A DNA stretch of 64,000 bases from Alphaproteobacteria bacterium (GTDB lineage: Bacteria > Pseudomonadota > Alphaproteobacteria > JANQMY01): positions 324,961 to 388,960 of the forward strand of contig JANQPL010000009.1 of the NCBI GenBank assembly GCA_028289425.1, in the 5' to 3' direction. Below, piece after piece: positions 1 to 64,000 of the stretch. The notes beneath the pieces are model-generated. The model saw nothing but the letters and a program-made list of their open reading frames with translations. It ran no database searches and was not told the DNA's origin. The position numbers and the translations under genes are program-made. Positions within the stretch are counted from its first letter, which is position 1, and every line of letters begins with the position of its first letter.

Positions 1-1
1 T

Positions 2-445
2 TACGACGAGGTAAGCGCCTTCCGGGAAGCCTGCGGAGATGCACATTTGAAGTCAATTCTTGCAACCGGCCAGCTCGGATCGATCTCCAAAGTGGCAAAA
101 GCCTCGATGGTTTCCATGATGGCCGGGGCTGATTTCGTGAAGACGTCGACAGGCATGGAAAGCGTCAACGCAACGCTGCCCGTGAGTTTGGTTATGATGC
201 GGACAATACGCGACTACTTTGAGAGGACAGGCACCCATGTGGGCTTCAAACCGGCTGGGGGCATCTCGTCTGCAAAACTAGCGTTGCAATACCTTATTCT
301 TGTGAAGGAAGAGCTGGGCGACCGCTGGCTCCAACCGGATCTTTTTCGTTTCGGGGCGTCAAGCCTGTTGGGGGACATCGAACGTCAACTTGAACACCAT
401 GCGACGGGCCGGTACTCCGCCGCCCACCGCCACCCAATGGGATAA
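2..445 (+). CDS. deoC: deoxyribose-phosphate aldolase, C-terminal portion (5' end lies outside the window)
   Basis: The reading frame is open to the window start. It has the FVKTSTG Schiff-base lysine motif and a C-terminal GASSLL region typical of DeoC. Confidence 0.7.
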   Translation, partial: YDEVSAFREACGDAHLKSILATGQLGSISKVAKASMVSMMAGADFVKTSTGMESVNATLPVSLVMMRTIRDYFERTGTHVGFKPAGGISSAKLALQYLILVKEELGDRWLQPDLFRFGASSLLGDIERQLEHHATGRYSAAHRHPMG

Positions 446-448
446 TCA

Positions 449-2836
449 ATGTCTAACGTGGCCGAAATATTCCAAGAAATGTCTTACGGGCCGGCGCCCG
501 AACAATCAGACTACGTCTTAAAGTGGCTTGACGACCATGGCCGCGCCTTCGGCATGTTCATTGACGGCAAATGGACCCAAGCGCTCACCGGGGCAGACGC
601 CATCGAAAGCAAAAACCCCGCAACGGGCGAGTTACTGGCGACAATCAGTGCCGGCACTAAGGAGCATGTGGACGCTGCGGTCACAGCGGCCAAGGCCGCC
701 GCCCCTGGGTGGGCCAAACTCTCCGGACATGCCCGCGCTCGGTATTTATACGCGCTCGCTCGATTGGTTCAGAAGAACAGCCGGTTCTTGGCGGTTCTTG
801 AGACGCTGGATAACGGCAAGACCATCCGGGAAACCAGAGATATCGACCTACCCTTAATTGCCCGCCACTTCTACCACCATGCAGGCTGGGCCCAACTTTT
901 GGAAAGCGAATTTCCGGACCGCCAGCCCCTTGGCGTGGTCGGCCAGATTATCCCCTGGAATTTCCCGCTACTTATGTTGGCTTGGAAGATCGCGCCGGCC
1001 CTTGCCGCGGGCAACACAGTTGTTCTGAAGCCCGCAGAATACACAAGCCTGACGGCACTCTACTTTGCTGGCCTGTGCGAGGAGGCCGGTTTGCCGCCGG
1101 GCGTCGTCAATATTGTGACAGGTGCCGGCGAAACGGGGGCGCACATTACATCGCATCCGGAAATCTCCAAGATCGCCTTTACGGGGTCAACAGAAGTTGG
1201 ACGCATCATCCGCCAAACCACGGCGGGCTCGACCAAAAAACTCTCCCTCGAATTGGGGGGCAAGTCGCCCTTCCTCATCTTTGAAGATGCAGACATTGAC
1301 GGTGCCATCGAGGGTCTCGTTGACGCCATCTGGTTCAATCAGGGCGAAGTGTGCTGTGCGGGATCGCGGCTATTGGTCGAGGAAAGCGTCGCGGAAAAAG
1401 TCGTCGGAAAGATAAAGTCCCGTCTTGAACGCTTTCGCGTCGGCGACCCCTTGGACAAGGCGGTCGATATGGGCGCACTTGTGGACCCGATCCAGAAAAG
1501 AAGCATCGAATTTTTGGTCCAGCAGGCGGTCGACGAGGGCGCCGATCTATGGCGGCCGTCTATTCCGTGTCCGGAGCAAGGTAGTTTCCTACCACCTACG
1601 CTGTTGACGAATGTATCACCAAGCAATGTTGCGGTCCGCGATGAAATCTTCGGCCCGGTGCTGACGGCCATGTCGTTCCGTACCCTTGATGAGGCAGTCG
1701 CGCTGGCCAACAACACCCGCTACGGATTGGCGGCAAGCATCTGGTCGGAGAACATCAACCGAGCCCTAAGTGTTGCCGGTGACCTCAAGGCGGGCGTGGT
1801 GTGGATCAACTCGACCAATCAGTTCGACGCCGCCTGCGGATTTGGAGGCTATCGAGAGTCCGGCTTTGGCCGGGAAGGCGGTGCCGAAGGCATGCTGGAA
1901 TATTTGACACCCAAAGCCGAATGGTCCGACGGCGGAGAAATGGCGGTTATACCGGCGCCTCAAGGGCCGGGCGACATGCCCCCGTCCGACGGCATCGACC
2001 GCACGTACAAGAACTACATTGGCGGCAAACAAACACGTCCGGATGGCGGCAATACATTGGTTTGTCTTGACCATCAGGGTCAATACGCCGGCCGTGTTGG
2101 CGATGGTAACCGCAAAGATATACGTGATGCCGTTGAAGCGGCGCACAATGCTGCTTCGTGGTCGAAAACAACGGCGCACAATCGGGCCCAAATACTCTAC
2201 TTCATCGCTGAGAATCTCGATGCCCGCGGCGAAGAATTCGCATCCTTGCTCAAATCCCTCACCGGCGTGAGTGCACGCAGGGCTAAGGCCGAAGTCGACA
2301 CCACGATTTCACGTCTGTTTTCATATGCCGCATGGGCCGACAAATTCGACGGAAAGGTCCACACGCCACCATCGCGCAACATCGCGTTGGCGGTTCATGA
2401 ACCGATCGGCGTCGTGGGAATTGTCTGCCCCGATACATTCCCGCTCCTTTCCTTTGTGTCGTTGGTCGCACCGGTTGTGGCCATGGGAAATCGCGCCGTG
2501 GTAATCCCGTCCGAACGTTTTCCGATGATAGCGGCGGAGTTCTATCAAATTCTTGAAACCTCCGACCTGCCGGGCGGCGTGTTAAACATTGTGACGGGAA
2601 ATAGGGATACGCTCACCGACACGCTTGCCAAACATGATCAAGTGGAAGGGATTTGGTATCACGGCTCGAGCGCCGGCAGTGCCGAGGTTGAGCGTCTATC
2701 CGCCGATAACCTCAAACGCACCTGGGTGAACGATGGCAAAGCACGCGACTGGTTTTCCAACGCAACCGGCGAGGGGCGGCAGTTCCTCGAACAAGCTTGC
2801 CAAGTGAAAAACATCTGGCTTCCATACGGCGACTAA
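449..2836 (+). CDS. aldehyde dehydrogenase family protein, unusually long (795 aa): a complete ALDH domain plus a C-terminal partial ALDH-like domain
   Basis: The first ~500 aa carry ALDH motifs (IIPWNFP, ELGGKSP, EEIFGPV) and a catalytic-Cys region (NQGEVCCAGSR). Residues ~520-795 repeat an ALDH NAD-binding-like region (NYIGGK, second GxxxG) but show no obvious catalytic Cys. Confidence 0.75.
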   Translation: MSNVAEIFQEMSYGPAPEQSDYVLKWLDDHGRAFGMFIDGKWTQALTGADAIESKNPATGELLATISAGTKEHVDAAVTAAKAAAPGWAKLSGHARARYLYALARLVQKNSRFLAVLETLDNGKTIRETRDIDLPLIARHFYHHAGWAQLLESEFPDRQPLGVVGQIIPWNFPLLMLAWKIAPALAAGNTVVLKPAEYTSLTALYFAGLCEEAGLPPGVVNIVTGAGETGAHITSHPEISKIAFTGSTEVGRIIRQTTAGSTKKLSLELGGKSPFLIFEDADIDGAIEGLVDAIWFNQGEVCCAGSRLLVEESVAEKVVGKIKSRLERFRVGDPLDKAVDMGALVDPIQKRSIEFLVQQAVDEGADLWRPSIPCPEQGSFLPPTLLTNVSPSNVAVRDEIFGPVLTAMSFRTLDEAVALANNTRYGLAASIWSENINRALSVAGDLKAGVVWINSTNQFDAACGFGGYRESGFGREGGAEGMLEYLTPKAEWSDGGEMAVIPAPQGPGDMPPSDGIDRTYKNYIGGKQTRPDGGNTLVCLDHQGQYAGRVGDGNRKDIRDAVEAAHNAASWSKTTAHNRAQILYFIAENLDARGEEFASLLKSLTGVSARRAKAEVDTTISRLFSYAAWADKFDGKVHTPPSRNIALAVHEPIGVVGIVCPDTFPLLSFVSLVAPVVAMGNRAVVIPSERFPMIAAEFYQILETSDLPGGVLNIVTGNRDTLTDTLAKHDQVEGIWYHGSSAGSAEVERLSADNLKRTWVNDGKARDWFSNATGEGRQFLEQACQVKNIWLPYGD

Positions 2837-2850
2837 ACTGAAAGGGGTCC

Positions 2851-4332
2851 TTGTTGGATAAGAAAGTATTTTCGGACGTTGAACTCAAAGACATCCCCGC
2901 AAGCGGCCTTACGGCCTGCGAAGATGCTCAATCGGCATTTGACCGTCTGACGGACATCTATGACAAAGGCCTCAAATCCATCAAGGGTGATTTTGAGCTC
3001 TACGCGGCCGGCAAGCTGAGCATTCGACGCGAGATCGCCGTTTATCCTTATCTGTGCGCCTATGTGGAACCGGGGGCAGCGCCCCTTTCCGGTGGGCTTG
3101 CTTTTGGCAAAGTCTCTGCCCCCGGCGTTTTCGGAACAACCATTACATCGCCTCATCTGTACCGGGATTATCTGCTTGAACAGATCGGTTTGCTCATCGA
3201 AAACCACAAGGCGGCTCTTTTTGTGGGCGAAAGCAACACGCCGATTCCCATTTCGTTCGCGTTGGAACGGGCCGAAGCGCAGCTCACCCGTGAACAACGG
3301 CAGCAATTGCCTCAATATTTTTACCTGCCCGACTTGGCGGAAACCAATGATGACCGCGTGGACGGACACGCCAACACGGGGCCCATTGGCCCAAATCCCC
3401 TATCCTTGTTTTCCGCGGAGCGGGTTGATTATTCGCTTCACCGGCTGCGTCACTACACGGCGACGGACCCCGCACACTTCCAACGATTTATTCTGTTTAC
3501 GAACTATCAACGATATGTGGACGAGTTCATCGAATTTGGCCGCACCGAAATCGAAGCCGGGCGTTACGCACGGTTTGTGGAACCGGGTAACAGGATCACC
3601 GAAAAGGGCTGCGAACCGGCGGGCGAACAACTCGCGAAACTGCCTCAAATGCCGGCCTATCACTTGGTTCGCGAAGGCCGCACGGGCATCACCATCGTCA
3701 ACATTGGCGTGGGCCCCTCAAATGCAAAAACCATCACCGACCATATCGCCGTTCTGCGTCCCCATGTTTGGCTGATGGTCGGTCATTGTGGCGGCCTCCG
3801 CAGTAGTCAGCGGCTGGGCGACTATGTGCTCGCGCACGCCTATTTGAGAGACGACCATGTCCTCGACCAGGTCCTGCCCGCGGAGATTCCGCTGCCGACG
3901 ATTGCGGAAGTTCAATTGGCGTTGGCAAACGCCGTCGGCGAGGTTACGGAACTGAGCGGGTCGGTCCTTAAGAACCGCTTGCGCACAGGTACGGTCGTGA
4001 CCACGGACGATCGCAATTGGGAACTCCGGTATGACGAACTGTCGTTGCGCTTCGATCAGTCCCGCGCGATCGCAATAGACATGGAATCAGCGACCATCGC
4101 CGCGAACGGCTATCGGTTCCGGGTTCCCTATGGCACCCTGCTTTGCGTTTCCGATCGTCCATTGCATGGAGAAATCAAGCTGCCCGGCATGGCCGATGCG
4201 TTCTACGAAGAAAGTGTCAGCCAGCACCTGCAGATCGGCATTCGTGCGCTCGAACTCTTGCGCCAAGAAGCATCAGCCGGCACGCTGCATTCCCGGAAAC
4301 TGCGCAGCTTTGCGGAACCGGCATTCCGCTGA
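2851..4332 (+). CDS. amn: AMP nucleosidase
   Basis: It is near-collinear with E. coli Amn as I remember it, sharing the blocks HYTATDPAHFQRFILFTNYQRYVDEF, IGVGPSNAKTITDHIAVLRP and GHCGGLRSSQRLGDYVLAHAYLRDDHVLD (PNP/UDP fold). It uses a TTG start with an AAAGGGG RBS. Confidence 0.85.
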   Translation: MLDKKVFSDVELKDIPASGLTACEDAQSAFDRLTDIYDKGLKSIKGDFELYAAGKLSIRREIAVYPYLCAYVEPGAAPLSGGLAFGKVSAPGVFGTTITSPHLYRDYLLEQIGLLIENHKAALFVGESNTPIPISFALERAEAQLTREQRQQLPQYFYLPDLAETNDDRVDGHANTGPIGPNPLSLFSAERVDYSLHRLRHYTATDPAHFQRFILFTNYQRYVDEFIEFGRTEIEAGRYARFVEPGNRITEKGCEPAGEQLAKLPQMPAYHLVREGRTGITIVNIGVGPSNAKTITDHIAVLRPHVWLMVGHCGGLRSSQRLGDYVLAHAYLRDDHVLDQVLPAEIPLPTIAEVQLALANAVGEVTELSGSVLKNRLRTGTVVTTDDRNWELRYDELSLRFDQSRAIAIDMESATIAANGYRFRVPYGTLLCVSDRPLHGEIKLPGMADAFYEESVSQHLQIGIRALELLRQEASAGTLHSRKLRSFAEPAFR

Positions 4333-4337
4333 GTCTC

Positions 4338-4916
4338 CTAAAGTTCGCTGCGTTCCATTAGTTTGTCGGTCGCCGGCGCGTGGTAAGCACGCACACGATC
4401 CAGCAAATCTTCTGCATTATCCGAATAAATAAGCATGCTGCGATGATGGGATTTCAGGAATCCCTGACCGACCACATGATCGAGAAAGGCGATAAGCTGA
4501 TCGTAAAAGCCTGCCACGTTTAGTATACCGCACGGCTTATGGTGGTAACCAAGCTGCGCCCACGTCCATGCTTCAAAAAGTTCTTCGAAAGTACCTATAC
4601 CGCCGGGCAAGGCGACGAACGCATCAGACAGGTCCGCCATCATGGCTTTCCGCTCATGCATTGACGAGACCACGCGCAAATCCTCCACCTTGTCATTGGC
4701 AATTTCCGCATCGGCCAACTTTTTCGGGATGATGCCGATGACTTCACCCCCGGCATCAACCGCCGCATTGGCGGCTGCGCCCATCAGGCCCACCGAGCCC
4801 CCACCGTATACAAGGCCGATCTTGTTGTCGGCGAGCATGCGGCCGAATTGGGCGGCTGTTGTGCGGTAGTGGTCGTTGACGCCGGCGCTGGAACCGCAGA
4901 AGACGCAAATGCGCAT
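4338..4916 (-). CDS. LOG family protein (nucleotide 5'-monophosphate N-glycosidase / lysine-decarboxylase-like)
   Basis: 192 aa with VYGGGSVGLMG and PGGIGTFEE motifs typical of the LOG/TIGR00730 family. It is convergent with amn. Confidence 0.8.
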   Translation of the reverse strand: MRICVFCGSSAGVNDHYRTTAAQFGRMLADNKIGLVYGGGSVGLMGAAANAAVDAGGEVIGIIPKKLADAEIANDKVEDLRVVSSMHERKAMMADLSDAFVALPGGIGTFEELFEAWTWAQLGYHHKPCGILNVAGFYDQLIAFLDHVVGQGFLKSHHRSMLIYSDNAEDLLDRVRAYHAPATDKLMERSEL

Positions 4917-5036
4917 ACCTATCCCTTGTTGGAAGCTAAATCGATTTACAGATCTATTGCAGCCTATCCGGTTATTCTAACATATTATTGTCGACGCGCC
5001 GTTGCGTCCCCCCTGCCCGAGGCACTTGACCACGCC

Positions 5037-6065
5037 TCACAGGCCACTGAGATATTGCTCGATTTCCCGAAGATGTTTCTCTTGGTCCGATGTTGGCAGA
5101 AATGAGCCCGTAAAGCTGTTCCGCGCGAGTTGTGCCAGGTGATCCCGGTCCAAAGCAAGAGCTTCCGCAACCGCTAGGTAGTTGTCGACGACATATCCAC
5201 CAAAATAGGCCGGATCATCCGAGTTTACGGTAGCGCGTAGTCCGCGCCTGAGCATCTCCTTCAGCGGATGGTCCGTCAGCTGATCAACAACGCATAGTTT
5301 CAGATTTGACAGAGGACATACAGTGAGCGTCATCCCCTGATCGACGAGGCGCCGCACCAACTCTTCATCCTCCATCGCCCGATTGCCATGATCGACACGG
5401 TCGATCTTCAACACATCCAAAGCTTCATACACATAGCTGGGCGGGCCTTCCTCACCCGCATGGGCAACCAGGTTGAGCCCCATGTCTTTGGCCTTCTCGA
5501 ATACGCGTGCAAACTTGGAGGGCGGATGGCCGAGCTCTGACGAATCGAGCCCAACACCGATCATTTTTTCTAAGTATGGTTCCGCCTGTTTCAGTGTTTC
5601 AAAGGCAGCCTCTTCGGACAAGTGCCGCAGAAAACACATGATCAGACCGCTGGAAATATCGTATCTTTGCCGACCATCTTTCAATGCGGTGGCTATACCG
5701 CCAACCACTGTAGAAAACTCAACGCCGCGATCCGTGTGCGTCTGTGGATCGAAAAAGACCTCTACGTGACGCACACCGTCTTCTGCAACGCGCATCAGAT
5801 AAGCGTCCGTCATGTCATAGAAATCCTGCTCCGTCAGCAGAACATTGGCACCCTGATAATAGATATCGAGAAAATCCTGCAGATTATTGAACTGGTATGC
5901 GGCCCGCACCTCTTCTACTGATTCAAAGGGAATATCCACATTGTTGCGCTGGGCGAGTTCGAACATCTGGTGGGGCTCGAGGCTGCCCTCCAGATGGAGA
6001 TGAAGTTCAGCTTTGGGGAGGCCCCGAATAAATGCAGCCAATTCCGACATAGAGCACTCTGACAC
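5037..6065 (-). CDS. add: adenosine/adenine deaminase family protein
   Basis: The N-terminus carries the LHLHLEGS metal-binding motif, and the C-terminus has the SDDP-type motif ([11 protein letters not shown]) of the adenosine deaminase fold. Confidence 0.75.
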
Positions 6066-6157
6066 TTGAGTTTACAAAAAGGGCCCGGCGCAATGGCGCC
6101 GAGCCCCCTCAAATCCGCAATGCGTGGGAGGGAACGCCCCTCCCGCACATGAAGCCG

Positions 6158-8443
6158 CTAGAAGCGGAGTATGCCTTCAAAACCCCATACACGTGGCTCA
6201 TTCACAAAGCCGGTGAGGTTGTTGAAATCGATACCACCCGTCAGCGATTCATCATTTGTGATGTTCCGCCCGAACGCAGCCAGCTCGTAACCGTGTTCTT
6301 CGTTGACGTATCCAACCCGAACGCCGCCTTCAATCATGTACTTGTCCTGGAATTCAGCGGATTCATACAAGAAGAACTGAACCTGGCTGCGATAGGCCCA
6401 ATCGGTGAAGAAATAGAATTCACCACCCATATTGGGTGCCGGAATGCCATATCTAAGCGTGGCATTGGCGATCCAACGTGGCGCTTGGACCAGATTGTTG
6501 CCGTCGATCGAGACAATCGGGTTACCGGCTGCTGACACACCCACCTGCGGGTCGAGGAACAACGGCCCGCTGCCGCCCACCTCAGCCGTGGCGTTCGGGT
6601 CGTTGATTTCGGTGAAGTTAAAGCTCGTGCCCGCCGTAATGAACATGTTCTCGAACGGGTTGAACTCACCATCCAGCTCGAAGCCGTAACCGATCACCTC
6701 TTCAAGGTTGAGCAGTGTGGCAATGTTTGAGCCACCACCCACAGCCGTCACTTGTTGGTCCGAGACGTCGAAGTAATAACCGGTCAAGTTAATGCGTGCC
6801 CGGTCTTCCCAAAACTCAGACTTGATGCCTGCCTCGTAAGAGAGGATGGTCTCTGTGTCCGCGACCGTCACACCCCCTTGACCAAAGGCAAACAAAACAC
6901 GCCCCTGAATACTCGGCGCCCGGAAGCCGCGTGCCACGCGAGCATACAGATTCAGGTCATCGTTCACCGCGTAAGTCAGGCTGGCATCCCAGGAAACGAT
7001 ACTGTCGTCCGTCGATTCGGTGATGGGTGCAACCGTCGGCATTTGTCCCGCAAAGCCCAGGGGCGCTAAGGGCCGCGAGGCGGTAAAGTCTTTGCTATCC
7101 CGTGAATAACGGGCACCAGCATTCAACTTCAACTGTTCCGTAATGTCGAAATCAATCGAAGCGAAGAATGCGTAGGTGTTGGCATCTTGCTCTTGGAGAG
7201 CAATGCCATCCACGGTGGCGAGTCCCGGTGGTAGGGACGCAAAGGTCGGGAAACCATCCGTCTCTTCAAAGTTAAACGAGGAAATAGATACTTCTTCCGC
7301 GAAGTAGAAAGCACCCACTTGGTAATCGAGGCGCCCAAGCTCATTACTCGCCAGTCTAACTTCGACCGTTGTCTGATCGAGCTGGTCGATATTGTCCTGG
7401 GTTTGCGCATCGAATGGAATGATACCCGGTCCACCGGAGTTACCGCCATCGATATCCCCTTGGGTATCGATTTCGCCGCTTTCATAACCGGCGATGACCG
7501 TCACCGTGTGACTGCCGAGGTCCCAATCGATCGTTGCACTTGCACCAAGACTTTGCAGATCCTGGAAGTTGGTGCCGTCTTGTGCAACTGAAAACCGGTC
7601 AAAATTGGAGCCCAATCCGGTCGTTCCCGCATCGATAATGTTCGCACGGAACAACCGAGCCGTGCCGTCAAGACGACGCCCGTGCACATTCAGCAGTGCA
7701 CTGAAGCTTTCATTAGGTGTGTACAACAACTGCAAGCGACCGGCGAATTCATCGTAACCCTCGAATTCGCTCTCATCACCTAGAGCAAACGTGTTGTCCA
7801 CATAGTCGCTCTGGCGCTGATACTGAAGCGACACACGGGCGGCCAATACGTCTTCGACCAGCGAACCGCCGACAGCGCCTTCAAAGTCGATAAACCCGAA
7901 GCGGCCGCCGCCGAGACTCGCATAGCCACCAAAATCGTGGCTTGGCCGAACGCTTTCAAACTTCACAATGCCAGCCGGCGTGTTCCGTCCAAAGAGGGTG
8001 CCTTGCGGTCCGCGCAGCACCTCGATCCGATCCACATCGAACACGGGGAAGCCTTTGAGGATCGGGTTTTCGAGGACCACACCGTCATATACGAGTGAGA
8101 CAGGTTGCGATGCGTTCAAGTCAAAGTCTGAATTACCCAATCCCCGGATGTAGAAGCGCGGGAAGGTCCGGCCGAACGAGGATTCGATGTTCAAACTCGG
8201 AATGCGCGCGCGCAAGAACCGAATGTCCGCACCGGCCGACGAGATTACATCCAGCCTTTCGCCAGAAATTGCCGCAACGGAAGACGGCACATCTTGCAGG
8301 CTTTGTTCACGTTTCAGCGCCGTGACGATGATTTCGTCGATTTGCGCGGACGCCTCGGTCGCGAGGCCCGCAGCCAAGGTGAGCGCCAAGGCGCTTGCGG
8401 AATATTTCCATGCATTCCGCTTCACAGAGTTCGTAGATGTCAT
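6158..8443 (-). CDS. TonB-dependent outer-membrane receptor
   Basis: 761 aa with a signal peptide and a plug region (IIVTALKREQSLQDVPSSV). The C-terminus is a beta-barrel ending in the terminal aromatic residues LRF. Confidence 0.85.
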   Translation of the reverse strand: MTSTNSVKRNAWKYSASALALTLAAGLATEASAQIDEIIVTALKREQSLQDVPSSVAAISGERLDVISSAGADIRFLRARIPSLNIESSFGRTFPRFYIRGLGNSDFDLNASQPVSLVYDGVVLENPILKGFPVFDVDRIEVLRGPQGTLFGRNTPAGIVKFESVRPSHDFGGYASLGGGRFGFIDFEGAVGGSLVEDVLAARVSLQYQRQSDYVDNTFALGDESEFEGYDEFAGRLQLLYTPNESFSALLNVHGRRLDGTARLFRANIIDAGTTGLGSNFDRFSVAQDGTNFQDLQSLGASATIDWDLGSHTVTVIAGYESGEIDTQGDIDGGNSGGPGIIPFDAQTQDNIDQLDQTTVEVRLASNELGRLDYQVGAFYFAEEVSISSFNFEETDGFPTFASLPPGLATVDGIALQEQDANTYAFFASIDFDITEQLKLNAGARYSRDSKDFTASRPLAPLGFAGQMPTVAPITESTDDSIVSWDASLTYAVNDDLNLYARVARGFRAPSIQGRVLFAFGQGGVTVADTETILSYEAGIKSEFWEDRARINLTGYYFDVSDQQVTAVGGGSNIATLLNLEEVIGYGFELDGEFNPFENMFITAGTSFNFTEINDPNATAEVGGSGPLFLDPQVGVSAAGNPIVSIDGNNLVQAPRWIANATLRYGIPAPNMGGEFYFFTDWAYRSQVQFFLYESAEFQDKYMIEGGVRVGYVNEEHGYELAAFGRNITNDESLTGGIDFNNLTGFVNEPRVWGFEGILRF

Positions 8444-8775
8444 ATTTCTACCCCCAAAAGGATCCCAGATTTGATTTTGCGGGCGGCCCTCCGGCCCAGA
8501 TTGACAAGATTGTTAACAATCTTCTGTCTTCTTTGTTGACAAATAGCGTGATCAATTTCCCACGGATCGTCAACGAACACCCAATTTGCCCAGTTGTCCC
8601 GCCCTTTTCCGGGTCTAACGCGCGACCAAAAAAGGCAGAAATTTCGCGAAAGGAATCACGCACTTCCGCATTAAGGTTAAGCCTATACGGGCCATTCGAG
8701 GAAGAAAATGACGCAATTGCATCACTTCGGAAGGAACTGGGAGTTGTGTCAATTTTGCAACAAAAACTGCACGGT

Positions 8776-9786
8776 TTAGAGGCAGTTGTCGGCCCAGTCG
8801 TCAATCTTTCGGAGAAGCGCTTGTTTTGTGGCTGCGTCGCAAAACGCTACGTCAACAGCATTTCGGCTAATTGTTAACAAGTTCGGCACCGATAGCTTGT
8901 GGGTTTGTGCAACACGCTCGTATTCGCGGCGAATGTCCGTATCGAAAAACGCTGGATCATCCGTGTTGAGGGTGACACTGAGCCCTTGGCGAAAATAATC
9001 TCCGAACGGGTGATCCGCCATTGACGGCACCACTCCAATTACCACATTCGAACTTGGACAAAGTTCCAGCGGAATCTGCCGGTCGGCCAATTCTTTGACC
9101 AAATCGGGATCTTCGTTCGACCGCACCCCGTGACCAATCCGCTCGAGCGGAAATGCCCCGAGTGCCGCGCGTACGCTCTCGGCACCGGCCAATTCGCCCG
9201 CGTGGCAGGTGAGGTGCAGGCCCGCGCCTGCCGCGATTGCAAAAGCGGATTTGAAATCATCAGGATGCCGCAGCGTTTCATCTCCAGCCATGCCAAATCC
9301 GACGACTTTCGGATGCGGGTATTTTTCGGCAAATCGCGCCGTGGAGACCGCATGCTCCGGATCCATGTGGCGAATGCAGGTCAGGATGTATCGCACGATC
9401 ACGCCGAATTCGTCTTCGAGCTTATCGGCGACATCACTGAGCGTATCGACAAACTCCTCGTAAGAGATACCGAACGGTTCGGTGTGGGCAGGCGAAAAGA
9501 ACACCTCCCCGTAACACAGCCCATCCTGAGCGGCCTTCGAATAGTAGGCATACGTCAAATCGAAATAGTCTTCAGGCGTCCGGATCGCCTCACTCATCTT
9601 GTCATAGGAGTTGAGGAAATCTTGAAACGTGTCGCATTTGTAGTTGCCGTCTGCGTCAAAGATCCCTGTCAGATCTATGTTGTGCCGTTTAGCCAGTTTC
9701 CGCGCCAGATCAGGCAAAACCGTTCCCTCAATATGACAGTGCAGTTCGACGAGAGGCAGCGGTGACTTTTCCTTTTTCCTAAACAT
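8776..9786 (-). CDS. adenosine deaminase family protein (second paralog; could be an adenine deaminase)
   Basis: Carries the VELHCHIEGT and TLNTDDPAFF motifs. The start is trimmed to MFRKKEKSPLPLVELHCH (ATG at 9786), which removes the overlap with guanine deaminase. Confidence 0.7.
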   Translation of the reverse strand: MFRKKEKSPLPLVELHCHIEGTVLPDLARKLAKRHNIDLTGIFDADGNYKCDTFQDFLNSYDKMSEAIRTPEDYFDLTYAYYSKAAQDGLCYGEVFFSPAHTEPFGISYEEFVDTLSDVADKLEDEFGVIVRYILTCIRHMDPEHAVSTARFAEKYPHPKVVGFGMAGDETLRHPDDFKSAFAIAAGAGLHLTCHAGELAGAESVRAALGAFPLERIGHGVRSNEDPDLVKELADRQIPLELCPSSNVVIGVVPSMADHPFGDYFRQGLSVTLNTDDPAFFDTDIRREYERVAQTHKLSVPNLLTISRNAVDVAFCDAATKQALLRKIDDWADNCL

Positions 9787-11137
9787 TCGACTTTGTTTGC
9801 TTCCGTTTCTGATCTGTTTTTCCGTCGCGTACCGCCGCCGCTTTTTCGTAGACGAGTTGACCAAGCACATAGGTTGAATGCACCAGCCTGTCATCCCCCA
9901 ATATACTCATGACAAAGAGCTTCTCAGCGACCGATCGGGCGAGCGCAAAACGGTGCGCGAACAGCGGCGTCGCCATCAGGTCGAGCACTACAAAATCGGC
10001 CTCCTTGCCCGGCAGCAAATTGCCGATGCGTCGATCCATGTTCAACGTTTCCGCTCCACCAAGAGTCGCCAAGTAGAACGATTTGAGCGGGTCCAGCGGC
10101 GCCCCGCGCAACTGGCACACTTTGTACGCTTCATTCATGGTTTGGAACATGGAGAAGCTGGTACCGCCGCCAATGTCGGTCCCAAGGCCAATCTTTATAC
10201 CATGGGCGCAGGCCCTTTCGAGATCGAACAATCCGCTGCCAAGAAACAGGTTCGAGGTGGGACAAAACGAAATGCCCGCCCTTTCTCGTCCCAGCCTTTT
10301 ATATTCATCCGCTTCTAAATGAATGCCGTGTGCAAACACCGAATGATCACCGAGTAAGCCGGCACCCTCATAGACCGACAAATAGGTCTTTGCGTCGGGG
10401 TAAAGTTTTCGAACCAGGTCGATTTCCTTTTTGTTTTCCGACATATGGGTTTGCATAAAGACGCCGGGATGCTCTCCGAGAAGCTTGCCTGCACTCTGCA
10501 GCTGCTCCGGAGAAGACGTGACCGCAAAGCGTGGCGTGACCGCGTAGGATAAGCGACCTTTGTTGTGCCATTTCGCGATCAATTCAGCGCTGTCCGCGTA
10601 GCCGCTTTCCGGCGTATCACACAACTCGGGCGGCGCGTGCCGGTCCATCAACGATTTCCCGGCGATCATGCGCATGTTCCTTTTTGAGGCTGCCTTAAAA
10701 AGGGCATGCGTGGCCGTTTTGTGCACGGTTGAAAATACGAGCGCGCAAGTAGTCCCATTCTTCAGCAACTCATCCAAAAAGAATTCGGCCATGGTTGCCG
10801 CATGGCGAGCGTCCGCGAATTTCTGTTCGGCGGGAAATGTATAATTATTGAGCCAGTCCAAAAGTTGCACGCCATAGGACGCAATCACATCGATCTGCGG
10901 ATAGTGGATGTGGCAATCGACAAATCCCGGCACAATCATCCCATCTCGAAAATGGCGGCATTTCGTCCCCGCCGGCAATTGGTGCTTGACGTCCGTCCAC
11001 GGACCAATTGACTTGACAATCCCATCTTCCACCAGAAGGCCGCCATCATCCCAGTACTCGAAGGCCTGTCCCTCGGGCTTGCGCGCGGGATCACCCAGCA
11101 CGTGAAATATGGCGGATCTGTAGGCTTGCACCGTCAT
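9779..11137 (-). CDS. guaD: guanine deaminase (amidohydrolase superfamily)
   Basis: Carries the PGFVDCHIHYPQ HxHxxQ motif and has a size typical of GuaD. It lies in a purine catabolism context. Confidence 0.65.
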   Translation of the reverse strand: MTVQAYRSAIFHVLGDPARKPEGQAFEYWDDGGLLVEDGIVKSIGPWTDVKHQLPAGTKCRHFRDGMIVPGFVDCHIHYPQIDVIASYGVQLLDWLNNYTFPAEQKFADARHAATMAEFFLDELLKNGTTCALVFSTVHKTATHALFKAASKRNMRMIAGKSLMDRHAPPELCDTPESGYADSAELIAKWHNKGRLSYAVTPRFAVTSSPEQLQSAGKLLGEHPGVFMQTHMSENKKEIDLVRKLYPDAKTYLSVYEGAGLLGDHSVFAHGIHLEADEYKRLGRERAGISFCPTSNLFLGSGLFDLERACAHGIKIGLGTDIGGGTSFSMFQTMNEAYKVCQLRGAPLDPLKSFYLATLGGAETLNMDRRIGNLLPGKEADFVVLDLMATPLFAHRFALARSVAEKLFVMSILGDDRLVHSTYVLGQLVYEKAAAVRDGKTDQKRKQTKSNV

Positions 11138-11159
11138 GTCCGATCGGAGGCCAGCTTTG

Positions 11160-11678
11160 TCACAGCGCAATTTCGATGCGCTGATGCGGAGCGAGTTCCA
11201 CCTCCCGCAAGTTGTCGCCCGGACCGCCACGATCAATCACCAGAAAATCGCTGGGCCCCTCAAGCGCCAGCGAGTAATGGTGCCAAGTGCCTGCCCTGTA
11301 ATTCACGCCTTGCGTTGGACCCGCGACAAACACCTCCAGATCTGCCGGATCGGCCCGGCCCACAACCACAAGATAAGGATGCCCGGACAGGGGGATGAAA
11401 GTTTGGCTGCCCAACGGGTGACATTCCATCTTGCAAATTTCGATGGGCAGGTCGCGAGGCGTCGATCGAAAGACCGACACAAGAGGAACGCCGTCTTCCC
11501 GACTGAGGTCAAGCTGCGCCAAATCGTGATAGCGCGTGGTATGCCCTTCATTAATGAGCCGCACATCACGCGCAAGGTCCACATCGATCACGTCACCAAA
11601 CGCTCCAAACACATCGGCGGTCAAGGGTGTCGGTGTGACGGTTCGTAGGGCAGACATCGAAAGATCCTCTTCACTCAT
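11160..11678 (-). CDS. allA: ureidoglycolate lyase
   Basis: A ~170 aa cupin-like protein (FGAFGDVIDV..., TWHHYSLAL) placed in the allantoin pathway cluster. Confidence 0.65.
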   Translation of the reverse strand: MSEEDLSMSALRTVTPTPLTADVFGAFGDVIDVDLARDVRLINEGHTTRYHDLAQLDLSREDGVPLVSVFRSTPRDLPIEICKMECHPLGSQTFIPLSGHPYLVVVGRADPADLEVFVAGPTQGVNYRAGTWHHYSLALEGPSDFLVIDRGGPGDNLREVELAPHQRIEIAL

Positions 11679-12900
11679 GCGCGTGCCCCGATCTGTTTGA
11701 AATGGACGCCTGAGTTGCCGCACCACTTTTGATCCACTGCCCCAACAATGCACGCTCCTCGTCAGTCATACCTGTTTCGTTTCCAAGCGGCATCAGGTCG
11801 GTTGCCACAGCTTGTTCGAAGATCTGGTTTGCATATTGTTTGATGGCCGCGGCGTCTTCAAGCGCGATATCGCCGGGTGGCGCATCGAAGTCGGGATGGG
11901 TTGGTGCCGACGCATGACAGTTGGCACAATGACGAATCACAATGCTTTGCGCGTTCGCGGACGTCACATCGGCCTCCGCAACAACGGGCCTGCCGGCGCT
12001 TTGAAAGGTGGCCGCGTATATCATCACCGCTACAAACCCGGCCACACCCCCGGCCATGTATTCATATCGAATTTGCCCCGTATGGCGCAAATTGAAGAAA
12101 TGACGGATGGAAACGCCCACCGCGCTGATCCCCGCTAGCAAGAGCCAATTCTGCGGATGGCCGACGATCATCGGGTAATGCAGGCTGATCATCGTAAACA
12201 AAACCGGCAAGGTCATGTAATTGTTGTGTACGGACCTTTGTTTGGCTTGCTGGCCGAGTTTCGGGTCCGGATCACCCCCTGCCGCCAACGTGTCCACTAC
12301 TTTTCGCTGATTGGGGATGATCACCAAAAAAACATTACCCACCATCACGGTGCCGATGACGGCGCCTATGTGGATGAAGGCCCCCCGGTCGCTGAACACC
12401 TGCACCATGAGGTATGCCGCAAGCGTCAGCACCGCAAACCAGATGGAGCCGAACAAGATGACGTTCTGGCCGATCGAACTGCGGCATAAGCCGTCATAGA
12501 TGAGCCAGCCGGCGATAAGCATGGACAGACCGAATATGATCGCCTGTCCTTGACTTAAAATGACTTTGCCGCGGTCGATCAAATACACATCTGCCGACAC
12601 ATAATAAATCAAAACAAGCAGGGCGAAGCCGCTGAGCCAGGTGGTATAGGCTTCCCATTTGAACCAATGCAGTTCCTCAGGCATTTCCTCCGGCGCCACC
12701 AGATATTTCTGCTTATGATAAAACCCGCCGCCATGCACGGACCAGACTTCTCCGCCCATGCCGGCCTTCGGCTGTTTCGCAGGCCGAAGGTGGTTGTCCA
12801 GCCAAACGAAATAAAACGATGCACCGATCCACGAAATGCCCGCAATCAAATGCAGCCAACGAAGGGCCAAGTTAAGCCAGGCGGAAACATCAATATCCAT
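11671..12900 (-). CDS. puuD: urate hydroxylase PuuD (membrane cytochrome c-type urate oxidase)
   Basis: It has multiple transmembrane segments followed by a C-terminal CANCHAS heme-binding motif. Its position between xdhC and allA matches the PuuD architecture. Confidence 0.65.
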   Translation of the reverse strand: MDIDVSAWLNLALRWLHLIAGISWIGASFYFVWLDNHLRPAKQPKAGMGGEVWSVHGGGFYHKQKYLVAPEEMPEELHWFKWEAYTTWLSGFALLVLIYYVSADVYLIDRGKVILSQGQAIIFGLSMLIAGWLIYDGLCRSSIGQNVILFGSIWFAVLTLAAYLMVQVFSDRGAFIHIGAVIGTVMVGNVFLVIIPNQRKVVDTLAAGGDPDPKLGQQAKQRSVHNNYMTLPVLFTMISLHYPMIVGHPQNWLLLAGISAVGVSIRHFFNLRHTGQIRYEYMAGGVAGFVAVMIYAATFQSAGRPVVAEADVTSANAQSIVIRHCANCHASAPTHPDFDAPPGDIALEDAAAIKQYANQIFEQAVATDLMPLGNETGMTDEERALLGQWIKSGAATQASISNRSGHAHE

Positions 12901-13894
12901 GCCGGCCCGCCCCTTGACCCGGTGCGAGATAGGTCAACAATTCGGCCACGACACCCGCAGCAATAATGCTTGGATCCTTACTTTTGAGCGACGGCATGCC
13001 GATCGGACAAATCAAACGCCCCAAACTTTCCTCACTTACTCCTTCATCGCGTAGTCGACTCTCAAAGCTTGCGCGTTTCGTCCGTGAGCCGATCAACCCG
13101 CAATAGCGAAAATCGCCGCGCGATAAAACCGCCTTGACCACCTGATAGTCCAGATCGTGGCTGTGGGTGAATACAAGAAACAGTGAGTTTGGCTCAGCCG
13201 CCACCACATCGTGCGGTAATTCAGTCGAATGGCGAACGTCGCAATTCTCGGACCCGCTTGTAGGTAAGTATTCGCGGCGGCTGTCGATCCACACGGTTCT
13301 AACCGGAAGCGGCGCAAGGGCCTGCGCGACGGCTTGGCCCACATGCCCGGCGCCGAACAAATAAACGACCGTATCGGGCGGCGAGATGAGCTCTGTGCTT
13401 TTCTCAATTGTGCCCGGCTTCTGGGATTTTGGGGCACCTATCGTTGCTACAAAAGGTGAAATCAACTGATCGGGACTTATAACCTTTTCGACTGAATATG
13501 TGAGCCCCTGTGATGGATCGATCACCTGAGTGATCATGGCTGGTTTGCCCTCAGAGACGAGCCGCTCGATCTGCAGCAACCAATCCTGGTCTTGTGCGTC
13601 CAGCCGGCCCGTCAGTAGGCGGACATATCCCCCGCAGCACTGGCCCAATTGTGGCCCTAGCGGATAATCATCAACGGCAAAATCGCGCCCCTCTTGCAGT
13701 AAAATGCGGGCTTGCTTGATAGCCTGATACTCCAGATTTCCGCCGCCAATCGTTCCCCACTGGCCTTTATCAGTTACGACCATTCGTGTCCCGGCATCTC
13801 TGGGCGCCGACCCGGACACGTCGGCGACCGTAATAATCGCCGCGGGACCGCCGCTTTCCAATGCTGTGCTGGCAAATGTCCACCACCCCTTCAT
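12890..13894 (-). CDS. xdhC: xanthine dehydrogenase accessory protein XdhC
   Basis: Carries the XdhC/CoxI family motifs (AAIITVADVSGSAPRDAGTRMVV). It directly follows xdhB. Confidence 0.8.
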   Translation of the reverse strand: MKGWWTFASTALESGGPAAIITVADVSGSAPRDAGTRMVVTDKGQWGTIGGGNLEYQAIKQARILLQEGRDFAVDDYPLGPQLGQCCGGYVRLLTGRLDAQDQDWLLQIERLVSEGKPAMITQVIDPSQGLTYSVEKVISPDQLISPFVATIGAPKSQKPGTIEKSTELISPPDTVVYLFGAGHVGQAVAQALAPLPVRTVWIDSRREYLPTSGSENCDVRHSTELPHDVVAAEPNSLFLVFTHSHDLDYQVVKAVLSRGDFRYCGLIGSRTKRASFESRLRDEGVSEESLGRLICPIGMPSLKSKDPSIIAAGVVAELLTYLAPGQGAGRHGY

Positions 13895-16245
13895 AGACCG
13901 GCCGCAAGGTCTGTGCCGGTCTGTTCGCGCACGTCTTCCACGGCGCGCAGAATCCGCTCCGGCGTAGCGGGCGCGTCCAATTGGGGCATGACAGCTTGGT
14001 TGCCCACGCTGGCCACCGCATCCGTCAGAGCGGAGAATACCGAAATCGCTAACATAAGCGGCGGCTCGCCCACAGCTTTTGAGCGGTGGATTGTTTGCTC
14101 CGGATTGCGCCCACTGTCCCAGATTTTAATATTGAACTCTTTGGGACGATCACTGCACACAGGAATCTTGTACGTGGACGGACTGTGGGTGCGCAGACGC
14201 CCTCGATCGTCGAAATACAGTTCTTCTGATGTCAGCCAACCCATACCCTGGATGAACCCACCTTCGATTTGCCCAAGGTCGATGGCGGGGTTTATGGATT
14301 TCCCAACGTCATGAAGAATGTCCACGCGCAACACTTTGTGCTCGCCAGTGAGTGTGTCGATCACCACTTCCGATACAGCGGCCCCATAGGCGAAGTAGTA
14401 AAACGGACGGCCGCGATGTGTAGCACGGTCGTAGTGGATTTTGGGCGTTTTATAGAATCCCGTGGATGAGAGAGGCACGCGCCCTAAATACGCCTGCTTC
14501 ACCAAATCCTCAAAGGGGACGCTCTGGTTTTCCAAGTGAACGAGACCGTCTTCAAAACGTATCTTCGCCGCATCGCATTGATAAAACTCCGATGCGAATT
14601 TGACGAGCCTGTCCTTGATTTGGCGCGCCGCATCCCGCGCCGCCATGCCGTTTAAATCCGTTCCGGAAGAAGCCGCCGTGGCCGACGTGTTGGGTACCTT
14701 GCCCGTGTTTGTCGCGGTGATCTTCACCCGGCTCACATCGACCTGGAACTCGTCCGCGACGATTTGGGCAACTTTCACGAACAATCCCTGCCCCATTTCC
14801 GTGCCGCCATGGTTCAGGTGGATGCTGCCGTCCATATACACATGCACCAAAGCGCCGGCCTGGTTTAAATGCGTGGTCGTGAAGGAGATCCCAAATTTGA
14901 CGGGGGTGAGCGCTATCCCGCGCTTTAAGACCGGGCTCGTCTCGTTGTAGGCACGCACCTCTTCCCGCCGCGCGATGTAGTTCGCACTTTCCACCAAGTC
15001 CGACATCAACTGAGGCGCGATGATTTCTTCAACAGTTTGATGATAAGGGGTGACGTTACGCTCGCCCTCCGTATACAGATTACGCACACGGACCGTCAGG
15101 GGATCTAATGAAAGCTTCTGCGCGATGGCATCCATCACCCGTTCAATGCCGATCATACCCTGGGGACCGCCGAATCCGCGAAACGCTGTGTTGGAAACCG
15201 TATGTGTTTTGCACCGATGTGAACGGATCGTCGCGTTCTTCAAGAAATAAGTATTGTCGCAATGAAACATGGCGCGGTCATTGATGGCTCGCGAAAGATC
15301 GGTCGAATACCCGCACCGGGAGGACAGATCGAATTCGATTCCTTGGATAACGCCCGCATCGTCAAATCCCACATCGTAATCGATCTCAAAATCATGACGC
15401 TTGCCGGTGAGGACCATGTCGTCATCACGATCAAGACGCAGTTTTGCGGAACGGCCCGTTTTGACCGTAACAAGGGCCGCGGCCGCCGCGAGCAGTGCCG
15501 GCTGTGTTTCTTTACCGCCAAAGCCGCCCCCCATGCGGCGCACCTCCACCGTGACGGCGTTGTTGGGCCGGTCGAGGACATGCGCGACAAGGTGCTGAAC
15601 TTCACTGGGATTCTGAGTCGACGAGTAAACCAGCACATCCCCATCTTCTTGAGGGAAGGTCATGGCAACCTGCCCTTCCAGATAGAAATGGTCTTGCCCG
15701 CCGACGGCGAAGGTTCCTTTGACACGGTGGGGCGCCTTGTCGAGAGCAGCCGCACTTTCACCCAAGGTCATCACTTGCTCGGGCTCAAGATAGAGCTTTG
15801 ACTGATGCGCTTGCTTGATCGTTGTCGACGGCGCAAAGTCTTCGTACTCGATCTTGGCGCGTTTTGCTGCAGCTCTTGCGTCTTCAATGGTTTCCGCAGC
15901 AACCACAAACAGGGATTGGCCGTGATATTCCACCAATCCATCCGCGAAGAGCGGGTCATCGCCGGCCACCGGCGCCACATCGTTCGTTCCCGGAATATCT
16001 TTGGCCGACAAAACGCATACCACGCCATGGGCGGACCGAACGTCCGACAGATCCATGTTTACGATGCGCGCATGGGCCCGTTCACTCATGGCGATGTAAA
16101 GGTGCAGCAGATCCGTCGGCTCCGGTGTGTCATCCACATAGTCGGCGGTGCCGGCCACATGCTTGCGTGCACTGTCATGGGCAAGTTCCTGATGTACGCG
16201 CCCAACGCGACCGCCCTGTTTTTGTGCCTTGTTGCGCTCAAGCAT
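13891..16245 (-). CDS. xdhB: xanthine dehydrogenase molybdopterin-binding subunit
   Basis: ~785 aa with the HDSARKHVAGTADYVDD N-terminus and the GGGFGGKET molybdopterin-domain motif. An internal ATG (M10) is chosen as the start. Confidence 0.85.
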   Translation of the reverse strand: MLERNKAQKQGGRVGRVHQELAHDSARKHVAGTADYVDDTPEPTDLLHLYIAMSERAHARIVNMDLSDVRSAHGVVCVLSAKDIPGTNDVAPVAGDDPLFADGLVEYHGQSLFVVAAETIEDARAAAKRAKIEYEDFAPSTTIKQAHQSKLYLEPEQVMTLGESAAALDKAPHRVKGTFAVGGQDHFYLEGQVAMTFPQEDGDVLVYSSTQNPSEVQHLVAHVLDRPNNAVTVEVRRMGGGFGGKETQPALLAAAAALVTVKTGRSAKLRLDRDDDMVLTGKRHDFEIDYDVGFDDAGVIQGIEFDLSSRCGYSTDLSRAINDRAMFHCDNTYFLKNATIRSHRCKTHTVSNTAFRGFGGPQGMIGIERVMDAIAQKLSLDPLTVRVRNLYTEGERNVTPYHQTVEEIIAPQLMSDLVESANYIARREEVRAYNETSPVLKRGIALTPVKFGISFTTTHLNQAGALVHVYMDGSIHLNHGGTEMGQGLFVKVAQIVADEFQVDVSRVKITATNTGKVPNTSATAASSGTDLNGMAARDAARQIKDRLVKFASEFYQCDAAKIRFEDGLVHLENQSVPFEDLVKQAYLGRVPLSSTGFYKTPKIHYDRATHRGRPFYYFAYGAAVSEVVIDTLTGEHKVLRVDILHDVGKSINPAIDLGQIEGGFIQGMGWLTSEELYFDDRGRLRTHSPSTYKIPVCSDRPKEFNIKIWDSGRNPEQTIHRSKAVGEPPLMLAISVFSALTDAVASVGNQAVMPQLDAPATPERILRAVEDVREQTGTDLAAGL

Positions 16246-17713
16246 GAAAGACCTCATCAGCCGCAAGCACATCCGTCGGATAGGGGCGAACGACAGATTC
16301 CAGATATGCTTTCAGCAAAATGTTCTTTGCCGCCGACAGGCGATATTGTGCGGTCGCCCGCATGTCGTCGATCGGCGCATAGTCTTTCTCAAGGGCTTCC
16401 ATTGCACGTTGGACGGATTGAAGAGTCCAGGGCTGCCCTAAAAGAGCAGCTTCGCAGGCGGTTGCACGTTTCGGGATCGCGGCCATGCCGCCATAGCAAA
16501 TCCGCGCCAAACCGATCTCTTCGTCCTTGATTTCGAAACTGAAAGCCCCGCAAACAGCGGAGATGTCTTGATCAAATCGCTTAGAGATTTTGTGAGCCTT
16601 GAAGATTGTATCGGGCGCCGGTTTCTTGACGAAAAAGCGCTCCACAAACTCTCCGGGCTGCCGGTCCTGTTTCTGATAACCCAGAAAATAGTCCTCCAGA
16701 GGCAATTCCCGGGTCTTGTCCCCTCTACGCAGTACCAGGCGGGTGCCGATAGCGATCAGCGCCGGCATCGAATCCCCAATCGGGGAGCCATTGGCGATGT
16801 TGCCACCCATGGTGCCGCTGTTACGGATTTGAGTGGACCCAAGCCGGCGGATAAGTTCGCCAAATTCGGGATAGGCGGATTCTAGAACTTCGTATACGTC
16901 CGTGTACGAAGCGGCGGCCCCGATCTCAATCTCGTCATCGTATTCAACAATGCCCTTAATCTCATCGACAGACGTGGTGAGGATTGTTTGTTTCAAGATC
17001 TGTTGTTGTTTGGTGACCCAAAGGCCAACATCCGTTCCGCCGGCAAGAAAAGTAGCGCCCTGCAGCTCACTGGCGAATGCGGACAGTTGCTCAAGGTTTT
17101 TGGGCGTTACAAATCGCTTGTCGGTTTTTGTGCGCGGACAATGATATGCAAGATCGAGCGGCTCGCCCGATTGGAGATCCCTCAAGCGCTCGACGGCATC
17201 ACGTCGTTCCTCCTTAGGGGCTGGATAGTCATACATTGTTTGGGCGGCGGTCAGTATAGGTCCGTACCCGGTACATCTACACAAATTACCTGCGATGGCA
17301 TCATTGATGCTCGTGACGGAAACATCACCGCGATTTCTGTAGTGGGCGTATAGTGCCATTACGAATCCCGGCGTACAGAACCCGCACTGGGACCCGTGAT
17401 GGTCCACCATCGCTTGCTGCACAGGATGCAACTGCCCATCAGCAGACGCCAACCCTTCCACGGTGATCAGCTCTTTCCCATCCAAGACCGGCAGAAACAG
17501 AATGCACGCATTGACCGCGCGATATTGAACTTCCTCGCCTTTCAAGGTCCCTAGAACCACCGTGCAGGCACCGCAATCACCCTCTGCGCAGCCCTCCTTC
17601 GTGCCAGTTTTTCCAACGTGGTACCGCAAATAATTGAGCACCGTGGTGGTCGGATCGATCCCGGATACCTGATGCACCTCGCCATTAAGAATAAAGCGGA
17701 TCACGTCGGACAT
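16238..17713 (-). CDS. xdhA: xanthine dehydrogenase small subunit (2Fe-2S plus FAD)
   Basis: N-terminal ferredoxin cysteines (CAEGDCGACTV, CGFCTPG) are followed by an FAD-binding domain. Confidence 0.85.
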   Translation of the reverse strand: MSDVIRFILNGEVHQVSGIDPTTTVLNYLRYHVGKTGTKEGCAEGDCGACTVVLGTLKGEEVQYRAVNACILFLPVLDGKELITVEGLASADGQLHPVQQAMVDHHGSQCGFCTPGFVMALYAHYRNRGDVSVTSINDAIAGNLCRCTGYGPILTAAQTMYDYPAPKEERRDAVERLRDLQSGEPLDLAYHCPRTKTDKRFVTPKNLEQLSAFASELQGATFLAGGTDVGLWVTKQQQILKQTILTTSVDEIKGIVEYDDEIEIGAAASYTDVYEVLESAYPEFGELIRRLGSTQIRNSGTMGGNIANGSPIGDSMPALIAIGTRLVLRRGDKTRELPLEDYFLGYQKQDRQPGEFVERFFVKKPAPDTIFKAHKISKRFDQDISAVCGAFSFEIKDEEIGLARICYGGMAAIPKRATACEAALLGQPWTLQSVQRAMEALEKDYAPIDDMRATAQYRLSAAKNILLKAYLESVVRPYPTDVLAADEVFHA

Positions 17714-17716
17714 GCA

Positions 17717-18073
17717 TCAGCTCCCGCGATAGGTCGTGTATCCGAATGGAGACACCAGCAGCGGCACGTGATAATGGGCGTCTGGATCTGCAATGCCGAA
17801 ATCGATCGCGATCACGTCCAAAAATGCAGGCTCAGGCAATGCCACACTCTGTTCGCGAAAATAGGCCCCGGCGTCAAACTCCAAACAATAGGTTCCGACC
17901 GTCAGAGCATCCCCCTGCAACAGAGGTTGATCGCATCTGCCGTCCGCATTCGTCGCCGTCTCCACCACCAGTTCTCGACCTGCCCCTGGTCCAACCCGAA
18001 AGAGCCGCACCTTAATGCCGCGCCCGGGTTGACCGTGCGCGGTATCGAGGACATGCGTCGTCAGACGTCCCAA
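17717..18073 (-). CDS. uraH: 5-hydroxyisourate hydrolase (transthyretin-like)
   Basis: 118 aa with HVLDTAHGQP near the N-terminus and the diagnostic C-terminal YRGS tetrapeptide. Confidence 0.8.
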   Translation of the reverse strand: MGRLTTHVLDTAHGQPGRGIKVRLFRVGPGAGRELVVETATNADGRCDQPLLQGDALTVGTYCLEFDAGAYFREQSVALPEPAFLDVIAIDFGIADPDAHYHVPLLVSPFGYTTYRGS

Positions 18074-18302
18074 GGCCTACTCCTATTGGTTCGAGAGTTG
18101 TGGTTGCTCACTGTCATGCTCGAACAATCATGGCGTTCGTGTAAAGTACTTTGTTGACAATCTGACCCGCATTTCTTTTACAATCCATCTCGATTTTGGC
18201 GCATTGAAGGGTATGGTTTTCCCGCGAGACGCGGGTAAATCCTCTGTGCAGAACGCGCTTTCGACACGTTAACTGCTTGATTTCTGCAGGAAGGAACGGA
18301 TT

Positions 18303-19226
18303 TTGGTCACCTATGCGTCATCCGCATACCCCAGGGATCTCGTCGGATATGGACGCCACCCGCCCCATGCAAAGTGGCCGAACAATGCGCGAATCGCCCT
18401 TCAATTTGTATTGAACTACGAAGAAGGCAGCGAAAACAGCGTTCTGCATGGAGACGCCGGCGCGGAGACCTTTCTTTCCGAAATCATTAACGCGGCCCCG
18501 GTACCTGCAGCGCGGCACATGAGCATGGAGTCGCTCTATGAATACGGATCGCGTGCCGGCGTCTGGCGCATCCTGCGCTTGTTTCGCAAATACGACATAC
18601 CGTTAACAGTGTTTGCCGTTGCCATGGCGTTGGAGCGGCATCGCGACCTTGCGGATGCCTTCGCGGAAGCGGGCCACGAAATCTGCTCCCACGGCTATCG
18701 CTGGATCAATTACCAAGACGTGCCGGAAGCTGAAGAACGGGAACATATTGCCAAAGCGGTCGACATAATTCAGCGGCTCACAGGGGAACGGCCGCTCGGC
18801 TGGTACACCGGCCGTACCGGGCCGAACACACGGCGCCTGGTCATCGAAGAAGGTGGCTTTCTATACGACGCCGACGACTACAATGACGACCTGCCCTTTT
18901 GGACGAACACCCATGACAAGCCGCATCTGGTGGTCCCTTATACGCTTGATGCCAACGATATGAGATTTGCGACCGCCCAAGGCTTTAATGCCGGTGACCA
19001 ATTCTTCAACTATCTCAAAGACAGTTTCGATGTGTTGTATGTGGAAGGTGAGGAAACGCCAAAGATGATGTCGGTTGGTCTTCATTGCCGATTGATCGGA
19101 CGGCCGGGGCGGATCGCATCCCTCGAAAGATTTCTCAAATACGCCCGCGACCACGAAAATGTTTGGTTCTGCCGCCGCATCGATATCGCCCGGCACTGGC
19201 ACGATACCCATCCTTACCAAGCCTAA
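18303..19226 (+). CDS. puuE: allantoinase PuuE (polysaccharide deacetylase-like)
   Basis: Belongs to the PuuE family (ARIALQFVLNYEEGSENS, polysaccharide-deacetylase fold). It sits next to uraD and alc. Confidence 0.75.
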   Translation: MVTYASSAYPRDLVGYGRHPPHAKWPNNARIALQFVLNYEEGSENSVLHGDAGAETFLSEIINAAPVPAARHMSMESLYEYGSRAGVWRILRLFRKYDIPLTVFAVAMALERHRDLADAFAEAGHEICSHGYRWINYQDVPEAEEREHIAKAVDIIQRLTGERPLGWYTGRTGPNTRRLVIEEGGFLYDADDYNDDLPFWTNTHDKPHLVVPYTLDANDMRFATAQGFNAGDQFFNYLKDSFDVLYVEGEETPKMMSVGLHCRLIGRPGRIASLERFLKYARDHENVWFCRRIDIARHWHDTHPYQA

Positions 19227-19249
19227 GCAGTGTAGAAGCGTTCCCGGCA

Positions 19250-19786
19250 ATGACCGAAACCATCAAACCACCGCCAAACACCAAAGAACTTGCTTCGGAC
19301 CGCACTACATTTGTGTCCACGTTTGGCGCCGTTTACGAACACTCTCCGTGGGTTGCCGAAACGGTCTGGGATGATATCGGGCCCAGCCGCACAGTCGAAT
19401 TGGAAAAGCTCAAAGAAGCAATGCGCCGAACCGTCGACGCGACGAGCGAGGCGCAGAAACTTGATCTCATTCGTCAGCACCCTGATTTAGCGGACCCTGC
19501 CGCAAAGGCCGGCCAGCTCTCCGACATGTCGAACCGAGAGCAAATGGGGGCCGGACTGACAGACACATCAGATCAGGAATTCCGCCGCTTTGCCGATCTC
19601 AACACTGCCTACAAAAGGAAATTCGGCTTCCCCTTCGTGATTGCCGTGCGCGGCATGGACCGCCATCAAATTCTTGCTGCTTTTGAGCTTCGCCTCGCAA
19701 ATGATATCGACCAAGAGATGAAGACCGCCCTTGACCAAATTCACCGGATTGCGTCGTTTCGGCTTGCCGATATTTTCGCCGAATGA
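19250..19786 (+). CDS. uraD: OHCU decarboxylase
   Basis: ~178 aa with the AYEHSPWVAE and IRQHPDLA motifs of 2-oxo-4-hydroxy-4-carboxy-5-ureidoimidazoline decarboxylase. The start is moved to ATG 19250, downstream of the puuE overlap. Confidence 0.7.
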   Translation: MTETIKPPPNTKELASDRTTFVSTFGAVYEHSPWVAETVWDDIGPSRTVELEKLKEAMRRTVDATSEAQKLDLIRQHPDLADPAAKAGQLSDMSNREQMGAGLTDTSDQEFRRFADLNTAYKRKFGFPFVIAVRGMDRHQILAAFELRLANDIDQEMKTALDQIHRIASFRLADIFAE

Positions 19787-19808
19787 CGGACTGATGCGGT
19801 AACGGCCC

Positions 19809-20825
19809 ATGACAGACAAAGAATTTGGCAAAGCATGGATCGACCTCGCCCAACCCAGGCTGGGCACCGAGGTCGTCCATGCCACCGACGATTTTTTTGC
19901 GCCCAAAGAGCGCTTGATATCTCCAGAGTCACCGATCTTCGTTCCCGACAAGTTTGATGACCACGGTAAATGGATGGACGGGTGGGAAAGCCGGCGGCGC
20001 CGCGGCGGCGGTTATGATTATTGCGTGATCCGTTTGGGATGCCGCGGTATCGTCAAAGGCATTGATATCGACACGAGCCATTTCACCGGAAACTACCCAC
20101 CGGAAGCTTCGATCGAAATGTGCGTGTCAGATCGTTATAATCCTGATACGGAGGATATTTGGTATCCGCTGGTGGAAAGACGGCCCCTCGGCGGTAACTC
20201 GCACCACTTGATCGGTGTGGATAGTCAATCGCCGATCAGCCATTTGCGCCTAAACATCTTCCCCGATGGCGGCGTTGCGCGGCTGCGGGTGTTTGGGGTG
20301 ATCACGCCGGACTGGCACCAAGTCCCCCCTGGCGAGGCCATCGATCTAGCGGCGATGGTCCATGGCGGGCGGCCGATTGCGTGTAATGACGAACATTTTG
20401 GATCGCTTGCCAATCTCATCGCCCCCGGCAAGGGCATCAATATGGGGGATGGCTGGGAGACGCGGCGGCGGCGGGAACCGGGCCACGATTGGGGCATCCT
20501 TGCGCTTGGCGCCCCCGGCATCATCGAACAAGTCCTGATCGACACGGCGTATTTTAAAGGCAATTATCCCGACCGTTTCTACCTACAAGGTATGTTCGTA
20601 GAAGGTGATCCCGCAAAAATCGATCTCAAGGCGGCGGAAGAATGGCCAGTACTTCTCGAGGAACAGAAGCTTGAAATGGATCGGGAACACTTGTTCAGCA
20701 CACAGATTAACAGGCACGCGCCGATCAACGCGGTACGCCTCAACATCATTCCCGACGGCGGCGTGAGCCGGTTGAGGCTGTTCGGCCGCAGAGTTGACAC
20801 CGCGAAGAGCGCGACGCCCCCCTAG
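19809..20825 (+). CDS. alc: allantoicase
   Basis: Two internal allantoicase repeats each carry an ETRRRR motif (WESRRRRGGGYDYC and WETRRRREPGHDW). Confidence 0.8.
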   Translation: MTDKEFGKAWIDLAQPRLGTEVVHATDDFFAPKERLISPESPIFVPDKFDDHGKWMDGWESRRRRGGGYDYCVIRLGCRGIVKGIDIDTSHFTGNYPPEASIEMCVSDRYNPDTEDIWYPLVERRPLGGNSHHLIGVDSQSPISHLRLNIFPDGGVARLRVFGVITPDWHQVPPGEAIDLAAMVHGGRPIACNDEHFGSLANLIAPGKGINMGDGWETRRRREPGHDWGILALGAPGIIEQVLIDTAYFKGNYPDRFYLQGMFVEGDPAKIDLKAAEEWPVLLEEQKLEMDREHLFSTQINRHAPINAVRLNIIPDGGVSRLRLFGRRVDTAKSATPP

Positions 20826-21247
20826 TCGCCGTCATATTCCTCCATGGGCAGACCACGGCGCTTCCAGCCTTGCGTAAACGTGCCGCCGACGACCCCTTCG
20901 GTCACATTAAGCGTGTTCGGCAGGCCGTTTCGTCCAAGCCGCCATTGAAGAGAGCGGGACCGCCCGCCGCTTGCGCAAATCAAAGCTATCGGTTTTTCGC
21001 GGCCGATGGTTTTGTCGATTTCGCCGATGAACGCTTCAAGCCCCCCGTCGATATACATGGACAGCAGGACCGCCCCTTTGGGGACACCCGTATCTTCCCA
21101 TTCGGACGGATCGCGAATGTCGATCAGCACGATTTCGCCCGCGGAGAGCCGGTCGAAGGCTTGTTGTGGATCGATCCGCTCGGCGGCGTCGGCCGCAATC
21201 GGGGCCCATAAGAGAGCCACCCATAAAACCGCCAATGCTTTCATCAT
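20822..21247 (-). CDS. secreted single-domain rhodanese-like sulfurtransferase
   Basis: A signal peptide (MMKALAVLWVALLWAPIAADA) precedes a rhodanese domain with the active-site loop CASGGRS. Confidence 0.55.
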   Translation of the reverse strand: MMKALAVLWVALLWAPIAADAAERIDPQQAFDRLSAGEIVLIDIRDPSEWEDTGVPKGAVLLSMYIDGGLEAFIGEIDKTIGREKPIALICASGGRSRSLQWRLGRNGLPNTLNVTEGVVGGTFTQGWKRRGLPMEEYDGD

Positions 21248-21312
21248 GGCATCACGCCTGCCGAAAAAGGGCGGACCCGGCTCAGGTGCCCGCGTCCGCC
21301 GCAATCTTGCTG

Positions 21313-21804
21313 CTATTGGGCGACCCAAGAGCCATCGGGCGCCTTGCAATAGACCTGCTCGCTGGTGCCTTGCTCGCCCGTGCCGGAATCAACCAAATGA
21401 CCGCTGGTGGTGACGCATTCCTGATCGCCGGCCGACGCTTCCGTGGGCGCCGCCGTCACTTCATAGGATTTTTCGGAGCCGTCATCGGACGTCCAGTTCA
21501 CCGTGGTCGGTTCGCCTGTGGCAACGGCTTGTTGTTCCGCATAATCCATGTGGCGCTCATCCGCCTTGGTCACGGCGCGTGCAATGAGGCAGCCGGCCGC
21601 AGCACCAGCGCCGGCGCCGATCAACGCGTTTCGGCCGCGCCGGTCGCCGCCGAAAATAGCGCCCGCAATGGCGCCGGCCGCAGCCCCCGCCGCGGCGCCT
21701 TTACCGCAGTTTCTCCACTTGCGGCCCGCTGCGTCCGCTGGCGGGATCAAAACACTTGCTGAAAATAAGGCCGCGAGGGCCACAACCCATGCCGTTCGTA
21801 ACAT
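21313..21804 (-). CDS. secreted glycine-zipper (17 kDa antigen-like) protein
   Basis: A signal peptide is followed by a GAAAGAAAGAIAGAIFGG glycine-zipper segment. I recognise no enzymatic motifs. Confidence 0.35.
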   Translation of the reverse strand: MLRTAWVVALAALFSASVLIPPADAAGRKWRNCGKGAAAGAAAGAIAGAIFGGDRRGRNALIGAGAGAAAGCLIARAVTKADERHMDYAEQQAVATGEPTTVNWTSDDGSEKSYEVTAAPTEASAGDQECVTTSGHLVDSGTGEQGTSEQVYCKAPDGSWVAQ

Positions 21805-21931
21805 TGTCAATTCTCCCAACCCCGATTGAGTTCCATGAAACTTCAGACGCCCGATACGCACCTACACAGCACAAGCTGTATAGCACATGAACGACCCCAG
21901 ATCGACGCTGCGCCGCCTTACTCTGCCACCA

Positions 21932-22411
21932 TCATCTGGTGCGCTCTGCCCAAAACCCGTCGGCTTTTTCAATGTATCCCGGAATGTCTTTTTCCCAGCG
22001 CTGCTGCGCCGAGCGGTCGAAATTGAGATAGAGCTTGCCGTCCACAACCCGCCAGACTTCCGGATCGCCGAACACCAAACTGTTTCCGGATCCAAGCGCA
22101 TAGGCGCAATGGCCGCCATATTGCGGGCGGTTGGCATCGGGATCGGAGAGAAATCGGTCGAGATTTTCCTGGCTTGCGAACGTCCAGGTCACGCCCAGAT
22201 ATTCGGTGGAGAATTGCGGATCGCCCATCTCCGGTTCCCCTAAAAAGTAGGAAACAGCGTCGTAGCCGTTGAGCGCGTATTCCCACATGGCGCCTTTGCC
22301 GCCGAAGAAGCCTTTTTCGTAATTCCAAAGCGGTTCTTCCGCGAGGGCGGCGCCGCTTGTGCCCACGACCAGCAAAATTGTCACAGCCAGTGTTCTCACA
22401 AATGCACCCAT
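21932..22411 (-). CDS. secreted YHS-domain protein
   Basis: A signal peptide precedes a YHS/TRASH-like segment (GYDAVSYF ... KLYLNF). Confidence 0.45.
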   Translation of the reverse strand: MGAFVRTLAVTILLVVGTSGAALAEEPLWNYEKGFFGGKGAMWEYALNGYDAVSYFLGEPEMGDPQFSTEYLGVTWTFASQENLDRFLSDPDANRPQYGGHCAYALGSGNSLVFGDPEVWRVVDGKLYLNFDRSAQQRWEKDIPGYIEKADGFWAERTR

Positions 22412-22517
22412 GCTAAATCTCCCAAAAATTGAACCGACCCGAACTCGCACTCGCGCACAACCGAAATTGGCTCCTCAAACCGGCCGGGCGCCTATCACCG
22501 CATAACACGGAGACACC

Positions 22518-23702
22518 ATGACCGATCTTCAAAAACGCTTGATCGACTTTATGGACAAGAACATCTACCCGAACGAGGACGCCTATCACGCGCAACTGAA
22601 TGCGGCGGACAATCGTTTTGCGGCAGTGCCCTTGATGGACGAGCTCAAGGAAAAAGCGAAATCAGAAGGGTTGTGGAACCTGTTCATGCCCAAAGAGTTC
22701 GGTGGCATGACGAACGCAGAATATGCACCGCTTGCCGAAATCATGGGCCGCGTGTTGTGGGCACCGGAAGTGTTCAATTGCAACGCGCCGGACACCGGCA
22801 ATATGGAAGTGTTCATGAAATACGGCACGGATGCGCAAAAGGAGCAGTGGCTGACACCGCTGCTCAACGGCGAGATCCGCTCAAGCTACGCCATGACCGA
22901 ACCGGATGTGGCATCCAGCGATGCCACCAATGTGAAAACATCCATCATGCGCGACGGGGACGAATACGTCATCAATGGCCGCAAATGGTTCATCACCAAC
23001 GCCATGTATGAGCGGACCAAGATCATCATCGTCATGGGGAAGTCAGATCCCGACAATGAAAACCGGCACTTACAACAAAGCCAAGTCTTGGTGCCCAAAG
23101 ATACGCCGGGCGTTAAAGTCGTCCGTCCTCTGACCACTTTAGGATATGACGATGCCCCTATCGGCCATGCGGAAGTGCATTTCGACAATGTGCGGGTGCC
23201 GGCCGAAAACATTTTGCTGGGCGAAGGACGCGGCTTCGAAATCGCTCAAGGGCGCCTTGGCCCCGGCCGCATTCACCATTGTATGCGGCTGATCGGATGC
23301 GCCCAGCGTGCGTTGGAATTGGCCTGCCACCGCGCCGAAACCCGCGAGACCTTCGGCCGCAAACTGAGCAAACATCAATCCGTACGGGAAGAAATCGCCA
23401 AGTCCTTTGCGGAAATCGAACAGGCACGGCTACTGACGCTCAAGACAGCCCAACGCATGGACGAGGTGGGGGCACAATCGGCGCGGGATTTCATTGCGGC
23501 GTCGAAAATCACCGTGCCCCTCATGGCACAAACCGTGATCGACCGGTGCATGCAGATCCATGGGGCGGGCGGTCTGTGTGGGGATTACTTCATGGCGGAA
23601 GCGTTCAACTATGCGCGCTGGTGCCGTCAGGCGGACGGCCCCGACCAAGTGCATATGATGTCGCTGGGTAAACAGGTCATCGAACGCTACGCCCACAATT
23701 AG
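22518..23702 (+). CDS. acyl-CoA dehydrogenase family protein
   Basis: 394 aa with the ACAD fold. It resembles the ACAD10/11-like subfamily ([10 protein letters not shown] ... [12 protein letters not shown]). Confidence 0.8.
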
Positions 23703-23970
23703 GTCCGACACACAACAGACAGGAATCGTCATCACGAGGAGCACATGCGCGACGAAGTGATCCAGGAACCTCTCGGACAGAGCCTGTTGCACTGGACTGC
23801 TTCGCTTCGCTCGCAGTGACGAAACGTTTCCCTGCACACCTCTAAACGCCGGCCTCGTCAAGGTCGGCTATGTCAAAGAGCGGCTCCCCTCGCCCGGGAG
23901 GTCCCTCTTCTACGATGCCACAAAGGCATCAGACGAATTTCCTCTCCTTCGAGACGCGCGTTTCACGCGC

Positions 23971-24014
23971 CCTCAGGATGAGGAAATTCTATTGCTCCAC
24001 CCCTCATCCTGAGG
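23971..24014. terminator. 13-bp-stem hairpin (CCTCAGGATGAGG ... CCTCATCCTGAGG) between convergent genes
   Basis: A perfect inverted repeat is seen directly, lying between the 3' ends of the acyl-CoA dehydrogenase and monooxygenase genes. Confidence 0.35.
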
Positions 24015-24054
24015 AGGCTGCGTCAGCAGCCGTCTCGAAGGATGAGAGCCAAAT

Positions 24055-25560
24055 CTACTCTGCGGCCACCCGGTGGCCAAGCGGTTCGGTGGACACAGCC
24101 ACGATTTTCGGCGGCGACGTGAACTCCATCCCGTCTTCCAGCGACCCATATTTCAAAGTCATGGTGTCAAGCGCGTAGTTCTGCGGCAGCTTCCACGGAT
24201 TCTTCGATCCCTGTTTCGGGAACAAATGCATGGAGCGCTGAATATAGCCCGACGAGAAATCGACCCATGGCGCTTCGGTCACGTCCGGATCCGTTAGGCG
24301 CGGCGTACACTGAGAATGTCCGTGCGCATCCATATGATTGATCAGCCGGCAGACATAGCTGCAAGTGAGATCGCTGCGCAGCGTCCAGGACGCATTGGTG
24401 TATCCGAAGGACGACGCCAGATTCGGCACATCCGTATACATCATGCCTTTGTAGTACATGGTGTCGGACAAATTGACTTTGCGACCGTCCACGAAAATCT
24501 CCGCGCCGCCCACCACCTGCAAGGCAAGGCCGGTGGCCGTGACGATCAGATCTGCCTCCAGCTCTTCGCCGGACTTTAGCTTGATGCCATTCTCCGTAAA
24601 CGTCTCGATGTGGTCCGTGACCACAGAAGCTTGGCCTTCTTTGATCGCATCGAACAAATCGCCGTTTGGCACCAAACACAGGCGCTGATCCCACGGGTTG
24701 TAGGTGGGCGTGAAGTGGGTGCCAATATCGTAGTCTTCGCCTAATTGCTGCTGCACGCCGTCCAGAATCATCTTCTTGACCTTTTCCGGATTGCGCTTGC
24801 AGAGATTGTAGAAATACATCCCCATCAGCACGTTCTTCCAGCGGGTAATGCCGTAAGAGATCTTTGACGACACGTTTTCGCGCAGCCAATTGGCGATTGC
24901 GTCTTCTTGTGGGCGCGACACCACATAAGTGGGGGATCGCTGCAGCATGGTGACGTGGGCGGCGTCCTTCGCCATCTCCGGGACCAACGTCACGGCTGTC
25001 GCGCCACTGCCGATGACAACAACTTTCTTGCCCTTGTAATCGATGTCTTCCGTCCAGAATTGCGGGTGGACGACGCGGCCCTGGAATTTGTCCGCCCCCG
25101 GAAAATCAGGCGTATAGCCTTCGTCGTATTTGTAGTAGCCCGAACACATGAAAAGGAAGTTGCAGCTTAACTGGGTCACTTCCTTCGTTTCGGGGTGTTC
25201 CACGTCGACGGTCCAAGTGCTGTCTTCGGTCGACCAGGACGCACGCTTGACCATCGAGTTAAAGCGGATGTGCTTGTCGATGCCGTATTCTTCCGCCGTC
25301 TCTCGCAAATACTTCAGAATGGACGGGCCGTCGGCAATGGCCTTGGCGTCTGTCCACGGACGGAACGAAAAGCCCAGCGTATGCATGTCACTGTCGGAGC
25401 GAATGCCCGGATAACGGAACAGATCCCAAGTGCCGCCGATATCGTGGCGCCCTTCAAGGATCGCATAGGTTTTGTCGGGACATTTGGACTGCAGATGATA
25501 GCCCGCGCCAATGCCGGAAATGCCGGCGCCAACCACCAATACGTCGAAATGTTCAGCCAT
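24055..25560 (-). CDS. flavin-containing / Baeyer-Villiger-type monooxygenase (class B)
   Basis: Carries the VLVVGAGISGIGAGY FAD motif and the FxGxxxHxxxW-like fingerprint (FRYPGIRSDSDMHT), plus a second GSGATAV dinucleotide motif. The start is trimmed to MAEHFD. Confidence 0.75.
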   Translation of the reverse strand: MAEHFDVLVVGAGISGIGAGYHLQSKCPDKTYAILEGRHDIGGTWDLFRYPGIRSDSDMHTLGFSFRPWTDAKAIADGPSILKYLRETAEEYGIDKHIRFNSMVKRASWSTEDSTWTVDVEHPETKEVTQLSCNFLFMCSGYYKYDEGYTPDFPGADKFQGRVVHPQFWTEDIDYKGKKVVVIGSGATAVTLVPEMAKDAAHVTMLQRSPTYVVSRPQEDAIANWLRENVSSKISYGITRWKNVLMGMYFYNLCKRNPEKVKKMILDGVQQQLGEDYDIGTHFTPTYNPWDQRLCLVPNGDLFDAIKEGQASVVTDHIETFTENGIKLKSGEELEADLIVTATGLALQVVGGAEIFVDGRKVNLSDTMYYKGMMYTDVPNLASSFGYTNASWTLRSDLTCSYVCRLINHMDAHGHSQCTPRLTDPDVTEAPWVDFSSGYIQRSMHLFPKQGSKNPWKLPQNYALDTMTLKYGSLEDGMEFTSPPKIVAVSTEPLGHRVAAE

Positions 25561-25743
25561 GGATGATCCGCCCTTCCAACTTCTTTGCATCTGTAAGGCG
25601 CAATGCGTTCGAGCCATATAGGCCGCTTCTTAAGAAAGCATAGCGTGATTCTGACAAATTGTCAGTTTCTAATTTGGGACCATAGTCTGCATTTTTCAAG
25701 ACGTCAACAAAACTGACGCCGGCGTCATTTGTTAAATGATACC

Positions 25744-25818
25744 CGGCCGCCCACTCCCCCGGCCCAACCACCCGATAAGGGTACCCTTGGGGTGGTTGGG
25801 CCGGGGGAGTGGGCCGGC
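25744..25818. repeat. long near-perfect palindromic element (~29-bp stem, AAGGGTACCCTT-centred loop), copy 1
   Basis: GGCCGCCCACTCCCCCGGCCCAACCACCC ... GGGTGGTTGGGCCGGGGGAGTGGGCCGGCC. It shares the CCAACCACCC core and loop with the element at 57708-57779. Confidence 0.6.
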
Positions 25819-26100
25819 CTGGACCCTTCTTAGGTACCAAATAGATGGGTGCATGGGGTTCATCCCAATTTTCACATTCACCCCCCTCTCTTCCCCACGA
25901 AAAAAGGACCCGACTGGGTCCTTGGACGAGATTCGATCTGCTGTCACGCTGTCTCAAATTGGAACACTCTTCTCCTTGCCTCATGACCATTAGCGCCTGG
26001 CTGCATAGCATCATACATCACATCAGTATTTTTGTCCCAAGACGCCGGCGGCACTTAGGCGATCGATTTCGGCTCGTGATAGGTCGAATTCAGGCATTTC

Positions 26101-26174
26101 GGTGACAGTGCACTAAATAGTCCATTTCTACGGGTTGGGCGAAAACACACATGGCTATTTAGTGCACTGTCACC
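26101..26174. repeat. REP-like inverted doublet (GGTGACAGTGCACT / AGTGCACTGTCACC) flanking the Y1 transposase gene
   Basis: A perfect 20-bp inverted repeat GGTGACAGTGCACTAAATAG / CTATTTAGTGCACTGTCACC. The same 15-mer recurs at 26903-26917 on the other side of the transposase gene. Confidence 0.6.
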
Positions 26175-26190
26175 GGAATCAAATCCGAAA

Positions 26191-26865
26191 TCACCGAAAT
26201 GGGTCGGTCTTGAGCTTTGGCCCCCGCTTCGCCGGCCTTAACACGCGACCGGTTTGGCGTTCGAGCTTCTTTAAGAACGCTTGATCGCCCAATGGCCGGC
26301 CAGTGGACTCCGCACGCCGCAGCGCCATCGAGAGGTCTGCGTCCTCACCTTGCTCAATTAGTGCTGCAAAGTTTGGGTATCGCTCACGGATTGGCGCTGT
26401 ATCCGTCAGTATACCTCGGCGCTTGCGCGATAATTGCTCATGCACACTCGACCAACGCCAGTCCACCGCACGCTTGACAAGGCGTGCCCGCACGGGATTC
26501 AGAGCGATGTAGCGTAACGCCGCCACTAAATGCGCTTCATCCATTGCCACACAGCCAAACCGCCCTTGCCAAAAATGACCTGTCCGCTGCATCCGCGCAT
26601 GAATGTACCCCGCATAGCGCCGATGCACCTTGGAAAGCGCCCGGCGAATGCCGTCGGAGTCGCGGGGCGTAAGGATCAAATGCACATGGTTTGGCATAAG
26701 CACCCAGGCCCAAATACTCACCTCAGCCGCAGCGCAGTGTTCGCTTAGCAAATCGAGATAGAGCTGATAGTCATCATTCTTGAAGAATGTCTGCGCTCGG
26801 CCGTTCCCCAGTTGTGTGACGTGGTGGGGCAGATTGGGAATCACAATGCGTGCTAGGCGGGCCAT
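26191..26865 (-). CDS. REP-associated tyrosine transposase (RAYT, IS200-like Y1 HuH transposase)
   Basis: Carries the HuH motif MPNHVHLIL and the conserved tyrosine region (ALRYIALNP). It is flanked by REP-like repeats. Confidence 0.75.
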   Translation of the reverse strand: MARLARIVIPNLPHHVTQLGNGRAQTFFKNDDYQLYLDLLSEHCAAAEVSIWAWVLMPNHVHLILTPRDSDGIRRALSKVHRRYAGYIHARMQRTGHFWQGRFGCVAMDEAHLVAALRYIALNPVRARLVKRAVDWRWSSVHEQLSRKRRGILTDTAPIRERYPNFAALIEQGEDADLSMALRRAESTGRPLGDQAFLKKLERQTGRVLRPAKRGPKLKTDPFR

Positions 26866-26902
26866 GGCGCACCACAATCCCAAAGCTCAATTTGATCAAC
26901 AA

Positions 26903-26917
26903 AGTGCACTGTCACCG
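26903..26917. repeat. REP-like copy (AGTGCACTGTCACCG) on the distal side of the RAYT gene
   Basis: An exact match to the 26161-26175 copy. Confidence 0.55.
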
Positions 26918-26941
26918 AATTTAGATTCGTTTTCCTGATCA

Positions 26942-27493
26942 TCACTTCTCCACCGTCAGCGCGATCATCCTGTCCTGGAACTCCTCTCGGGACAGGCCGA
27001 GCAGCTTCTGGTCCATATCCACAACCGTGGCCGCAATGAACAGATAGGCGCGAAGGCGGGCTTCTTTGGGTGCAAAGCCGAGATCTGAGAACACATCGGT
27101 CAAGAATTCCATTGATGCCTTGTCGAGTTTGCGAACCGAAGACGCCGCGGCTTTGTTGCTCTTCGCCCAGGCGCGCATGGCGATCATCAATTTGCGCCCA
27201 TCATTCTTGAGCACGATTTTGGCGAGTTCCGTCATGCGGGTGAGCGGATTATCGGTCGCTTGCCGTTGCGCTTGCTGAAAATAAGCAATCATTTGTTCGT
27301 TCGAGAAATAATCCGCTAACGCGTTCAGATAATCGTCCAGGTCTTGGAAGTGGTGATAGAAGCTTCCCTTCGAAACGCCCAAGGATTCCGTCAGCGCGCG
27401 GATGCTGACGCCTTCTATGCCATTGTCGCGCAGCAGAGCCTGGCCTTCGTCCAGCCAATCGTTTCGCGTTAGTCCCGTTCCCAAGCGGCTCAT
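26942..27493 (-). CDS. TetR family transcriptional regulator
   Basis: N-terminal HTH (SIRALTESLGVSKGSFYHHF). Confidence 0.75.
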   Translation of the reverse strand: MSRLGTGLTRNDWLDEGQALLRDNGIEGVSIRALTESLGVSKGSFYHHFQDLDDYLNALADYFSNEQMIAYFQQAQRQATDNPLTRMTELAKIVLKNDGRKLMIAMRAWAKSNKAAASSVRKLDKASMEFLTDVFSDLGFAPKEARLRAYLFIAATVVDMDQKLLGLSREEFQDRMIALTVEK

Positions 27494-27571
27494 CGCCTGC
27501 TGCCCTATGTAACGATATCTTGCTTACCCAAAACATACCTTATAGTATGTTTTGAAAGAAAGGAATATGTC

Positions 27572-28741
27572 ATGGGCGCCCAGTCATCCGCAGGCAAATT
27601 TGTGCAACAAGCGCGCGAACTCGCGCCCTTGTTGCGGGAAACCGCGCGAGAAGCGGAATTGGCCCGCCAACCGCTGGACCGGGTGATCGATGCGGTGCGG
27701 GAAACGGATCTGTTTTCCATGATGACGCCCAAATACTATGGCGGCCACGAAGCGGACATTGATGACTTTTTCGAAGTGAGCCTTATCCTCTCGGAGGCCG
27801 ACACGTCCATGGGCTGGCTCATCGGCTTTTACATCGAACACTGTTTTTGGTTCTGCCACTACCCGAAATCCGTTCAAGACGAGATCTTCGGCGACAACAA
27901 TTATGCCCTGGCGCCGGGCGCCTTGTCGGTCGCGGGTGGCAAAGCGACACCCGTCGACGGCGGCTATCGCCTGAGCGGCCAATGGCAGTGGGGCACGGGT
28001 ATTGTGCATGCAACATGGGTCATGGCAGGCGCGTTGCTGGACAAGGGCGGCGGCACTATCGTGCCCATGTTCTTCGTGCTGCCCCGCGAGGAAACGGAAA
28101 CAATCGACACCTGGCACATGGCGGGCATGTGCGCCACGGGCAGCCATGATTTCAAAATCGACGATGTGTTCGTGCCGGAAGAGCGGGCGCGCCCCTTTGT
28201 CGACCTGCTCACTTTGAACACGGGCATTTCCAAGTTGTATGACGCACCCTTATACCGTACGCCGATGCTGCCCATTTTGGCGATCGCGGCAGGCACGCCG
28301 TGTTTAGGGGCCGCGAAACGCGCCGTCGCCGAATTCAAAGAACAATCCAAGCAGAAACTCGACATGAGCACGGGCAAGGTGCGGTCCGAAAACCCCTCGC
28401 GTCAGGTGACCGCCGCCCATGCCGCGCTAGAGGTGGAGATGGCCGAAAGCATGATGCGGTCTGTGGTGGCAGATGTGATGGAACAGCGGATCGATGCGCC
28501 AATTGCCACCCGCGCGGCCTGGCTTGCGCGCATGACGCACGCGGTCGCTACCTGCCGCGCCGCCATCAATAAGATCTGCGAAGCGTCCGGCGCGGGCTCC
28601 AACAATCTGGCCAATCCGCTGCAGCGCTGCTTGCGCGACGTGAACACAGCAGCCAACCACGTGGTCTTTGACCGGGACAGCCGCTATCGTGATTTCGGCC
28701 GCACTTTGGTGGATATGGACCCCACCAGCGCCCTACTTTGA
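27572..28741 (+). CDS. flavin-dependent monooxygenase, oxygenase component (acyl-CoA dehydrogenase-like fold, HsaA/C2-hydroxylase type)
   Basis: 389 aa of the group-D flavin monooxygenase family. It is followed by a flavin reductase-like gene. Confidence 0.6.
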   Translation: MGAQSSAGKFVQQARELAPLLRETAREAELARQPLDRVIDAVRETDLFSMMTPKYYGGHEADIDDFFEVSLILSEADTSMGWLIGFYIEHCFWFCHYPKSVQDEIFGDNNYALAPGALSVAGGKATPVDGGYRLSGQWQWGTGIVHATWVMAGALLDKGGGTIVPMFFVLPREETETIDTWHMAGMCATGSHDFKIDDVFVPEERARPFVDLLTLNTGISKLYDAPLYRTPMLPILAIAAGTPCLGAAKRAVAEFKEQSKQKLDMSTGKVRSENPSRQVTAAHAALEVEMAESMMRSVVADVMEQRIDAPIATRAAWLARMTHAVATCRAAINKICEASGAGSNNLANPLQRCLRDVNTAANHVVFDRDSRYRDFGRTLVDMDPTSALL

Positions 28742-28765
28742 TAAGCAGTATGACGGAAACCCATT

Positions 28766-29416
28766 ATGACCAAACTTTTGTATCTGGAAGCCAGTCCGCG
28801 TAAGGAACATTCTTACTCCTCTCGCGTGGCACGCGCTTTTTTGGATGCGTACAAAAATGTAAATCCGGAACACGAGATCGAACACTTTCCGTTGTTCGAT
28901 GTGGAATTGCCGCCGTTCGCGGCCGAAGGCGCCAATCAAAAAATGGCCGCCATTATGGACATGATGCAAGGCGGCAGCGGCATTGAAGAAGCGGGCGAAT
29001 GGGCCGGCGTCATGCAAGAGATCCGGCGTCTTGAAAGCGCGGATAAAGTGCTGTTGTCATCGCCCATCTGGAATTACTCGCTGCCCTATCGCCTCAAACA
29101 CTGGATCGATTTGGTGGTGCAGGTGGGGACGACCGTGAAGGTCAACGAGAAGTTTGAATATATCGGGCAGGTTACCGGGCGCCCCCTGCAGATGATAATT
29201 GCCAGCGGCAGTCCTTACGAAGACCGTTTTCCGCTGGAAACGGACGGGACAAAGACCGACTTCATGCGGTCTTATGTGGATCATATCTTCAGGTTTATCG
29301 GCTTTACCGACATTCGCACCTTGCGCGTGATGCCCACCGGCATTCCCGGGCCGGACACAGAGGCCATGGTCGAACGCTGCGAGGCGCAAGCGCGGGAAGC
29401 GGCGGCAAACTTTTAG
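28766..29416 (+). CDS. azoR: FMN-dependent NADH-azoreductase / NAD(P)H quinone oxidoreductase (flavodoxin-like)
   Basis: MTKLLYLEASPR ... LSSPIWNYSLP is typical of the AzoR/ACP-phosphodiesterase family. Confidence 0.7.
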   Translation: MTKLLYLEASPRKEHSYSSRVARAFLDAYKNVNPEHEIEHFPLFDVELPPFAAEGANQKMAAIMDMMQGGSGIEEAGEWAGVMQEIRRLESADKVLLSSPIWNYSLPYRLKHWIDLVVQVGTTVKVNEKFEYIGQVTGRPLQMIIASGSPYEDRFPLETDGTKTDFMRSYVDHIFRFIGFTDIRTLRVMPTGIPGPDTEAMVERCEAQAREAAANF

Positions 29417-29433
29417 GCAATTACAAGCGTTCG

Positions 29434-30075
29434 CTATTCGCCGGTATAGGCCGCAGCGGTTCGTACCGCCATTGCGCGCGCCGTCTCGGGATTCTCTCCG
29501 GCGGCGATGTGCGCCGCGCACCACCCGTCGGCGCTGTCATGCACAAAGGCCTTGCCGGCATCGGACCCCATCCACGCGTCATTGGCCTCCCCGTTGATCG
29601 CGTCGCCGCCGCTTTCAAGGTGAAGCGCCATGCCCAGAAACGATAGGTCCCAACCGACACCGGTCGCGCCCGGCCCAAACTGCTGCCAATGTTCTTCGCC
29701 CGCGTCGTCCTTCGGCATAATGTGTTCGAGCGTCAATCGGGTCCTGCGCCCGTCGGGTGCAAGCCTGATGGTGACCCAGCTCATATTGCCGCCGAATTCC
29801 CACGTCACGTCCAGCGCTTCCGGAACATCGCATCGGATGATCGTGCCGTCCGCGTTGCCTTCCAGTTGATAGCGGCCGCCCCGTTTTAGATCGCCGCTGA
29901 TGGGCAGGAACCATTTGGGAATCCTTTCGGGATTGGTCAGCGCGTCCCAAAGGTCGCGCCGGTCCGTATCGTAAATGCGGGTGGCGATGACCGCACGGGC
30001 CGGCTGCCCTTCGTGATCCCGGTCCGTCACTTCGCGCAATTCCGCCCCTCGGGCGCGGCTGTAATCCATGGCCAT
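29434..30075 (-). CDS. SRPBCC/AHSA1-domain protein
   Basis: The activator-of-Hsp90-ATPase-like fold motifs are present (PERIPKWF). Confidence 0.55.
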   Translation of the reverse strand: MAMDYSRARGAELREVTDRDHEGQPARAVIATRIYDTDRRDLWDALTNPERIPKWFLPISGDLKRGGRYQLEGNADGTIIRCDVPEALDVTWEFGGNMSWVTIRLAPDGRRTRLTLEHIMPKDDAGEEHWQQFGPGATGVGWDLSFLGMALHLESGGDAINGEANDAWMGSDAGKAFVHDSADGWCAAHIAAGENPETARAMAVRTAAAYTGE

Positions 30076-30177
30076 GGTGCATCTCCTAAGAAGAGCCTCA
30101 TCATACACAATTCTTCTCTCATTCCACTGGCCTCACCTTCTCCGCTATACTTGGCGAATCTCAAGGGGAGAAGGAGA

Positions 30178-30954
30178 ATGATAACAAAACGGCTTCTGGT
30201 GGGCGGCGCTGCGGGCCTGGTAGGCGCCGGCGCGTTGGGATGGGCCTATCGCAACGAATTCCTCCGTTGGCGGATTGCTTCGGCGCGGAATGTGGACGCT
30301 GTCGTCAGCGATGCGCTGCGGGCTGACGACGAGACGTGCATGCTCACACCGGTTCAAGATGAAGGCCCCTATTTCGTACGCGCGCCCGTGCGCAGCGATA
30401 TTCGCGAAGACCGTCAGGGCATTCCGCTCAAGCTTGCCTTGCGAATTGTCCGCGCCGACGGCTGCGCACCGTTGCCCAACGTGCTGGTGGAAATTTGGCA
30501 TTGCGACAATGCGGGCCGCTATAGTGCGTATCCGGAGGATATGAGCCGCTCGCCCTTCGATACATTCCGATTGGTGGGCTCGCGAGCTGTCGATGGCCAC
30601 GTACCGCCCTTCAACGACAAAACCTATTTGCGGGGCGCACAGGCAACGGATGAGAAAGGCTATGTGGGATTCCAGACCATCGTTCCCGGATGGTACGACC
30701 CGCGCATTCCCCACATTCATGTGAAGGTGTTTCGGGACGACGAGAGTTTGCTCACCACCCAGCTTTATTTTCCCGACGCGCTCACGTCCGAGATCTATAA
30801 AACCCATCCGGATTATGCGCCCTATGGCCCCTGCCCCTACACAACCATCAACGACACAGTGATCGGCATGTATCCCGATGCCAGCGGATTGTTGTTGCAG
30901 GCCGTACGGGGAGCCGATGGCATGACGGCATCGGCTCTTTTGGGCATTGCGTAG
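30178..30954 (+). CDS. intradiol ring-cleavage dioxygenase-like protein (secreted)
   Basis: A signal/TAT-like N-terminus is followed by the EGPYFV, VEIWHCDNAGRY and IPHIHVKV motifs of PF00775. AAGGAG RBS is 5 nt upstream of the ATG. Confidence 0.65.
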   Translation: MITKRLLVGGAAGLVGAGALGWAYRNEFLRWRIASARNVDAVVSDALRADDETCMLTPVQDEGPYFVRAPVRSDIREDRQGIPLKLALRIVRADGCAPLPNVLVEIWHCDNAGRYSAYPEDMSRSPFDTFRLVGSRAVDGHVPPFNDKTYLRGAQATDEKGYVGFQTIVPGWYDPRIPHIHVKVFRDDESLLTTQLYFPDALTSEIYKTHPDYAPYGPCPYTTINDTVIGMYPDASGLLLQAVRGADGMTASALLGIA

Positions 30955-30976
30955 CGCCCCGATGAGGAGATTGCAG

Positions 30977-32245
30977 ATGAAACGCTGGACCTTTGCTCTT
31001 ACAGTTTTCGTGGCCGCGCTCGCTACCAACAGTGTCGTTGCCGAGGAACCGGACGCCGATGCCGCCCTGCTTGAGAAAGCGCGTGCCATTCATGAAGCCG
31101 CGATTGTGATCGATGCCCATGCGGACATTGTGCTGCCCGGTCAACCGAACCGCTATGCGGGACCGGATGGGTTGTCGCAAGTGCATCCCAGCAAACTTGC
31201 CGGCGGCGGCGTCAATGCAGTGGTGATGGCGGCCGGCATCGGCTATGGACCGCGCACGCCGGAAGGCGATGCCGCCGCCCGTACCGTGATCAACGAAGAA
31301 TTGATTGCCGCACGCGCGCTTGCGGAAACCAATGCCCCAACCATGGCGATCGCCACGTCGGCGGGCGACATCAGCGCAGCGCATCAGGCCGGCAAGATTG
31401 CCATGATCCTCGGCTTTCAAAATGCGCGGGCACTCGAACGGGATTTGGATGTGCTCAATGACCTCTACAATGCCGGCGTGCGCGTGTTTGCGCTCAATCA
31501 TTTGGGACACAATGATTTCTCGGATTCATCGCGGCCTAACTTCAACGGCGACACGGGCGCTTACGAGGTGCAAGAAGAACATGGCGGACTTTCCGATTTA
31601 GGCAAGGCGGCCATCGCCCGGATCAACAAGCTGGGCGGCATTGTGGATGTGTCGCAGATGTCCAAGAACGCCACGCTGGAAACAATCGACCGTTCCAAAG
31701 CGCCGGTGATTGCGAGCCATTCGAACGTCCGTACCCTGTCCAATGTAACCCGCAATTTATCCGATGAAGAGATTGACCGGATTGGGGAAACCGGCGGCGT
31801 CATTCATGTGGCGGTGTTCAGCGCCTATTTGGTGGATCTGTCGGACCCGGAGCTCTTGGCACGGATCAAACAGGTGCGGCTCGATGCGGGGCTGCCGGAG
31901 GCTTACTCCTATCCCTTCGAGCTCTATTGGGAGATCGATGATGAGAACGACCGCAATGCCTTCCTGATGGCCATGCGAGATACCATCGGGCGCAGCAGTG
32001 TCGACCGGCTCATCGACCATATCGACTATATCGTCCAGCGCATTGGAATCGACCATGTGGGTGTGGGCTCTGACTTTAATCATGGCGGCGGCATTGACGG
32101 GTTCGCCGACGCCAGTGAGGCCTTCAACCTGACCCTGGGATTGGTGCGGCGGGGTTATGGGGGCGACGACATTGAAAAGATTTGGGGCGGCAATTTCCTG
32201 CGCGTGTTCAGCGAGGCGGAGCGCGTGGCCAAAAGTCTGAATTAA
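30977..32245 (+). CDS. membrane dipeptidase (peptidase M19)
   Basis: A signal peptide precedes the IVIDAHADIV zinc motif and the HxxxFSDS region. GAGGAG RBS precedes ATG 30977. Confidence 0.7.
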   Translation: MKRWTFALTVFVAALATNSVVAEEPDADAALLEKARAIHEAAIVIDAHADIVLPGQPNRYAGPDGLSQVHPSKLAGGGVNAVVMAAGIGYGPRTPEGDAAARTVINEELIAARALAETNAPTMAIATSAGDISAAHQAGKIAMILGFQNARALERDLDVLNDLYNAGVRVFALNHLGHNDFSDSSRPNFNGDTGAYEVQEEHGGLSDLGKAAIARINKLGGIVDVSQMSKNATLETIDRSKAPVIASHSNVRTLSNVTRNLSDEEIDRIGETGGVIHVAVFSAYLVDLSDPELLARIKQVRLDAGLPEAYSYPFELYWEIDDENDRNAFLMAMRDTIGRSSVDRLIDHIDYIVQRIGIDHVGVGSDFNHGGGIDGFADASEAFNLTLGLVRRGYGGDDIEKIWGGNFLRVFSEAERVAKSLN

Positions 32246-32251
32246 TCCCCC

Positions 32252-32737
32252 ATGCACATTACGGCCTTGTCGGAATCGGAATGGCGTCGCGCCAAAGCCA
32301 TCCGTCTGCGCGCCTTGACGGACACGCCCGATGCCTTTGGATCAACCTCGGCGGAAGAACAGGATCAGCCGGAAGCCTTTTGGCGGGCACGTCTTGCCGC
32401 AACGGACCGGGTGACCTTCATCGCCACTCTAGATGGCGAAGATGTGGGGCTCGCCGTATGCGCGCCGTTCGATGGACTCGAGTGCACTGCCGGGCTCTTT
32501 TCCATGTGGACCGCGCCGGACGCCCGCGGCAAGGGCATCGGCACCGCATTGGTGTGGGCGATCGTTAACTGGGCGCGTGACCGTAAGTTCGAGCAGCTTG
32601 TCCTTGATGTGGCGGATAATAATGCACCGGCCATCGCGTTATATGAGAAATGCGGCTTCGTGCCCACGGGCAAGGTGGGCACCTTGCCCCCACCCCGGAC
32701 GCACATCACGGAACACCGGCGCGCCTTACCGCTTTAG
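32252..32737 (+). CDS. GNAT family N-acetyltransferase
   Basis: 161 aa with an acetyl-CoA-binding motif (RGKGIGTALV). Confidence 0.65.
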   Translation: MHITALSESEWRRAKAIRLRALTDTPDAFGSTSAEEQDQPEAFWRARLAATDRVTFIATLDGEDVGLAVCAPFDGLECTAGLFSMWTAPDARGKGIGTALVWAIVNWARDRKFEQLVLDVADNNAPAIALYEKCGFVPTGKVGTLPPPRTHITEHRRALPL

Positions 32738-32755
32738 CCGTTCCTCAAAACCAGC

Positions 32756-33370
32756 CTATGCGTCGAAGCGGAACGCCTTCTGCAAGGCGGGCCGAGCTTT
32801 CAGCCGCTCCACATAGCCGTTCAGGTTCGGCATGGTCTCGCCCACATGGCCCATGCGATGGGACATGAGGATCGAGTGTCCCAGCATGATATCCGCACCG
32901 GAAAAATTACCGATCAGATAGTCGCGGCCCGCAATGGCTCTTTCGACCGGTTCCAGCGAACGCACCAACAGGCGCTCCGCTTGACCGCGAACGGTGGCGT
33001 CCTGACGATCCGGCGGCAGCAGAAGCGTATGCACCACAATCGTATTGATCGGCGGCATCACCATGCCTTCGCAATAGTGAAACCATTGCAGATATTCCGG
33101 AAACTCCGGCGCATCCACGGCGGGTTTCAGGCCGCCATTCTTGTGCCGTTCCAATATGTAATCGGTAATGGCGCCGCTTTCCCAAATGGTAATGTCGCCG
33201 TCTTCCAGCACCGGCACGCGGCCGAGCGGATGACGGGCCCGATGTTCATCGGATTTCAGATCCTTCGGACTGAACGCCATTTGGTTCAATTCATAAGGCA
33301 ATTCCAGCTCTTCAAGCAGCCAGAGAATACGTACCGCGCGCGAATTGGGGGCAAAGTGTAGTTTGAGCAT
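32756..33370 (-). CDS. glutathione S-transferase
   Basis: N-terminal thioredoxin-like GST domain (RVPVLEDGD ... ESGAI). Confidence 0.75.
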   Translation of the reverse strand: MLKLHFAPNSRAVRILWLLEELELPYELNQMAFSPKDLKSDEHRARHPLGRVPVLEDGDITIWESGAITDYILERHKNGGLKPAVDAPEFPEYLQWFHYCEGMVMPPINTIVVHTLLLPPDRQDATVRGQAERLLVRSLEPVERAIAGRDYLIGNFSGADIMLGHSILMSHRMGHVGETMPNLNGYVERLKARPALQKAFRFDA

Positions 33371-33531
33371 CCTGTTCCTCCGGTCATGTTGGGGCGAGAG
33401 CCAGCTTAGTCTTATAACAGAACTTTTGTTGGCTTACCGGTACAGAGTTTCCCTTACGGCAAGCAAGCCCTAAATTGGCACGGCGCCAAGTGCAAGCGAT
33501 CGGTTTCCTACGTATACAGACGTCTTTTGGG

Positions 33532-33951
33532 TTACGTCTGGTCGGAGCCCGGCACGGCGCGGATCAGCATGACCGTGACGATGATCGCGACAAACGCGAC
33601 GATGTAAGCGGGCATAAACGCCAAGAACCCGAAAATGTCGCCCTCGCCAAACCGGCTGCCCGCTACAGACAATCCGCGGTTGGGGGCCATCACCCCAAAG
33701 AGATAGAACGCGGCGTTGCCGTAGACGACCGCTACAAGTCCCACCGAGGTCCACCGAATGAGGCGATCTGTAAGCGCCAAATAGGGCAGGACCAGCGCAT
33801 AAATAATGGCCAGAAGCCCGTTCAAGATGTTGCCCGTGTGGACGGCGCGCCATTTGGCCGGGTCGCCCGGGATCTCAATCTGTATCGACCAAGGCAGCGG
33901 CAGGGGCGCGATCTCCTTGAGCAAACTGAAGGTGAAAAAGAACCCGCCCAA
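33532..33951 (-). CDS. small integral membrane protein, function unknown
   Basis: Four predicted transmembrane helices and a TTG start. An upstream out-of-frame ATG-initiated segment suggests a possible frameshift. Confidence 0.3.
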   Translation of the reverse strand: MGGFFFTFSLLKEIAPLPLPWSIQIEIPGDPAKWRAVHTGNILNGLLAIIYALVLPYLALTDRLIRWTSVGLVAVVYGNAAFYLFGVMAPNRGLSVAGSRFGEGDIFGFLAFMPAYIVAFVAIIVTVMLIRAVPGSDQT

Positions 33952-34187
33952 AAAGGCCTATCAAGATGACGATAGGCCCATGGCGGATCATGAGCCGCTG
34001 TGCTTGAGCGAGCATGTGGTTCGTCCCCAATCGCTCGTCTTGTTCTGCTAGTCACTCTACGCTTTTTGAGAAGCGGTCGCGCAAATTTGCACCCGCGCCC
34101 CGGGGCGCTACAATTGCGTACAAGCCCGCCATTCCTTATGTGATGAGGCAATTGGGAAACGAAGCTTGCGCCAAAAGGAGCCGAAGA

Positions 34188-35081
34188 ATGAACGATGCCC
34201 CCACCTACACGCCGCCCAAAGTCTGGACCTGGGAACAGGAAAGCGGCGGGCGATTTGCCAACATCAATCGGCCCATAGCAGGCCCCACTCACGACAAAGA
34301 GCTGCCCGTGGGCAAGCATCCCCTGCAGCTTCACTCTCTGGCCACCCCTAACGGCGTCAAGGTGACCGTGATGCTGGAAGAGCTTTTGGCGCTGGGACAT
34401 GAGGGGGCGGAATACGATGCTTATATGATCAATATCGGTCAAGGCGATCAGTTCGGCAGTGGCTTCGTGGACATCAATCCGAATTCAAAAATCCCGGCAC
34501 TGCTGGACCGCTCCACCAAGCCAAAGCCGACGCGCGTTTTTGAGTCCGCGGCCATCCTATTGTACCTAGCCGAAAAATTCGGGGAGTTCGTGCCGAAGGA
34601 TCCAAGCCTGCGGGCCGAGTGTTATTCCTGGCTCATGTGGCAAATGGGCAGCGCGCCGTATCTTGGCGGCGGCTTTGGCCATTTCTACGCTTATGCGCCG
34701 GAAAAATGGCAATACCCCATTGACCGCTACACCATGGAAGTGAAACGGCAGTTGGATGTGCTGGACCGCCACTTGGCGGACAATCAGTACTTCGCCGGCA
34801 AGGAATATACCATCGCCGACATGGCCATTTGGCCGTGGTATGGCGCCTTGGTGAAAGGCACGCTTTATGAAGCGGGCGAGTTCTTGGATGTGCAATCCTA
34901 CAAGCATGTTAATCGGTGGACGGATGAAGTCGCCGAACGCGAGCCTGTTAAACGCGGCCGCATGGTGAACCGCGCTTGGGGTAAGCCCGAAAGCCAATTG
35001 CGCGAACGCCACGACGCCAGCGACTTCGAACTGCGCACGCAGGACAAGCTGGAACCGGAAGAAACAGAAGAAGCAAGCTAA
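34188..35081 (+). CDS. glutathione S-transferase, YghU-like (Nu-class)
   Basis: An N-terminal extension (TYTPPKVWTW), the size and the motifs match YghU/YfcG-type GSTs. AAGGAG RBS. Confidence 0.7.
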   Translation: MNDAPTYTPPKVWTWEQESGGRFANINRPIAGPTHDKELPVGKHPLQLHSLATPNGVKVTVMLEELLALGHEGAEYDAYMINIGQGDQFGSGFVDINPNSKIPALLDRSTKPKPTRVFESAAILLYLAEKFGEFVPKDPSLRAECYSWLMWQMGSAPYLGGGFGHFYAYAPEKWQYPIDRYTMEVKRQLDVLDRHLADNQYFAGKEYTIADMAIWPWYGALVKGTLYEAGEFLDVQSYKHVNRWTDEVAEREPVKRGRMVNRAWGKPESQLRERHDASDFELRTQDKLEPEETEEAS

Positions 35082-35205
35082 CCGCCGTCATTGCGAGAGG
35101 CGGCGAAGCTTTGGCTTCGCGCAGGCAGGTCGCTCCGCTCCTCGCGATGACGCCCTATGGTCTTCTGCACACAAAAACAGAAACTTCATTCACGGGAGGA
35201 AACCC

Positions 35206-36042
35206 ATGAAGATCGGCGCGTTTATTTTCGACACGGACTATTCCATTGACATCGCGGAACTGGCGCAAGAGATGGAGCAACGCGGCTATGAGGCCCTTCT
35301 TGTGCCAGAACACACGCACATCCCCGCAAGCCGCCAGTCCCCCTGGCCGGGCGGCGGCGACTTGCCTCAAGAGTATTGGCACACCTATGACCCGTTCGTA
35401 TCTCTGTCCTTCGCTGCAGCCGCCACCAAGAACCTAAAAGTGGGGACGGGCATTTGCCTGCTGCCGCAGCGGGATACGTTGGTTACGGCCAAGCTGGCCG
35501 CGAGCCTTGACCGCATGTCGAACGGGCGCTTTTTGTTCGGCGTCGGTGCCGGCTGGAACCGGGAAGAGCTGGAACATCATGGGCAGACCTTCGCGTCGCG
35601 CTTTAAGCGCCTCGAGGAACAACTGCAGGCCATGAAAGGCCTGTGGTCCGAGGACGAGTTCGGTTTCAAGGGTGATTTTGTACAGTTCACACCCAGCTGG
35701 TCTTTCCCGAAGCCAATTCAGCAGCCGGGCCCGCCGATGATCTTAGGCGGCGAAAGCGACCACACCCTCAAGCGCATCATGAAATATGCCGATGGCTGGC
35801 TGCCCCGTGGCCGCGGCGGTCTGGATATGGCGAAGGAAATGGCGCGCTTCAAGCAACATGCCGACGAGGCCGGCCGAGACATCAACGATCTTACGGTCAG
35901 TCTGTTTGGCGCCGCGCCTAAGCCGGAAGCCCTTGACGGCTATCGTGAAGCAGGATTGACACGGGCGCTTCTGCCCTTGCTCTCCGAAGACCGGGACAAG
36001 GTTTTGCAGCGGCTCGATAAGTACCAGCCGCTTCTTCAATAG
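35206..36042 (+). CDS. LLM-class F420/flavin-dependent oxidoreductase (luciferase-like)
   Basis: TIM-barrel luciferase-like motifs (FGVGAGW). Confidence 0.7.
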   Translation: MKIGAFIFDTDYSIDIAELAQEMEQRGYEALLVPEHTHIPASRQSPWPGGGDLPQEYWHTYDPFVSLSFAAAATKNLKVGTGICLLPQRDTLVTAKLAASLDRMSNGRFLFGVGAGWNREELEHHGQTFASRFKRLEEQLQAMKGLWSEDEFGFKGDFVQFTPSWSFPKPIQQPGPPMILGGESDHTLKRIMKYADGWLPRGRGGLDMAKEMARFKQHADEAGRDINDLTVSLFGAAPKPEALDGYREAGLTRALLPLLSEDRDKVLQRLDKYQPLLQ

Positions 36043-36062
36043 GAAATGGCCGGCCCCTACCG

Positions 36063-37769
36063 TCAGTGCGTTGCCGTTTCTGTCTGCGGCGCCGAGCCCA
36101 CGGCGGTGGAGGCAGCACTACTCAATTGGGTCGCAGCCTCAGCAGAAGGCAGGCGTGCCGCGATGTGTCCATCGGGCCGCACCAGCAGCACGTCGTCTCC
36201 GGAAAATAGATCCGTAAACTGATCTTCTGCTGGTTTGATGGCGCTGTCCGGACTGATCGGAATTAAGCTAACAGGAAATCCTTGATCCTTGAGCTCACCG
36301 ATCTGAACTGTCAGGGCCGCGTCCGCATTCGTGAAAGTCAACACAAGGAAGCGATCACCGGTCACCAAATCCAAGGTGGACAGGCGCTCCTCACCCCGCT
36401 GCAGCCAGCAATGGGGCAACCGCGCACCTGGCGTTGTTGAGGGCACGTATTGTGAAACGGGATGATCCGGCGTTGGCGGTGCCCCATCGTTCACAATCGC
36501 GGGCGATTCATAACAGACACCGAGATCCAGCCCAGCCATGTTGAAATGCGCCGCCTGGCGGTCAATGGCCGTTTGCACGGCAGCTTGTCGGTTGGGATCT
36601 GCGAGCACTGTGTCAAAATCGGGCATGCTTGGCACCCCGTCACCATCAACATCCAGCGCCTGCGCCACTTCCACCATATTACGAAAGTTTTGATGGCTTT
36701 GGCCGGAATTGGCCACGGCCGACGGACGTCGCTCTGTCTCATAGGTGTCGAGCAAAGCGGGGTCATGCCCCTTCAGCACCATCGCGATCTTCCAGGTGAG
36801 GTTGTGGGCATCTTGGAAACCGGTGTTCATACCGATGCCGCCTGTTGGCGGAAAGCGATGGGCCGCATCGCCGACCAAAAAGACGCCGTCCTTTTGATAG
36901 GCACTCGATACTTGCGCCGTCATCACCCAGGTATTGATACTTTGAATATCTGCCTTCACATCGGCGCCGATCGCCTTCCGCAGAAGGGCCGCATACTCAA
37001 CCTCATCTAAGCGTTCCGGCGGTTGCTCCGTATCCAGTGTTTTCATGAAGATCCAATTGCTGTCGATATCGTGGGCAATGAAGACACCTAGGCAGTCGGG
37101 GTCCATCACCCAAAACAACAACCCTTCCCGGTCCTTCAGATGTTCGCGAAGGTTCGCGTGAAAGTGGACGTTCACATAGCTTTGGATATGGTGCGGTCCT
37201 TCCATCTCGGCACCGATGGCGGCGCGCACACGGCTGCCGGCACCGTCGGCACCGATAACAAAGCGAGACTGAATATTGATCGTTGAGCCATCACGCCGCT
37301 CAATACGCGACACATATCCATTTTCGTTTTGTTCCAAGGCCGTCCAACTGTGATTGAAGAGAAGTGGCATTTGATCGGACAGATGGCCCGCCAGCACGCC
37401 TTCGAACTGATCTTGGCTTAGATTGCAGGTGGGCGTGGGGGTTTGCGCGAACATGCGCATGACCGCCGCTGGATCATTCGCCATCGAATAGACCCCCAAA
37501 TCCCGCCCAACGAGGTGATCCACCCAACGGATGTTGACAGTGTCCATCGGGTCAGGGCCCAGCGAGCGGATCTCGTTGTCATCAATGCCGAGAGAACGGC
37601 AAATTTCCATGGTCCGGCTTGAGATCACATGGGCTTGCGGTGCTTGATGGAGGCCGCTTCGTCGCTCGACGATGGCGCAATCGACCCCCAGTTTCTCGAA
37701 CATCAAAGCGGCGGCAAGGCCCACGGGACCGGCACCCACGATCAAAACATCCGTCTGCTGATCGGTCAT
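36063..37769 (-). CDS. FAD-dependent aromatic-ring hydroxylase (PheA/TfdB-like monooxygenase)
   Basis: Carries the VLIVGAGPVGL, DG and GD FAD motifs plus a C-terminal thioredoxin-like dimerisation region. Confidence 0.75.
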   Translation of the reverse strand: MTDQQTDVLIVGAGPVGLAAALMFEKLGVDCAIVERRSGLHQAPQAHVISSRTMEICRSLGIDDNEIRSLGPDPMDTVNIRWVDHLVGRDLGVYSMANDPAAVMRMFAQTPTPTCNLSQDQFEGVLAGHLSDQMPLLFNHSWTALEQNENGYVSRIERRDGSTINIQSRFVIGADGAGSRVRAAIGAEMEGPHHIQSYVNVHFHANLREHLKDREGLLFWVMDPDCLGVFIAHDIDSNWIFMKTLDTEQPPERLDEVEYAALLRKAIGADVKADIQSINTWVMTAQVSSAYQKDGVFLVGDAAHRFPPTGGIGMNTGFQDAHNLTWKIAMVLKGHDPALLDTYETERRPSAVANSGQSHQNFRNMVEVAQALDVDGDGVPSMPDFDTVLADPNRQAAVQTAIDRQAAHFNMAGLDLGVCYESPAIVNDGAPPTPDHPVSQYVPSTTPGARLPHCWLQRGEERLSTLDLVTGDRFLVLTFTNADAALTVQIGELKDQGFPVSLIPISPDSAIKPAEDQFTDLFSGDDVLLVRPDGHIAARLPSAEAATQLSSAASTAVGSAPQTETATH

Positions 37770-38629
37770 AGTTTCTGCTCCACCACGGGATTGGACAATG
37801 TGCCGATGCCGGCCACCTCAATGTCGACCACATCGCCATCTTGTAAGAAGCTTGGCGGGTTGCGAAGGGCTCCCGCCCCTTCGGCGGATCCGGTGACGAT
37901 CACGTCGCCAGGTTCGAGCCAGGTCACCTCCGAGATGTGGGAAATGAGGTCGGCGAAGGAAAAAATGAGATCGTCGATCTTCATGTTCTGGCGCACTTCT
38001 CCGTTCACGCGGGTTTGCAACACCAGATCGCTCATGGAGACTTCATCGGTCGTCACCATCCACGGTCCAAACCCGCCGCTGTGGTAGCCATTCTTGCCGG
38101 TCGTCACTTGATGACTGCGGATCTGGTATTGGCGCGCCGACCCATCATTAAAGCAGCTGTAGCCCGCGATATGCTTCGGCGCGTCTTCAACGGAGACATT
38201 GCGGCAGCGCTTGCCGATGATGACGGCAATCTCGCCTTCGTAATCGAAATTGGGTTCCAGCGCCGGCCTCTCCATGGGTTGGCCATGCCCCACCAATGTG
38301 TGTTGCGAGCGCAAAAAGAACATGGGCACCTTGGGCAGCTCGCCAAACTTCATGCGGTCTTTGGCTTCGTGATAATGGCTGTGGGTGTTCAGTCCTGCAC
38401 ACCAAATCGCCCCGGAATTGGGGATAACCGGAAGCCATTCCACATCCGCCAATGAATGATCAGCGGGTGTTGAGTCAGCAATGTCGCGAGCACCATCAAA
38501 ACCGTTTGCGATCAAGTGGCGCACGGTCGGCGCTTCAGCGCCCAGCCGCCCGCCAAGATCAATAATGCCGTTATGAGTCACCACCCCGTAAGAGGGCTTC
38601 TTGTCGAACGTATAACTCGCCAATTTCAT
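37766..38629 (-). CDS. fumarylacetoacetate hydrolase (FAH) family protein
   Basis: FAH fold motifs are present. It is translationally coupled (4-nt overlap) to the upstream monooxygenase. Confidence 0.75.
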   Translation of the reverse strand: MKLASYTFDKKPSYGVVTHNGIIDLGGRLGAEAPTVRHLIANGFDGARDIADSTPADHSLADVEWLPVIPNSGAIWCAGLNTHSHYHEAKDRMKFGELPKVPMFFLRSQHTLVGHGQPMERPALEPNFDYEGEIAVIIGKRCRNVSVEDAPKHIAGYSCFNDGSARQYQIRSHQVTTGKNGYHSGGFGPWMVTTDEVSMSDLVLQTRVNGEVRQNMKIDDLIFSFADLISHISEVTWLEPGDVIVTGSAEGAGALRNPPSFLQDGDVVDIEVAGIGTLSNPVVEQKL

Positions 38630-38651
38630 TGGTCGTCTCCTTTAGCGCGGA

Positions 38652-39326
38652 CTAGTCGGCAATTGTCAAAAGCTTGGCGATTGTGTCGGCCTGTGCGTCA
38701 ATCATGGCTTCACTCAAGGCATCTTCGCCGGTGAGGAGATCGCACTCTGTCGCCATGGAAAAAATCGACGCGCTGCCCACCAACAAGTAGTAAAAATTGG
38801 TAAGCGGAATATCCGGTATCATGTGGCGCTTTCGTCCATCGTCGAATAAATCAGCGACAGTTTCATAGAATTCGCGGGTATACTGATCGACTAACCATTT
38901 GAGACGCCAGCTATTGCCGCGCCCTTCGTCAAACATGATGCGCGCAAATTCGGGCACGGCGGCGCTGGCCCGCACATAGCGACGGATCAAAAAACGGACC
39001 CTCTCGCCGGGCTCAATATCCTTTGACTGCGTGAAGGCTGGACCTAAAAAACCACGCATCCGCTCATAGACCCGTTCGGTGCAGGCCTTCCAAAATTCTT
39101 CCTTGCTGCCGAAGTGGTAGGTCATGAGGTTTCGCTGAACACCCGCTTGCGTCTCGATCTGCCTCGTGCTGGTGCCCTCGTACCCTTGCTGAGAAAAGAG
39201 CGCGATGCCGGCCTCGAGCAGCTGATCCCGTGTTTTCTCCGTCTTTTCGCTTTTTGGACTGGCGATTTCTGCTGCGGCTTGCCGGATCATTGGGAACGGG
39301 CCTTTCACGTATTTGACAATTGTCAT
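38652..39326 (-). CDS. TetR family transcriptional regulator
   Basis: HTH (TSTRQIETQAGVQRNLMTYHF). Confidence 0.7.
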   Translation of the reverse strand: MTIVKYVKGPFPMIRQAAAEIASPKSEKTEKTRDQLLEAGIALFSQQGYEGTSTRQIETQAGVQRNLMTYHFGSKEEFWKACTERVYERMRGFLGPAFTQSKDIEPGERVRFLIRRYVRASAAVPEFARIMFDEGRGNSWRLKWLVDQYTREFYETVADLFDDGRKRHMIPDIPLTNFYYLLVGSASIFSMATECDLLTGEDALSEAMIDAQADTIAKLLTIAD

Positions 39327-39385
39327 AATTTAGTTTACTTGTTTTGACAAGTGACAAATTTCATTTTTCAGGGAAAGGACACGCC

Positions 39386-39991
39386 ATGACGGAGACACTG
39401 GCCCTCGCGGTCCCCAAAACGGCAAAAGAACGCGGCAAGATCGCGCCAGTGAAATTCGCGCATATCGTTTACAAGACCGGCCGATTTGATGAGATGGTCC
39501 AGTGGTACCGGACAGTTCTGGAAGCTGAAGTGGTGATGGGGTCACCGATGGTGACGTTCCTGGCCTACGACGATGAGCACCACCGGATTGCCATCATCAA
39601 TATGCCTGATGCATCGGACAAACCTGGGAACGCCGCCGGTATGGACCATTGCGCATTCACATACGAGTCGATAGGTGATCTATTCGCGACTTACGAAAGA
39701 CTGGCGGGCTCCGGCATCAAACCTTATTGGTGCATCAATCACGGTCCCACATTGTCGATGTATTATCAGGATCCGGACAAAAACCAGGTAGAACTCCAAA
39801 TCGATGTCTTCGACAGCAATGAAGCGGTGAACGCTTGGTTTAAAGACAGCGACTTTGACACCAATCCAGTCGGCGTTAGGTTTGATCCGGATGATTTGCT
39901 GACGCGCTTTAAGTCGGGGGAAGCTCGCGAGTCGCTTCTCAAACGTCCACGCATTGACCCCAGTGAGTTGCACGCTCAGTTTCCGGGGTAG
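39386..39991 (+). CDS. VOC-family (glyoxalase / extradiol dioxygenase-like) protein
   Basis: Two VOC beta-alpha-beta-beta-beta modules (FAHIVYKT ... MDHCAFTYES). Confidence 0.6.
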   Translation: MTETLALAVPKTAKERGKIAPVKFAHIVYKTGRFDEMVQWYRTVLEAEVVMGSPMVTFLAYDDEHHRIAIINMPDASDKPGNAAGMDHCAFTYESIGDLFATYERLAGSGIKPYWCINHGPTLSMYYQDPDKNQVELQIDVFDSNEAVNAWFKDSDFDTNPVGVRFDPDDLLTRFKSGEARESLLKRPRIDPSELHAQFPG

Positions 39992-40053
39992 AGCATCTCT
40001 CTCGTCACGATCTTGATTACGGGAGACGCAAAGAAGCACACCCAATTATAGAT

Positions 40054-40158
40054 GTCATCCTCGCGAAAGCGAGGATCCAGTAAAGGTAGTTCTTCCAATT
40101 GAAACACTTTCGATACTGGATCCTCGATCACGCGCCATTCGGCGCTGTCGAGGATGAC
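40054..40158. repeat. two inverted copies of a hairpin element (GTCATCCTCG-loop-CGAGGATCCAG)
   Basis: 40054-40080 and 40116-40158 are reverse complements of each other at both arms but have different loops. Confidence 0.5.
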
Positions 40159-40174
40159 AGTTATCGTTCTATGA

Positions 40175-40807
40175 TCAGTTCGGCATCATGGGCCGGTCAT
40201 CTTTGGTACGCGCGCGTCCGAAGGACGGCCGGGCATAGCACTTGTCGATCCATGCGCTCACATGCGGGAACGCCGATATGTCGACCTCGACCGCCTGCAG
40301 GATCTGCATCACGCCCGCCACATTGAGATCGGCAATCGTGAAATCATCCCCAATCAGATAGGCCTGCTTCGCCAAATGATCGTCCAGCACCTTGAGCGGA
40401 CGTTGGAGTCCTTCGGTGGCTTTCTCAATCACACTCGGGTCGCGCTTGTCTTTCGGGGTGAAGAATTTCTGGACCACGATCTGCATTTGCAGCGGCTCGA
40501 TCTCGCTGATGGCCCACACGCTCCATTGCTGGGCGCGGGCTTGGTCGGCCGGATCGGCGGGAAACAATTCGCCGCCATAGGTCTTGGCCGCGTATAGATT
40601 GATGGCCATGGACTCGAACAAGGTAAGATCGCCGTCAACCAAGCACGGGATCCGTCCATTGGGGTTGATCGCAAGGTATTCCGGCGCCTTGGATTCCTCG
40701 ACGAAATGGGTCGGCACATGTTCGTAGTCGACGCCGGTTTCTTCCATTGCCCAGACCGACCGAAATGCCCGCGATCCGCAAATGCCGTAGAGAGTTGGAC
40801 GCGCCAC
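40175..40807 (-). CDS. glutathione S-transferase
   Basis: GST N- and C-terminal domains are present. Confidence 0.75.
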   Translation of the reverse strand: MARPTLYGICGSRAFRSVWAMEETGVDYEHVPTHFVEESKAPEYLAINPNGRIPCLVDGDLTLFESMAINLYAAKTYGGELFPADPADQARAQQWSVWAISEIEPLQMQIVVQKFFTPKDKRDPSVIEKATEGLQRPLKVLDDHLAKQAYLIGDDFTIADLNVAGVMQILQAVEVDISAFPHVSAWIDKCYARPSFGRARTKDDRPMMPN

Positions 40808-40877
40808 CTGTTTCCTCCTGAGTTATGTCCTCGTTGAGGCCGGACAATAATGCGCGTCTTGCGGAACTGCAATGCGG

Positions 40878-41642
40878 TCAGTGATTCCACCAGGGCCGGT
40901 CGGAGAACGCTCTCAAATCAAGTTCGTGGGTCCATGCCGAGCGATGCTGTTGCGATAGGTGATAATAGGTCTCGGCCATTTTGCTGGGCAACAACAAGCC
41001 ATCATGCTCCATGCCGCGCGTTTCCCGAAGCTTTTGGTAGCTTTCCTCGCCTAACAATTTGCCCAGAGTGTCGGGGGCGTCGACTGCCCCGTCCACGAGA
41101 ATGTGGGCGATGTGCACGCCCTTTGGCGAGAACTCTGCATTGAGCGTTTGACACAGCATGCGGCGTCCGCCCATGGCCGCCGCGTGAGAGTGTTGACCCG
41201 CATTACCCCGCACGGCCGCCGTGGCCGACGTCACCAAAAACGTGCCATGACCGCGTTCTTCCATCCGGGGGCATACGGACTTTGCTATGCGAAACAAAGC
41301 GAAGTTCGCCATGCGCCAGCCTAGCTCGAACTGTTTGTATGTCGTGTCCGCAAGGGGGCGGTCGCCGATCTGAGCCCCAAGATTGAAAAGCACCACCTCG
41401 ATCGGGCCGATTTCGGATTCGACCGCGGCCACCCGATCTTCGATGGTGTTCTCTTCCACCGCGTTCAACAGATATCCGGAGGCATCACCGCCATCGGCTT
41501 TGATGTCGCCGACCAGCTTGTCCAAACCATCTTGGTCGCTCCGGCGGCAGAGCACCGAATGATAGCCTTCAGCCGCGAATTTTTTGCCAACCGTGCCGCC
41601 AATGCCGGCACCCGCACCCATTACGAAGCAAACTGGTTTCAT
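40878..41642 (-). CDS. SDR family oxidoreductase
   Basis: GAGAGIG Rossmann motif and a YxxxK region. Confidence 0.75.
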   Translation of the reverse strand: MKPVCFVMGAGAGIGGTVGKKFAAEGYHSVLCRRSDQDGLDKLVGDIKADGGDASGYLLNAVEENTIEDRVAAVESEIGPIEVVLFNLGAQIGDRPLADTTYKQFELGWRMANFALFRIAKSVCPRMEERGHGTFLVTSATAAVRGNAGQHSHAAAMGGRRMLCQTLNAEFSPKGVHIAHILVDGAVDAPDTLGKLLGEESYQKLRETRGMEHDGLLLPSKMAETYYHLSQQHRSAWTHELDLRAFSDRPWWNH

Positions 41643-41846
41643 TTGATGCGCCTCCTCGATGTGGAGAGACCGCGGGGGAAGCGATCTCCGGGATTAGTCC
41701 GTCTTAAAAATGAACTTAATCATATCTACGTGGGCTTGGCTACCGGTGGATTCAAGAAGTATGTCCCATCTTGTCCCCTTAATCCGACCACAAAAAAGCC
41801 CCGCTCCCAAGAGCGGGGCTGATTGAATCGATTTTTTTTCGGAGAA

Positions 41847-43592
41847 TTAGCCGCGAATAACGCGGCCTGGGCGTGCGCCCGTATCCTGATCGTTCTCGCG
41901 AGTCTTTGCGCCCGCCACGAACGTATTCAGATAGCCTTCCGCCGGTTGGAGAATGCGGGCACCACCGGCCGGCAGGTCGTTAGCCACTTTCAGTTCGCCC
42001 AAATTCAAGCGATCAAGGTCAAACACATTTAGGTCGGCCTTTTTGCCCACTTCGATGCTGCCCCGATCGGTGAGGCCAAACAGATCCGCGTTTGACTTGG
42101 TTTGCTTCGCCACGATCAGTTCAATGGGCAGCCGCTCGCCCCGCGTGCGATCGCGCACCCAGTGAGTTAGCTGATAGGTGGGCGCCACCGCATCGAAGAT
42201 CAAATTCACATGGGCGCCCGCATCGCTGAGCCCGATGGTGGTTTGCGGATGGGTCAGCATTTCATGGATGACGTTGAAGTTGCCGTCGATAAAGTTCGCC
42301 CCCAGAAGAATGGCAAACCGCTCGCCGTCGCCGCTCACCAGGAAGTCGTACATGTAGTCATGCACGTCTTGACCGGCTTGGGCCGCCAGCGCCTCAATGT
42401 TATGCGATGCTTCAGGCTCATAATTGATCGGCATGTCAATGGGGAACATGGCGGGTGCCGCCATTCCCAGCAGACCAAACACATTCGCCATGGTCCCCGG
42501 CTGATCCGGCATAATGTCCTTGTCGGACATGATGGCAGCCTTCACTTCCGGCTTGCGCATTTCGGCAAGCATTTGGTCGAAGGGCAGCTTTGCCAATTTG
42601 AGATACGTCTCGCGCCGTTGGAACATGTGGTAAGACTTGAGGCTGGTGACGAAACCAATGGGCCGCGATGCCACTTGCGGCCGCATGAAGACGCCTTCGC
42701 GGTTTGCCTTTTCAACCAACTCCATACAATTGCGCCATTGATCAGGGCGATCGCCGTTTTGCGCCAGCGTGAAGGTGACGTTCCGGCCACTTTCTTTGCC
42801 GACGGCCGCGAATAGCTCGACTTCCTGTTCCGTTGTGTATTTTTCGGGCCCGGCGATATCGCCCACGACACCGGCAGGAACGGCTTGGAAGACGCCTTTG
42901 CCTGCCTTCTTCATGGCGCGGCCGATTGCCAGCAATTCGTCCCGTTCCGCATAGGTGCCGGGGATCGGTTCCCCAAGAACCGACCGGTGTCCGATCGTGC
43001 GGGACGTGGAAAACCCAAGGGCGCCTGCTTCCAGCCCTTCGCTCACGATTTTGCAAATAGCATCGAGATCTTCTGCCGTTGCATCTTCATGTTTGAGCGC
43101 CCGTTCCCCCATGACGTAGTTGCGCACGGCGCTGTGCGGGATTTGCGTGCCCACATCCATGGAAAACTGCCGGGTGCCCAGATAATCGATGTATTCCGGG
43201 AAGGTCTCCCAATTGCCCCATTCGATCCCTTCATAAAGGGCCGTACCCGGAATATCTTCCACGCCTTCCATAAGCTCGATCATGCGTTGTTCGCCCCCAG
43301 GCGGACACGGTGCGAAACCAACGCCGCAATTTCCCATAACAATACTGGTCACGCCATGGCTGAAGGACGGATCAAGCGTGTCGTCCCAACTGACCTGACC
43401 GTCGAAATGGGTATGCACGTCCACCCAGCCGGGCGATACATACGCGCCGTCGGCATCGATGGTTTCCTTGGCCGCTTCATCAATCTTTCCGACCGCGGAA
43501 ATTTTCCCGTCTTGTATGGCGACATCGCCGACAAAAGGTTTTTTGCCGGTGCCGTCTACAATGCGGGCACCCTTAATGATGTAGTCGTGCAT
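41847..43592 (-). CDS. N-acyl-D-amino-acid deacylase (D-aminoacylase) family amidohydrolase
   Basis: [16 protein letters not shown] ... [13 protein letters not shown] is typical of D-aminoacylases. Confidence 0.7.
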
Positions 43593-43627
43593 TGTGATCC
43601 TCGACTTTTTTTGTTTTCTTGGTTCGG

Positions 43628-44245
43628 TCAGCTTCCCGGCGTGTTGCGCACATAGGGGTTTCCGCGTTCGGCGGTCATCTCCATCTTGATGCCGTTCACC
43701 TTCCACCCTTTGCTGGTGCGCACAAAGGCATGGGTGTAATTGCCCCATACCTCCCAGAATGCATCATTGCCGTTTTCCGGCTCGGCGCCCGCAAGCAGCC
43801 GGTTCCAGGCATAGCCATGGGAAAGCATCACGGCTTCGGTCTCGCTGAAGAACGTCACCCGATGATTGCTGCGCATATGAAAGCTGGTTTTGTTTTCAGT
43901 AAGGTTCGACGCCCAACCATTGACCAGTTGTTGAGAGGTCATGGGACCTGGCGCGCTGCCGTCCAACGAATTGAAATCTGCGATGATGTTGGCTTCAAAA
44001 AAGCTGCGCGCCGCGCGCCAATCTTTGGCGTCAACGGCCGAATCGATTGCGTCCGCTATGCGGATCATTTCGGCGATATCGCGCTGGTTCTGTTCGGTGA
44101 TGGTATCGCCACCGATACTTGGTTCGGGCGCCGGCGCAGGCTGTGCATCTTGGGCCAAGCCCGCAGTGGCAAAAGAAAGTGCAAAACCGGCGAGAATAGC
44201 GAGGGGAGCAAGGGGAGATTTCACGAGACTGGTCCTTTTGTACAT
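43628..44245 (-). CDS. secreted NTF2-like (SnoaL/DUF4440-like) protein
   Basis: A signal peptide precedes an NTF2-fold-like sequence. Confidence 0.4.
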   Translation of the reverse strand: MYKRTSLVKSPLAPLAILAGFALSFATAGLAQDAQPAPAPEPSIGGDTITEQNQRDIAEMIRIADAIDSAVDAKDWRAARSFFEANIIADFNSLDGSAPGPMTSQQLVNGWASNLTENKTSFHMRSNHRVTFFSETEAVMLSHGYAWNRLLAGAEPENGNDAFWEVWGNYTHAFVRTSKGWKVNGIKMEMTAERGNPYVRNTPGS

Positions 44246-44417
44246 GACACAACACAAAGGCCGCGCCCGACGGAATGGTCGCCGAGACCCGGAAACACTA
44301 AACGAGTGTTTAGGTCGCGGTGCTTCGGGTTTCAAGCAATATCGGGCTACAAAGAGCCGAATCACCATAATCGCCAAATAAACACAAAGTAACAACGCTC
44401 TTCGGCGCGCGTTTTAC

Positions 44418-45587
44418 TTATTCGCGATTGCGGACGCCTGGTCGGCCCGCAAGCAGCCCGCCCCCGAAAACCACGCCTAAGACGATAACAAGGGCGGCGG
44501 CCATAAACATAACGGGGTAACTGCCCGCCTCGATGGCGAAGCCCAACGCCGGCGCCGCCAGCAGGGCGGCCCCATCGTCCAGCGCATTGAAAATGGAGAT
44601 GGCCGAGCCGCGGTCCGCGTCATTCGCCCGCTCGGTCACCAGCGCCAACAGCACCGGATAGCCAAACCCGTGACCCACGCCACAGACAAGGGCCGCTAGG
44701 ACAAAGAGCGGAACGGCCGATGTTACCGACACCAGCAGAAGACCTGCGGCATAGGCCAGCAATGAAGCAATTGCGACCCTCTGATGCCCAAGCCGGTCGG
44801 GCAGCCCGCCGGCAAAGAGGCGTAAGACAATCGCGGTCACCGTATACACGGTAAAGAACAGTCCGATCGATCCGATGCCGGTGATGCCGACCCACGTCTT
44901 GAGAAACACGAAGACGCTGATCATGGAAAAGAAGAAGGCCCCGGCCAACAGCCACACACCGACCAAGGATGGCCGGATCAAGGTTTGCAGCCACCCTTGC
45001 GCACTGCTCCCGTCTTCTTCGGCACCGGCGGGCTTTTTCCCGTCGAGCCAAAAGACCATCAGCATACCAACAATCGACAGAACCATGCTGGTAAGAAAGA
45101 TGCCCTGATAGCCCCCCAACTCAATTGCCCCGTTGCCGACCGCGGCGCCTAAGCCCACGGCCCCCATGGCGGAAATGCCGAACAAGGCAAAGCCTTGGCT
45201 TCGATTGCGTTCCGGAATCACATCCGAGGCGTAAGTAAAGAACGCAACGTTGAGAACGGTCTCGATGGCGCCATGAAGGATGCGCAACGCGAATACGGAC
45301 AAAAGAGACGATGCCACCAAGAAGCCCGCGCACAAAATCACATTGAGCAGGGAGCCAATGACCAGCACTTGCCGCCGGCCGCGCTGGTCAAGCCAGCGCC
45401 CGACAAACGGGGCAATCGCAATCGAGGCAAACTCTGTCAAAGCGACAAGCCAGCCGATGGTCTGTTCGCCTGCGCCAAGCGCCTTCAGGTGCCCCGGGAA
45501 ATGCAGGAACAGATAGAACGACGTCATCTGCGCCAGATTGGCCAGGAAACACAGCACAAAGGGGCGTGAGCGAAAGATCTCTAGCAT
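44418..45587 (-). CDS. MFS transporter
   Basis: 12 predicted transmembrane segments. Confidence 0.75.
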   Translation of the reverse strand: MLEIFRSRPFVLCFLANLAQMTSFYLFLHFPGHLKALGAGEQTIGWLVALTEFASIAIAPFVGRWLDQRGRRQVLVIGSLLNVILCAGFLVASSLLSVFALRILHGAIETVLNVAFFTYASDVIPERNRSQGFALFGISAMGAVGLGAAVGNGAIELGGYQGIFLTSMVLSIVGMLMVFWLDGKKPAGAEEDGSSAQGWLQTLIRPSLVGVWLLAGAFFFSMISVFVFLKTWVGITGIGSIGLFFTVYTVTAIVLRLFAGGLPDRLGHQRVAIASLLAYAAGLLLVSVTSAVPLFVLAALVCGVGHGFGYPVLLALVTERANDADRGSAISIFNALDDGAALLAAPALGFAIEAGSYPVMFMAAALVIVLGVVFGGGLLAGRPGVRNRE

Positions 45588-45694
45588 CGCCCCGCGCTTC
45601 GGCCTCTAGACGCCAGGGTGCATCCCTTGCAATTTTGAGATTCTTTTGGCACTCTATATGTCAATATATTCGATCGAGAATCAAAAGGCATCAT

Positions 45695-46918
45695 ATGGCC
45701 ATTGCGGAAACCGACGAATTGGGTTTTGAGGCGCCTGCCCCCGTAGGACACCCGGGACGGGCCGGCCTGCCGGCTAGCGCGTCAACCGGCCCAGAGATTG
45801 GCGAGCGCCTACCGGACTTCGCGCTGCCTGACGCCTTCGGCAACACGGTGCGTTTTCATGAGCACCGGGGGGCGTCGAAATCTGCCGTCGTCTTCTATCG
45901 TTCCGCGGTTTGGTGACCGCCCTGCATGACGCAGCTGGTCGAGCTGCAAGAGGGTTACAACAAGTTTCAGGAACAGGGCATCAAGCTCTACGCCATTTCT
46001 TATGACGATCAAGAGGTCCTGCGGGATTTCGCGCAGAGCTACGGCATTGAGTATCCCCTGCTGTCGGACATGGACTCGGCGGTCATCAAACAATTCGGCA
46101 TACTGAATACTCAAATCCAGCCGGGCGATGCGGTGCTGTACGGCATTCCCTATCCCGGCACCTACATCACCGATGAAGACGGTGTGGTGATCCAAAAGTT
46201 TTTCCACGACACTTATAAACGGCGCGAAGGACCGGAATTGCTGATCGATGCCGCCCTTGGCCGTGTCGTTCTGGATGACAGCGCCCCGGCAGCCTCCGAA
46301 ACAGACGACGAAGGCATCAAGGTCTCGGCCACCTTGCACGGCGGAGCGATCAAGCAGGGGGCACAGCGGGAAATCATCGTGCGCTTTGAACTGCCGGAGG
46401 GCCTGCACATTTATGGACAACCGGTGCCTGACGGCATGATCCCAACGACAGTAACCGTCAGCGGGCCCGAAGGCTTGGCCGTTGAAGAAACAATCTTTCC
46501 GCCTACAGAACAATTACGACTGGAGAGTTTGGATTTGGATTTGCCCGTTTGGTCGGGCCAAGTGGACATTCGCGTACCCATCTACGCCCTGTCCGCGCTG
46601 CAATCCGAGTGCCGGCCTCTAGATCAAGATGAGATCGATATCGAGGTGGCCGTTCGCTACCAGGCCTGCGATGACAATGTGTGCCTGCTGCCCAAATCGG
46701 AGAGCTTCACCATCACAGCACCTCTGGAGACCATTCACGTTCAGTCTATCGACTTGCATATGGGCCACGGCCAGAAAGAGGCCACTTTTGACGGCACGCC
46801 CCATTTGCGGCGCCTGCTCATCCGCAAGATCCGCCAGAGCCCACTCGGCTTTGTCCGTTATATATTTAAGGAAATGGGCCTGCGCCGCGCCGCCAGAAAG
46901 CGGGCTGTCTCGGACTAG
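45695..46918 (+). CDS. candidate selenoprotein: thioredoxin-fold redoxin (W-U-P-P-C) fused to a DsbD-alpha/DsbC-like domain, with in-frame TGA at 45914-45916
   Basis: ORFs 45566-45916 and 45926-46918 share one frame and are separated only by a TGA that sits exactly where the first Cys of a WCxxC motif is expected (VVFYRSAVW-U-PPCMTQ). A GCAGCUGGUCGAGCUGC hairpin starts 14 nt downstream. The C-terminal domain ends with a YQACDDNVC motif. Confidence 0.55.
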
Positions 46919-47217
46919 TCAAGCTCCGGCAGGACCGGAAAAGTCTTGCCCTCCTTCTTGGCGCGAATGGCACGCACCAAAACGCGCCAATCCACCTGCA
47001 GCGCACCCGCATGGATGGCCTCTAGGTGCGCGCGCTCATTCAAGTCGAAATGCTCGCGATGCGTGCCGGATTTTTGAAGCCATTTGCGCTTGATCCCCAG
47101 CGCCTCGGCAAAGGTGATCAATTCTTCCGTACCCTCCTTGCCCGGCAGGGTGCTGATCAGGTGGGACGACGGCCCATGATGCCACCCCCAATCACGCAGC
47201 TGGTCCACAATGATCAA
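46915..47217 (-). CDS. DUF4031-like small protein
   Basis: 100 aa. My recollection of the family is weak. Confidence 0.4.
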   Translation of the reverse strand: MIIVDQLRDWGWHHGPSSHLISTLPGKEGTEELITFAEALGIKRKWLQKSGTHREHFDLNERAHLEAIHAGALQVDWRVLVRAIRAKKEGKTFPVLPELD

Positions 47218-47303
47218 ACGTCTATATCCCTATCCAATCGGGCTGGTTTACGGGTCGCGCGCCCGCGCATAAGTTTCGCCCAAAGACACATGAGGAAGGT
47301 ATC

Positions 47304-48320
47304 ATGACAGGTATGACCAATCGCCCAACCAACCGCAAGATTGTGCTGGTGGAGCACGTTAAAGGGCAAGTGAAGCCAGAGCATTTTCGCCTGGAGGAAG
47401 AAGAGGCCCGCGCGCCCGATGAAGGGGAGATCCTGGTGGGCGTCGACACCATCTCCATTGATGCCTTTATTCGAACCTCGTTGAACGATTGGGAAGGTTT
47501 GCACACCCAAACACCCATCGGCGGCGTGGTCGGCACACTCAATGTGGGGCGTGTTGTCGAAAGCAATGCGGCCGGGTTTGACGTGGGCGATGCCGTGACC
47601 GGCGGTCTGGGATCGCAAACCTACGCGACGGTACCTGCCAACACGGTTCAGAAGATTGACGACAGCCTGCCCCTGTCGACCTATTTGGGTGCGTTGGGAC
47701 TTACCACGGGTCTTACGGCGTATTTCGGCATGCGTCATGTGGGGCAAGCGAAAGCCGGAGAAACCGTGTTGGTCTCCGGCGCTGCCGGCGCGGTCGGCTC
47801 GGTTGCCGGCCAAATCGCAAAGCTCGATGGTGCCAAGGTGATCGGGATTGCCGGCGGATCGGCGAAGTGCAAGTTTCTAACCGAGACTCTCGGTTTCGAC
47901 GGCGCGATCGACTATAAGGCCGGCGATGTGGACCCTCAGCTTAAGAAACTCGCACCCGACGGTATTGATGTGTTCTTCGACAATGTGGGCGGCGACATAT
48001 TGGACGTGGCCCTCGACAATATTCGCGAGCGCGGCCGGGTCGCCATCTGCGGTGCAATTTCTCAGTATGATGATCACTTGAACGTGCAAGGTCCAAGCTT
48101 GTATTTGCGGCTCGCAGAACGCTATGCCCGTATGGAAGGCTTCACCGTGATGCACTTCATGGACAAATACCCGGAAGCCTATGCGCAGCTCACCGAGTGG
48201 CTGAAAGACGGCAAACTCAAAGTAGTGGAGCACGTGGAAGAAGGCATCGAGTCATTTCCGGCGGCGCTGCAAAAGCTCTTCACGGGCGGCCATATGGGCA
48301 AGATGCTGGTGAAGGTTTAG
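47304..48320 (+). CDS. NADP-dependent oxidoreductase (MDR superfamily, prostaglandin-reductase/YncB-like)
   Basis: GAAGAVGSVAGQIAKLDGAKVIGIAG Rossmann motif. Confidence 0.75.
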   Translation: MTGMTNRPTNRKIVLVEHVKGQVKPEHFRLEEEEARAPDEGEILVGVDTISIDAFIRTSLNDWEGLHTQTPIGGVVGTLNVGRVVESNAAGFDVGDAVTGGLGSQTYATVPANTVQKIDDSLPLSTYLGALGLTTGLTAYFGMRHVGQAKAGETVLVSGAAGAVGSVAGQIAKLDGAKVIGIAGGSAKCKFLTETLGFDGAIDYKAGDVDPQLKKLAPDGIDVFFDNVGGDILDVALDNIRERGRVAICGAISQYDDHLNVQGPSLYLRLAERYARMEGFTVMHFMDKYPEAYAQLTEWLKDGKLKVVEHVEEGIESFPAALQKLFTGGHMGKMLVKV

Positions 48321-48412
48321 ACGATTTTCCACTCCATGAATGCGTCATCCCAGGACGAGCGAATGCGAGTTCCTGTGACCAGAGCGATTCTTGCTCCACT
48401 TGCTGCCCTGGA

Positions 48413-48433
48413 TGCCAGGAACAAGTCCTGGCA
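48413..48433. terminator. 8-bp-stem hairpin TGCCAGGA-ACAAG-TCCTGGCA between convergent genes
   Basis: A perfect inverted repeat between the 3' ends of the oxidoreductase and aox genes. Confidence 0.4.
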
Positions 48434-48466
48434 TGACGCAGAGTATTTGACAACGCCGTCGACTAC

Positions 48467-49147
48467 TCATTCCGCTGGGATACCCAACGAAACGTTCCTG
48501 TTTTCGCGGTTCCCCACCAGCGCAGATGCAAAACGGTGGTTCTTGTCGCGATGCCCTTCTTCATCGGCGCGCACCTGGATCACCACATCCCGCAGAGTAG
48601 CCGTTGCCGGCATGTGCCAGTATTTCAGTGCAATGTCCGGCGCCGGTACATTTTCCAGACGACCCGCATCGATCTCTTCCAGATAGCGCGTGTAACTGAC
48701 AACCGCTTCTTCTTCCAAATAACCAACAAAACGATGCGCCGTTTTCGGGAAGAACAAATAGAAGAAGAAATAGAAATTATAGAAGATTGCCTGGGCGAAC
48801 ATGATCAGCATACGTTCGAACATGTTCGGTTTGGCGATTTGGACAAACGTCATCAGATGCATGCGCTCGTTTTCCGCTTCATCGAGCAGTTCGCGGATCC
48901 ATCCCTGATCGTCGCGGATGTGGCGGAGCGCCTTGAGGTGCTGCAGCAGCCCACCCACCATGCCGGGCACCGCGGCAACGGTTTCCAACACCACCGCCCG
49001 GTGGCCATACCGTTTCTGGAAGAACAGATCCGCAAATATCCGCAAAAATTTAACGAGGCCCAGCGCAAGCCGGTCGCTCACGGATTGAACCGCGAAATGG
49101 GTGCCTGTGGCGACACCAGACCTGGGGGAAGACACATGCTCTGTCAT
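48467..49147 (-). CDS. aox: alternative oxidase (cyanide-insensitive ubiquinol oxidase)
   Basis: Di-iron ligand motifs [20 protein letters not shown] and RADEEGHRD are present. Confidence 0.8.
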
Positions 49148-49352
49148 TATTGCCTCCGCATGAAGCCAAGACGGGCGAAACGAGCCCACCTGTTAATTCT
49201 TAGGTAGAGCGCACTTGGTCGAAAACAATGTGACCAAAGGGCCCAAAGCCGTTCATTGGATTATCCAATGAGGTTTGTGTTTCTTGCCGATTAGCGCCTG
49301 CAAAACCGGCACCACGCTCCGCCCGAAAGGGACTGTTTAGGACGAAACCTAT

Positions 49353-49375
49353 AAGATGTATTCAACATACATCTA
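49353..49375. promoter_or_regulatory. candidate NsrR operator (AAGATGTATTC-A-ACATACATCTA) in the aox/nsrR divergent region
   Basis: An 11-1-11 inverted repeat closely resembles the enterobacterial NsrR consensus AAGATGCATTT-N-AAATGCATCTT. Additional half-sites occur at 49409-49419 and 49894-49904. Confidence 0.45.
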
Positions 49376-49444
49376 TATAGCGGCGCCCTTGATTTAAATC
49401 AATATGTGAAATACATCTTTTATGGAATTCTTGGAGGCATGACG

Positions 49445-49882
49445 ATGCGATTTACCCGCTATACGGATTATGCCCTTCGCGTCTTGATGTATTTGGGCCT
49501 CAAAGGCGAAGAGCTTTCCACGATCAAAGAGATTGCCGAGAGATACGGCATCTCCGAAAACCATTTGATGAAGGTGGTGCACAATTTGGGGCGCGAAGGC
49601 TTTATTGAAACCATTCGCGGGCGGCAAGGCGGCATGCGCTTGGCTCGTCCGCCGAAAGATATCAATGTCGGTGACGTGGTCCGCAAATGTGAAGACGATT
49701 TGCGCCTCGTGGAATGCTTCGATCCGGTCACCAACACCTGCCCGATTTCTGATGTCTGCGGCCTTGCGGGCATGATTGATGAAGCGCTGGCGGCGTTCAT
49801 GAAGGTGCTGGATAAGAAAACGTTGGCCGACATTCTAAAGACCAGCCCAGGAATGGCACCGATTTTGAAGCTTGCCGGATGA
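49445..49882 (+). CDS. nsrR: Rrf2 family transcriptional regulator, NsrR-like
   Basis: Rrf2 HTH (TRYTDYALRVLMYL) plus three C-terminal Cys (CxxxxxxCxxxxxC) for an Fe-S cluster. Confidence 0.75.
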   Translation: MRFTRYTDYALRVLMYLGLKGEELSTIKEIAERYGISENHLMKVVHNLGREGFIETIRGRQGGMRLARPPKDINVGDVVRKCEDDLRLVECFDPVTNTCPISDVCGLAGMIDEALAAFMKVLDKKTLADILKTSPGMAPILKLAG

Positions 49883-49974
49883 AATTCATTTAAAAGATGT
49901 ATTTTTGATATTGATTATCAAAGCGCTCTTTGCTATATAAACATGTATAGAAAATACACTTTTGAGTGAGCGAG

Positions 49975-50400
49975 ATGACCTCCATCGACGTGATTCCGGC
50001 CAATCCCAGACGCAAACCGCTGCACCCCGACATTTCGGAAGACATGATCGACCGGCTCGTCAAAGCGTTCTACGCAAAGGTGCGGGCGCACGACCGGCTG
50101 GGGCCGATCTTCGATACTGTCATCGGGGACAAATGGGAAGAGCATCTGCCGAAGATGAACGATTTCTGGTCGTCAGTGACCCGCATGACCGGGCGCTACA
50201 AGGGCAAGCCCATGGTCAAACATCTCAAGTTGAAGCAAGTGCAGCCGGAGGATTTCGACATTTGGCTTCAACTGTTCCGCGAAACGGCGGACGAGCTATT
50301 GCCCCCGGACATTGCGCCCATCTTTATCAGCCGGTCTGAACGGATCGCCGAAAGCCTCAAACTCGGCATGTTTTTCGCGCCAGTGGAGAAACCCAAATGA
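49975..50400 (+). CDS. group III truncated hemoglobin
   Basis: ~141 aa bacterial-globin-like protein (LVKAFYAKVRAHDRLGPIF ... KMNDFWSSV ... RYKGKPMVKH). Confidence 0.6.
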   Translation: MTSIDVIPANPRRKPLHPDISEDMIDRLVKAFYAKVRAHDRLGPIFDTVIGDKWEEHLPKMNDFWSSVTRMTGRYKGKPMVKHLKLKQVQPEDFDIWLQLFRETADELLPPDIAPIFISRSERIAESLKLGMFFAPVEKPK

Positions 50401-50693
50401 CACGGCAACTCCCCGATCAGGCAATCAAGCACAAGGAAACCAAGCGCTTCACTGCCGACACAGTCCCCGCGGCGCTGACGAAAAACCACGACACCAAACC
50501 CGGCGTTTGGGGATTGATCTGTGTGGACGCAGGCGCGCTGGATCTGTCGATCGGCGATCCGGTTTCGGAAACACTGCATCTTGCGGCCGGCGATACCGGC
50601 GTCGTCAACCCGCAAGAGGTACACAAAGTCGCGCTCCAGCCGGATGCCGAGTTTCACATCGAGTTTTACTCGTTGCCGGACAACAGCCACTAA
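50397..50693 (+). CDS. DUF1971 (YeaR-like) protein
   Basis: 98 aa resembling E. coli YeaR (an NsrR-regulon member). It overlaps the globin stop by 4 nt. Confidence 0.5.
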   Translation: MTRQLPDQAIKHKETKRFTADTVPAALTKNHDTKPGVWGLICVDAGALDLSIGDPVSETLHLAAGDTGVVNPQEVHKVALQPDAEFHIEFYSLPDNSH

Positions 50694-50784
50694 AAATATT
50701 CCTTGCCGGCTCATTCGCGCTATCGTGTCGCAAAACTTGTTATTGGCCGCGACGGAGCGCAACACATTGACATCGTCAAAACCT

Positions 50785-51765
50785 TTGAAAGAAAAAATCA
50801 CCCTGGTGGCCGGTGCCACGCGCGGCGCCGGGCGCGGCATCGCCCACATGCTGGGGGAGGCAGGCGCCACGGTGATCTGCACGGGACGCAGCACGCGGGA
50901 GCAAACCTCGCCCATCGGCCGTCCGGAAACAATTGAAGAAACGGCGGAACTCGTGACGGAGGCGGGCGGTCGCGGCGTCCCCATTCGCACCGACCACCGC
51001 AGCATCGCCGAAGTAAAAGCGTTGTTCGAACGGGTGAAAGCGGATTTCGGGCGCCTGGACGTGCTGGTCAATGACATTGGCGGTGAAGGGTTGTCGGACT
51101 GGAAGCCAGCTTGGGAGACGGATCTGGAAAAAGGACTTGAGCTCCTCGACACGGCCGTCCGTACACATATCATCACGGCCCGGCTCGGCCTGCCGTTGAT
51201 GCTGGAACAAGATTCGGGACTCATTGTCGAAATCACCGATGGAGACCACGGGGGCTATCGCGGTGCCCTTTTCTATGACCTAGCCAAGAACCAGTCGATC
51301 CGGTTTGCCTACGCGTTGGCAGAGGAGTTGAAACCCAGGGGCATCGCATCGGTGGCAGTCGCGCCGGGGTTCTTAAGATCCGAAGCCATGTTGGACATGC
51401 TCGGCGTCACCGAAGCGAATTGGCGGGACGCCGCGGCAAAAGAACGGGGCTTCAGCGAATCCGAAACGCCCTGCTATGTGGGCCGGGCGGTGGCGGCGCT
51501 TGCCGCGGATCCCAACGTTATGGACAAATCAGGCGGCGTCTATGCAAGCTGGGAGCTTGCGAAGGAATATGGCTTCACCGATATCGACGGCCGTAAGCCA
51601 GATTGGTGGACGTATGTACGCAAATCGGTCAATGAGATTCTTGACAAAGGCGGACCGCAAGACGATGGCGAGCAGTACTGGGTCAATGCGTGGCATTCCC
51701 AGCTCAAGGCCGACCCGCGCTTCGCCGACTTATGCAAGCGGATTGAGGAAGTGACGCAAATTTAA
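50785..51765 (+). CDS. SDR family oxidoreductase
   Basis: TLVAGATRGAGRGIA Rossmann motif. The start is uncertain (in-frame TTG at 50767 or 50785). Confidence 0.6.
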   Translation: MKEKITLVAGATRGAGRGIAHMLGEAGATVICTGRSTREQTSPIGRPETIEETAELVTEAGGRGVPIRTDHRSIAEVKALFERVKADFGRLDVLVNDIGGEGLSDWKPAWETDLEKGLELLDTAVRTHIITARLGLPLMLEQDSGLIVEITDGDHGGYRGALFYDLAKNQSIRFAYALAEELKPRGIASVAVAPGFLRSEAMLDMLGVTEANWRDAAAKERGFSESETPCYVGRAVAALAADPNVMDKSGGVYASWELAKEYGFTDIDGRKPDWWTYVRKSVNEILDKGGPQDDGEQYWVNAWHSQLKADPRFADLCKRIEEVTQI

Positions 51766-51919
51766 CGTGCCGGTCCACACTGCACAGACTCGTCATCCCC
51801 CGGCTTGCCAAAGTCGGCTTCGGGGGATCCAGTATAGAGCTTCTTTCGAATTTGATGTCCATCCTGGATTGCCCGATCAAGTCGGGCAATGACGATTTAA
51901 GAAGCAACCATTCCGGTTA

Positions 51920-52438
51920 CTACTCCGTCAGGGCCTTTATGACCGCGTCGACCGTATCGCCGGCCTTGGCACGCATTTCATCGTCGGTAGCATCCTGAAT
52001 GGGATGTTCGACGAAGACACATCGGGCATCTTTCATACCCAATGCCGTTGCTTGCGTATCCGCCGCGTCAACAAATTCCGTGGACGCGATGGAAACTGAG
52101 GGAACCCCCTGAATTTCGAACCAAACCGTGTCATGCAAACTGCATGTCGTGCAGGATCCTCAATCGGCCAGGGCTTCGATAACGAAGTCGCACTCCCTTT
52201 TGATGTCGTGACGGAGATCGTCCGGGCACGGCTTTGTAAACGTGGGCTTGGCGAACCGTTTCACTTCAATGCCCGGCAGCTTTTCCTTGAGCATGCCTTC
52301 GAGCGCATCGAGATAGACGTCGCCGCGGGGCTTGCGGATGTCCATCAAGCCCACCACGCCGGAGATCGCTCCGCTGCGTGGCGTGACCTGCCGGGTCACC
52401 GGCACCGCTTCATTTGTCGGGTCAAGGATGGTGGTCAT
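51920..52438 (-). CDS. UGSC-family (seleno)protein, with in-frame TGA at 52160-52162
   Basis: ORFs 52160-52456 and 51920-52138 are in frame and are joined by the readthrough EALAD-U-G-S-C-TTCSL. I recall UGSC as a named (seleno)protein family. A hairpin (CUGCA-CGACA-UGCAG) lies 5 nt downstream. Confidence 0.6.
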
Positions 52439-52637
52439 CCTTTTTTCCTTTCTCAATTTCGAATGACTCTATATTGCCAGGGAGCACGCTGGGCGCCAAG
52501 ATCATATTTGGTCGCGCCTGCCTGCGCGAAGCCGGAGCTTCGCCCTGCGGGCCAAAGCCCTTCGGGCGACGGGTCGTTCGGCGAAGGCAGGCGATCGGGC
52601 GAAAAACCACGTACACTTTTCCTGATCGCGCTCCGAC

Positions 52638-54224
52638 TCAATCGCCGATTTTGCGCGAGACCGAAATGGAGCCCATCTCGCCGGTCGCCCAGCCGTGAAA
52701 CGCCCCTGAAAACTTGCCCGCATCGGACCCGGCCACGACGATGTGGATATAGACTTCGCTCAAGAACTTGGGCACCAACGAGTCAAGTTGTTCCGCCGTC
52801 ATATTGGCCGCCGCCTCCGGCTTGAGGCCGGCGCCGGAAATGTCATTGCCGACCATGTCGCGCAGCGGCCGCTTAGTCACTTCTTGGATACGTTCCCGCA
52901 AGCGCTTTTTGGAGTAATCGCCGTCCACCATCAGTGTGTCCACATGTTCCGGACACACCACCAGCAGCGTATCGATGGGCCAGCCGTGATATTTGGGATG
53001 AAAAACGCTTTCTAACCCCAGGCCCAATGTGCCCGCCATCTGATCGGGCTTGCGCGATTCCTGATCGACAATCAACGTCGGTCCGCTGGTCATGGCAAAG
53101 ATCGTGACCACGTTTTCGTCTTTTTTGAAGCCGCGCTCCACATGGAGCGGCTCCCATGGGTTGCGTTCTTCCCATTCGGCAAAGCACATGGTGAATTTCA
53201 TGGGATTGCCCAGGGTGGAGCGGTCCGTGCCGCCCGGTTTGGCGCCGCCTACATTGCGCACTACCAGGCGCAAGGCCCGGCCGATCGTTGCATTCGCGCG
53301 GCTGCCGTTCCCCAGCGCACCCAGCTTCATGTTCATATCGAGCTTGTGGCGGATGGGCCCGTTGATGATCATCACCGGCGCAGCCCCCATAGTGGTGGCG
53401 TTCACCCCATGAATATTGAATTCGTCCGTACACACAGCCTCCACGGCGGCGATTATGACGGGCATGTATTCGGGCTTACAGCCTGCCATGACGGCGTTGA
53501 TGGCGACTTTCTCAACGGTGACCTCACCCATATTGGGCGGCATGACGGCGATGACTTCCTGAGCGCCGCGTTTAGTGCCGTCGAGCATGCGCAACACCCG
53601 TTCCGGTGTGGGCGGAACCAGCGGCAGCCCGTCGGAGAAGCCTTGATCGAACATGAACTCGAACTCATCGTCCGCTTCGGCGATCTCGATCTTCCGGGCA
53701 CGGATGGGGCTATTATCGGCCTCGGCGCGCAAGCGGTCCGCCACCATAGGATCGACGGATTTTGAACCGCATCCCGGCCGCCATTCGGGCAGGTCGCCCC
53801 AAGCGATGCCGGCATCGTCGGCGCTGAGCACGCCCGCAATTTCTTTCTCAAGCGCTTCCCATTCCTCGCGCGCGAAACCGATCACCTTAGTGCCCGCGGT
53901 GCCATCGCCGCCCGCCCAGATGACGGTGGGCACGGTGTCAATCTCATTGTCGAAGGAAACTTTGCACCCCGATTCATCGAGGATGGGCACAGCCAGCTCA
54001 TGACGCTCTGAGAGAACAGCATTGCCTTCTTTGGTTTGGCCCAGCACCAGAATGTCGGCTTTGTCGCCCCAAGCGCGATGAAACCCGTCGAGCACCGGCA
54101 TCACCAGATTGCAGGTCGGACAGTCTTCCTTGACGAAACAGACAAGGGCCGGACGGCCGGTGGGGAAACGATGCGGCTTTCCCGCTGCATCGTTCAAGGC
54201 AAATGCATTTAGCGTTTCGGACAT
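52638..54224 (-). CDS. uncharacterized 528-aa protein: N-terminal thioredoxin-fold domain (CPTC) fused to a large domain of unknown function
   Basis: The VCFVKEDCPTCNLV CxxC motif sits in the first ~150 aa. I do not recognise the C-terminal ~370 aa. It lies inside the selenoprotein operon. Confidence 0.5.
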   Translation of the reverse strand: MSETLNAFALNDAAGKPHRFPTGRPALVCFVKEDCPTCNLVMPVLDGFHRAWGDKADILVLGQTKEGNAVLSERHELAVPILDESGCKVSFDNEIDTVPTVIWAGGDGTAGTKVIGFAREEWEALEKEIAGVLSADDAGIAWGDLPEWRPGCGSKSVDPMVADRLRAEADNSPIRARKIEIAEADDEFEFMFDQGFSDGLPLVPPTPERVLRMLDGTKRGAQEVIAVMPPNMGEVTVEKVAINAVMAGCKPEYMPVIIAAVEAVCTDEFNIHGVNATTMGAAPVMIINGPIRHKLDMNMKLGALGNGSRANATIGRALRLVVRNVGGAKPGGTDRSTLGNPMKFTMCFAEWEERNPWEPLHVERGFKKDENVVTIFAMTSGPTLIVDQESRKPDQMAGTLGLGLESVFHPKYHGWPIDTLLVVCPEHVDTLMVDGDYSKKRLRERIQEVTKRPLRDMVGNDISGAGLKPEAAANMTAEQLDSLVPKFLSEVYIHIVVAGSDAGKFSGAFHGWATGEMGSISVSRKIGD

Positions 54225-54228
54225 GTTT

Positions 54229-55428
54229 CTATTCGGTCGTCACCTTTTGGTTTCCCAGTGTGTGCACGGCGGAGGCGAACTCATTCAGTCCCAGGTCTTC
54301 CCGCATATCCGCCGTCACATCCGTAAAGTTGGGGTCGAGCGAAATGCCGATGCCGTCGGCAATGCGCACCATGCGTTCGAAATTGCCCACCACACCGGCT
54401 GCATCCACAAACTGCTCAGGGCTAACCGCCGCTAACAGATCAGTACGGGCTGCATCCAACGTCGCCTGATCGCCTTCAACAACGGCGTCGGCAAAGGCCG
54501 TTAGCTCCTTGCCCGCTGGGATCCGTTCGTCCACGCTTTCAGCGCCTTCAACAACACCCGTCAGTTCTACTTCTTCGCCGATCGATTGTGCGCTCACACG
54601 GAGCAGCATCGCATGAGCGGTCGTTCAATAGAAACAGTCGTTAAGTGCGGACACCCTCCCTGCAAGCAGTTCGATTTGAGGGCGCGACAGGTTTCGGCCT
54701 TCGTTGACCGCGCCGAATTTGCCGGCGGGAATGTATTGCACATCGCTTAAGGCGAACCAGTCACGCACGGCATCGGGCACCAAACTCAAGGCACGGGCCA
54801 CATTGGGAATGGTCTTGGCAAAATCCGCGCCCCATAGATCCTCGTCCGGCGCATGGGGTTGTTCCCGCGCCAGCATGGGGACATAGGCCTCGCCATCGAC
54901 CAAGGGGGCCGGCCGCGCTCCCGTCGGCTCTCCAGCGACGGGGCTCGGCAAAGCGTGCACCGGAACACCCAGGCCGCGGCAGGTTTGGTCCATGCTGCGG
55001 ATGGCAACCACGATTCCAAGCGCCTCCACATAATGACCATCCGAGAAACCTGCGTTCGCCAGATCTTCAATCGCTTTTTGGGTAATGCGGGTGACGTCCG
55101 TGACCATCATATGCACCATGGCGATGATGGGCTCCGTCAACACACCTTCCGTCATCGGATCAATGGTATGTTTGCCTTCGATGGTATAGGGGCTGAGTGC
55201 CTTTTTCCGCTCTACGCAAAACGGACATGTGATGGCTGCCCGCGCTTCTGCCGCAATACAAATGCGCTCAGCGCCGGTCCACCACGCGCCTGGCCGCGCG
55301 AGGCGGGACAGAACAACCGCATGGGCGTTCGCCATATCTTCCCGCACCGGCACTTTGCATGTCGCAAAGTCATTCGTGACATTGGCCAGTATGCCGGGGT
55401 CCCGTTGATCGTCGGTGATTTGTGGCAT
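54229..55428 (-). CDS. candidate tandem CMD/AhpD-like selenoprotein, with in-frame TGA at 54625-54627
   Basis: ORFs 54625-55428 and 54229-54609 are in frame. The readthrough is RVSALNDCFY-U-TTAH, i.e. the CMD core signature RVSxxNxCxxCxxxH with Sec at the second Cys. The first domain has TCPFC. Confidence 0.55.
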
Positions 55429-55452
55429 TCAAACTCTCCCCGTCGATTGTTG

Positions 55453-56241
55453 TTATTTGAGTGCTTTTTTGACAGCCTTGAGAACACGCTGCCCGTCGGA
55501 CCTTACTCTATAGTCACTCGATTGATCGATCCAGCGGATCGTGCCCGACGCATCGGTCAGGATGGTCGTGGGAATGGCCAGTGCTCGGCGCATCCCCCGG
55601 CTGTCGCGCGGATCGCCTGCCATGGCGTTGGGGTGCTCCACCCCGTAGGCCTTGATAACCTCCAGATCCGGATCGGCCAGTTGCAGCATGGAGAGCCCAT
55701 GTTTGCTGCGCATCGCGTCCGCCTGCTCGACCGTATTGGGGCTGATGGCGACCATTTTCACGCCCAGCGCGTCGAAATCATCTTGCAAGTCTTCCCATCG
55801 CTGCAACTCAGCGACACAGTAAGGTCACCAATGGCCCCGATAGAATTTGAGAAGCAGCGGGTCATTTTGCCCAGGCTCATATGCAAAAGTGCCCCCATCC
55901 CAATCGGCGGCAGCAAAGGCCGGAGCCGGCGCGCCCACTTTCACACCGACGCCCTTCGGCACCCCACCTTGAGAGAAGAGATAAAGGACAAAGCCGCCAA
56001 GGAGCACAGTGATGGCGGCAAGCGTGCCGCCGACCCAGCCCGGACCGAGAATGAGTGTCCAAACGGCCAACAGAAAACCTGTCAAAACCGACAGCTCGCT
56101 CAGAATGGGCCGCCGCGTGAACCCCTTCTTCAGAACAAGGATACGCCGAAAATAAAGCGCCATCCGCCCGATGACCAGCAGCATGGCCAGCGCAAGGGTG
56201 ACGTAGGGATTCCAGAGAAGTGAGAGAATTTGATCCGCCAT
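55453..56241 (-). CDS. candidate membrane-anchored redoxin selenoprotein (W-U-P-Y-C), with in-frame TGA at 55825-55827
   Basis: Three N-terminal transmembrane helices are followed by LKFYRGHW-U-PYCVAELQ, paralogous to the 45914 site. A GUCGCUG-AGUUG-CAGCGAU hairpin lies 9 nt after the UGA. It is directly downstream of selC. Confidence 0.55.
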
Positions 56242-56407
56242 CGCACGATCCTAGCGGGGGGCGCTCGTGACTGGCAAGTCAAGCAATCGTGGGGAGCTCA
56301 GTCTGCCTTAGCGCGGGGTCAGTCCACCTACGCCAAGGCTACGGTGGACACTCCTTCGTCTAACGAGCTTCGGCTGGTTCACCACCCGAAGCTCGAAGAG
56401 CGAAGGG

Positions 56408-56501
56408 TGGCGGAGGCGGATGGGAATCGAACCCACCACACGCATGGCTGCGTGTCACTGGTTTTGAAGACCAGGGAAGCCACCAGACTCCATTCGCCTC
56501 C
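56408..56501 (-). tRNA. selC: tRNA-Sec (selC), anticodon UCA
   Basis: The reverse complement reads GGAGGCGAAUGG ... CCUGGU-CUUCAAA-ACCAG ... GGUUCGAUUCC ... CCGCCUCCGCCA. It is ~94 nt with a long extra arm, an anticodon loop with UCA at positions 34-36, and an encoded CCA. Confidence 0.75.
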
Positions 56502-56584
56502 TCTCGAAGATGTGGGTTGGACTATGTCACAGCCATTGGCTAGAAAGAAAGAGTGTTGAAGCAATCGAAGGAAAAAGCCACGCG

Positions 56585-57649
56585 ATGGCGGACAAAGATA
56601 AGGTCCGGCTGACGCAGTACGCTGTGTCTGCTGGTTGAGCCGGTAAGCTCGGACCTGGGCAGTTGTCGCAAGTTTTGCGACCGTTGAAAGATATATTTCC
56701 GCAGGCGGATTTTCCCGATGTGCTGAGGGGGCTCAGCTCACCGGACGATGCCGCTGTGCTGAAACTGACCGACGAGTTGTCGATGGTAGCAACGGCGGAC
56801 TTCTTCGCGCCGGTGGTGGATGACCCCTACCAGTTCGGCGCCATCGCCGCCGCCAACGCCCTGTCTGATGTTTACGCAATGGGCGCCGAGCCAAAGCTCG
56901 CGCTTAATCTCGCAGGCTTTCCGAAAACACTGGACCTGGACATTCTGAACGAGATCTTCCGCGGCGGCGCCGACAAGGTGCGCGAGGCGGGCGCCGCCAT
57001 TGCCGGCGGTCACACCACCTTCGACGAAGAACCCAAATACGGCCTGGCGGTAATGGGTGTGCTGAACAAAGCGACCGCTTTCGCCAATGAAGGGGCCAAG
57101 CCCGGCGATCAGTTGATCCTCACCAAACCCATCGGTACGGGGATCATCACCACCGCCCTTAAACAAAGTAAGATCGACGAAAGCGACACCGAAGAAGCCG
57201 TCGCCAGCATGGCGCGCTTGAGCGCAGGCGCGGCGAAGATTTTGCGTGCCGCTCCCGCCGGCGCTGTCCATGCGGTCACCGACATTACCGGCTTCTCATT
57301 GGCGGGCCATGGGCATGAGATGGCGGATCAGTCGGGCGTTGCATTGGAGATTGCGTTTTCGAAGATCCCGCTGCTTGCCGGCACGGACGGCTTGGCCGCG
57401 CAAGGCGTCGCCCCCGGCGGCGCCGGACGGAACAAGGACTATTTCGGCCAATGGTTCGAGCGGGGGCCAAGCATCACCGACGCCCAAGAAACCATCGTCT
57501 TCGACCCGCAAACTTCCGGCGGCTTGCTGGTGGCCGTCGCGCCGCAAGCGCTTGAAAGTCTGATGGCCGATTTTTCCGAAGCAAGCGAGCCGGTTTGGCA
57601 TATCGGCAAGGTCACTGACGGTCCCAATGGCACCATTCACCTTGTTTAA
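56585..57649 (+). CDS. selD: selenide, water dikinase (selenophosphate synthetase), Sec-containing form with UGA at 56636-56638
   Basis: ATG 56585 is followed by KDKVRLTQYAVSAG-U-AGK, aligning with E. coli RLTQYSHGAGCGCK (Cys17). The downstream sequence is collinear with SelD (DFFAPVVDDPYQFG ... GGHT). Confidence 0.8.
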
Positions 57650-57707
57650 GGTGAAAGCTTTTCAGGCCGCTACCTGACGCGCTATCCTTCTTTAAACAGA
57701 AACTTGT

Positions 57708-57779
57708 CCGCCCCGCTCCCCCTTCCCAACCACCCCAAGGGTAACCTTATCGGGTGGTTGGGAAGGGGGAGCGGGGCGG
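57708..57779. repeat. long perfect palindromic element (28-bp stem), copy 2, in the selD-selA spacer
   Basis: CCGCCCCGCTCCCCCTTCCCAACCACCC-CAAGGGTAACCTTATC-GGGTGGTTGGGAAGGGGGAGCGGGGCGG. Confidence 0.6.
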
Positions 57780-57795
57780 TGAGGTCATACAAACA

Positions 57796-59184
57796 ATGGA
57801 CTCGAGCCTTTTTCGCAAAATCCCTCAGGTGAATGACCTGGCATTGAAACCGCACATCGCGCTGCTGGAAGGCGCGTGGAGCCGCGACGAGATGGTCGAT
57901 GCGCTACGCGCAGCACTCGATGAGGTGCGCGAGGGTCTGCGCAAGGGCACTGCCCTGCCCGATTTCGATAGCCCCGCCTTTGCCGCGCATATCGAAGCAC
58001 TCATGGCCGCCACAAGACAGCCCAGCCTGCGCCGCATCATCAATGCCACGGGCATCGTCATCCATACCAATTTGGGGCGCTCGCCCTTAGCACCGGCCGC
58101 CCTGGAAGCGATCCAAGAAACCGCTGCCGGTTACACAAACATCGAAATGACACTTGCGACGGGCCAGCGCGGCTCGCGCTACGATCATGTACGCGATTTG
58201 ATCTGTGAGCTGACAGGTGCGGAAGATGCAATTATGGTCAATAATTGCGCCGCCGCCGTTACCCTGGCGCTTGCTACCTTCGCCAAAGACAAAGAGGTCG
58301 TGGTCTCCCGCGGCGAACTGATCGAAATCGGCGGATCGTTCCGCATCCCGGATATCGTCGCCCAAAACGGCGCCACATTGCGCGAGGTGGGCACCACCAA
58401 CAAGACCCATTTGTCGGATTATCAAAACGCCATTACCGACGGCACAGCCGTTCTGCTGAAAACGCACACAAGTAACTACCGTATCGTCGGTTTCACCGCG
58501 TGCCCCGAACGAACGGCGCTCGCGAAACTTGCCAATGAAAACCAGCTTGTTTTGCTGGAAGATTTGGGCAGCGGGACGTTGATCGACCTCACCGCCTATG
58601 GCATCGGCGACGAGCCCACCGTGCAGCATTGTATCGCCTCCGGCGTGCACTTGGTGACGTTTTCCGGCGACAAGCTGCTGGGCGGACCCCAATGTGGAAT
58701 CATGGCGGGTAAGAAGGAGCTTGTGGCCAAACTGCGCAAGAACCCGCTGCTGCGGGCCATGCGCATCGACAAGCTATCGCTGGCGGCGTTAGAAGCCACC
58801 TTGCGGCTTTACAAGACACCTTTCGAGCCCGAAGAAGATATCCCGACGCTTCGCATGCTGACGGCAACGCCCGAAGAGCTGGAAGAGACGGCGCAGGATC
58901 TTGCGGCGGCGCTCAACGCCCTCCCGGAAGTAACCGCAACGACAGCCCAAACTATGAGCGAAGCGGGTGGCGGCTCCCTGCCTGCCCACCAGTTAGCGTC
59001 GTATTGCGTGCGCCTCACTGTCGGCACATTGACGCCGGATGCGTTGATGGCACGTCTGCGCCAGGGGGGAACACCGATCATCGCACGCATCTCCAAAGGC
59101 GACGTGATCTTGGATGTGCGCACGCTTTTGCCCGATGATGTATCGGATCTGCCGGGCCTGATCGGCGCCCTAGAGAGCACATGA
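57796..59184 (+). CDS. selA: L-seryl-tRNA(Sec) selenium transferase
   Basis: Collinear with E. coli SelA as I recall it ([44 protein letters not shown]). It carries the PLP-lysine region. Confidence 0.85.
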
Positions 59185-61070
59185 CCGAACAACTTTCTCT
59201 CGGCGTGATCGGCCATGTGGACCATGGCAAGACCACGTTGGTCAAAGCGCTCACCGGCATGGAAACCGACCGGCTGAAAGAAGAAAAGCTGCGCGGGCTT
59301 TCTATTGTGCTTGGGTTTGCCTACCTCGAAACCGAACGCGGCCTTATCGACTTTATCGACACACCCGGCCATGCGGATTTCGTCCGTACCATGATTTCCG
59401 GGGTGAGCGGCATCGACGCGGCACTCATCGTCATTTCCGCCAACGAGAAAATCATGCCGCAAACGGTGGAACACATTCGCATTGTGTCTCTGCTGGGTAT
59501 CGACCAGGCGGTGGTGGCGCTCACCAAAACTGATTTAGCGACGGATGACGAGATCCGCGATGCCACCACAGAGATAGAGGCCTATCTTGCCGACACGGCA
59601 TTTTCCAACGTGACCATCGTACCGGTGAGTGCGCCGGCGAACCACGGGGTCGACGACTTGGTGGCCGCGCTCAACACGCTGTTCGACACCAAACCCAAAC
59701 GCGCCGATGTGGGTCATTTCTACTTGCCCTTCGACCGGGTGTTTAGCGTGAAAGGCTTCGGCACGGTCGGCACCGGCACCCTCAGCGCGGGGCCCGTCGC
59801 CGTCGGCGATGTGGCGGAAATCGCGCCGGACGGCCGCAAAGCGCGGGTGCGCAGCCTGGAAGTCCACGGGGGTTCTGTTGAGCGCGCCCTGCCCGGCCAA
59901 AGGGTCGCCGCCAATGTGCGCTTGGAAGGCACCGGCGAGATAGCGAGGGGCAACGCACTCACCTCGCCCGACTGGCTGCCCGCATCGGACTATTGGGATG
60001 GCACACTTCAACTGTTAAGCGACGCGCCGAAGGAACTCAAAAGCGGGGCAAAGCTTCGCATCCTGCATGGCACGACGGAAGACATTGCCACGATCCGCTT
60101 GCTCGACAGAGAGCGCCTCAAGCCTGGTGAAACGGGTCCCGTCCAGTTTCGATTGGCCCAACCCGCCGTGGCCTGGCATCAGGAACGGTTCATCGTGCGT
60201 TCGATCACGCCCGTTCAAACCATTGGCGGCGGTCAATTCACGGACACCCAGGCCAAACGGCGCGGGCGCAAAGACAGCGCGATCACGGCGCCGTCCGAAA
60301 AAGCGGATGCCCGCACGACGGCCCTGCTGTCCATCGTCAATAATGCCGGAACGGACGGTATTTCCCTTGCGGAGCTTGGGCAGCGGGTGGACTTGCCGGA
60401 AGACGATCTGCGCCAGCTCTGCCTTAAACACGAATGCTCTATCGAACAAAACGGGCTGGTCTATGCCAGTGGCGTTATCACCGCCACGATGGAAAAGATC
60501 GCGGCGCTGCTGGGCGAATTTCATGAGGCCAATCCGACCCGCATGGGACAGCAACAAAGCGAGTTGGCGTCACGCCTGGGCGTTCCGCAACGCTTGTTCC
60601 GCTTCGCTATGGCGCTGATGGCCGATACCAAACAATTGAACATAAGCCAAGGCATTGTGCGCCTGACCTCATTCGACCCATTCGCGCAGCTTAAACCTGA
60701 CGAGCGCAAAATATTGGAGGCACTGGAACAGCGTTTGATCGAACAAGGCATCACCGCGCCGACGCTCAAAGAGCTCACAGAAGAAAACCCCAAATTCAAA
60801 GACATCTCGCGGTTTTTAGTGGATACAAACCATGCCATCGCGGTTTTCGATGAAAAACGAAAGAACCTGTTCTTCTTCCATCACAGTGCCATTGATGGGG
60901 CCATTGAGGATTTGCGAAAGGCCTTTCCACCGCCGGCGGCCTTCACAGCCAGTCAAGCCCGCGAGGCGCTGGGCACCACCCGCAAATATGTCATGCCGTT
61001 GCTGGGCCATCTGGACAAACAAAAAATTACGCGGCGCAAGGACGACATGCGCACGCTAGCAGTCCAATAA
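59181..61070 (+). CDS. selB: selenocysteine-specific elongation factor
   Basis: GTPase motifs GHVDHGKTT and DTPGH are followed by the C-terminal winged-helix extension. A 4-nt overlap with selA suggests translational coupling. Confidence 0.85.
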
Positions 61071-61083
61071 TGAGGAGCCGCTC

Positions 61084-61878
61084 ATGCCGGCCGAGCAAAA
61101 AGTAATCGACCCGGACCTGTCGGACTTTCAAGTACCGATGCAGCCAATCCCCGAGCGGGTAGAAGCCGCAATCGCCCGCGGCGTTGAAGCCGGGCGGGAC
61201 ATGCCGCTCGAAAGCGCCGGTGACATGCTGACCGTTCCCGAGGGCGCCAAGATCGACAATGTGCATCGAAACAGCGACGGCTTATTGGTCGTTTGCTGCC
61301 ACACGGATATGCCCAACGTGTTACCGAATATGTGGACCTGGTGGTTCGGCTGGCATATGCCTTCTTCCGCGAGATATCGGCTGTGGCATCCCAAGGATCA
61401 TGTGAGGTCTCAGATCAACTTCGATCAGGCGGCCGCGGACAGACATCGCTCGAAATACATCGGCCAGGCGTCGATGGTCGACGAGTATATCGGCGGCAAG
61501 ATGCAAAAGCTGACGATCGCCTTTCAACCGCCTGCTGATTTCGGGCTGGATCAGGATGAAGTCGACCGTCAAGGGGTTGCCATCTGTGCCCGGACGGAAC
61601 TGCGCACACCGCCGATGGCCGCGGGGCGGTTGATCCATCTGGTCAGACGAACAAATGCGGGATCGGAGATGCTCAGCCGCTTTTGGTTGGGAAACGTCAA
61701 TGTCGAGGTGCCGTTCGTTGGCACGATCCTTGATCCCATACTCAATACGCGATCCATGCGTCATGTTCTGGCGACAGACCAAATGGGTCTGGCCTTGCTG
61801 CGTCATTGTTCTGAGGAAATGAACCATTTGGCCCGCATCCTGCCGGACCTCTTCGGTCGATTTGGCGCAGCCGAATGA
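61084..61878 (+). CDS. hypothetical protein (possibly DAPG-hydrolase/PhlG-like)
   Basis: 264 aa with a Trp-rich motif WTWWFGWHMP. The family assignment is a weak recollection. Confidence 0.3.
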   Translation: MPAEQKVIDPDLSDFQVPMQPIPERVEAAIARGVEAGRDMPLESAGDMLTVPEGAKIDNVHRNSDGLLVVCCHTDMPNVLPNMWTWWFGWHMPSSARYRLWHPKDHVRSQINFDQAAADRHRSKYIGQASMVDEYIGGKMQKLTIAFQPPADFGLDQDEVDRQGVAICARTELRTPPMAAGRLIHLVRRTNAGSEMLSRFWLGNVNVEVPFVGTILDPILNTRSMRHVLATDQMGLALLRHCSEEMNHLARILPDLFGRFGAAE

Positions 61879-61960
61879 CAGGCATGTGTTTTGCGCCGAG
61901 TGGCGCTAAACTGGCCACCATTCCTCACGAACAAAATCCGGATGGAGGAGCCGTTTCGCC

Positions 61961-62344
61961 ATGGCCATCACGCTCAACCACACCATCATTTCCGCAAAAG
62001 ACAAAGAAGCGTCAGCACGATTCTTGACAGAAATGTTGGGCCTGCCGGACCCCACTGCCTTTGGTCATTTCGCGGTCGTCCAGGTGGGCGACACATCGCT
62101 GGACTACTTAGAAAATAACGGCAAGATCACGCCGCAACACTACGCATTTTTGGTGAGCGAAGACGAGTTCGATGACATCTTCGGGCGCATTCAGGAACGA
62201 AAACTTTCCTATTGGGCGGACCCATTCAAACAAGAACCGGGCAAGATCAACACGCGCGACGGCGGCCGGGGCTGCTACTTCGACGATCCGGACGGGCATT
62301 TGTTGGAAATCCTGACCCGCCCCTATGGCAGCGGTGATAGCTAG
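61961..62344 (+). CDS. VOC family (glyoxalase-like) protein
   Basis: A single VOC domain of 127 aa. Confidence 0.6.
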   Translation: MAITLNHTIISAKDKEASARFLTEMLGLPDPTAFGHFAVVQVGDTSLDYLENNGKITPQHYAFLVSEDEFDDIFGRIQERKLSYWADPFKQEPGKINTRDGGRGCYFDDPDGHLLEILTRPYGSGDS

Positions 62345-62418
62345 CGATTTGCGGCACGCCTGTCATCCCGTGTCTGCAAAGCAGCACTCGGGATGACAGG
62401 GCGAGAGATGTTGATGCC

Positions 62419-63237
62419 TCAAAACTGCCAATCGGCCTTGCGTTTTTCCATGAAGGCCGCGATGGCTTCTTGATAGTTGGGCTGCTTGACCATGTCGTTG
62501 AGCAGCTGGTTCGCCTCTTGCACGGCCGCGCCCACATCCCGATGGTAGTCGAGATAGATTTGCCGCTTGGTTTGCTTGAGCGACTCCGGTGCGTTGCGCG
62601 TGATCATATCGAGCGCATAGGCTTGAGCTTCCGATACCAACTCCTCACGCGGTCCCAGCCGATGTATGAGTCCCAATTCATATGCTTCGTCAGTCAGGAA
62701 CTTGCGGCTGGACAGTAAAATCTCGGCTGCCCGCGCACCGCCGATGAGCCGCGGCAACAGCCAAGATAATCCGTACTCGGCAGGAAGATTAAGCGGTCCA
62801 TGGGCCGTCGTCAGCTTGGCCCCCGGCACGGCAAAACGCACATCCGCATAGCACGCAAGCACAAAACCCACGCCTGCGGCGGGACCGGTCACCGCCGCGA
62901 TTACCGGCTTTGACAGCGCAAAGTGGTAGGCGAAGTCATTCATGAACGCCGCAAAATCGCGGGAGCCCGGCGTTACCAAATCGGGCCCCGTTCCCGCATC
63001 ATAAGAACCCGCTTCCTTGTGACCTTCGAGCGCTTTTGAGTCCGCGCCAACGCAAAAGAAATTACCGGCGCCCGCAACGACAATGGCGCCAACGCCCGCA
63101 TCTTCGTCAGCTTGTTGCAGAAGTGCGCGATATTCCGTGTGCATCCGGCCCGTCCAGGCATTCGCGCGCTGTGGCCGGTTGAGCGTGATGGTCGCCACCC
63201 GGTCTTTAACATCGTAGAGGGTTGTCTTGAGGTCCAC
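62419..63237 (-). CDS. enoyl-CoA hydratase/isomerase family protein
   Basis: Crotonase fold (ITLNRPQRANAW ... VAGAGNFFCVGAD). Confidence 0.75.
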   Translation of the reverse strand: MDLKTTLYDVKDRVATITLNRPQRANAWTGRMHTEYRALLQQADEDAGVGAIVVAGAGNFFCVGADSKALEGHKEAGSYDAGTGPDLVTPGSRDFAAFMNDFAYHFALSKPVIAAVTGPAAGVGFVLACYADVRFAVPGAKLTTAHGPLNLPAEYGLSWLLPRLIGGARAAEILLSSRKFLTDEAYELGLIHRLGPREELVSEAQAYALDMITRNAPESLKQTKRQIYLDYHRDVGAAVQEANQLLNDMVKQPNYQEAIAAFMEKRKADWQF

Positions 63238-63316
63238 GCTTACCTCCCTTGTGTGGCGCTGTTCCGTTTGACCATCCTGCTTACGCAGGAACGAGTCAAT
63301 GCTGCCCTAGCGGCAA

Positions 63317-64000
63317 CTAGTAATGTACTGACAAGGTCCGGTGGCGGGGGCGCGCCTTGTATTTGGGGTCTTGTCCCCGATTCCACAGCCAGTCGGAAAT
63401 CCGCAACGGTGACACCGGATCCCCATTCGTCGCAGCAAGTGTTGCTAACCGCTCGACGACATGAACGGCCATGGCGCGGATTTCGATTTCCTCAGGCGAT
63501 CCCGGCGGAATCAGCTCGCCTGCATCAATGCGCGCGTTCAAGCGATCGTCAAATTGCAGCAGCCCGTCCACTTTCAAAACATGTGGGACAAGGTTGTCCA
63601 CAAAAATCGTGAGCTTGTTCAGATCGTTGAATTGGCAGCGCGGGTCCACGGGCAGGGACAGCGAGAGGTCGTAACAGGCAAGTTGCGCCCGTTTGAGAAA
63701 GGGAAAGGATCGGCCCCGATAGTCGTAAATGTCTCGGAAGTAATCGATGTCGGCCAAGATATTGCACAACGCGACCGCCGATCCGTCAGCGGCAGCCACC
63801 AACTCGCCAAACCGGCCATTGAAGCGGCCGCTTACCGCGTCACCCAACTGGCGCCATGCTTCCGCAAAGTGGCTCATGAGATCGCCAATCGGCGGGTCCA
63901 TGGTTTGACCGAAGATCTCTGCGCAAGCTGCCGCGTCTACATTTTGCAACCAGGCGACACTCGGCGCACCTTCGGTTTGAAAAAACTCCGCTAGCGCCGT
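63317..64000 (-). CDS. queuosine-salvage family protein (DUF2419), N-terminus outside the window
   Basis: The reading frame stays open to the window edge. My recollection of the DUF2419-like sequence is moderate. Confidence 0.45.
   Translation of the reverse strand, partial: TALAEFFQTEGAPSVAWLQNVDAAACAEIFGQTMDPPIGDLMSHFAEAWRQLGDAVSGRFNGRFGELVAAADGSAVALCNILADIDYFRDIYDYRGRSFPFLKRAQLACYDLSLSLPVDPRCQFNDLNKLTIFVDNLVPHVLKVDGLLQFDDRLNARIDAGELIPPGSPEEIEIRAMAVHVVERLATLAATNGDPVSPLRISDWLWNRGQDPKYKARPRHRTLSVHY

What the first reader, a model, noticed from the sequence alone, without database searches (positions are those of the whole stretch)
52638..54224. Uncharacterized 528-aa Trx-fold (CPTC) fusion protein embedded between selenoprotein genes
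The N-terminal ~150 aa are a thioredoxin-like domain with a CPTC motif. I cannot assign the remaining ~370 aa to any family (signature patches EFEFMFDQGFSDGLPLVPP, IHGVNATTMGAAPVMIINGPIRHKL). Its fixed position between the CMD selenoprotein and the UGSC selenoprotein suggests a dedicated reductase or partner for them. Together they could be a new peroxide/disulfide-handling system.
Basis: inference. Interest (0 to 1): 0.7.

Follow-up and report, generated by a model that had tools for sequence, protein, structure and literature searches.

The report
Partner subunit of UGSC selenoprotein
This gene encodes a thioredoxin-type domain fused to a large, undescribed domain with no known structural relatives, and that domain is almost always encoded beside (or fused to) the abundant but functionally unknown "UGSC" selenoprotein, so the two probably form one selenium-dependent reductase.

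Summary

A UGSC gene with TGA lies directly downstream in 80/80 genomes. In a scan seeded on UGSC alone, 64 of 66 informative loci have CDOM directly upstream. CDOM and UGSC are also fused in both orders. The AhpD/CMD selenoprotein neighbour was found in 0/80 loci.

The electron-input module varies: a Trx domain here, a thioredoxin-reductase-like domain in P0440, or none. UGSC aligns weakly to PrdB/GrdB-type selenoproteins with the Sec positions in register.

Best reading: a two-subunit, thiol-driven selenoenzyme whose substrate is unknown. There is no evidence for peroxide handling. Public records name the protein only from its N-terminal domain.

The parts
52638..54224 (-). 528-aa gene: Trx domain + linker + CDOM (stop TGA at 52638-52640)
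   Evidence: ORF and translation. At least 8000 homologues, the top 120 full-length at 65-100% identity.
53820..54224 (-). N-terminal ResA/TlpA-type thioredoxin-fold domain (aa 1-135); soluble, with no signal peptide or TM segment
   Evidence: Foldseek probability 1.00, TMt 0.75-0.85 to ResA/DsbE/StoA/TlpA. pLDDT about 90-96. Maximum KD19 hydropathy 1.22.
54111..54122 (-). CPTC redox motif (C35, C38)
   Evidence: Invariant C35 and C38 in 81 homologues. Diverse Trx-fused representatives carry CPTC, CATC or CETC.
53634..53819 (-). Linker (aa 136-197) with the invariant LPEW-RPG-C152-GS motif (C152 codon 53769-53771)
   Evidence: W142, P146, W148, G151, C152, G153 and S154 are invariant in alignment A1. 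pLDDT is lower at 151-197. The linker is present in Trx-fused and some other representatives.
52641..53633 (-). CDOM: an undescribed ~330-aa domain (aa 198-528). Motifs: DGLPLVPPT, AINAVMAG-C249, HGVNATTMG, NRANATIGRALRL, C347-FAEWEE, PEH427.
   Evidence: 5367 representative clusters at E<=1e-3. AF2 pLDDT 91.1, pTM 0.91. No PDB fold match. No family match.
53478..53480 (-). Codon of C249, the one cysteine conserved family-wide (candidate redox or catalytic Cys)
   Evidence: Cys in 48/50 diverse near-full-length CDOMs. Kept in the TrxR-CDOM fusion P0440, where C347 is lost.
51920..52438 (-). UGSC-family selenoprotein gene (172 aa), Sec codon TGA at 52160-52162, motif AD-U-GSC-TTC; the conserved partner
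   Evidence: Downstream on the same strand in 80/80 loci, always with TGA.
52439..52637 (-). 199-nt GC-rich structured spacer between the two genes (unusually long; 10-70 nt in most loci)
   Evidence: MFE -82.8 kcal/mol, z -1.76. Gaps in other loci.
54229..55428 (-). AhpD-related 'CFYUT' selenoprotein gene (Sec codon 54625-54627). Local neighbour only, not part of the conserved module. Its stop lies 4 nt before this gene's ATG.
   Evidence: NF041238 E=1.9e-126. Found in 0/80 related loci.
55453..56241 (-). Membrane-anchored Prx-like selenoprotein gene (W-U-PYC, Sec codon 55825-55827); local neighbour only
   Evidence: Found in 1/80 related loci.
56408..56501 (-). tRNA-Sec (selC)
   Evidence: ARAGORN and Rfam RF01852, 83.2 bits.
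56585..61070 (+). selD (itself Sec-containing, TGA at 56636-56638), selA and selB. This Sec machinery often flanks the module in Alphaproteobacteria.
   Evidence: TIGR00476, TIGR00474 and TIGR00475 above their cut-offs. Upstream reading. selA in 30 and selB in 31 of 80 loci.

Best explanation
The gene encodes the non-selenium subunit of a two-component, thiol-driven selenoenzyme. Its C-terminal domain (CDOM, aa 198-528) is an undescribed, widely distributed domain family. CDOM is the obligate partner of the UGSC selenoprotein encoded immediately downstream. Its N-terminal cytoplasmic thioredoxin-fold domain (CPTC) is a built-in electron-input module.

Proposed mechanism (inferred, not shown): NAD(P)H reduces thioredoxin reductase, which reduces the CPTC dithiol. 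Electrons then pass, possibly via the invariant linker Cys152, to the CDOM/UGSC active site. That site would be formed by the family-invariant Cys249 of CDOM and the Sec-x-x-Cys of UGSC. There a selenenyl-sulfide is reduced and a bound substrate is reduced in turn.

CDOM has many invariant Arg, Asn, Thr, Glu and His residues, so it most likely supplies the substrate pocket, and UGSC supplies the selenol. This is the division of labour seen in glycine and D-proline reductases, to whose Sec subunits UGSC appears distantly related.

The substrate is unknown. A small anionic organic molecule is my guess. A hydroperoxide or disulfide is the alternative.

Shown: domain anatomy, the pairing with UGSC, the fusions, and the swappable redox modules. 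Inferred: complex formation, the electron path, and the catalytic roles.
For: 1. Forward linkage. A UGSC gene lies directly downstream on the same strand in 80/80 species-level genome loci from Alpha- and Gammaproteobacteria, always with TGA. The motif AD-U-GSCTTC occurs in 79/80.

2. Reverse linkage. A metagenome scan seeded only on the UGSC motif returned 80 loci. 64 have CDOM directly upstream on the same strand, 14 lack upstream sequence, and 2 are true exceptions.

3. Fusions. 21 of the 150 representatives from the exhaustive search are CDOM-UGSC fusions (ORFs ending '...ALAD' at the Sec UGA) or UGSC-CDOM fusions (D-C-GSC).

4. Pairing in every sampled architecture and phylum. This covers stand-alone CDOM (L081, L083, L085, L166, L167), tandem CDOM-CDOM (P0404) and TrxR-CDOM (L168), 7 of 7 contexts. 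The pairing persists across inserted mobile elements.

5. Swappable reductant modules. These are the Trx domain with invariant CxxC and, in P0440, a Pyr_redox_2 domain with the canonical CATC site fused to CDOM (E=5e-36; CDOM 36% identical, E=5e-49).

6. Enzyme-like conservation in CDOM. C249 is 96% conserved, H427 92% and C347 86%. N311, R316 and E350 are conserved in at least 95% of the 50 diverse CDOMs, and T277, T278 and R309 in 85-95%.

7. UGSC versus PrdB/GrdB-like selenoproteins. hhalign score 32.3, P=4.6e-4, with Sec aligned on Sec. Reversed or unrelated controls score 14-18. 100 column shuffles give 13.1 +/- 2.7 with maximum 24. With the U-G-S-C motif masked the score is still 26.2.

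8. No other gene is consistently linked.
Against: - No biochemical data exist for UGSC or CDOM. Reviews up to 2026 list UGSC as uncharacterised.
- Physical interaction and the proximity of C249 to Sec were not modelled.
- The UGSC-GrdB/PrdB similarity has only 33% HHalign probability, and hmmscan does not see it.
- CDOM shows no similarity to the GrdE/PrdA pyruvoyl proproteins, and no GrdA/C/D-like genes are nearby.
- C347 and the third Cys of UxxCxxC are not universal.
- Some Trx-fused representatives lack an obvious CxxC.
- Two UGSC genes have no adjacent CDOM.
Confidence: 0.62

Rival explanations
1. The protein is a dedicated disulfide reductase that recycles the neighbouring selenoproteins (UGSC and the CMD/AhpD protein). 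These would be the actual enzymes of a peroxide/disulfide-handling system, and CDOM would be merely a docking scaffold.
For: A Trx domain with CxxC is present. In this window the gene sits among Prx-like and AhpD-like selenoproteins, and its ATG lies 4 nt after the AhpD-like stop. UxxC selenoproteins are often peroxidase- or oxidoreductase-like.
Against: The CMD neighbour occurs in 0/80 loci and the Prx-like gene in 1/80. The Trx domain is the dispensable part: most CDOM proteins lack it yet still pair with UGSC. CDOM carries dense invariant polar residues, which is atypical for a passive scaffold. No peroxiredoxin or AhpD signature is present in the protein.
Confidence: 0.15
2. CDOM is a selenium- or Sec-handling or maturation factor. 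For example, it could deliver or salvage selenium, or chaperone or modify UGSC, rather than act as a catalytic subunit. That would explain its frequent placement right after selA-selB.
For: selA and selB lie directly upstream and co-directional in about 30/80 loci. In the window the gene sits in a Sec island with selC, selD, selA and selB. UGSC is almost never found as a Cys form: 80/80 and 80/80 TGA here, and 255 Sec versus 21 Cys in GOS.
Against: Linkage to the sel genes is confined to part of the Alphaproteobacteria and is absent in Gammaproteobacteria and other phyla. Stoichiometric gene fusions with UGSC, and fusions to Trx and TrxR modules, fit an enzyme subunit better. Cys-type UGSC-CDOM fusions exist, where no selenium handling is needed.
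Confidence: 0.1
3. The protein is an ordinary TlpA-family disulfide reductase, as annotated, with an unrelated C-terminal extension. Its adjacency to UGSC would be incidental.
For: Public names are 'TlpA family protein disulfide reductase' or 'peroxiredoxin'. The N-domain resembles ResA/TlpA structurally.
Against: There is no signal peptide or membrane anchor. Scores are far below family cut-offs. CDOM is an autonomous family that occurs without Trx. Linkage with UGSC is near-obligate in both directions and includes fusions.
Confidence: 0.02

Closest known systems
Glycine/sarcosine/betaine reductase protein B (GrdB + GrdE) and D-proline reductase (PrdB + PrdA)
   Same: Both are two-subunit selenoenzymes in which a Sec subunit with U-x-x-C(-x-x-C) works with a larger non-Sec substrate-binding subunit and draws electrons from the thioredoxin system (PMC13188914, PMC6778437). 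The window's UGSC has U-GS-C-TT-C. UGSC aligns to PrdB/GrdB-like reads with Sec in register, well above controls.
   Different: UGSC (172 aa) is much smaller and does not reach the GRDB Pfam model. CDOM has no detectable relation to the GrdE/PrdA pyruvoyl proproteins. No GrdA, GrdC, GrdD or PrdC genes accompany it. The hosts are largely Alpha- and Gammaproteobacteria and soil or freshwater lineages, by record titles, which from general knowledge are mostly aerobes rather than amino-acid-fermenting anaerobes. The electron-donor domain is fused to the partner subunit.
TlpA/ResA/DsbE/StoA thioredoxin-fold thiol:disulfide oxidoreductases
   Same: The N-terminal 135 aa have the same fold (TMt 0.75-0.85), a CxxC motif and a conserved Pro loop.
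   Different: Those proteins are extracytoplasmic and membrane-anchored, and act in cytochrome maturation. This domain has no anchor or signal, scores far below family thresholds, and is fused to a 330-aa cytoplasmic domain.
'UGSC/Unknown_1' fusion noted by Zhang & Gladyshev 2008 (PMC2398784)
   Same: That paper reports that the UGSC-containing selenoprotein is sometimes fused to a conserved domain of unknown function, which also occurs alone in some aquatic organisms. This is plausibly CDOM.
   Different: Identity could not be verified: the figure is an image and the stored dataset is cut. The paper reports no separate-gene pairing, no Trx or TrxR fusions, no family size and no structure.
AhpF-AhpC and NTRC-type systems (a reductase module fused or dedicated to one peroxidase partner); comparison from general knowledge
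   Same: The architectural logic is shared: a dedicated Trx or TrxR-type module is attached to, or encoded beside, the protein it reduces. Compare Trx-CDOM and TrxR-CDOM.
   Different: The acceptor here is not a peroxiredoxin. It is a novel domain plus a Rossmann-like selenoprotein. No peroxidase signature was found.

Membership tests
TlpA/ResA-type thiol:disulfide oxidoreductase (the public annotation) | Thioredoxin fold | tested here: met
   Foldseek on the AF2 model: ResA, DsbE, StoA and TlpA at probability 1.00, TMt 0.75-0.85.
TlpA/ResA-type thiol:disulfide oxidoreductase (the public annotation) | CxxC active site and conserved (cis-)Pro loop | tested here: met
   CPTC at aa 35-38. C35, C38 and P99 (in TVPT) are invariant in 81 homologues. 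The cis conformation itself cannot be tested here.
TlpA/ResA-type thiol:disulfide oxidoreductase (the public annotation) | Score above curated family thresholds | tested here: not met
   AhpC-TSA 12.5 bits against a cut-off of 26. ResA subfamily 13 against 170. MauD 19 against 189.
TlpA/ResA-type thiol:disulfide oxidoreductase (the public annotation) | Extracytoplasmic location (signal peptide or membrane anchor) | tested here: not met
   No hydrophobic segment: maximum 19-residue Kyte-Doolittle mean 1.22, with a polar N-terminus.
CDOM (undescribed family; possibly 'Unknown_1' of PMC2398784) | A ~330-aa domain with DGLPxVPPT ... AINAVMAGC ... NRANATIGRA ... motifs, homologous across the family | tested here: met
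   phmmer found 5367 clusters at E<=1e-3 and 1399 at E<=1e-30. Conserved columns.
CDOM (undescribed family; possibly 'Unknown_1' of PMC2398784) | Encoded next to, or fused with, a UGSC-family (seleno)protein | tested here: met
   80/80 forward, 64/66 reverse, 21/150 fusions and 7/7 sampled other contexts.
UGSC family (NF041046 / PF24696): the downstream partner | HMM score above cut-off and Sec/Cys at the U-G-S-C position | tested here: met
   PF24696 162.6 bits (cut-off 25). NF041046 169.5 bits (cut-off 125). TGA at 52160-52162 within AD-U-GSC.
Glycine/D-proline reductase type selenoenzyme (protein B) | Sec subunit with a UxxC(xxC) motif | tested here: met
   U-GS-C-TT-C in the window and in 79/80 loci. 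The motif definition comes from PMC6778437 and PMC13188914. The third Cys is absent in distant UGSCs.
Glycine/D-proline reductase type selenoenzyme (protein B) | Sec subunit homologous to GRDB (PF07355) | tested here: inconclusive
   hhalign against 9 GOS PrdB/GrdB-like reads gave P=4.6e-4 and probability 33%, with Sec in register and controls clearly lower. hmmscan found no GRDB hit at E<=10.
Glycine/D-proline reductase type selenoenzyme (protein B) | Partner subunit is a GrdE/PrdA-type pyruvoyl proprotein | tested here: not met
   No Pfam family recurs in the CDOM parts of 70 members at E<=10. Self-cleavage or a pyruvoyl group at a Cys cannot be tested here.
Glycine/D-proline reductase type selenoenzyme (protein B) | Accompanying GrdA/GrdC/GrdD or PrdC-type genes | tested here: not met
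   Neighbourhood censuses of 80 and 38 loci show no such recurrent genes.
Glycine/D-proline reductase type selenoenzyme (protein B) | Electrons supplied by the thioredoxin system | not testable with these tools
   Fusions of Trx (this gene) and of a TrxR-like domain with CATC (P0440) to CDOM are consistent with this. Electron transfer itself needs an assay.
Peroxiredoxin (AhpC/TSA) | Family HMM above threshold and peroxidatic-Cys context | tested here: not met
   AhpC-TSA E=0.14, 12.5 bits against a cut-off of 26. The motif is a CxxC of ResA type.
   tblastn with the window's AhpD_rel_CFYUT protein found 0/80 loci.

The most novel reading that the evidence does not exclude
CDOM + UGSC is a previously unrecognised class of selenium-dependent reductase. 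A novel-fold catalytic subunit would work with a miniature GrdB/PrdB-like selenocysteine subunit and would be fed directly by fused Trx or TrxR modules. The class would be widespread in aquatic and soil bacteria, probably mostly aerobic. It would explain why UGSC, one of the most abundant environmental selenoproteins, almost never tolerates Cys in place of Sec. It might catalyse a reductive bond cleavage of a common small metabolite, analogous to glycine, betaine or proline reductases but outside fermentative anaerobes.
Probability: 0.22. Interest if true: 0.85.

Novelty: new variant of a known kind. Interest (0 to 1): 0.62.

Why it matters
UGSC ranked among the five most abundant selenoprotein families in the Global Ocean Sampling data, with 255 Sec forms against 21 Cys forms, and was the top family in several non-marine samples (PMC2398784). 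It is still listed as functionally uncharacterised in 2022 and 2026 reviews.

This work shows that UGSC has a near-obligate partner: a large, undescribed and structurally orphan domain family. Evolution has repeatedly attached thioredoxin or thioredoxin-reductase modules to that partner. An isolated "unknown selenoprotein" therefore becomes a defined, testable two-subunit reductase, with candidate active-site residues (C249 and U-x-x-C) and a predicted electron donor.

The result also corrects a systematic annotation error. Thousands of database entries are named "TlpA family protein disulfide reductase" from the minor domain. It also flags a domain family of more than 5,000 clusters that deserves a Pfam or NCBIfam model.

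Tried and rejected
1. **CMD/AhpD and Prx-like selenoproteins as conserved partners.** Rejected: found in 0/80 and 1/80 loci.
2. **Assigning CDOM to a known family.** All of these were negative:
   - Pfam and NCBIfam on the protein.
   - Pfam on 10 diverse representatives.
   - Pfam on 70 alignment members at E<=10.
   - NCBIfam on stand-alone and tandem forms.
   - PDB sequences with a single sequence and with a profile.
4. **Internal duplication in CDOM.** None detected by hhalign of sub-segments.
5. **Read-through of the gene's own TGA stop into the 199-nt spacer.** Rejected. Orthologues stop at the same place with TAA or TAG in 44/80 loci, and the extension looks non-coding.
6. **L166 separate Trx-like gene as evidence for a three-gene module.** Rejected: it is a membrane-anchored WCPPC TlpA-type protein.
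7. **SECIS-like hairpins after the three UGAs.** Small hairpins exist but are no more stable than shuffles, so they are uninformative.
8. **Verifying that 'Unknown_1' of the 2008 paper equals CDOM.** Not possible: the figure is an image, the dataset is truncated and the motifs were not found.
9. **UGSC profile against PDB.** Only a weak Rossmann-type match to 3-hydroxyacyl-CoA dehydrogenase N-domains, E=0.012.
10. **Other recurrent neighbours.** The only recurrent ones were selA and selB, seen only in loci whose records are mostly labelled Alphaproteobacteria or Pseudomonadota, and lineage-specific metabolic genes.
Full report
**1. The observation**

The ORF exists, but on the minus strand: ATG at 54224, TGA stop at 52638-52640, 528 codons. 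The plus-strand frame over the same coordinates is full of stops. CPTC lies at aa 35-38.

Both flanking genes on the same strand carry an in-frame TGA with conserved sequence on either side.
- Downstream is a UGSC-family gene, 51920-52438, motif ...EALAD-U-GSCTTC..., with PF24696 E=1e-47 and NF041046 above its cut-off.
- Upstream is an AhpD-related 'CFYUT' gene, 54229-55428, with NF041238 E=2e-126.
- Further upstream lie a membrane-anchored Prx-like selenoprotein (W-U-PYC) and tRNA-Sec. On the other strand lie selD, selA and selB.

The gene therefore sits inside a compact selenocysteine island.

**2. Anatomy of the protein**

*N-terminal domain (aa 1-135).* Sequence models detect it only weakly: MauD E=6e-4, AhpC-TSA E=0.14, PDB thioredoxins E about 0.1-1. 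The AlphaFold2 model (81-sequence alignment, mean pLDDT 83.7, N-domain about 90-96) matches ResA, DsbE, StoA and TlpA with Foldseek probability 1.00 and TMt 0.75-0.85. C35, C38 and P99 (TVPT loop) are invariant in 81 homologues. Unlike TlpA and ResA, there is no signal peptide or membrane anchor, so this is a cytoplasmic redox domain.

*Linker (aa 136-197).* It contains an invariant LPEW-RPG-C152-GS motif.

*C-terminal domain (aa 198-528, here called CDOM).* It matches no Pfam or NCBIfam model. This holds for the window protein, for 10 diverse relatives and for 70 alignment members at E<=10. A family profile finds nothing among PDB sequences at E<=10.

**3. CDOM is an autonomous, large family**

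An exhaustive phmmer search with aa 150-528 found 5,367 clusters (50% identity) at E<=1e-3 and 1,399 at E<=1e-30. The architectures among the best 150 representatives were:

| Architecture | Count |
|---|---|
| CDOM alone (~350 aa) | 80 |
| Trx-(linker)-CDOM | ~23 |
| Linker-CDOM without a detected Trx domain | ~16 |
| UGSC-CDOM | 11 |
| CDOM-UGSC | 10 |
| Tandem CDOM-CDOM (~710 aa) | ~10 |

The CDOM-UGSC ORFs terminate at '...ALAD', exactly where the Sec UGA lies. Fusions that span the Sec position carry D-C-GSC.

Family-wide, C249 (in AINAVMAGC) is conserved in 48/50 sequences, H427 in 46/50 and C347 in 43/50. Several Arg, Asn, Thr and Glu positions are also conserved.

Public sources call the Trx-fused form 'TlpA family protein disulfide reductase', 'peroxiredoxin' or 'hypothetical'. 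They call the stand-alone form 'hypothetical protein'.

**4. The conserved context is UGSC and nothing else**

*Forward test.* A scan of one genome per species found at least 588 genomes with a full-length relative, mostly labelled Alphaproteobacteria (Hyphomonadaceae, Caulobacteraceae, Rhodobacteraceae) or Gammaproteobacteria (Pseudomonadales). In all 80 loci retained, a UGSC gene follows on the same strand, always with TGA, and 79/80 carry AD-U-GSCTTC. The AhpD-like neighbour was found in 0/80 and the Prx-like in 1/80.

*Reverse test.* A metagenome scan seeded only on the UGSC motif gave 80 loci, all with TGA. Of these, 64 have CDOM directly upstream on the same strand and 14 have too little upstream DNA to judge. 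Two are genuine exceptions, with transporter or acyl-CoA dehydrogenase genes upstream.

*Other architectures.* Stand-alone CDOM genes from other phyla are also paired with UGSC.
- Adjacent: L081 and L167.
- Reversed order: L166.
- Separated only by an inserted transposase (L083) or restriction-modification cassette (L085).
- A tandem CDOM-CDOM gene (P0404) has UGSC one gene upstream.

*Other neighbours.* Censuses found no other consistently linked gene. The only recurrent ones were selA and selB (about 30/80, in alphaproteobacterial-type loci where the order is selA-selB-TrxCDOM-UGSC) and lineage-specific metabolic genes.

**5. The reductant module is interchangeable**

In the proteobacterial clade CDOM carries the Trx domain. 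In P0440 (L168) the N-terminus is instead a low-Mr thioredoxin-reductase-like flavoprotein domain (Pyr_redox_2, E=5e-36) with the canonical SECATCDG site. It is fused to a CDOM that is 36% identical to the window's (E=5e-49). A UGSC gene (D-U-GGC) follows immediately. Most other CDOMs carry no such module.

This pattern argues that CDOM/UGSC is the electron-accepting catalytic core. The Trx domain of the window protein would be a dedicated electron feeder rather than the essence of the protein.

**6. What UGSC resembles**

The literature describes UGSC only as an abundant selenoprotein of unknown function. It was first noted in Hyphomonas neptunium. It had 255 Sec against 21 Cys forms in GOS and was sometimes fused to an uncharacterised 'Unknown_1' domain (PMC1976440, PMC2398784, PMC9312934, PMC13188914). 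I could not verify that Unknown_1 is CDOM.

GrdB/F/H selenoproteins are defined by a UxxCxxC motif. The proteobacterial UGSC has U-GS-C-TT-C, but distant UGSCs keep only UxxC.

I built a small profile from PrdB/GrdB-like reads in the GOS supplement and compared it with a profile of 162 UGSC sequences using hhalign.
- The two profiles align over 85 columns with the Sec positions superposed.
- Score 32.3, P=4.6e-4, probability 33%.
- Reversed or unrelated profiles score 14-18.
- 100 column-shuffled controls give 13.1 +/- 2.7, with a maximum of 24.
- Masking the U-G-S-C columns leaves a score of 26.2.

hmmscan does not detect GRDB in UGSC. I therefore treat a distant relationship to the Sec module of glycine and proline reductases as a supported lead, not as established.

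**7. Mechanism**

*Shown:* domain anatomy, near-obligate bidirectional linkage and fusion of CDOM with UGSC, the Sec requirement of UGSC, and alternative Trx and TrxR input modules.

*Inferred:* CDOM and UGSC form one enzyme. Electrons flow from NAD(P)H through TrxR to CPTC, perhaps via C152, and on to a C249 / Sec-x-x-Cys centre. CDOM provides the substrate pocket and UGSC provides the selenol.

The substrate is unknown. The many invariant arginines suggest an anionic small molecule. A hydroperoxide or disulfide cannot be excluded, but no peroxiredoxin or AhpD signature was found in the protein.

*Membership:* the system does not meet the defining features of glycine or proline reductases. 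There is no GrdE/PrdA-like partner and no GrdA/C/D genes. It may work like them but is not a member.

**8. Verdict**

The gene is common in databases but is named only from its minor domain. CDOM is undescribed and structurally orphan. Its obligate pairing with one of the most abundant environmental selenoproteins has not been reported in the papers I could search, beyond a one-line mention of a fusion in 2008.

I rate it a new variant of a known kind (a thioredoxin-fed selenoenzyme), with interest 0.62. There is about a one-in-five chance that it is a new class of selenium-dependent reductase.

Noticed in passing
window 56585-57649 (+): SelD is itself a selenoprotein here. The real start is ATG 56585, and an in-frame TGA at 56636-56638 lies in '...YAVSAG-U-AGKLGPGQ...'. 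The mechanical ORF list starts only at 56663. With the Prx-like, AhpD-like and UGSC genes, this makes four Sec genes plus selC, selA and selB within about 9 kb.
   Followed up: partly
window 52439-52637 (-): The spacer between the 528-aa gene and UGSC is unusually long (199 nt) and GC-rich, and it folds stably (-82.8 kcal/mol, z -1.76). Other loci have 10-70 nt here. It is single-copy in the window and its function is unknown. It could be an attenuator, a processing site or a REP-like remnant.
   Followed up: partly
L168 5001-7367 (protein P0440): A thioredoxin-reductase-like flavoprotein domain (CATC site) is fused to CDOM and followed by a UGSC gene with D-U-GGC. This is an alternative electron-input architecture for the same module.
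   Followed up: yes
L083 6351-7656; L085 6227-8455: Mobile DNA is inserted exactly between CDOM and UGSC: a Transposase_20 element in L083, and a restriction-modification cassette (N6_N4_Mtase, BglII-like endonuclease, MT-A70) in L085. The pair stays co-directional.
   Followed up: no
proteins P0137, P0146, P0159, P0174, P0181, P0236, P0404 (~710 aa): These are tandem CDOM-CDOM proteins. The P0404 context shows a 191-aa UGSC call (apparently uninterrupted, so possibly a Cys form) and another 335-aa gene without Pfam upstream, flanked by TctC and Rieske oxygenase genes. No DNA was available to check.
   Followed up: partly
window 55453-56241 (-): A Prx-like selenoprotein (W-U-PYC) has a ~100-aa N-terminal hydrophobic region, probably about three TM helices by eye. 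It gives weak NCBIfam hits to thiol peroxidase, ResA and 'SelL-related redox protein'.
   Followed up: partly
L101 and L109: These two UGSC genes (TGA) have no adjacent CDOM. Upstream are ABC-type peptide permeases and an acyl-CoA dehydrogenase. Whether CDOM lies elsewhere in those genomes is unknown, because the contigs are short.
   Followed up: partly
window 48467-50400: By eye only: ORFs resembling an alternative oxidase (48467-49189, -), an Rrf2-type regulator (49406-49882, +) and a small globin-like protein (49966-50400, +) lie just beyond the selenoprotein cluster. They were not checked with any tool.
   Followed up: no

What the first reader, a model, noticed from the sequence alone, without database searches (positions are those of the whole stretch)
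54229..55428. Tandem CMD/AhpD-like protein with Sec in the catalytic CxxC motif (RVSALNDCFY-U-TTAH)
The 267-aa and 126-aa ORFs are in the same frame, 15 nt apart, separated by a single TGA. The TGA sits at the second Cys of the carboxymuconolactone-decarboxylase/AhpD signature (RVSxxNGCxYCxxxH). That makes a CxxU active site in a ~399-aa two-CMD-domain protein. The upstream domain carries a different CxxC (TCPFC). A chance in-frame stop landing exactly in the conserved motif is unlikely.
Basis: seen in the sequence. Interest (0 to 1): 0.75.

Follow-up and report, generated by a model that had tools for sequence, protein, structure and literature searches.

The report
Known AhpD-related selenoprotein gene (CFYUT family)

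Summary
On the minus strand, 54229..55428 is one reading frame with a single in-frame TGA (54625-54627) in ...RVSALNDCFY-TGA-TTAH.

The readthrough protein scores 422 bits (cut-off 175) against NCBIfam NF041238, [quoted passage not shown]. A 2026 review equates this family with "hypothetical protein 1" (CxxU) of the 2005 Sargasso Sea selenoproteome.

Evidence that the TGA encodes Sec:
- 79 of 80 homologous genes in species-representative genomes carry TGA at this codon, and all but one keep the frame open after it.
- 27 of 149 family clusters are full-length proteins with Cys there.
- A conserved hairpin (UGCUC-CGUGY-GAGCR) lies 20 nt after the UGA codon, with synonymous sites fixed.
- tRNA-Sec, selD, selA and selB lie within 5 kb.

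The Sec sits where the attacking second Cys sits in the AhpD relay E-x11-C-x-Y-U-x3-H. A model of a full-length homologue (pLDDT 93.8) is a two-lobed AhpD fold, closest to Sestrin-2.

The biochemical function is inferred, not shown. Novelty: already known. Four more selenoprotein genes lie in the window.

The parts
54229..55428 (-). Complete gene for a 399-residue AhpD-related selenoprotein: ATG at 55428-55426, Sec codon at residue 268, TAG stop at 54231-54229. A GGAGAG Shine-Dalgarno-like sequence lies 7 nt upstream of the ATG.
   Evidence: Translation. NCBIfam NF041238 at 422 bits, cut-off 175, model positions 1-357 of 357. Gene junction sequences.
54625..54627 (-). In-frame UGA read as selenocysteine (U268) in C265-F-Y-U268-T-T-A-H272.
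   Evidence: TGA at the homologous codon in 79 of 80 gene copies. Cys at this column in 27 full-length homologue clusters.
54591..54605 (-). Conserved SECIS-like mini-hairpin: stem UGCUC/GAGCG (54605-54601 with 54595-54591) and apical loop CGUGU (54600-54596). It starts at nt 23 counting from the U of UGA, that is 19 nt after the codon.
   Evidence: The innermost 4 pairs form in 79 of 79 sequences and the 5th pair in 71 of 79. Pair 27-33 changes CG to UA on both sides in 2 sequences. RNAalifold independently predicts the same 5 pairs. Synonymous sites are fixed: Leu CTC 76/78 (background 26%), Arg CGT 59/69 (background 13.5%), Ser AGC 70/77 (background 28.5%).
54613..54672 (-). Catalytic segment E253-x11-C265-x-Y267-U268-x3-H272, the AhpD-type proton-relay and redox motif.
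   Evidence: Conservation across 253 family sequences: E253 in 244, C265 in 249, Y267 in 244; H272 in 31 of the 32 that read through. The spacing is the same as PA0269 E36/C48/Y50/C51/H55 and M. tuberculosis AhpD E118/C130/H132/C133/H137 (PMC3141380).
55216..55227 (-). N-lobe C68-P-F-C71 motif. It is part of a conserved C68/C71/H87/H106 quartet and has no His at +4.
   Evidence: The pattern 'CCHH' is present in 238 of 253 family sequences. All four residues are lost together in P0366, and three of the four (H87 kept) in P0337.
56408..56501 (-). tRNA-Sec (anticodon UCA). It is on the same strand as the selenoprotein gene cluster and directly upstream of it.
   Evidence: ARAGORN. Rfam RF01852 at 83.2 bits, gathering score 47.
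56585..57649 (+). selD (selenophosphate synthetase). It is itself a selenoprotein, with TGA at 56636-56638 in SAG-U-AGK.
   Evidence: TIGR00476 at 341 bits. Translation from ATG 56585.
57754..59184 (+). selA (Sec synthase).
   Evidence: TIGR00474 at 581 bits.
59181..61070 (+). selB (Sec-specific elongation factor, which reads the SECIS).
   Evidence: TIGR00475 at 300 bits, cut-off 242.
55453..56241 (-). Upstream neighbour, 24 nt before the AhpD-related gene: a Prx-like (AhpC/TSA) selenoprotein with a hydrophobic N-terminal region read here as a membrane anchor, motif GHW-U-PYC (TGA at 55827-55825). It is a candidate redox partner.
   Evidence: Translation. PF00578 at 88.8 bits. The same adjacency is seen in L002 and L003.

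Best explanation
The region 54229..55428 (minus strand) is one gene for a 399-residue selenoprotein of the curated family NF041238 (AhpD_rel_CFYUT, 'alkylhydroperoxidase-related (seleno)protein').

How the UGA is decoded (inferred from sequence and context): the UGA at codon 268 is decoded as selenocysteine by the tRNA-Sec, SelA, SelB and SelD machinery encoded next door. Decoding is guided by a conserved short hairpin (UGCUC-CGUGU-GAGCG) that starts 19 nt after the UGA codon.

What the protein looks like (shown by modelling a homologue): it is a two-lobed, all-helical AhpD/CMD fold in a single chain, with Sestrin-2-like architecture. The UGA lies in the middle of the C-terminal lobe, so a truncated product could not fold.

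How it probably works (inferred by analogy with M. tuberculosis AhpD, not shown): the active site is the AhpD relay E253...C265-F-Y267-U268...H272, with Sec at the position of the exposed, attacking second Cys. The protein would cycle between a selenol/thiol form and a selenenylsulfide form. U268 attacks an oxidised partner, which could be a peroxiredoxin-type sulfenate or selenenate or disulfide, or a peroxide directly. C265 then resolves the intermediate. In this genome the most likely partner is the membrane-anchored Prx-like selenoprotein encoded 24 nt upstream.
For: Family membership: NF041238 at 422 bits against a cut-off of 175, over the full model.

Sec decoding:
- 79 of 80 homologous gene copies have TGA at this codon and conserved coding sequence after it.
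- A tblastn match to the C-terminal part was found in 77 loci, in those listed starting right after the TGA.
- 105 of 149 representative clusters are truncated at C.Y, and 27 are full-length with Cys.
- tRNA-Sec, selD, selA and selB lie within 5 kb.
- TGA is otherwise a normal stop in this window.

SECIS: the hairpin is invariant or paired in 71-79 of 79 sequences, with one compensatory pair. RNAalifold finds the same hairpin, and there is strong fixation of synonymous codons. [quoted passage not shown]

Fold:
- Residues 205-399 align to the solved AhpD 6k40 across the UGA.
- The full-length homologue model has pLDDT 93.8 and pTM 0.93.

Mechanism:
- The relay residues and their spacing match PA0269 and M. 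tuberculosis AhpD.
- The second Cys (Cys133) is the one that cross-links to AhpC (PMC6626918).

Literature: the family is listed as a CxxU selenoprotein (PMC13188914; PMC1088965).
Against: - No experiment shows selenium incorporation or any activity for this family.
- Pfam CMD is below its gathering score (21.3 against 23).
- Covariation in the hairpin is sparse. It is mostly invariance, and the shuffle controls are not exceeded on most measures.
- The minimum-free-energy z-scores of the window sequence are unremarkable.
- Rfam reports no SECIS match at gathering threshold.
- A Prx-like gene lies within 5 kb in only 4 of 77 loci, and no operon partner is conserved across the family. The proposed Prx partner is therefore specific to this lineage at best.
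- The modelled protein is a 40%-identical homologue with Val at the Sec site, not the window protein itself.
Confidence: 0.9

Rival explanations
1. The TGA is a real stop. The locus would then encode two separate proteins (267 aa and 126 aa), as gene callers annotate it.
For: Automatic gene calls in public data split the gene almost everywhere: 119 of 120 N-terminal hits and all 120 listed C-terminal hits are fragments. An ATG lies 5 codons after the TGA.
Against: - The 15 nt between the TGA and the ATG encode T-x-x-H, which is conserved in 79 of 80 loci.
- The AhpD fold and its relay His span the TGA.
- Full-length Cys forms exist.
- A SECIS-like element and the Sec machinery are present.
Confidence: 0.02
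2. The UGA is read through as an amino acid other than Sec (Trp, Cys or Gly), either by suppression or by a variant genetic code.
For: Readthrough alone does not identify the inserted residue. Rare homologues carry Val or Gly at this position.
Against: - TGA terminates selA, the 528-aa gene and others in the same window.
- The standard-residue counterpart in homologues is Cys in 27 clusters, the classic Sec/Cys pair.
- tRNA-Sec, selA, selB and selD are adjacent.
- The downstream hairpin is conserved.
Confidence: 0.03
3. The gene is a selenoprotein of this family, but it is not an AhpC/Prx-reducing adaptor. It would act on its own, for example as a direct (seleno)peroxidase. Alternatively it could act on a small-molecule substrate as other CMD-fold enzymes do (the debrominase Bmp8, decarboxylases), or as a redox sensor like sestrins.
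For: - No partner gene is conserved across 77 loci.
- A second conserved C2H2 quartet in the N-lobe suggests additional chemistry or metal binding.
- The literature states that the function is unknown.
Against: - The full AhpD proton-relay set is conserved with exact spacing.
- In this lineage the gene sits 24 nt downstream of a Prx-like selenoprotein gene, and that arrangement is kept at 65% protein identity in L003.
- Reads with a Prx-like gene next to an AhpD-like selenoprotein gene were noted before (PMC2398784).
Confidence: 0.35
4. The in-frame stop is a pseudogene lesion or an assembly or sequencing error.
For: One related locus has TAA at this codon (L005), and one has a frameshift just after it (L040).
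Against: The same TGA recurs in 79 independent genomes from several phyla, with the coding sequence intact on both sides.
Confidence: 0.01

Closest known systems
NCBIfam NF041238 'AhpD_rel_CFYUT', alkylhydroperoxidase-related (seleno)protein. This is 'hypothetical protein 1' of the Sargasso Sea selenoproteome (Zhang, Fomenko and Gladyshev 2005; equated in PMC13188914).
   Same: Full-length match at 422 bits. Same CFYU-T motif, same length class and same Sec/Cys alternation.
   Different: Nothing material; the window gene is an ordinary member. It has a 27-residue N-terminal extension shared with its closest alphaproteobacterial relatives.
Mycobacterium tuberculosis AhpD (1gu9/1knc) and P. aeruginosa PA0269
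   Different: Here there are two AhpD-like lobes in one chain instead of a homo-oligomer of single domains. The site uses Sec instead of Cys. The N-lobe has CxxC without the +4 His. The Pfam CMD score is below threshold. Sequence identity is about 10-15%.
'AhpD-like' selenoproteins of marine metagenomes (TIGR01926/COG2128 type; AhpD-like 1 and 2 of the GOS study)
   Same: CxxU motif at the same catalytic position. Abundant in marine bacteria. Occasionally found next to Prx-like selenoprotein genes.
   Different: Those are single-domain proteins of about 180 aa. The window protein reaches only 41 bits against TIGR01926 (cut-off 81.8) and carries an extra N-terminal lobe.
Human Sestrin-2 (5cuf)
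   Different: About 10% identity and no detectable sequence relationship. The similarity is one of fold only, found with a predicted model of a homologue. Common descent was not tested.

Membership tests
NCBIfam NF041238 AhpD_rel_CFYUT | Whole-protein HMM score above the curated cut-off (175 bits), covering the full model | tested here: met
   422.1 bits, model 1-357 of 357, protein residues 28-386, with U replaced by C in the query.
NCBIfam NF041238 AhpD_rel_CFYUT | C-F-Y-U/C-T signature at the redox site | tested here: met
   Window: NDCFY-TGA-TTAH. Family: C[FY]Y followed by TGA in 79 of 80 gene copies, and CFYC in the Cys forms.
Bacterial selenoprotein (SelB-dependent UGA decoding) | The in-frame UGA aligns with Cys in homologues, and coding sequence is conserved on both sides | tested here: met
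Bacterial selenoprotein (SelB-dependent UGA decoding) | A SECIS stem-loop shortly downstream of the UGA, with a small apical loop containing G | tested here: met
   A conserved 5-bp stem and a 5-nt loop CGUGY (G29 in 79 of 79). The loop starts at nt 28 counting from the U of UGA. RNAalifold agrees, and synonymous sites are fixed. SelB binding itself was not tested.
Bacterial selenoprotein (SelB-dependent UGA decoding) | tRNA-Sec, SelA, SelB and SelD present in the genome | tested here: met
   All four lie within 5 kb of the gene.
Bacterial selenoprotein (SelB-dependent UGA decoding) | Selenium physically incorporated at the UGA position | not testable with these tools
   Needs 75Se labelling or mass spectrometry.
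Pfam PF02627 CMD / AhpD superfamily | Pfam gathering score (23 bits) | tested here: not met
   21.3 bits on residues 238-277 only. TIGR00778 scores 21.7 against a cut-off of 27.8.
Pfam PF02627 CMD / AhpD superfamily | All-helical AhpD fold | tested here: met
Pfam PF02627 CMD / AhpD superfamily | Proton-relay and redox residues Glu...Cys-x-(His/Tyr)-Cys...His with AhpD spacing | tested here: met
   E253, C265, Y267, U268 and H272 have the same spacing as PA0269 and M. tuberculosis AhpD, and are conserved across the family.
AhpD (functional sense: reductant of AhpC/Prx, weak peroxidase) | Reduces an oxidised peroxiredoxin, or shows alkylhydroperoxidase activity | not testable with these tools
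   Only context is available: a Prx-like selenoprotein gene lies 24 nt upstream here and in L002 and L003. A Prx-like gene lies within 5 kb in only 4 of 77 loci.
Sestrin | Sequence homology to sestrins | not tested

The most novel reading that the evidence does not exclude
NF041238 proteins would be bacterial, sestrin-like, two-lobed AhpD-fold selenoenzymes. The nearly invariant N-lobe quartet C68/C71/H87/H106 would be a second functional centre, either a metal site or a relay disulfide, that feeds the C-lobe C265/U268 site. In this alphaproteobacterial lineage the protein would form an all-selenium AhpC/AhpD-type peroxide-reducing pair with the membrane-anchored Prx-like selenoprotein encoded 24 nt upstream. 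The two genes would be co-transcribed with tRNA-Sec in a selenium island: tRNA-Sec, prx(U), ahpD-rel(U), trx-fusion, UGSC(U), divergent from selD(U)-selA-selB.
Probability: 0.2. Interest if true: 0.45.

Novelty: already known. Interest (0 to 1): 0.2.

Why it matters
For annotation, gene callers split this gene almost everywhere: 119 of 120 N-terminal hits and all 120 listed C-terminal hits in the large protein collection are fragments. The correct call here is one selenoprotein gene.

For biology, it adds nothing categorically new. The family, its CxxU motif and its Sec/Cys alternation have been published and curated. The extras found here could guide the first biochemical study of a family whose function is still unknown. 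They are a precisely conserved SECIS hairpin, a Sestrin-2-like double AhpD fold, a conserved N-lobe C2H2 quartet, and a five-selenoprotein 'selenium island' around the sel genes. All of them are incremental.

Tried and rejected
1. The strongest hairpin in the window sequence alone is a 10-bp stem at nt 9-18/28-37 after the UGA. I rejected it as the SECIS because it is not conserved even in the closest relative, and it competes with the conserved 5-bp hairpin.

2. Minimum-free-energy z-scores for the region downstream of the UGA were uninformative (z 0.04 and 0.82).

3. Rfam at gathering thresholds gave only tRNA-Sec and no SECIS match.

4. A search for a conserved operon partner, by clustering ORFs within 5 kb in 78 loci, found only the gene's own halves, antisense shadow ORFs and sporadic metabolic genes.

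5. Sequence evidence for an internal duplication of the two lobes is weak: BLASTP E=0.019 and hhalign E=0.0087 with probability 4.6%. The first hhalign run matched only the C-terminal tail of P0036 and was discarded. I therefore claim the duplication at fold level only.

6. Stitching the N- and C-terminal fragments onto the single full-length sequence P0036 misaligned the C-terminal fragments. Adding full-length Cys forms as bridges fixed this.

I used the homologue P0036 and the window's N-terminal 267 aa instead.

8. I could not identify the source organism. P0121 (100% identical, on an NCBI contig of 468,688 bp) could not be looked up. The exact 267-aa product was found only on a 2.1-kb Logan contig. 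The closest syntenic genome (L002, 84% identity) is an unclassified Alphaproteobacteria MAG.

Full report
**The observation**

On the minus strand, 55428..54625 encodes 267 residues ending ...AGRVSALNDCFY, followed by TGA (54627-54625). The same frame continues with TTAHA, and then with the ATG of the 126-aa ORF that ends at TAG 54231-54229. Together they make a 399-residue readthrough product.

**What it is**

With Sec written as Cys, the readthrough protein matches NCBIfam NF041238, [quoted passage not shown]. This is an equivalog model. The score is 422.1 bits against a cut-off of 175, over the entire model. The family name itself carries the motif found here.

Pfam CMD gives only a sub-threshold hit on residues 238-277 (21.3 against 23 bits).

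[quoted passage not shown] The 2005 Sargasso Sea paper described that family from four Sec sequences and several Cys homologues. It reported a conserved CXXU motif, a SECIS-like stem-loop and no known function (PMC1088965). The finding is therefore a correct rediscovery of a known selenoprotein family.

**Comparative evidence for readthrough**

- In a 5.8-billion-protein collection, 119 of the 120 best hits to the readthrough protein are fragments of 232-307 aa that end in C[FY]Y.
- The best 120 hits to the C-terminal part are all fragments of 97-156 aa. Gene callers evidently split the gene at the same codon everywhere.
- A scan of one genome per species found at least 558 loci. The 79 best come from Alpha- and Gammaproteobacteria, Myxococcota, Binatia, Spirochaetaceae and Acidobacteriota MAGs.
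- In those loci the codon after CFY is TGA in 79 gene copies and TAA in one, never TGY. In all but one copy (L040, which has a 1-nt deletion) the frame stays open for at least 117 further codons, beginning with conserved T-[STNG]-[AS]-H-x-x-x-L-R-x-S.
- A tblastn match to the C-terminal part was found in 77 loci, in those listed starting right after the TGA.
- An exhaustive HMMER search of 1.84 billion representatives with the full-length homologue P0036 gave 1,722 relatives. Among the best 149 clusters, 105 end at C.Y and 27 are full-length single polypeptides with Cys at the position (CFYC..[AS]H). One to two have Gly. The query P0036 itself has Val at the position.

**Decoding machinery**

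The window carries the complete machinery beside the gene:
- tRNA-Sec at 56408..56501, minus strand (ARAGORN; Rfam 83 bits);
- selD at 56585..57649;
- selA at 57754..59184;
- selB at 59181..61070.

TGA is a normal terminator for selA, the 528-aa gene, the enoyl-CoA hydratase gene and others. All five genes with an in-frame TGA terminate in TAA or TAG. A recoded genome is therefore excluded.

**SECIS**

Folding the window sequence alone gives a 10-bp hairpin with an unremarkable z-score. That hairpin is not conserved.

An ungapped alignment of 79 homologous sequences, numbered from the U of UGA, reveals instead a short element at nt 23-37: UGCUC-CGUGY-GAGCR.
- The four inner pairs form in 79 of 79 sequences, and the fifth in 71 of 79.
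- The closing pair changes from C-G to U-A on both sides in two sequences.
- Loop position G29 is invariant.
- RNAalifold independently predicts the same five pairs.
- Covariation statistics are weak, because the element hardly varies.
- The synonymous positions are strongly constrained. The Leu codon is CTC in 76 of 78 (26% elsewhere in these genes), the Arg codon is CGT in 59 of 69 (13.5%), and the Ser codon is AGC in 70 of 77 (28.5%).
- A small apical loop containing G is the stated hallmark of bacterial SECIS elements (PMC1088965).

In window coordinates the hairpin is 54605..54591 on the minus strand.

**Fold and active site**

Residues 205-399 align to the solved AhpD-like protein 6k40 (chain residues 51-192, E=3.6e-6) straight across the UGA. 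The Sec falls on the second Cys of C-x-Y-C, and the 126-aa "ORF" supplies the remaining helices of the domain.

The five residues of the AhpD proton relay are E118/C130/H132/C133/H137 in M. tuberculosis and E36/C48/Y50/C51/H55 in PA0269 (PMC3141380). They correspond, with identical spacing, to E253/C265/Y267/U268/H272. These residues are conserved in 244-249 of 253 family sequences.

In M. tuberculosis AhpD it is the second Cys (Cys133) that is exposed and cross-links to AhpC Cys61 (PMC6626918). Sec therefore occupies the attacking position, as expected for a catalytic selenol.

I could not submit the window readthrough protein to the structure tool. Two substitutes were modelled:
- The full-length homologue P0036 (40% identical), modelled on an alignment bridged by Cys forms. 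It gives one compact fold (pLDDT 93.8, pTM 0.93).

The "tandem CMD/AhpD" architecture is thus supported at fold level. Sequence evidence for an internal repeat is weak.

The N-lobe CxxC lacks the +4 His. However, it forms a quartet C68/C71/H87/H106 that is conserved in 238 of 253 sequences. P0366 has lost all four residues and P0337 three of the four (H87 kept). Its role, whether a metal site or a second redox centre, is open.

**Mechanism**

Shown or strongly supported:
- one polypeptide;
- UGA read as Sec;
- an AhpD-type site with Sec at the attacking position.

Inferred by analogy:
- a selenol/thiol to selenenylsulfide cycle, in which U268 attacks an oxidised partner or a peroxide and C265 resolves the intermediate.

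Lineage-specific inference:
- The partner is the membrane-anchored Prx-like selenoprotein (GHW-U-PYC) whose gene ends 24 nt upstream.
- This arrangement is kept in the two closest relatives, L002 (84% identity) and L003 (65%).
- Prx-like W-U-xx-C genes lie within 5 kb of the family gene in only 4 of 77 loci, and no partner is conserved family-wide.
- Earlier metagenome work noted adjacent Prx-like and AhpD-like selenoprotein genes (PMC2398784; PMC13188914).

**Verdict**

The phenomenon is already known and curated. Interest is low, and the main practical consequence is correct annotation of a gene that automatic callers split. The window is also notable as a dense selenium island with at least five Sec-encoding genes (see the items noticed in passing).

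Noticed in passing
window 55453..56241 (-), TGA at 55827-55825: A second selenoprotein gene lies 24 nt upstream of the target. It is an AhpC/TSA-Redoxin protein (PF00578, 88.8 bits) with a hydrophobic N-terminal region of about 95 residues (read as membrane-spanning from the sequence; not tested with a TM predictor). Its motif is FYRGHW-U-PYC. The adjacency is conserved in L002 and L003.
   Followed up: partly
window 51920..52456 (-), TGA at 52162-52160; likely start ATG at 52438: A UGSC-family selenoprotein (EALAD-U-GSC). The readthrough product scores 169 bits against NF041046, cut-off 125.
   Followed up: partly
window 56585..57649 (+), TGA at 56636-56638: selD is itself a selenoprotein (SAG-U-AGKLGP). 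The mechanical ORF list shows only the part that follows the TGA.
   Followed up: partly
window 45692..46918 (+), TGA at 45914-45916: A fifth candidate selenoprotein: an AhpC/TSA domain with FYRSAVW-U-PPC (PF00578, 109 bits) fused to a DsbD_N domain (PF11412, 38 bits). A 56%-identical homologue lies right after the AhpD-related gene in L079, a Haliea sp. MAG.
   Followed up: partly
window 52638..54224 (-): A 528-aa protein starts 4 nt after the target gene's stop codon. It has an N-terminal thioredoxin-like region with CPTC, and the remaining roughly 400 residues match no Pfam or NCBIfam family. Among the 79 loci it is found next to the AhpD-related gene only in L002 and L003.
   Followed up: partly
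window 51920..61070: Layout of the selenium island. tRNA-Sec is on the same strand as the cluster prx(U), ahpD-rel(U), 528-aa gene, UGSC(U), and directly upstream of it. The cluster is divergent from selD(U)-selA-selB. All five genes with an in-frame TGA end in TAA or TAG, while selA, the 528-aa gene and others end in TGA.
   Followed up: partly
window 52457..52637 (-): The 180-nt spacer between the 528-aa gene and the UGSC gene contains a long GC-rich inverted repeat (GCCTGCCT...AGGCAGGC). It could be a terminator or a regulatory hairpin.
   Followed up: no
L005:10760-10762: One homologue (Alphaproteobacteria MAG SFB_South_Co_36) has TAA instead of TGA at the Sec codon. The downstream frame and the SECIS-like hairpin are intact. 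This could be a sequencing error, a recent pseudogene or something else.
   Followed up: no
L001:1741-2967 (P0036); P0256; P0287: Rare full-length family members carry Val (GTC, checked in the DNA) or Gly at the Sec/Cys position. They keep the N-lobe CCHH quartet.
   Followed up: partly
L036 (10739 and 11975), L041 (5900 and 10730), L058 (10730 and 12039): Three genomes carry two copies of the family gene within 1.2-5 kb of each other. Both copies have TGA at the Sec codon.
   Followed up: no
window 55111..55227 (-) (residues C68, C71, H87, H106): The N-lobe quartet Cys-Cys-His-His is present in 238 of 253 family sequences. P0366 has lost all four residues and P0337 three of the four (H87 kept). 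This suggests a metal site or a second redox centre; distances in the model could not be measured.
   Followed up: partly
L040:10730-10792: One homologue has a 1-nt deletion shortly after the UGA, which shifts the frame. It is probably an assembly error or a pseudogene.
   Followed up: no

What the first reader, a model, noticed from the sequence alone, without database searches (positions are those of the whole stretch)
55453..56241. Membrane-anchored thioredoxin-fold selenoprotein candidate (FYRGHW-U-PYC) directly downstream of selC
Three predicted transmembrane helices are followed by a redoxin domain in which a TGA replaces the first Cys of a WCxxC-like motif. A 7-bp-stem hairpin with an AGUUG loop begins 9 nt after the UGA, which is SECIS-like. 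Its placement immediately after tRNA-Sec suggests co-expression of the decoder with its client.
Basis: seen in the sequence. Interest (0 to 1): 0.7.

Follow-up and report, generated by a model that had tools for sequence, protein, structure and literature searches.

The report
Membrane-anchored Prx-like selenoprotein gene
This is a real selenocysteine-encoding gene for a membrane-tethered thioredoxin-fold redox protein, but it belongs to a selenoprotein family ("Prx-like 1", UxxC motif) that metagenome surveys catalogued years ago, so it is correct but ordinary.

Summary
On the minus strand, 56241..55453 is a 262-residue reading frame with one in-frame TGA (55827..55825, codon 139) inside FYRGHW-U-PYC. 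The Pfam AhpC/TSA match spans the TGA. Full-length homologues have Cys at that column.

At least 120 metagenome loci and three close alphaproteobacterial relatives keep the same TGA, and the frame continues after it. Against those relatives, dN/dS after the TGA is about 0.05.

The 7-bp hairpin with an AGUUG loop, starting 9 nt after the UGA, is conserved. It shows compensatory changes and strongly constrained synonymous codons. Seven Cys-homologue genes lack the GU-containing loop and fold more weakly. selC, selD (itself Sec-containing), selA and selB all lie within 5 kb.

The protein has three N-terminal membrane helices. The positive-inside rule places the redox domain in the cytoplasm. Its active site is ResA/TlpA-like (W-U/C-x-x-C plus a cis-Pro motif), not a canonical peroxiredoxin site.

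This family, including the three-helix subtype, is already listed as "Prx-like 1" in the 2008 GOS selenoproteome.

The selC adjacency is found only in this alphaproteobacterial clade. A conserved promoter-like element directly upstream of the ATG argues for separate transcription.

Verdict: new member of a known kind, low interest.

The parts
55453..56241 (-). Complete coding sequence of the Prx-like selenoprotein: 262 residues plus TAA stop, with Sec at codon 139.
   Evidence: Translation. Pfam AhpC-TSA E = 3.5e-25 and Redoxin E = 1.3e-17, both spanning the UGA. Orthologues at 76-85% identity in L001-L003. dN/dS of about 0.05 after the UGA.
55825..55827 (-). In-frame UGA read as selenocysteine (U139), the first position of the U-P-Y-C redox motif.
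   Evidence: Sequence. Cys at this column in full-length homologues. The same TGA in more than 120 loci. TGA is an ordinary stop in 6 of 14 window genes.
55816..55818 (-). Codon for Cys142, the second residue of the UxxC centre and presumed partner in the selenenylsulfide.
   Evidence: Invariant in 120 aligned sequences. It aligns with the peroxidatic Cys position of peroxiredoxins and with the second Cys of the ResA motif.
55797..55815 (-). SECIS hairpin: 5' arm 55815..55809 (GUCGCUG), loop 55808..55804 (AGUUG), 3' arm 55803..55797 (CAGCGAU). It starts 9 nt after the UGA.
   Evidence: Predicted in the minimum-energy fold; -8.9 kcal/mol. Covariation over 110 distinct Sec genes: 81% paired against 70% shuffled, 49 against 15 double-sided changes, 0 of 500 shuffles as high. 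GU in the loop in 71 of 77 Sec genes against 0 of 7 Cys genes.
55978..56226 (-). Region encoding three membrane-spanning helices (residues 6-24, 46-64, 70-88) and the Lys/Arg-rich loop between helices 1 and 2.
   Evidence: Hydropathy and charge counts over 73 homologues. Three helices in the AlphaFold model of Cys homologue P0005, pLDDT 94.
55531..55938 (-). Redoxin (AhpC/TSA, thioredoxin-fold) domain, residues 102-237, including the cis-Pro motif I-P224-T-T.
   Evidence: Pfam. Profile against PDB. Foldseek matches to BCP/PrxQ and ResA.
56248..56277 (-). Promoter-like element: TTGCCA, 18 nt spacer, TAGGAT. It ends 6 nt before the ATG, so the mRNA is probably leaderless.
   Evidence: Consensus scan. 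These are the only conserved blocks in the otherwise variable selC-to-ATG spacer of four relatives. Function is inferred, not shown.
56408..56501 (-). selC, the gene for tRNA-Sec (anticodon UCA).
   Evidence: ARAGORN. Rfam RF01852, 83.2 bits.
54229..55428 (-). Next gene downstream (24-nt gap): AhpD-related CFY-U-T selenoprotein, with UGA at 54627..54625.
   Evidence: Translation. NCBIfam NF041238 AhpD_rel_CFYUT, E = 1.9e-126. Conserved in L002 and L003.
52638..54224 (-). Third gene of the apparent operon (4-nt gap): a 528-residue protein with an N-terminal thioredoxin-like CPTC region and an uncharacterised remainder.
   Evidence: ORF. No Pfam match. Weak thioredoxin matches in PDB. It recurs next to Sec-form Prx-like genes in L003, L027, L051 and L077.
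56585..61070 (+). Divergently transcribed selenocysteine machinery: selD (56585-57649, itself with UGA at 56636-56638), selA (57754-59184), selB (59181-61070).
   Evidence: Translation. Pfam AIRS/AIRS_C, SelA, and GTP_EFTU plus SelB winged-helix domains.

Best explanation
The gene encodes a 262-residue selenoprotein of the known 'Prx-like 1 / Prx-like thiol:disulfide oxidoreductase' family (PF00578 domain, UxxC motif).

Decoding. UGA-139 is read as selenocysteine. The 7-bp hairpin with the AGUUG loop, 9 nt downstream of the UGA, would act as the bacterial SECIS: SelB carrying GTP and Sec-tRNA(Sec) binds it and delivers the tRNA to the UGA. The tRNA gene (selC), selD, selA and selB are all encoded within 5 kb. 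The sequence evidence for this step is shown here; the biochemistry is inferred from how bacterial Sec insertion is known to work.

Protein. Three N-terminal helices anchor it in the inner membrane. The positive-inside rule predicts the N-terminus outside and the redoxin domain in the cytoplasm (inferred, about 0.7). The active site is of the thioredoxin/ResA type: W-U139-P-Y-C142 at the start of helix alpha-1, plus a cis-Pro motif (I-P224-T-T). Sec occupies the exposed nucleophilic position.

Mechanism. The most likely chemistry (inferred, about 0.55) is selenol/thiol to selenenylsulfide exchange, reducing a disulfide or an oxidised substrate at the membrane surface. Direct GPx-like reduction of hydroperoxides is the main alternative.

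Expression. The gene probably has its own leaderless promoter (inferred, about 0.5). It probably forms an operon with the AhpD-related CFYU-T selenoprotein and a 528-residue thioredoxin-like protein immediately downstream. These are candidate redox partners.
For: (1) The redoxin domain spans the UGA: Pfam AhpC-TSA, E = 3.5e-25, residues 102-237.

(2) 119 full-length homologues share the three-helix-plus-redoxin layout. They carry FFRGHW-C-PYC, with Cys at the UGA column in at least 90% of the 120 aligned sequences.

(3) The TGA is conserved.
- L001-L003 (76-85% identity) and L004 (Myxococcota) have the same TGA.
- A metagenome scan for GHW-TGA-PYCV reached its 120-locus limit. In the loci whose sequence extends past the TGA, the frame runs on for about 115-135 codons, apart from a few shorter exceptions.

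(4) The part after the UGA is under strong purifying selection: dN/dS = 0.075/1.23 against L002 and 0.059/1.45 against L003.

(5) The hairpin behaves as a constrained RNA element.
- Over 110 distinct Sec genes, 81% of cells are paired against 70.1% in shuffles. There are 49 double-sided changes against 15.3, and the covariation score is 0.293 against 0.175. None of 500 shuffles reached these values, and all slid registers score lower.
- Pair 18-26 switches between C-G, U-A and A-U together with the Arg/Gln/Leu change.
- L028 and L039 encode VRQLAAW instead of VAELQRW, yet keep a 7-bp stem and the AGUUG loop.
- In 77 membrane-subfamily Sec genes, Leu is UUG or UUA in 74 and the second Arg is CGA in 70. 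GU is in the loop in 71, and mean hairpin energy is -8.9 kcal/mol.
- Seven Cys-homologue genes use CUG/CUC and CGC. None has GU in the loop, and their hairpin energies are -0.1 to -7.5 kcal/mol.

(6) The Sec machinery is in the window: tRNA-Sec, selD, selA and selB.

(7) UGA is not reassigned. It ends 6 of 14 well-supported genes in the window.

(8) Active-site type. In profile alignments UxxC lies over the WCxxC of ResA and over the TxxC of peroxiredoxins. Pro224 lies over the catalytic Arg of peroxiredoxins.

(9) Topology. Mean Lys+Arg is 4.0 in the loop between helices 1 and 2 and 1.5 just after helix 3. It is about 0.1 in the N-tail and in the loop between helices 2 and 3, over 73 homologues.

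(10) Literature.
- The Prx-like UxxC family was reported in the Sargasso Sea survey (PMC1088965).
- The GOS sequence file holds GHWUPYC 27 times. JCVI_READ_1929089 there has the same three-helix architecture.
Against: - There is no experimental evidence of selenium incorporation for this gene or, as far as I found, for this subfamily. The 2026 review lists the family as 'predicted with high confidence'.
- Single-sequence folding is not compelling: z = +0.54 for 76 nt and -2.0 for 38 nt.
- Rfam reports no SECIS family here.
- RNAalifold on the mixed set of 110 sequences gives no consensus structure. On the 80 membrane-subfamily sequences alone it recovers only most of the stem, at -3.3 kcal/mol. 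Other subfamilies place their hairpin in a different register.
- The peptide VAELRRW by itself already gives 4-6 of the 7 pairs in Cys genes, so part of the stem follows from the protein sequence.
- Only seven Cys-gene DNAs were available as controls.
- The cytoplasmic orientation rests on the positive-inside rule alone. The structural model is of a 40%-identical Cys homologue, not of the window protein.
- Substrate and reductant are unknown.
Confidence: 0.9

Rival explanations
1. The TGA is a true stop. The locus would encode a 138-residue membrane protein and, separately or not at all, a C-terminal fragment starting at an internal TTG (ORF 55806..55453).
For: A mechanical ORF list splits the locus exactly this way. 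Public gene calls truncate the orthologue P0001 at ...FYRGHW.
Against: - The split falls inside the redox motif of a single Pfam domain.
- The frame, the amino-acid sequence and dN/dS of about 0.05 are all maintained across the TGA in relatives.
- More than 120 loci keep TGA followed by an in-frame redoxin half.
- Full-length Cys homologues exist.
Confidence: 0.02
2. The gene is a pseudogene or carries a sequencing error: a TGC/TGT Cys codon mutated or misread to TGA in a Cys-type gene.
For: A single base change converts TGY to TGA. One sequence alone cannot exclude this.
Against: - The same TGA is present in independent assemblies: L001-L004 and more than 110 distinct metagenome sequences.
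- Purifying selection acts downstream of it.
- Codon choices specific to Sec genes build the hairpin.
- A complete Sec machinery and three other UGA-containing redox genes lie in the same window.
Confidence: 0.01
3. It is a selenoprotein, but it works as a peroxidase (GPx- or peroxiredoxin-like) rather than by thiol-disulfide exchange. Sec would attack a hydroperoxide, for example a membrane lipid hydroperoxide, and Cys142 would resolve the selenenic acid.
For: - The best structural matches include BCP/PrxQ/AhpE peroxiredoxins: 5enu E = 9e-13, 3hjp TM-score 0.89 on the target.
- The best Pfam family is AhpC/TSA.
- The neighbouring gene is related to AhpD alkylhydroperoxidase.
- Sec at the start of helix alpha-1 is the arrangement used by glutathione peroxidases (established knowledge, not tested here).
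- Membrane tethering would suit lipid substrates (inference).
Against: - The peroxiredoxin catalytic Thr and Arg are both missing. Sec sits at the Thr position and Pro224 at the Arg position.
- The WCxxC plus cis-Pro site is the ResA/TlpA type.
- The literature classes the family as a thiol:disulfide oxidoreductase.
Confidence: 0.3
4. The redoxin domain faces the periplasm, as in TlpA/ResA/CcmG, and takes electrons from a DsbD/CcdA-type transporter.
For: - The closest sequence relatives with solved structures are extracytoplasmic ResA proteins: 3c71 E = 7e-6, 4nmu.
- The window's paralogue (45695-46918) is fused to a DsbD N-terminal-like domain.
Against: - With three membrane helices, a periplasmic C-terminus would put the Lys/Arg-rich loop (mean 4.0 positive charges) outside and the uncharged segments inside. 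That contradicts the positive-inside rule in 73 homologues.
- No dsbD or ccdA gene was seen beside the gene in the window, among the genes I examined.
Confidence: 0.25
5. selC and the selenoprotein gene are made as one transcript, so that the tRNA and its client are expressed together.
For: - Both lie on the same strand, 166 nt apart, with no terminator-like site in the spacer.
- The adjacency is kept in L001, L002 and L003.
Against: - A conserved -35/-10-like pair lies directly before the ATG. The rest of the spacer varies freely in length and sequence.
- None of about 115 other Sec-form loci has a tRNA-Sec gene nearby.
- No transcript data are available.
Confidence: 0.3

Closest known systems
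Prx-like 1 / 'Prx-like thiol:disulfide oxidoreductase' selenoprotein family (PF00578, UxxC). Attributed here, from my own knowledge, to Kryukov & Gladyshev 2004, which I did not read. Read here: Zhang et al. 2005 (PMC1088965), Zhang & Gladyshev 2008 (PMC2398784), 2026 review (PMC13188914).
   Same: - AhpC/TSA domain.
- Sec in a thioredoxin-like UxxC motif, in place of the peroxiredoxin TxxC.
- Abundant Cys homologues.
- A SECIS hairpin just after the UGA.
- The GOS sequence set under '#Prx-like 1' contains GHWUPYC 27 times. JCVI_READ_1929089 has the same three-helix N-terminus and KFFRAHW-U-PYCV.
[quoted passage not shown]
   Different: Nothing differs in kind. Three things are specific to this member:
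- It sits directly after selC, in a Sec-machinery cluster.
- Its hairpin is the Gln (CAG) / GCU variant.
- Its neighbour is the NF041238 type of AhpD relative.
The passages I searched in these papers do not mention the membrane anchor.
ResA / TlpA / CcmG (TlpA-like thiol-disulfide oxidoreductases)
   Same: - W-C-x-x-C active site at the start of helix alpha-1, with a cis-Pro motif (PTT).
- Thioredoxin fold with the same insertions.
- Membrane-anchored.
- Best sequence matches among solved structures: 3c71 E = 7e-6; 4nmu E = 5.8e-14 with the family profile.
   Different: - Those proteins have one N-terminal anchor and act outside the cytoplasm, with Cys only.
- This one has three helices, a predicted cytoplasmic domain and Sec at the first position.
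- It scores far below the NCBIfam ResA and DsbE cut-offs (38.6 against 170 bits; 17.8 against 123 bits).
BCP/PrxQ and AhpE peroxiredoxins (for example PDB 5enu, 3hjp, 1xxu)
   Same: - Overall fold: Foldseek E = 1e-12 to 1e-10, TM-score on the target 0.85-0.89.
- Same Pfam family.
   Different: - It lacks the peroxiredoxin catalytic Thr and Arg. Sec lies at the Thr position, Cys142 at the peroxidatic Cys position, and Pro224 at the Arg position.
- Sec-containing true peroxiredoxins use TxxU, not UxxC.
Bacterial SECIS elements (E. coli fdhF type; general bacterial model of Zhang & Gladyshev)
   Same: - A hairpin inside the coding sequence immediately 3' of the UGA.
- The apical loop starts 16 nt after the UGA and contains a conserved G-U.
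- It accompanies selA, selB, selC and selD.
   Different: - It is short: a 7-bp stem and a 5-nt loop, with no bulged U.
- It is not matched by any Rfam SECIS model.
- SelB binding has not been tested.
AhpC/AhpD alkylhydroperoxidase pair of mycobacteria (functional analogy only, from established knowledge)
   Same: A Prx-fold protein is encoded next to an AhpD-fold CxxC-type protein that could recycle it. Here the pair is UxxC and CxxU.
   Different: - The window's Prx-like protein lacks the peroxiredoxin triad.
- The AhpD relative belongs to the distinct NF041238 family.
- The pairing occurs only in this alphaproteobacterial clade.
- No interaction has been tested.

Membership tests
Prx-like 1 (UxxC) selenoprotein family | AhpC/TSA (PF00578) thioredoxin-fold domain | tested here: met
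   Pfam AhpC-TSA, E = 3.5e-25, 88.8 bits (cut-off 26), residues 102-237.
Prx-like 1 (UxxC) selenoprotein family | Sec in a thioredoxin-like UxxC motif, replacing the TxxC of peroxiredoxins | tested here: met
   W-U139-P-Y-C142. The profile alignment puts U over the peroxiredoxin Thr and over the first Cys of ResA. The motif definition is in PMC1088965.
Prx-like 1 (UxxC) selenoprotein family | Homologues with Cys aligned to the UGA | tested here: met
   C139 in at least 90% of 120 aligned sequences, 119 of them full-length homologues.
Prx-like 1 (UxxC) selenoprotein family | Conserved stem-loop (bacterial SECIS) shortly after the UGA, with G/U in the apical loop | tested here: met
   7-bp stem and AGUUG loop. 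Covariation and synonymous-site constraint, in contrast to Cys genes. Caveats: no Rfam match and no RNAalifold consensus on the mixed set.
Prx-like 1 (UxxC) selenoprotein family | The host encodes selA, selB, selC and selD | tested here: met
   All four lie within 56408-61070.
Prx-like 1 (UxxC) selenoprotein family | Selenium actually incorporated into the protein | not testable with these tools
   Needs 75Se labelling or mass spectrometry.
Canonical peroxiredoxin (BCP/PrxQ, AhpC) | PxxxTxxC motif with a catalytic Thr three residues before the peroxidatic Cys | tested here: not met
   The Thr position is occupied by Sec/Cys (alignment to 5enu and 2cx3).
Canonical peroxiredoxin (BCP/PrxQ, AhpC) | Conserved catalytic Arg (the R-x-T-F-x-I-D region) | tested here: not met
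   The aligned residue is the nearly invariant Pro224 of I-P-T-T-I-L.
TlpA/ResA/CcmG-like extracytoplasmic thiol-disulfide oxidoreductases | WCxxC active site plus cis-Pro loop | tested here: met
   W138 is invariant; C139, P140 and P224 are nearly invariant; T225 is invariant. Alignment to ResA. The cis conformation of the Pro was not examined.
TlpA/ResA/CcmG-like extracytoplasmic thiol-disulfide oxidoreductases | Single N-terminal anchor or signal, with the catalytic domain outside the cytoplasm | tested here: not met
   Three hydrophobic helices. The charge distribution predicts a cytoplasmic domain. This is a prediction only. NCBIfam ResA and DsbE scores are far below the cut-offs.

The most novel reading that the evidence does not exclude
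The membrane-tethered, cytoplasm-facing UxxC protein could be a GPx4-like reductase of membrane lipid hydroperoxides or another membrane-borne oxidant. It would be the first component of a selenium-dependent three-protein relay: the Prx-like UxxC protein, the AhpD-related CFYU-T selenoprotein, and the 528-residue thioredoxin-like protein. All three are encoded in one operon placed directly after selC, so that the tRNA and its clients are regulated together.
Probability: 0.1. Interest if true: 0.5.

Novelty: new member of a known kind. Interest (0 to 1): 0.22.

Why it matters
Mainly for annotation. Standard gene callers split this gene at the UGA: the orthologue P0001 is recorded as a 179-residue protein ending in FYRGHW. 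The same window holds three more UGA-containing redox genes, so selenoproteomes of such alphaproteobacterial genomes are undercounted.

The comparative set gathered here also gives a clean example of a SECIS laid over a conserved peptide. Synonymous choices (Leu UUG/UUA, Arg CGA, Ala GCC/GCU) complete a hairpin that the Cys homologues carry only in partial form.

The biochemical role of this widespread membrane-anchored subfamily is still unknown. That is the only open question of wider interest.

Tried and rejected
- Rfam scan of the whole window found only tRNA-Sec and no SECIS family.
- RNAalifold on all 110 distinct post-UGA sequences gave no consensus. Per-subfamily folding explained why: each subfamily has its hairpin 12-18 nt after the UGA, in its own register.
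I modelled the Cys homologue P0005 instead.
- Genomic island inserted at selC: rejected. There is no second copy of the selC 3' end, GC content is uniform, and synteny with L002/L003 runs through the region.
- Conserved operon partner across the family: none found. The best neighbour clusters occur in at most 7 of 86 loci. Only the 528-residue protein recurs at all.
- My own first guess that Sec replaces the peroxidatic Cys was wrong. The profile alignment puts it at the peroxiredoxin Thr position.
- A scan for further in-frame UGA genes turned up 'WWNH-U-PHC' at 40878-40880. It is just the true stop of a protein that looks like a short-chain dehydrogenase (not run against Pfam).
- NCBIfam has no model that this protein passes.
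- A full-text search for a described transmembrane UxxC peroxiredoxin-like selenoprotein returned nothing.
Full report
**1. Observation**

The feature lies on the minus strand. An ATG at 56241 opens a frame that runs to a TAA at 55455..55453, with one in-frame TGA at 55827..55825 (codon 139). The local context is LLLKFYRGHW-U-PYCVAELQRWE.

With Cys placed at the TGA, Pfam AhpC-TSA matches residues 102-237 (E = 3.5e-25) and Redoxin matches residues 101-244 (E = 1.3e-17). A single domain therefore straddles the TGA.

Residues 6-24, 46-64 and 70-88 are hydrophobic.

The hairpin GUCGCUG-AGUUG-CAGCGAU occupies 55815..55797 and starts 9 nt after the UGA. It appears in the minimum-energy folds.

tRNA-Sec lies at 56501..56408 on the same strand (ARAGORN; Rfam 83.2 bits).

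**2. Is the UGA decoded?**

A search of 5.8 billion proteins returned 156 homologues; the best 120 are listed. Nearly all are full-length proteins of about 260 residues with the same layout and the motif FFRGHW-C-PYCVAELRRWE. In an alignment of 120 sequences the UGA column is Cys in at least 90%. W138, Y141, C142, E145, L146 and T225 are invariant.

The top hit, P0001 (76% identity), is a gene call that stops at ...FYRGHW. Its contig (L001) shows TGA followed in frame by PYCVAELQRWEEFQDEFDALGVK.

A scan of one genome per species found two alphaproteobacterial MAGs (L002, L003; 84-85% identity) and a Myxococcota MAG (L004) with the same TGA.

A metagenome scan for GGNCAYTGGTGACCNTAYTGYGT stopped at its 120-locus limit. 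In the loci whose sequence extends past the TGA, the frame continues for about 115-135 codons into the rest of a redoxin domain, apart from a few shorter exceptions.

Between the window and L002 or L003, the post-UGA part has dN/dS of 0.075/1.23 and 0.059/1.45. It is therefore translated and under selection.

TGA is an ordinary stop for 6 of 14 well-supported genes in the window, including selA, so the code is standard.

True stop, pseudogene and sequencing error are therefore rejected.

**3. The hairpin as a SECIS**

The single-sequence thermodynamic signal is weak: z = -2.0 for 38 nt and +0.5 for 76 nt. The comparative evidence carries the case.

*Covariation.* Over 110 distinct post-UGA sequences (alignment A1), the seven named pairs form standard pairs in 81.0% of cells, against 70.1 ± 0.8% in shuffles. 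There are 49 double-sided changes against 15.3 ± 3.3. The covariation score is 0.293 against 0.175. None of 500 shuffles reached these values, and all slid registers score lower.

*Compensatory changes.* Pair 18-26 is C-G in Arg forms (GCC...CGG), U-A in Gln forms such as the window's (GCU...CAG), and A-U in L097 (GCA...CUG). L028 and L039 encode VRQLAAW yet keep a 7-bp stem and the AGUUG loop.

*Sec genes against Cys genes.*

| Feature | 77 distinct membrane-subfamily Sec genes | 7 Cys-homologue genes, L130-L136 |
|---|---|---|
| Leu codon | UUG/UUA in 74 | CUG/CUC in 6, UUG in 1 |
| Second Arg codon | CGA in 70 | CGC in 5, CGA and CGG in 1 each |
| GU in the loop | 71 | 0 |
| Hairpin energy | mean -8.9 kcal/mol | -0.1 to -7.5 kcal/mol |
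| Pairs formed | not counted for this subset | 4-6 of 7 |

A Fisher test run conservatively as 1 of 7 gave p = 1.5e-5.

The peptide already supplies a partial stem. Sec genes complete it and place GU in the loop through synonymous choices.

*Honest negatives.*
- Rfam has no match.
- RNAalifold finds no consensus on the mixed set. On the 80 membrane-subfamily sequences alone it recovers only most of the stem, at -3.3 kcal/mol.
- The other subfamilies (VMELEAL, VxQLxEL) place their hairpin 3-6 nt further on.

**4. Sec machinery and neighbours**

selD lies at 56585-57649 and itself carries UGA at codon 18 (SAG-U-AGK). selA is at 57754-59184 and selB at 59181-61070. They are transcribed divergently from selC.

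Downstream of the target, on the same strand:
- After a 24-nt gap comes a protein that matches NCBIfam NF041238 'AhpD_rel_CFYUT' at E = 1.9e-126. Its UGA sits exactly in CFY-U-T.
- After a further 4 nt comes a 528-residue protein with an N-terminal CPTC thioredoxin-like region and no Pfam match.

The whole arrangement is syntenic in L002 and L003.

**5. selC adjacency and transcription**

tRNA-Sec precedes the gene in L001-L003. It is absent from about 115 other Sec-form loci. The adjacency is therefore a trait of this clade, not of the family.

The spacer between selC and the ATG varies in length from about 70 to 210 nt and is unconserved, except for two blocks:
- a TTGCCA-like block,
- and, 18 nt later, TA(G/T/A)GAT followed by CGTGCG-ATG.

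The invariant T, A and final T fit a -10 box better than a ribosome-binding site. With only 6 nt left before the ATG, I infer a separate promoter giving a leaderless mRNA (confidence about 0.5).

No terminator-like site lies in the spacer, so read-through from selC is not excluded.

There is no sign of an island inserted at selC.

**6. What the protein is**

*No specific model.* No NCBIfam model is passed. The best partial hits are BCP, ResA and 'SelL-related redox protein'.

*Structure.* An AlphaFold model of Cys homologue P0005 (40% identical to the target, 119-sequence alignment) is confident: pLDDT 94.3, pTM 0.89. It shows helices 3-26, 34-54 and 57-79, followed by a thioredoxin fold. Foldseek ranks BCP/PrxQ/AhpE peroxiredoxins and ResA about equally, from 5enu at 9e-13 to 3c71 at 1.6e-10.

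*Active-site type.* The profile-to-PDB alignment settles it:
- UxxC lies over the WCxxC of ResA and over the TxxC of peroxiredoxins.
- Sec is therefore at the peroxiredoxin Thr position, and Cys142 at the peroxidatic Cys position.
- Pro224 of the nearly invariant I-P-T-T lies over the catalytic Arg of peroxiredoxins.

The site is thus thioredoxin/TlpA-like, as the literature name 'Prx-like thiol:disulfide oxidoreductase' implies.

*Topology.* Over 73 homologues, mean Lys+Arg is 4.0 in the loop between helices 1 and 2 and 1.5 just after helix 3. It is about 0.1 in the N-tail and in the loop between helices 2 and 3. The positive-inside rule then gives N-terminus out and C-terminus in, so the redoxin domain is cytoplasmic. 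This is inferred and would differ from the extracytoplasmic TlpA family.

**7. Mechanism (inferred)**

SelB with Sec-tRNA(Sec) is recruited by the hairpin and decodes UGA-139.

In the mature protein, the selenolate of U139 at the start of helix alpha-1 attacks an oxidised substrate at the inner face of the membrane. Cys142 resolves the intermediate to a selenenylsulfide. A thioredoxin-type donor then regenerates the site. The two downstream gene products are candidate donors.

Whether the substrate is a disulfide (favoured by the active-site type) or a hydroperoxide (favoured by the fold and the AhpD-type neighbour) cannot be decided here.

**8. Comparison with what is known, and novelty**

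- The Prx-like UxxC family counted 22 Sec sequences in the Sargasso Sea survey (PMC1088965).
- As 'Prx-like 1' (pfam00578, UxxC) it counted 225 Sec sequences and 2,740 Cys homologues in GOS. [quoted passage not shown]
- The 2026 review lists both this family and the NF041238 AhpD-related family (PMC13188914).
- The GOS supplementary sequences under '#Prx-like 1' contain GHWUPYC 27 times. JCVI_READ_1929089 has the same three-helix N-terminus and KFFRAHW-U-PYCV. JCVI_READ_900765 has the architecture of the window's paralogue.

This gene is therefore a new member of a known, computationally predicted selenoprotein family.

The membrane anchor is not mentioned in the passages I searched in these papers, and no member appears to have been characterised experimentally. 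These are gaps in knowledge rather than novelties of this locus.

**9.

The gene at 45695-46918 on the plus strand reads VFYRSAVW-U-PPC (UGA at 45914-45916). It carries AhpC-TSA and DsbD_N domains and is 26% identical to the target over the redoxin domain. A 6-bp hairpin with a GGUCG loop starts 14 nt after its UGA. It is a second selenoprotein of the same broad family, not a close duplicate.

**10. Verdict**

The co-expression idea is not established and is probably unnecessary. Novelty: new member of a known kind. Interest is low (0.22), and the main value is correct annotation.

Noticed in passing
window 54229-55428 (-), UGA at 54625-54627: The gene immediately downstream is itself a selenoprotein. 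It is an equivalog-level match to NCBIfam NF041238 'AhpD_rel_CFYUT' (E = 1.9e-126), with UGA in the CFY-U-T motif. A 10-bp hairpin follows the UGA.
   Followed up: partly
window 56585-57649 (+), UGA at 56636-56638: Selenophosphate synthetase SelD is itself Sec-containing (SAG-U-AGK). Gene callers would start it at the internal TTG at 56663.
   Followed up: partly
window 45695-46918 (+), UGA at 45914-45916: A second Prx-like selenoprotein (VW-U-PPC) is fused to a DsbD N-terminal-like domain. It has a GGUCG-loop hairpin after the UGA. The same architecture appears in GOS read JCVI_READ_900765.
   Followed up: partly
window 52638-54224 (-); also L003 8022-9605, L027, L051, L077: A 528-residue protein has an N-terminal thioredoxin-like CPTC region and an about 400-residue remainder with no Pfam or PDB sequence match. 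It recurs next to Sec-form Prx-like genes in distant loci (48-49% identity). It is a possible functional partner of unknown function.
   Followed up: partly
window 56248-56277 (-) and the aligned positions in L001-L003: A conserved -35/-10-like pair ends 6 nt before the ATG, in an otherwise unconserved spacer. This suggests a leaderless mRNA for the selenoprotein gene.
   Followed up: partly
L133, L134, L135, L136 (Cys-homologue loci), positions 1-240: Four of the seven Cys-form homologues whose DNA was fetched have a divergently oriented TetR-family regulator gene directly upstream. No such neighbour stood out among the Sec-form loci.
   Followed up: no
L130-L136, the 31 nt after the first Cys codon: Cys-form genes already carry 4-6 of the 7 hairpin pairs, because the codons for VAELRRW are partly self-complementary. 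This partial hairpin may ease switches between Cys and Sec in this family, or be a relic of them.
   Followed up: partly
window, 14 genes checked: All four UGA-containing selenoprotein genes end in TAA or TAG. Six of the ten other genes checked end in TGA. The sample is small and this may be chance.
   Followed up: no
window 48467-49189 (-) and 61084-61878 (+): The neighbourhood includes an alternative oxidase (Pfam AOX, E = 7e-85). A DAPG-hydrolase-like gene lies directly after selB.
   Followed up: no
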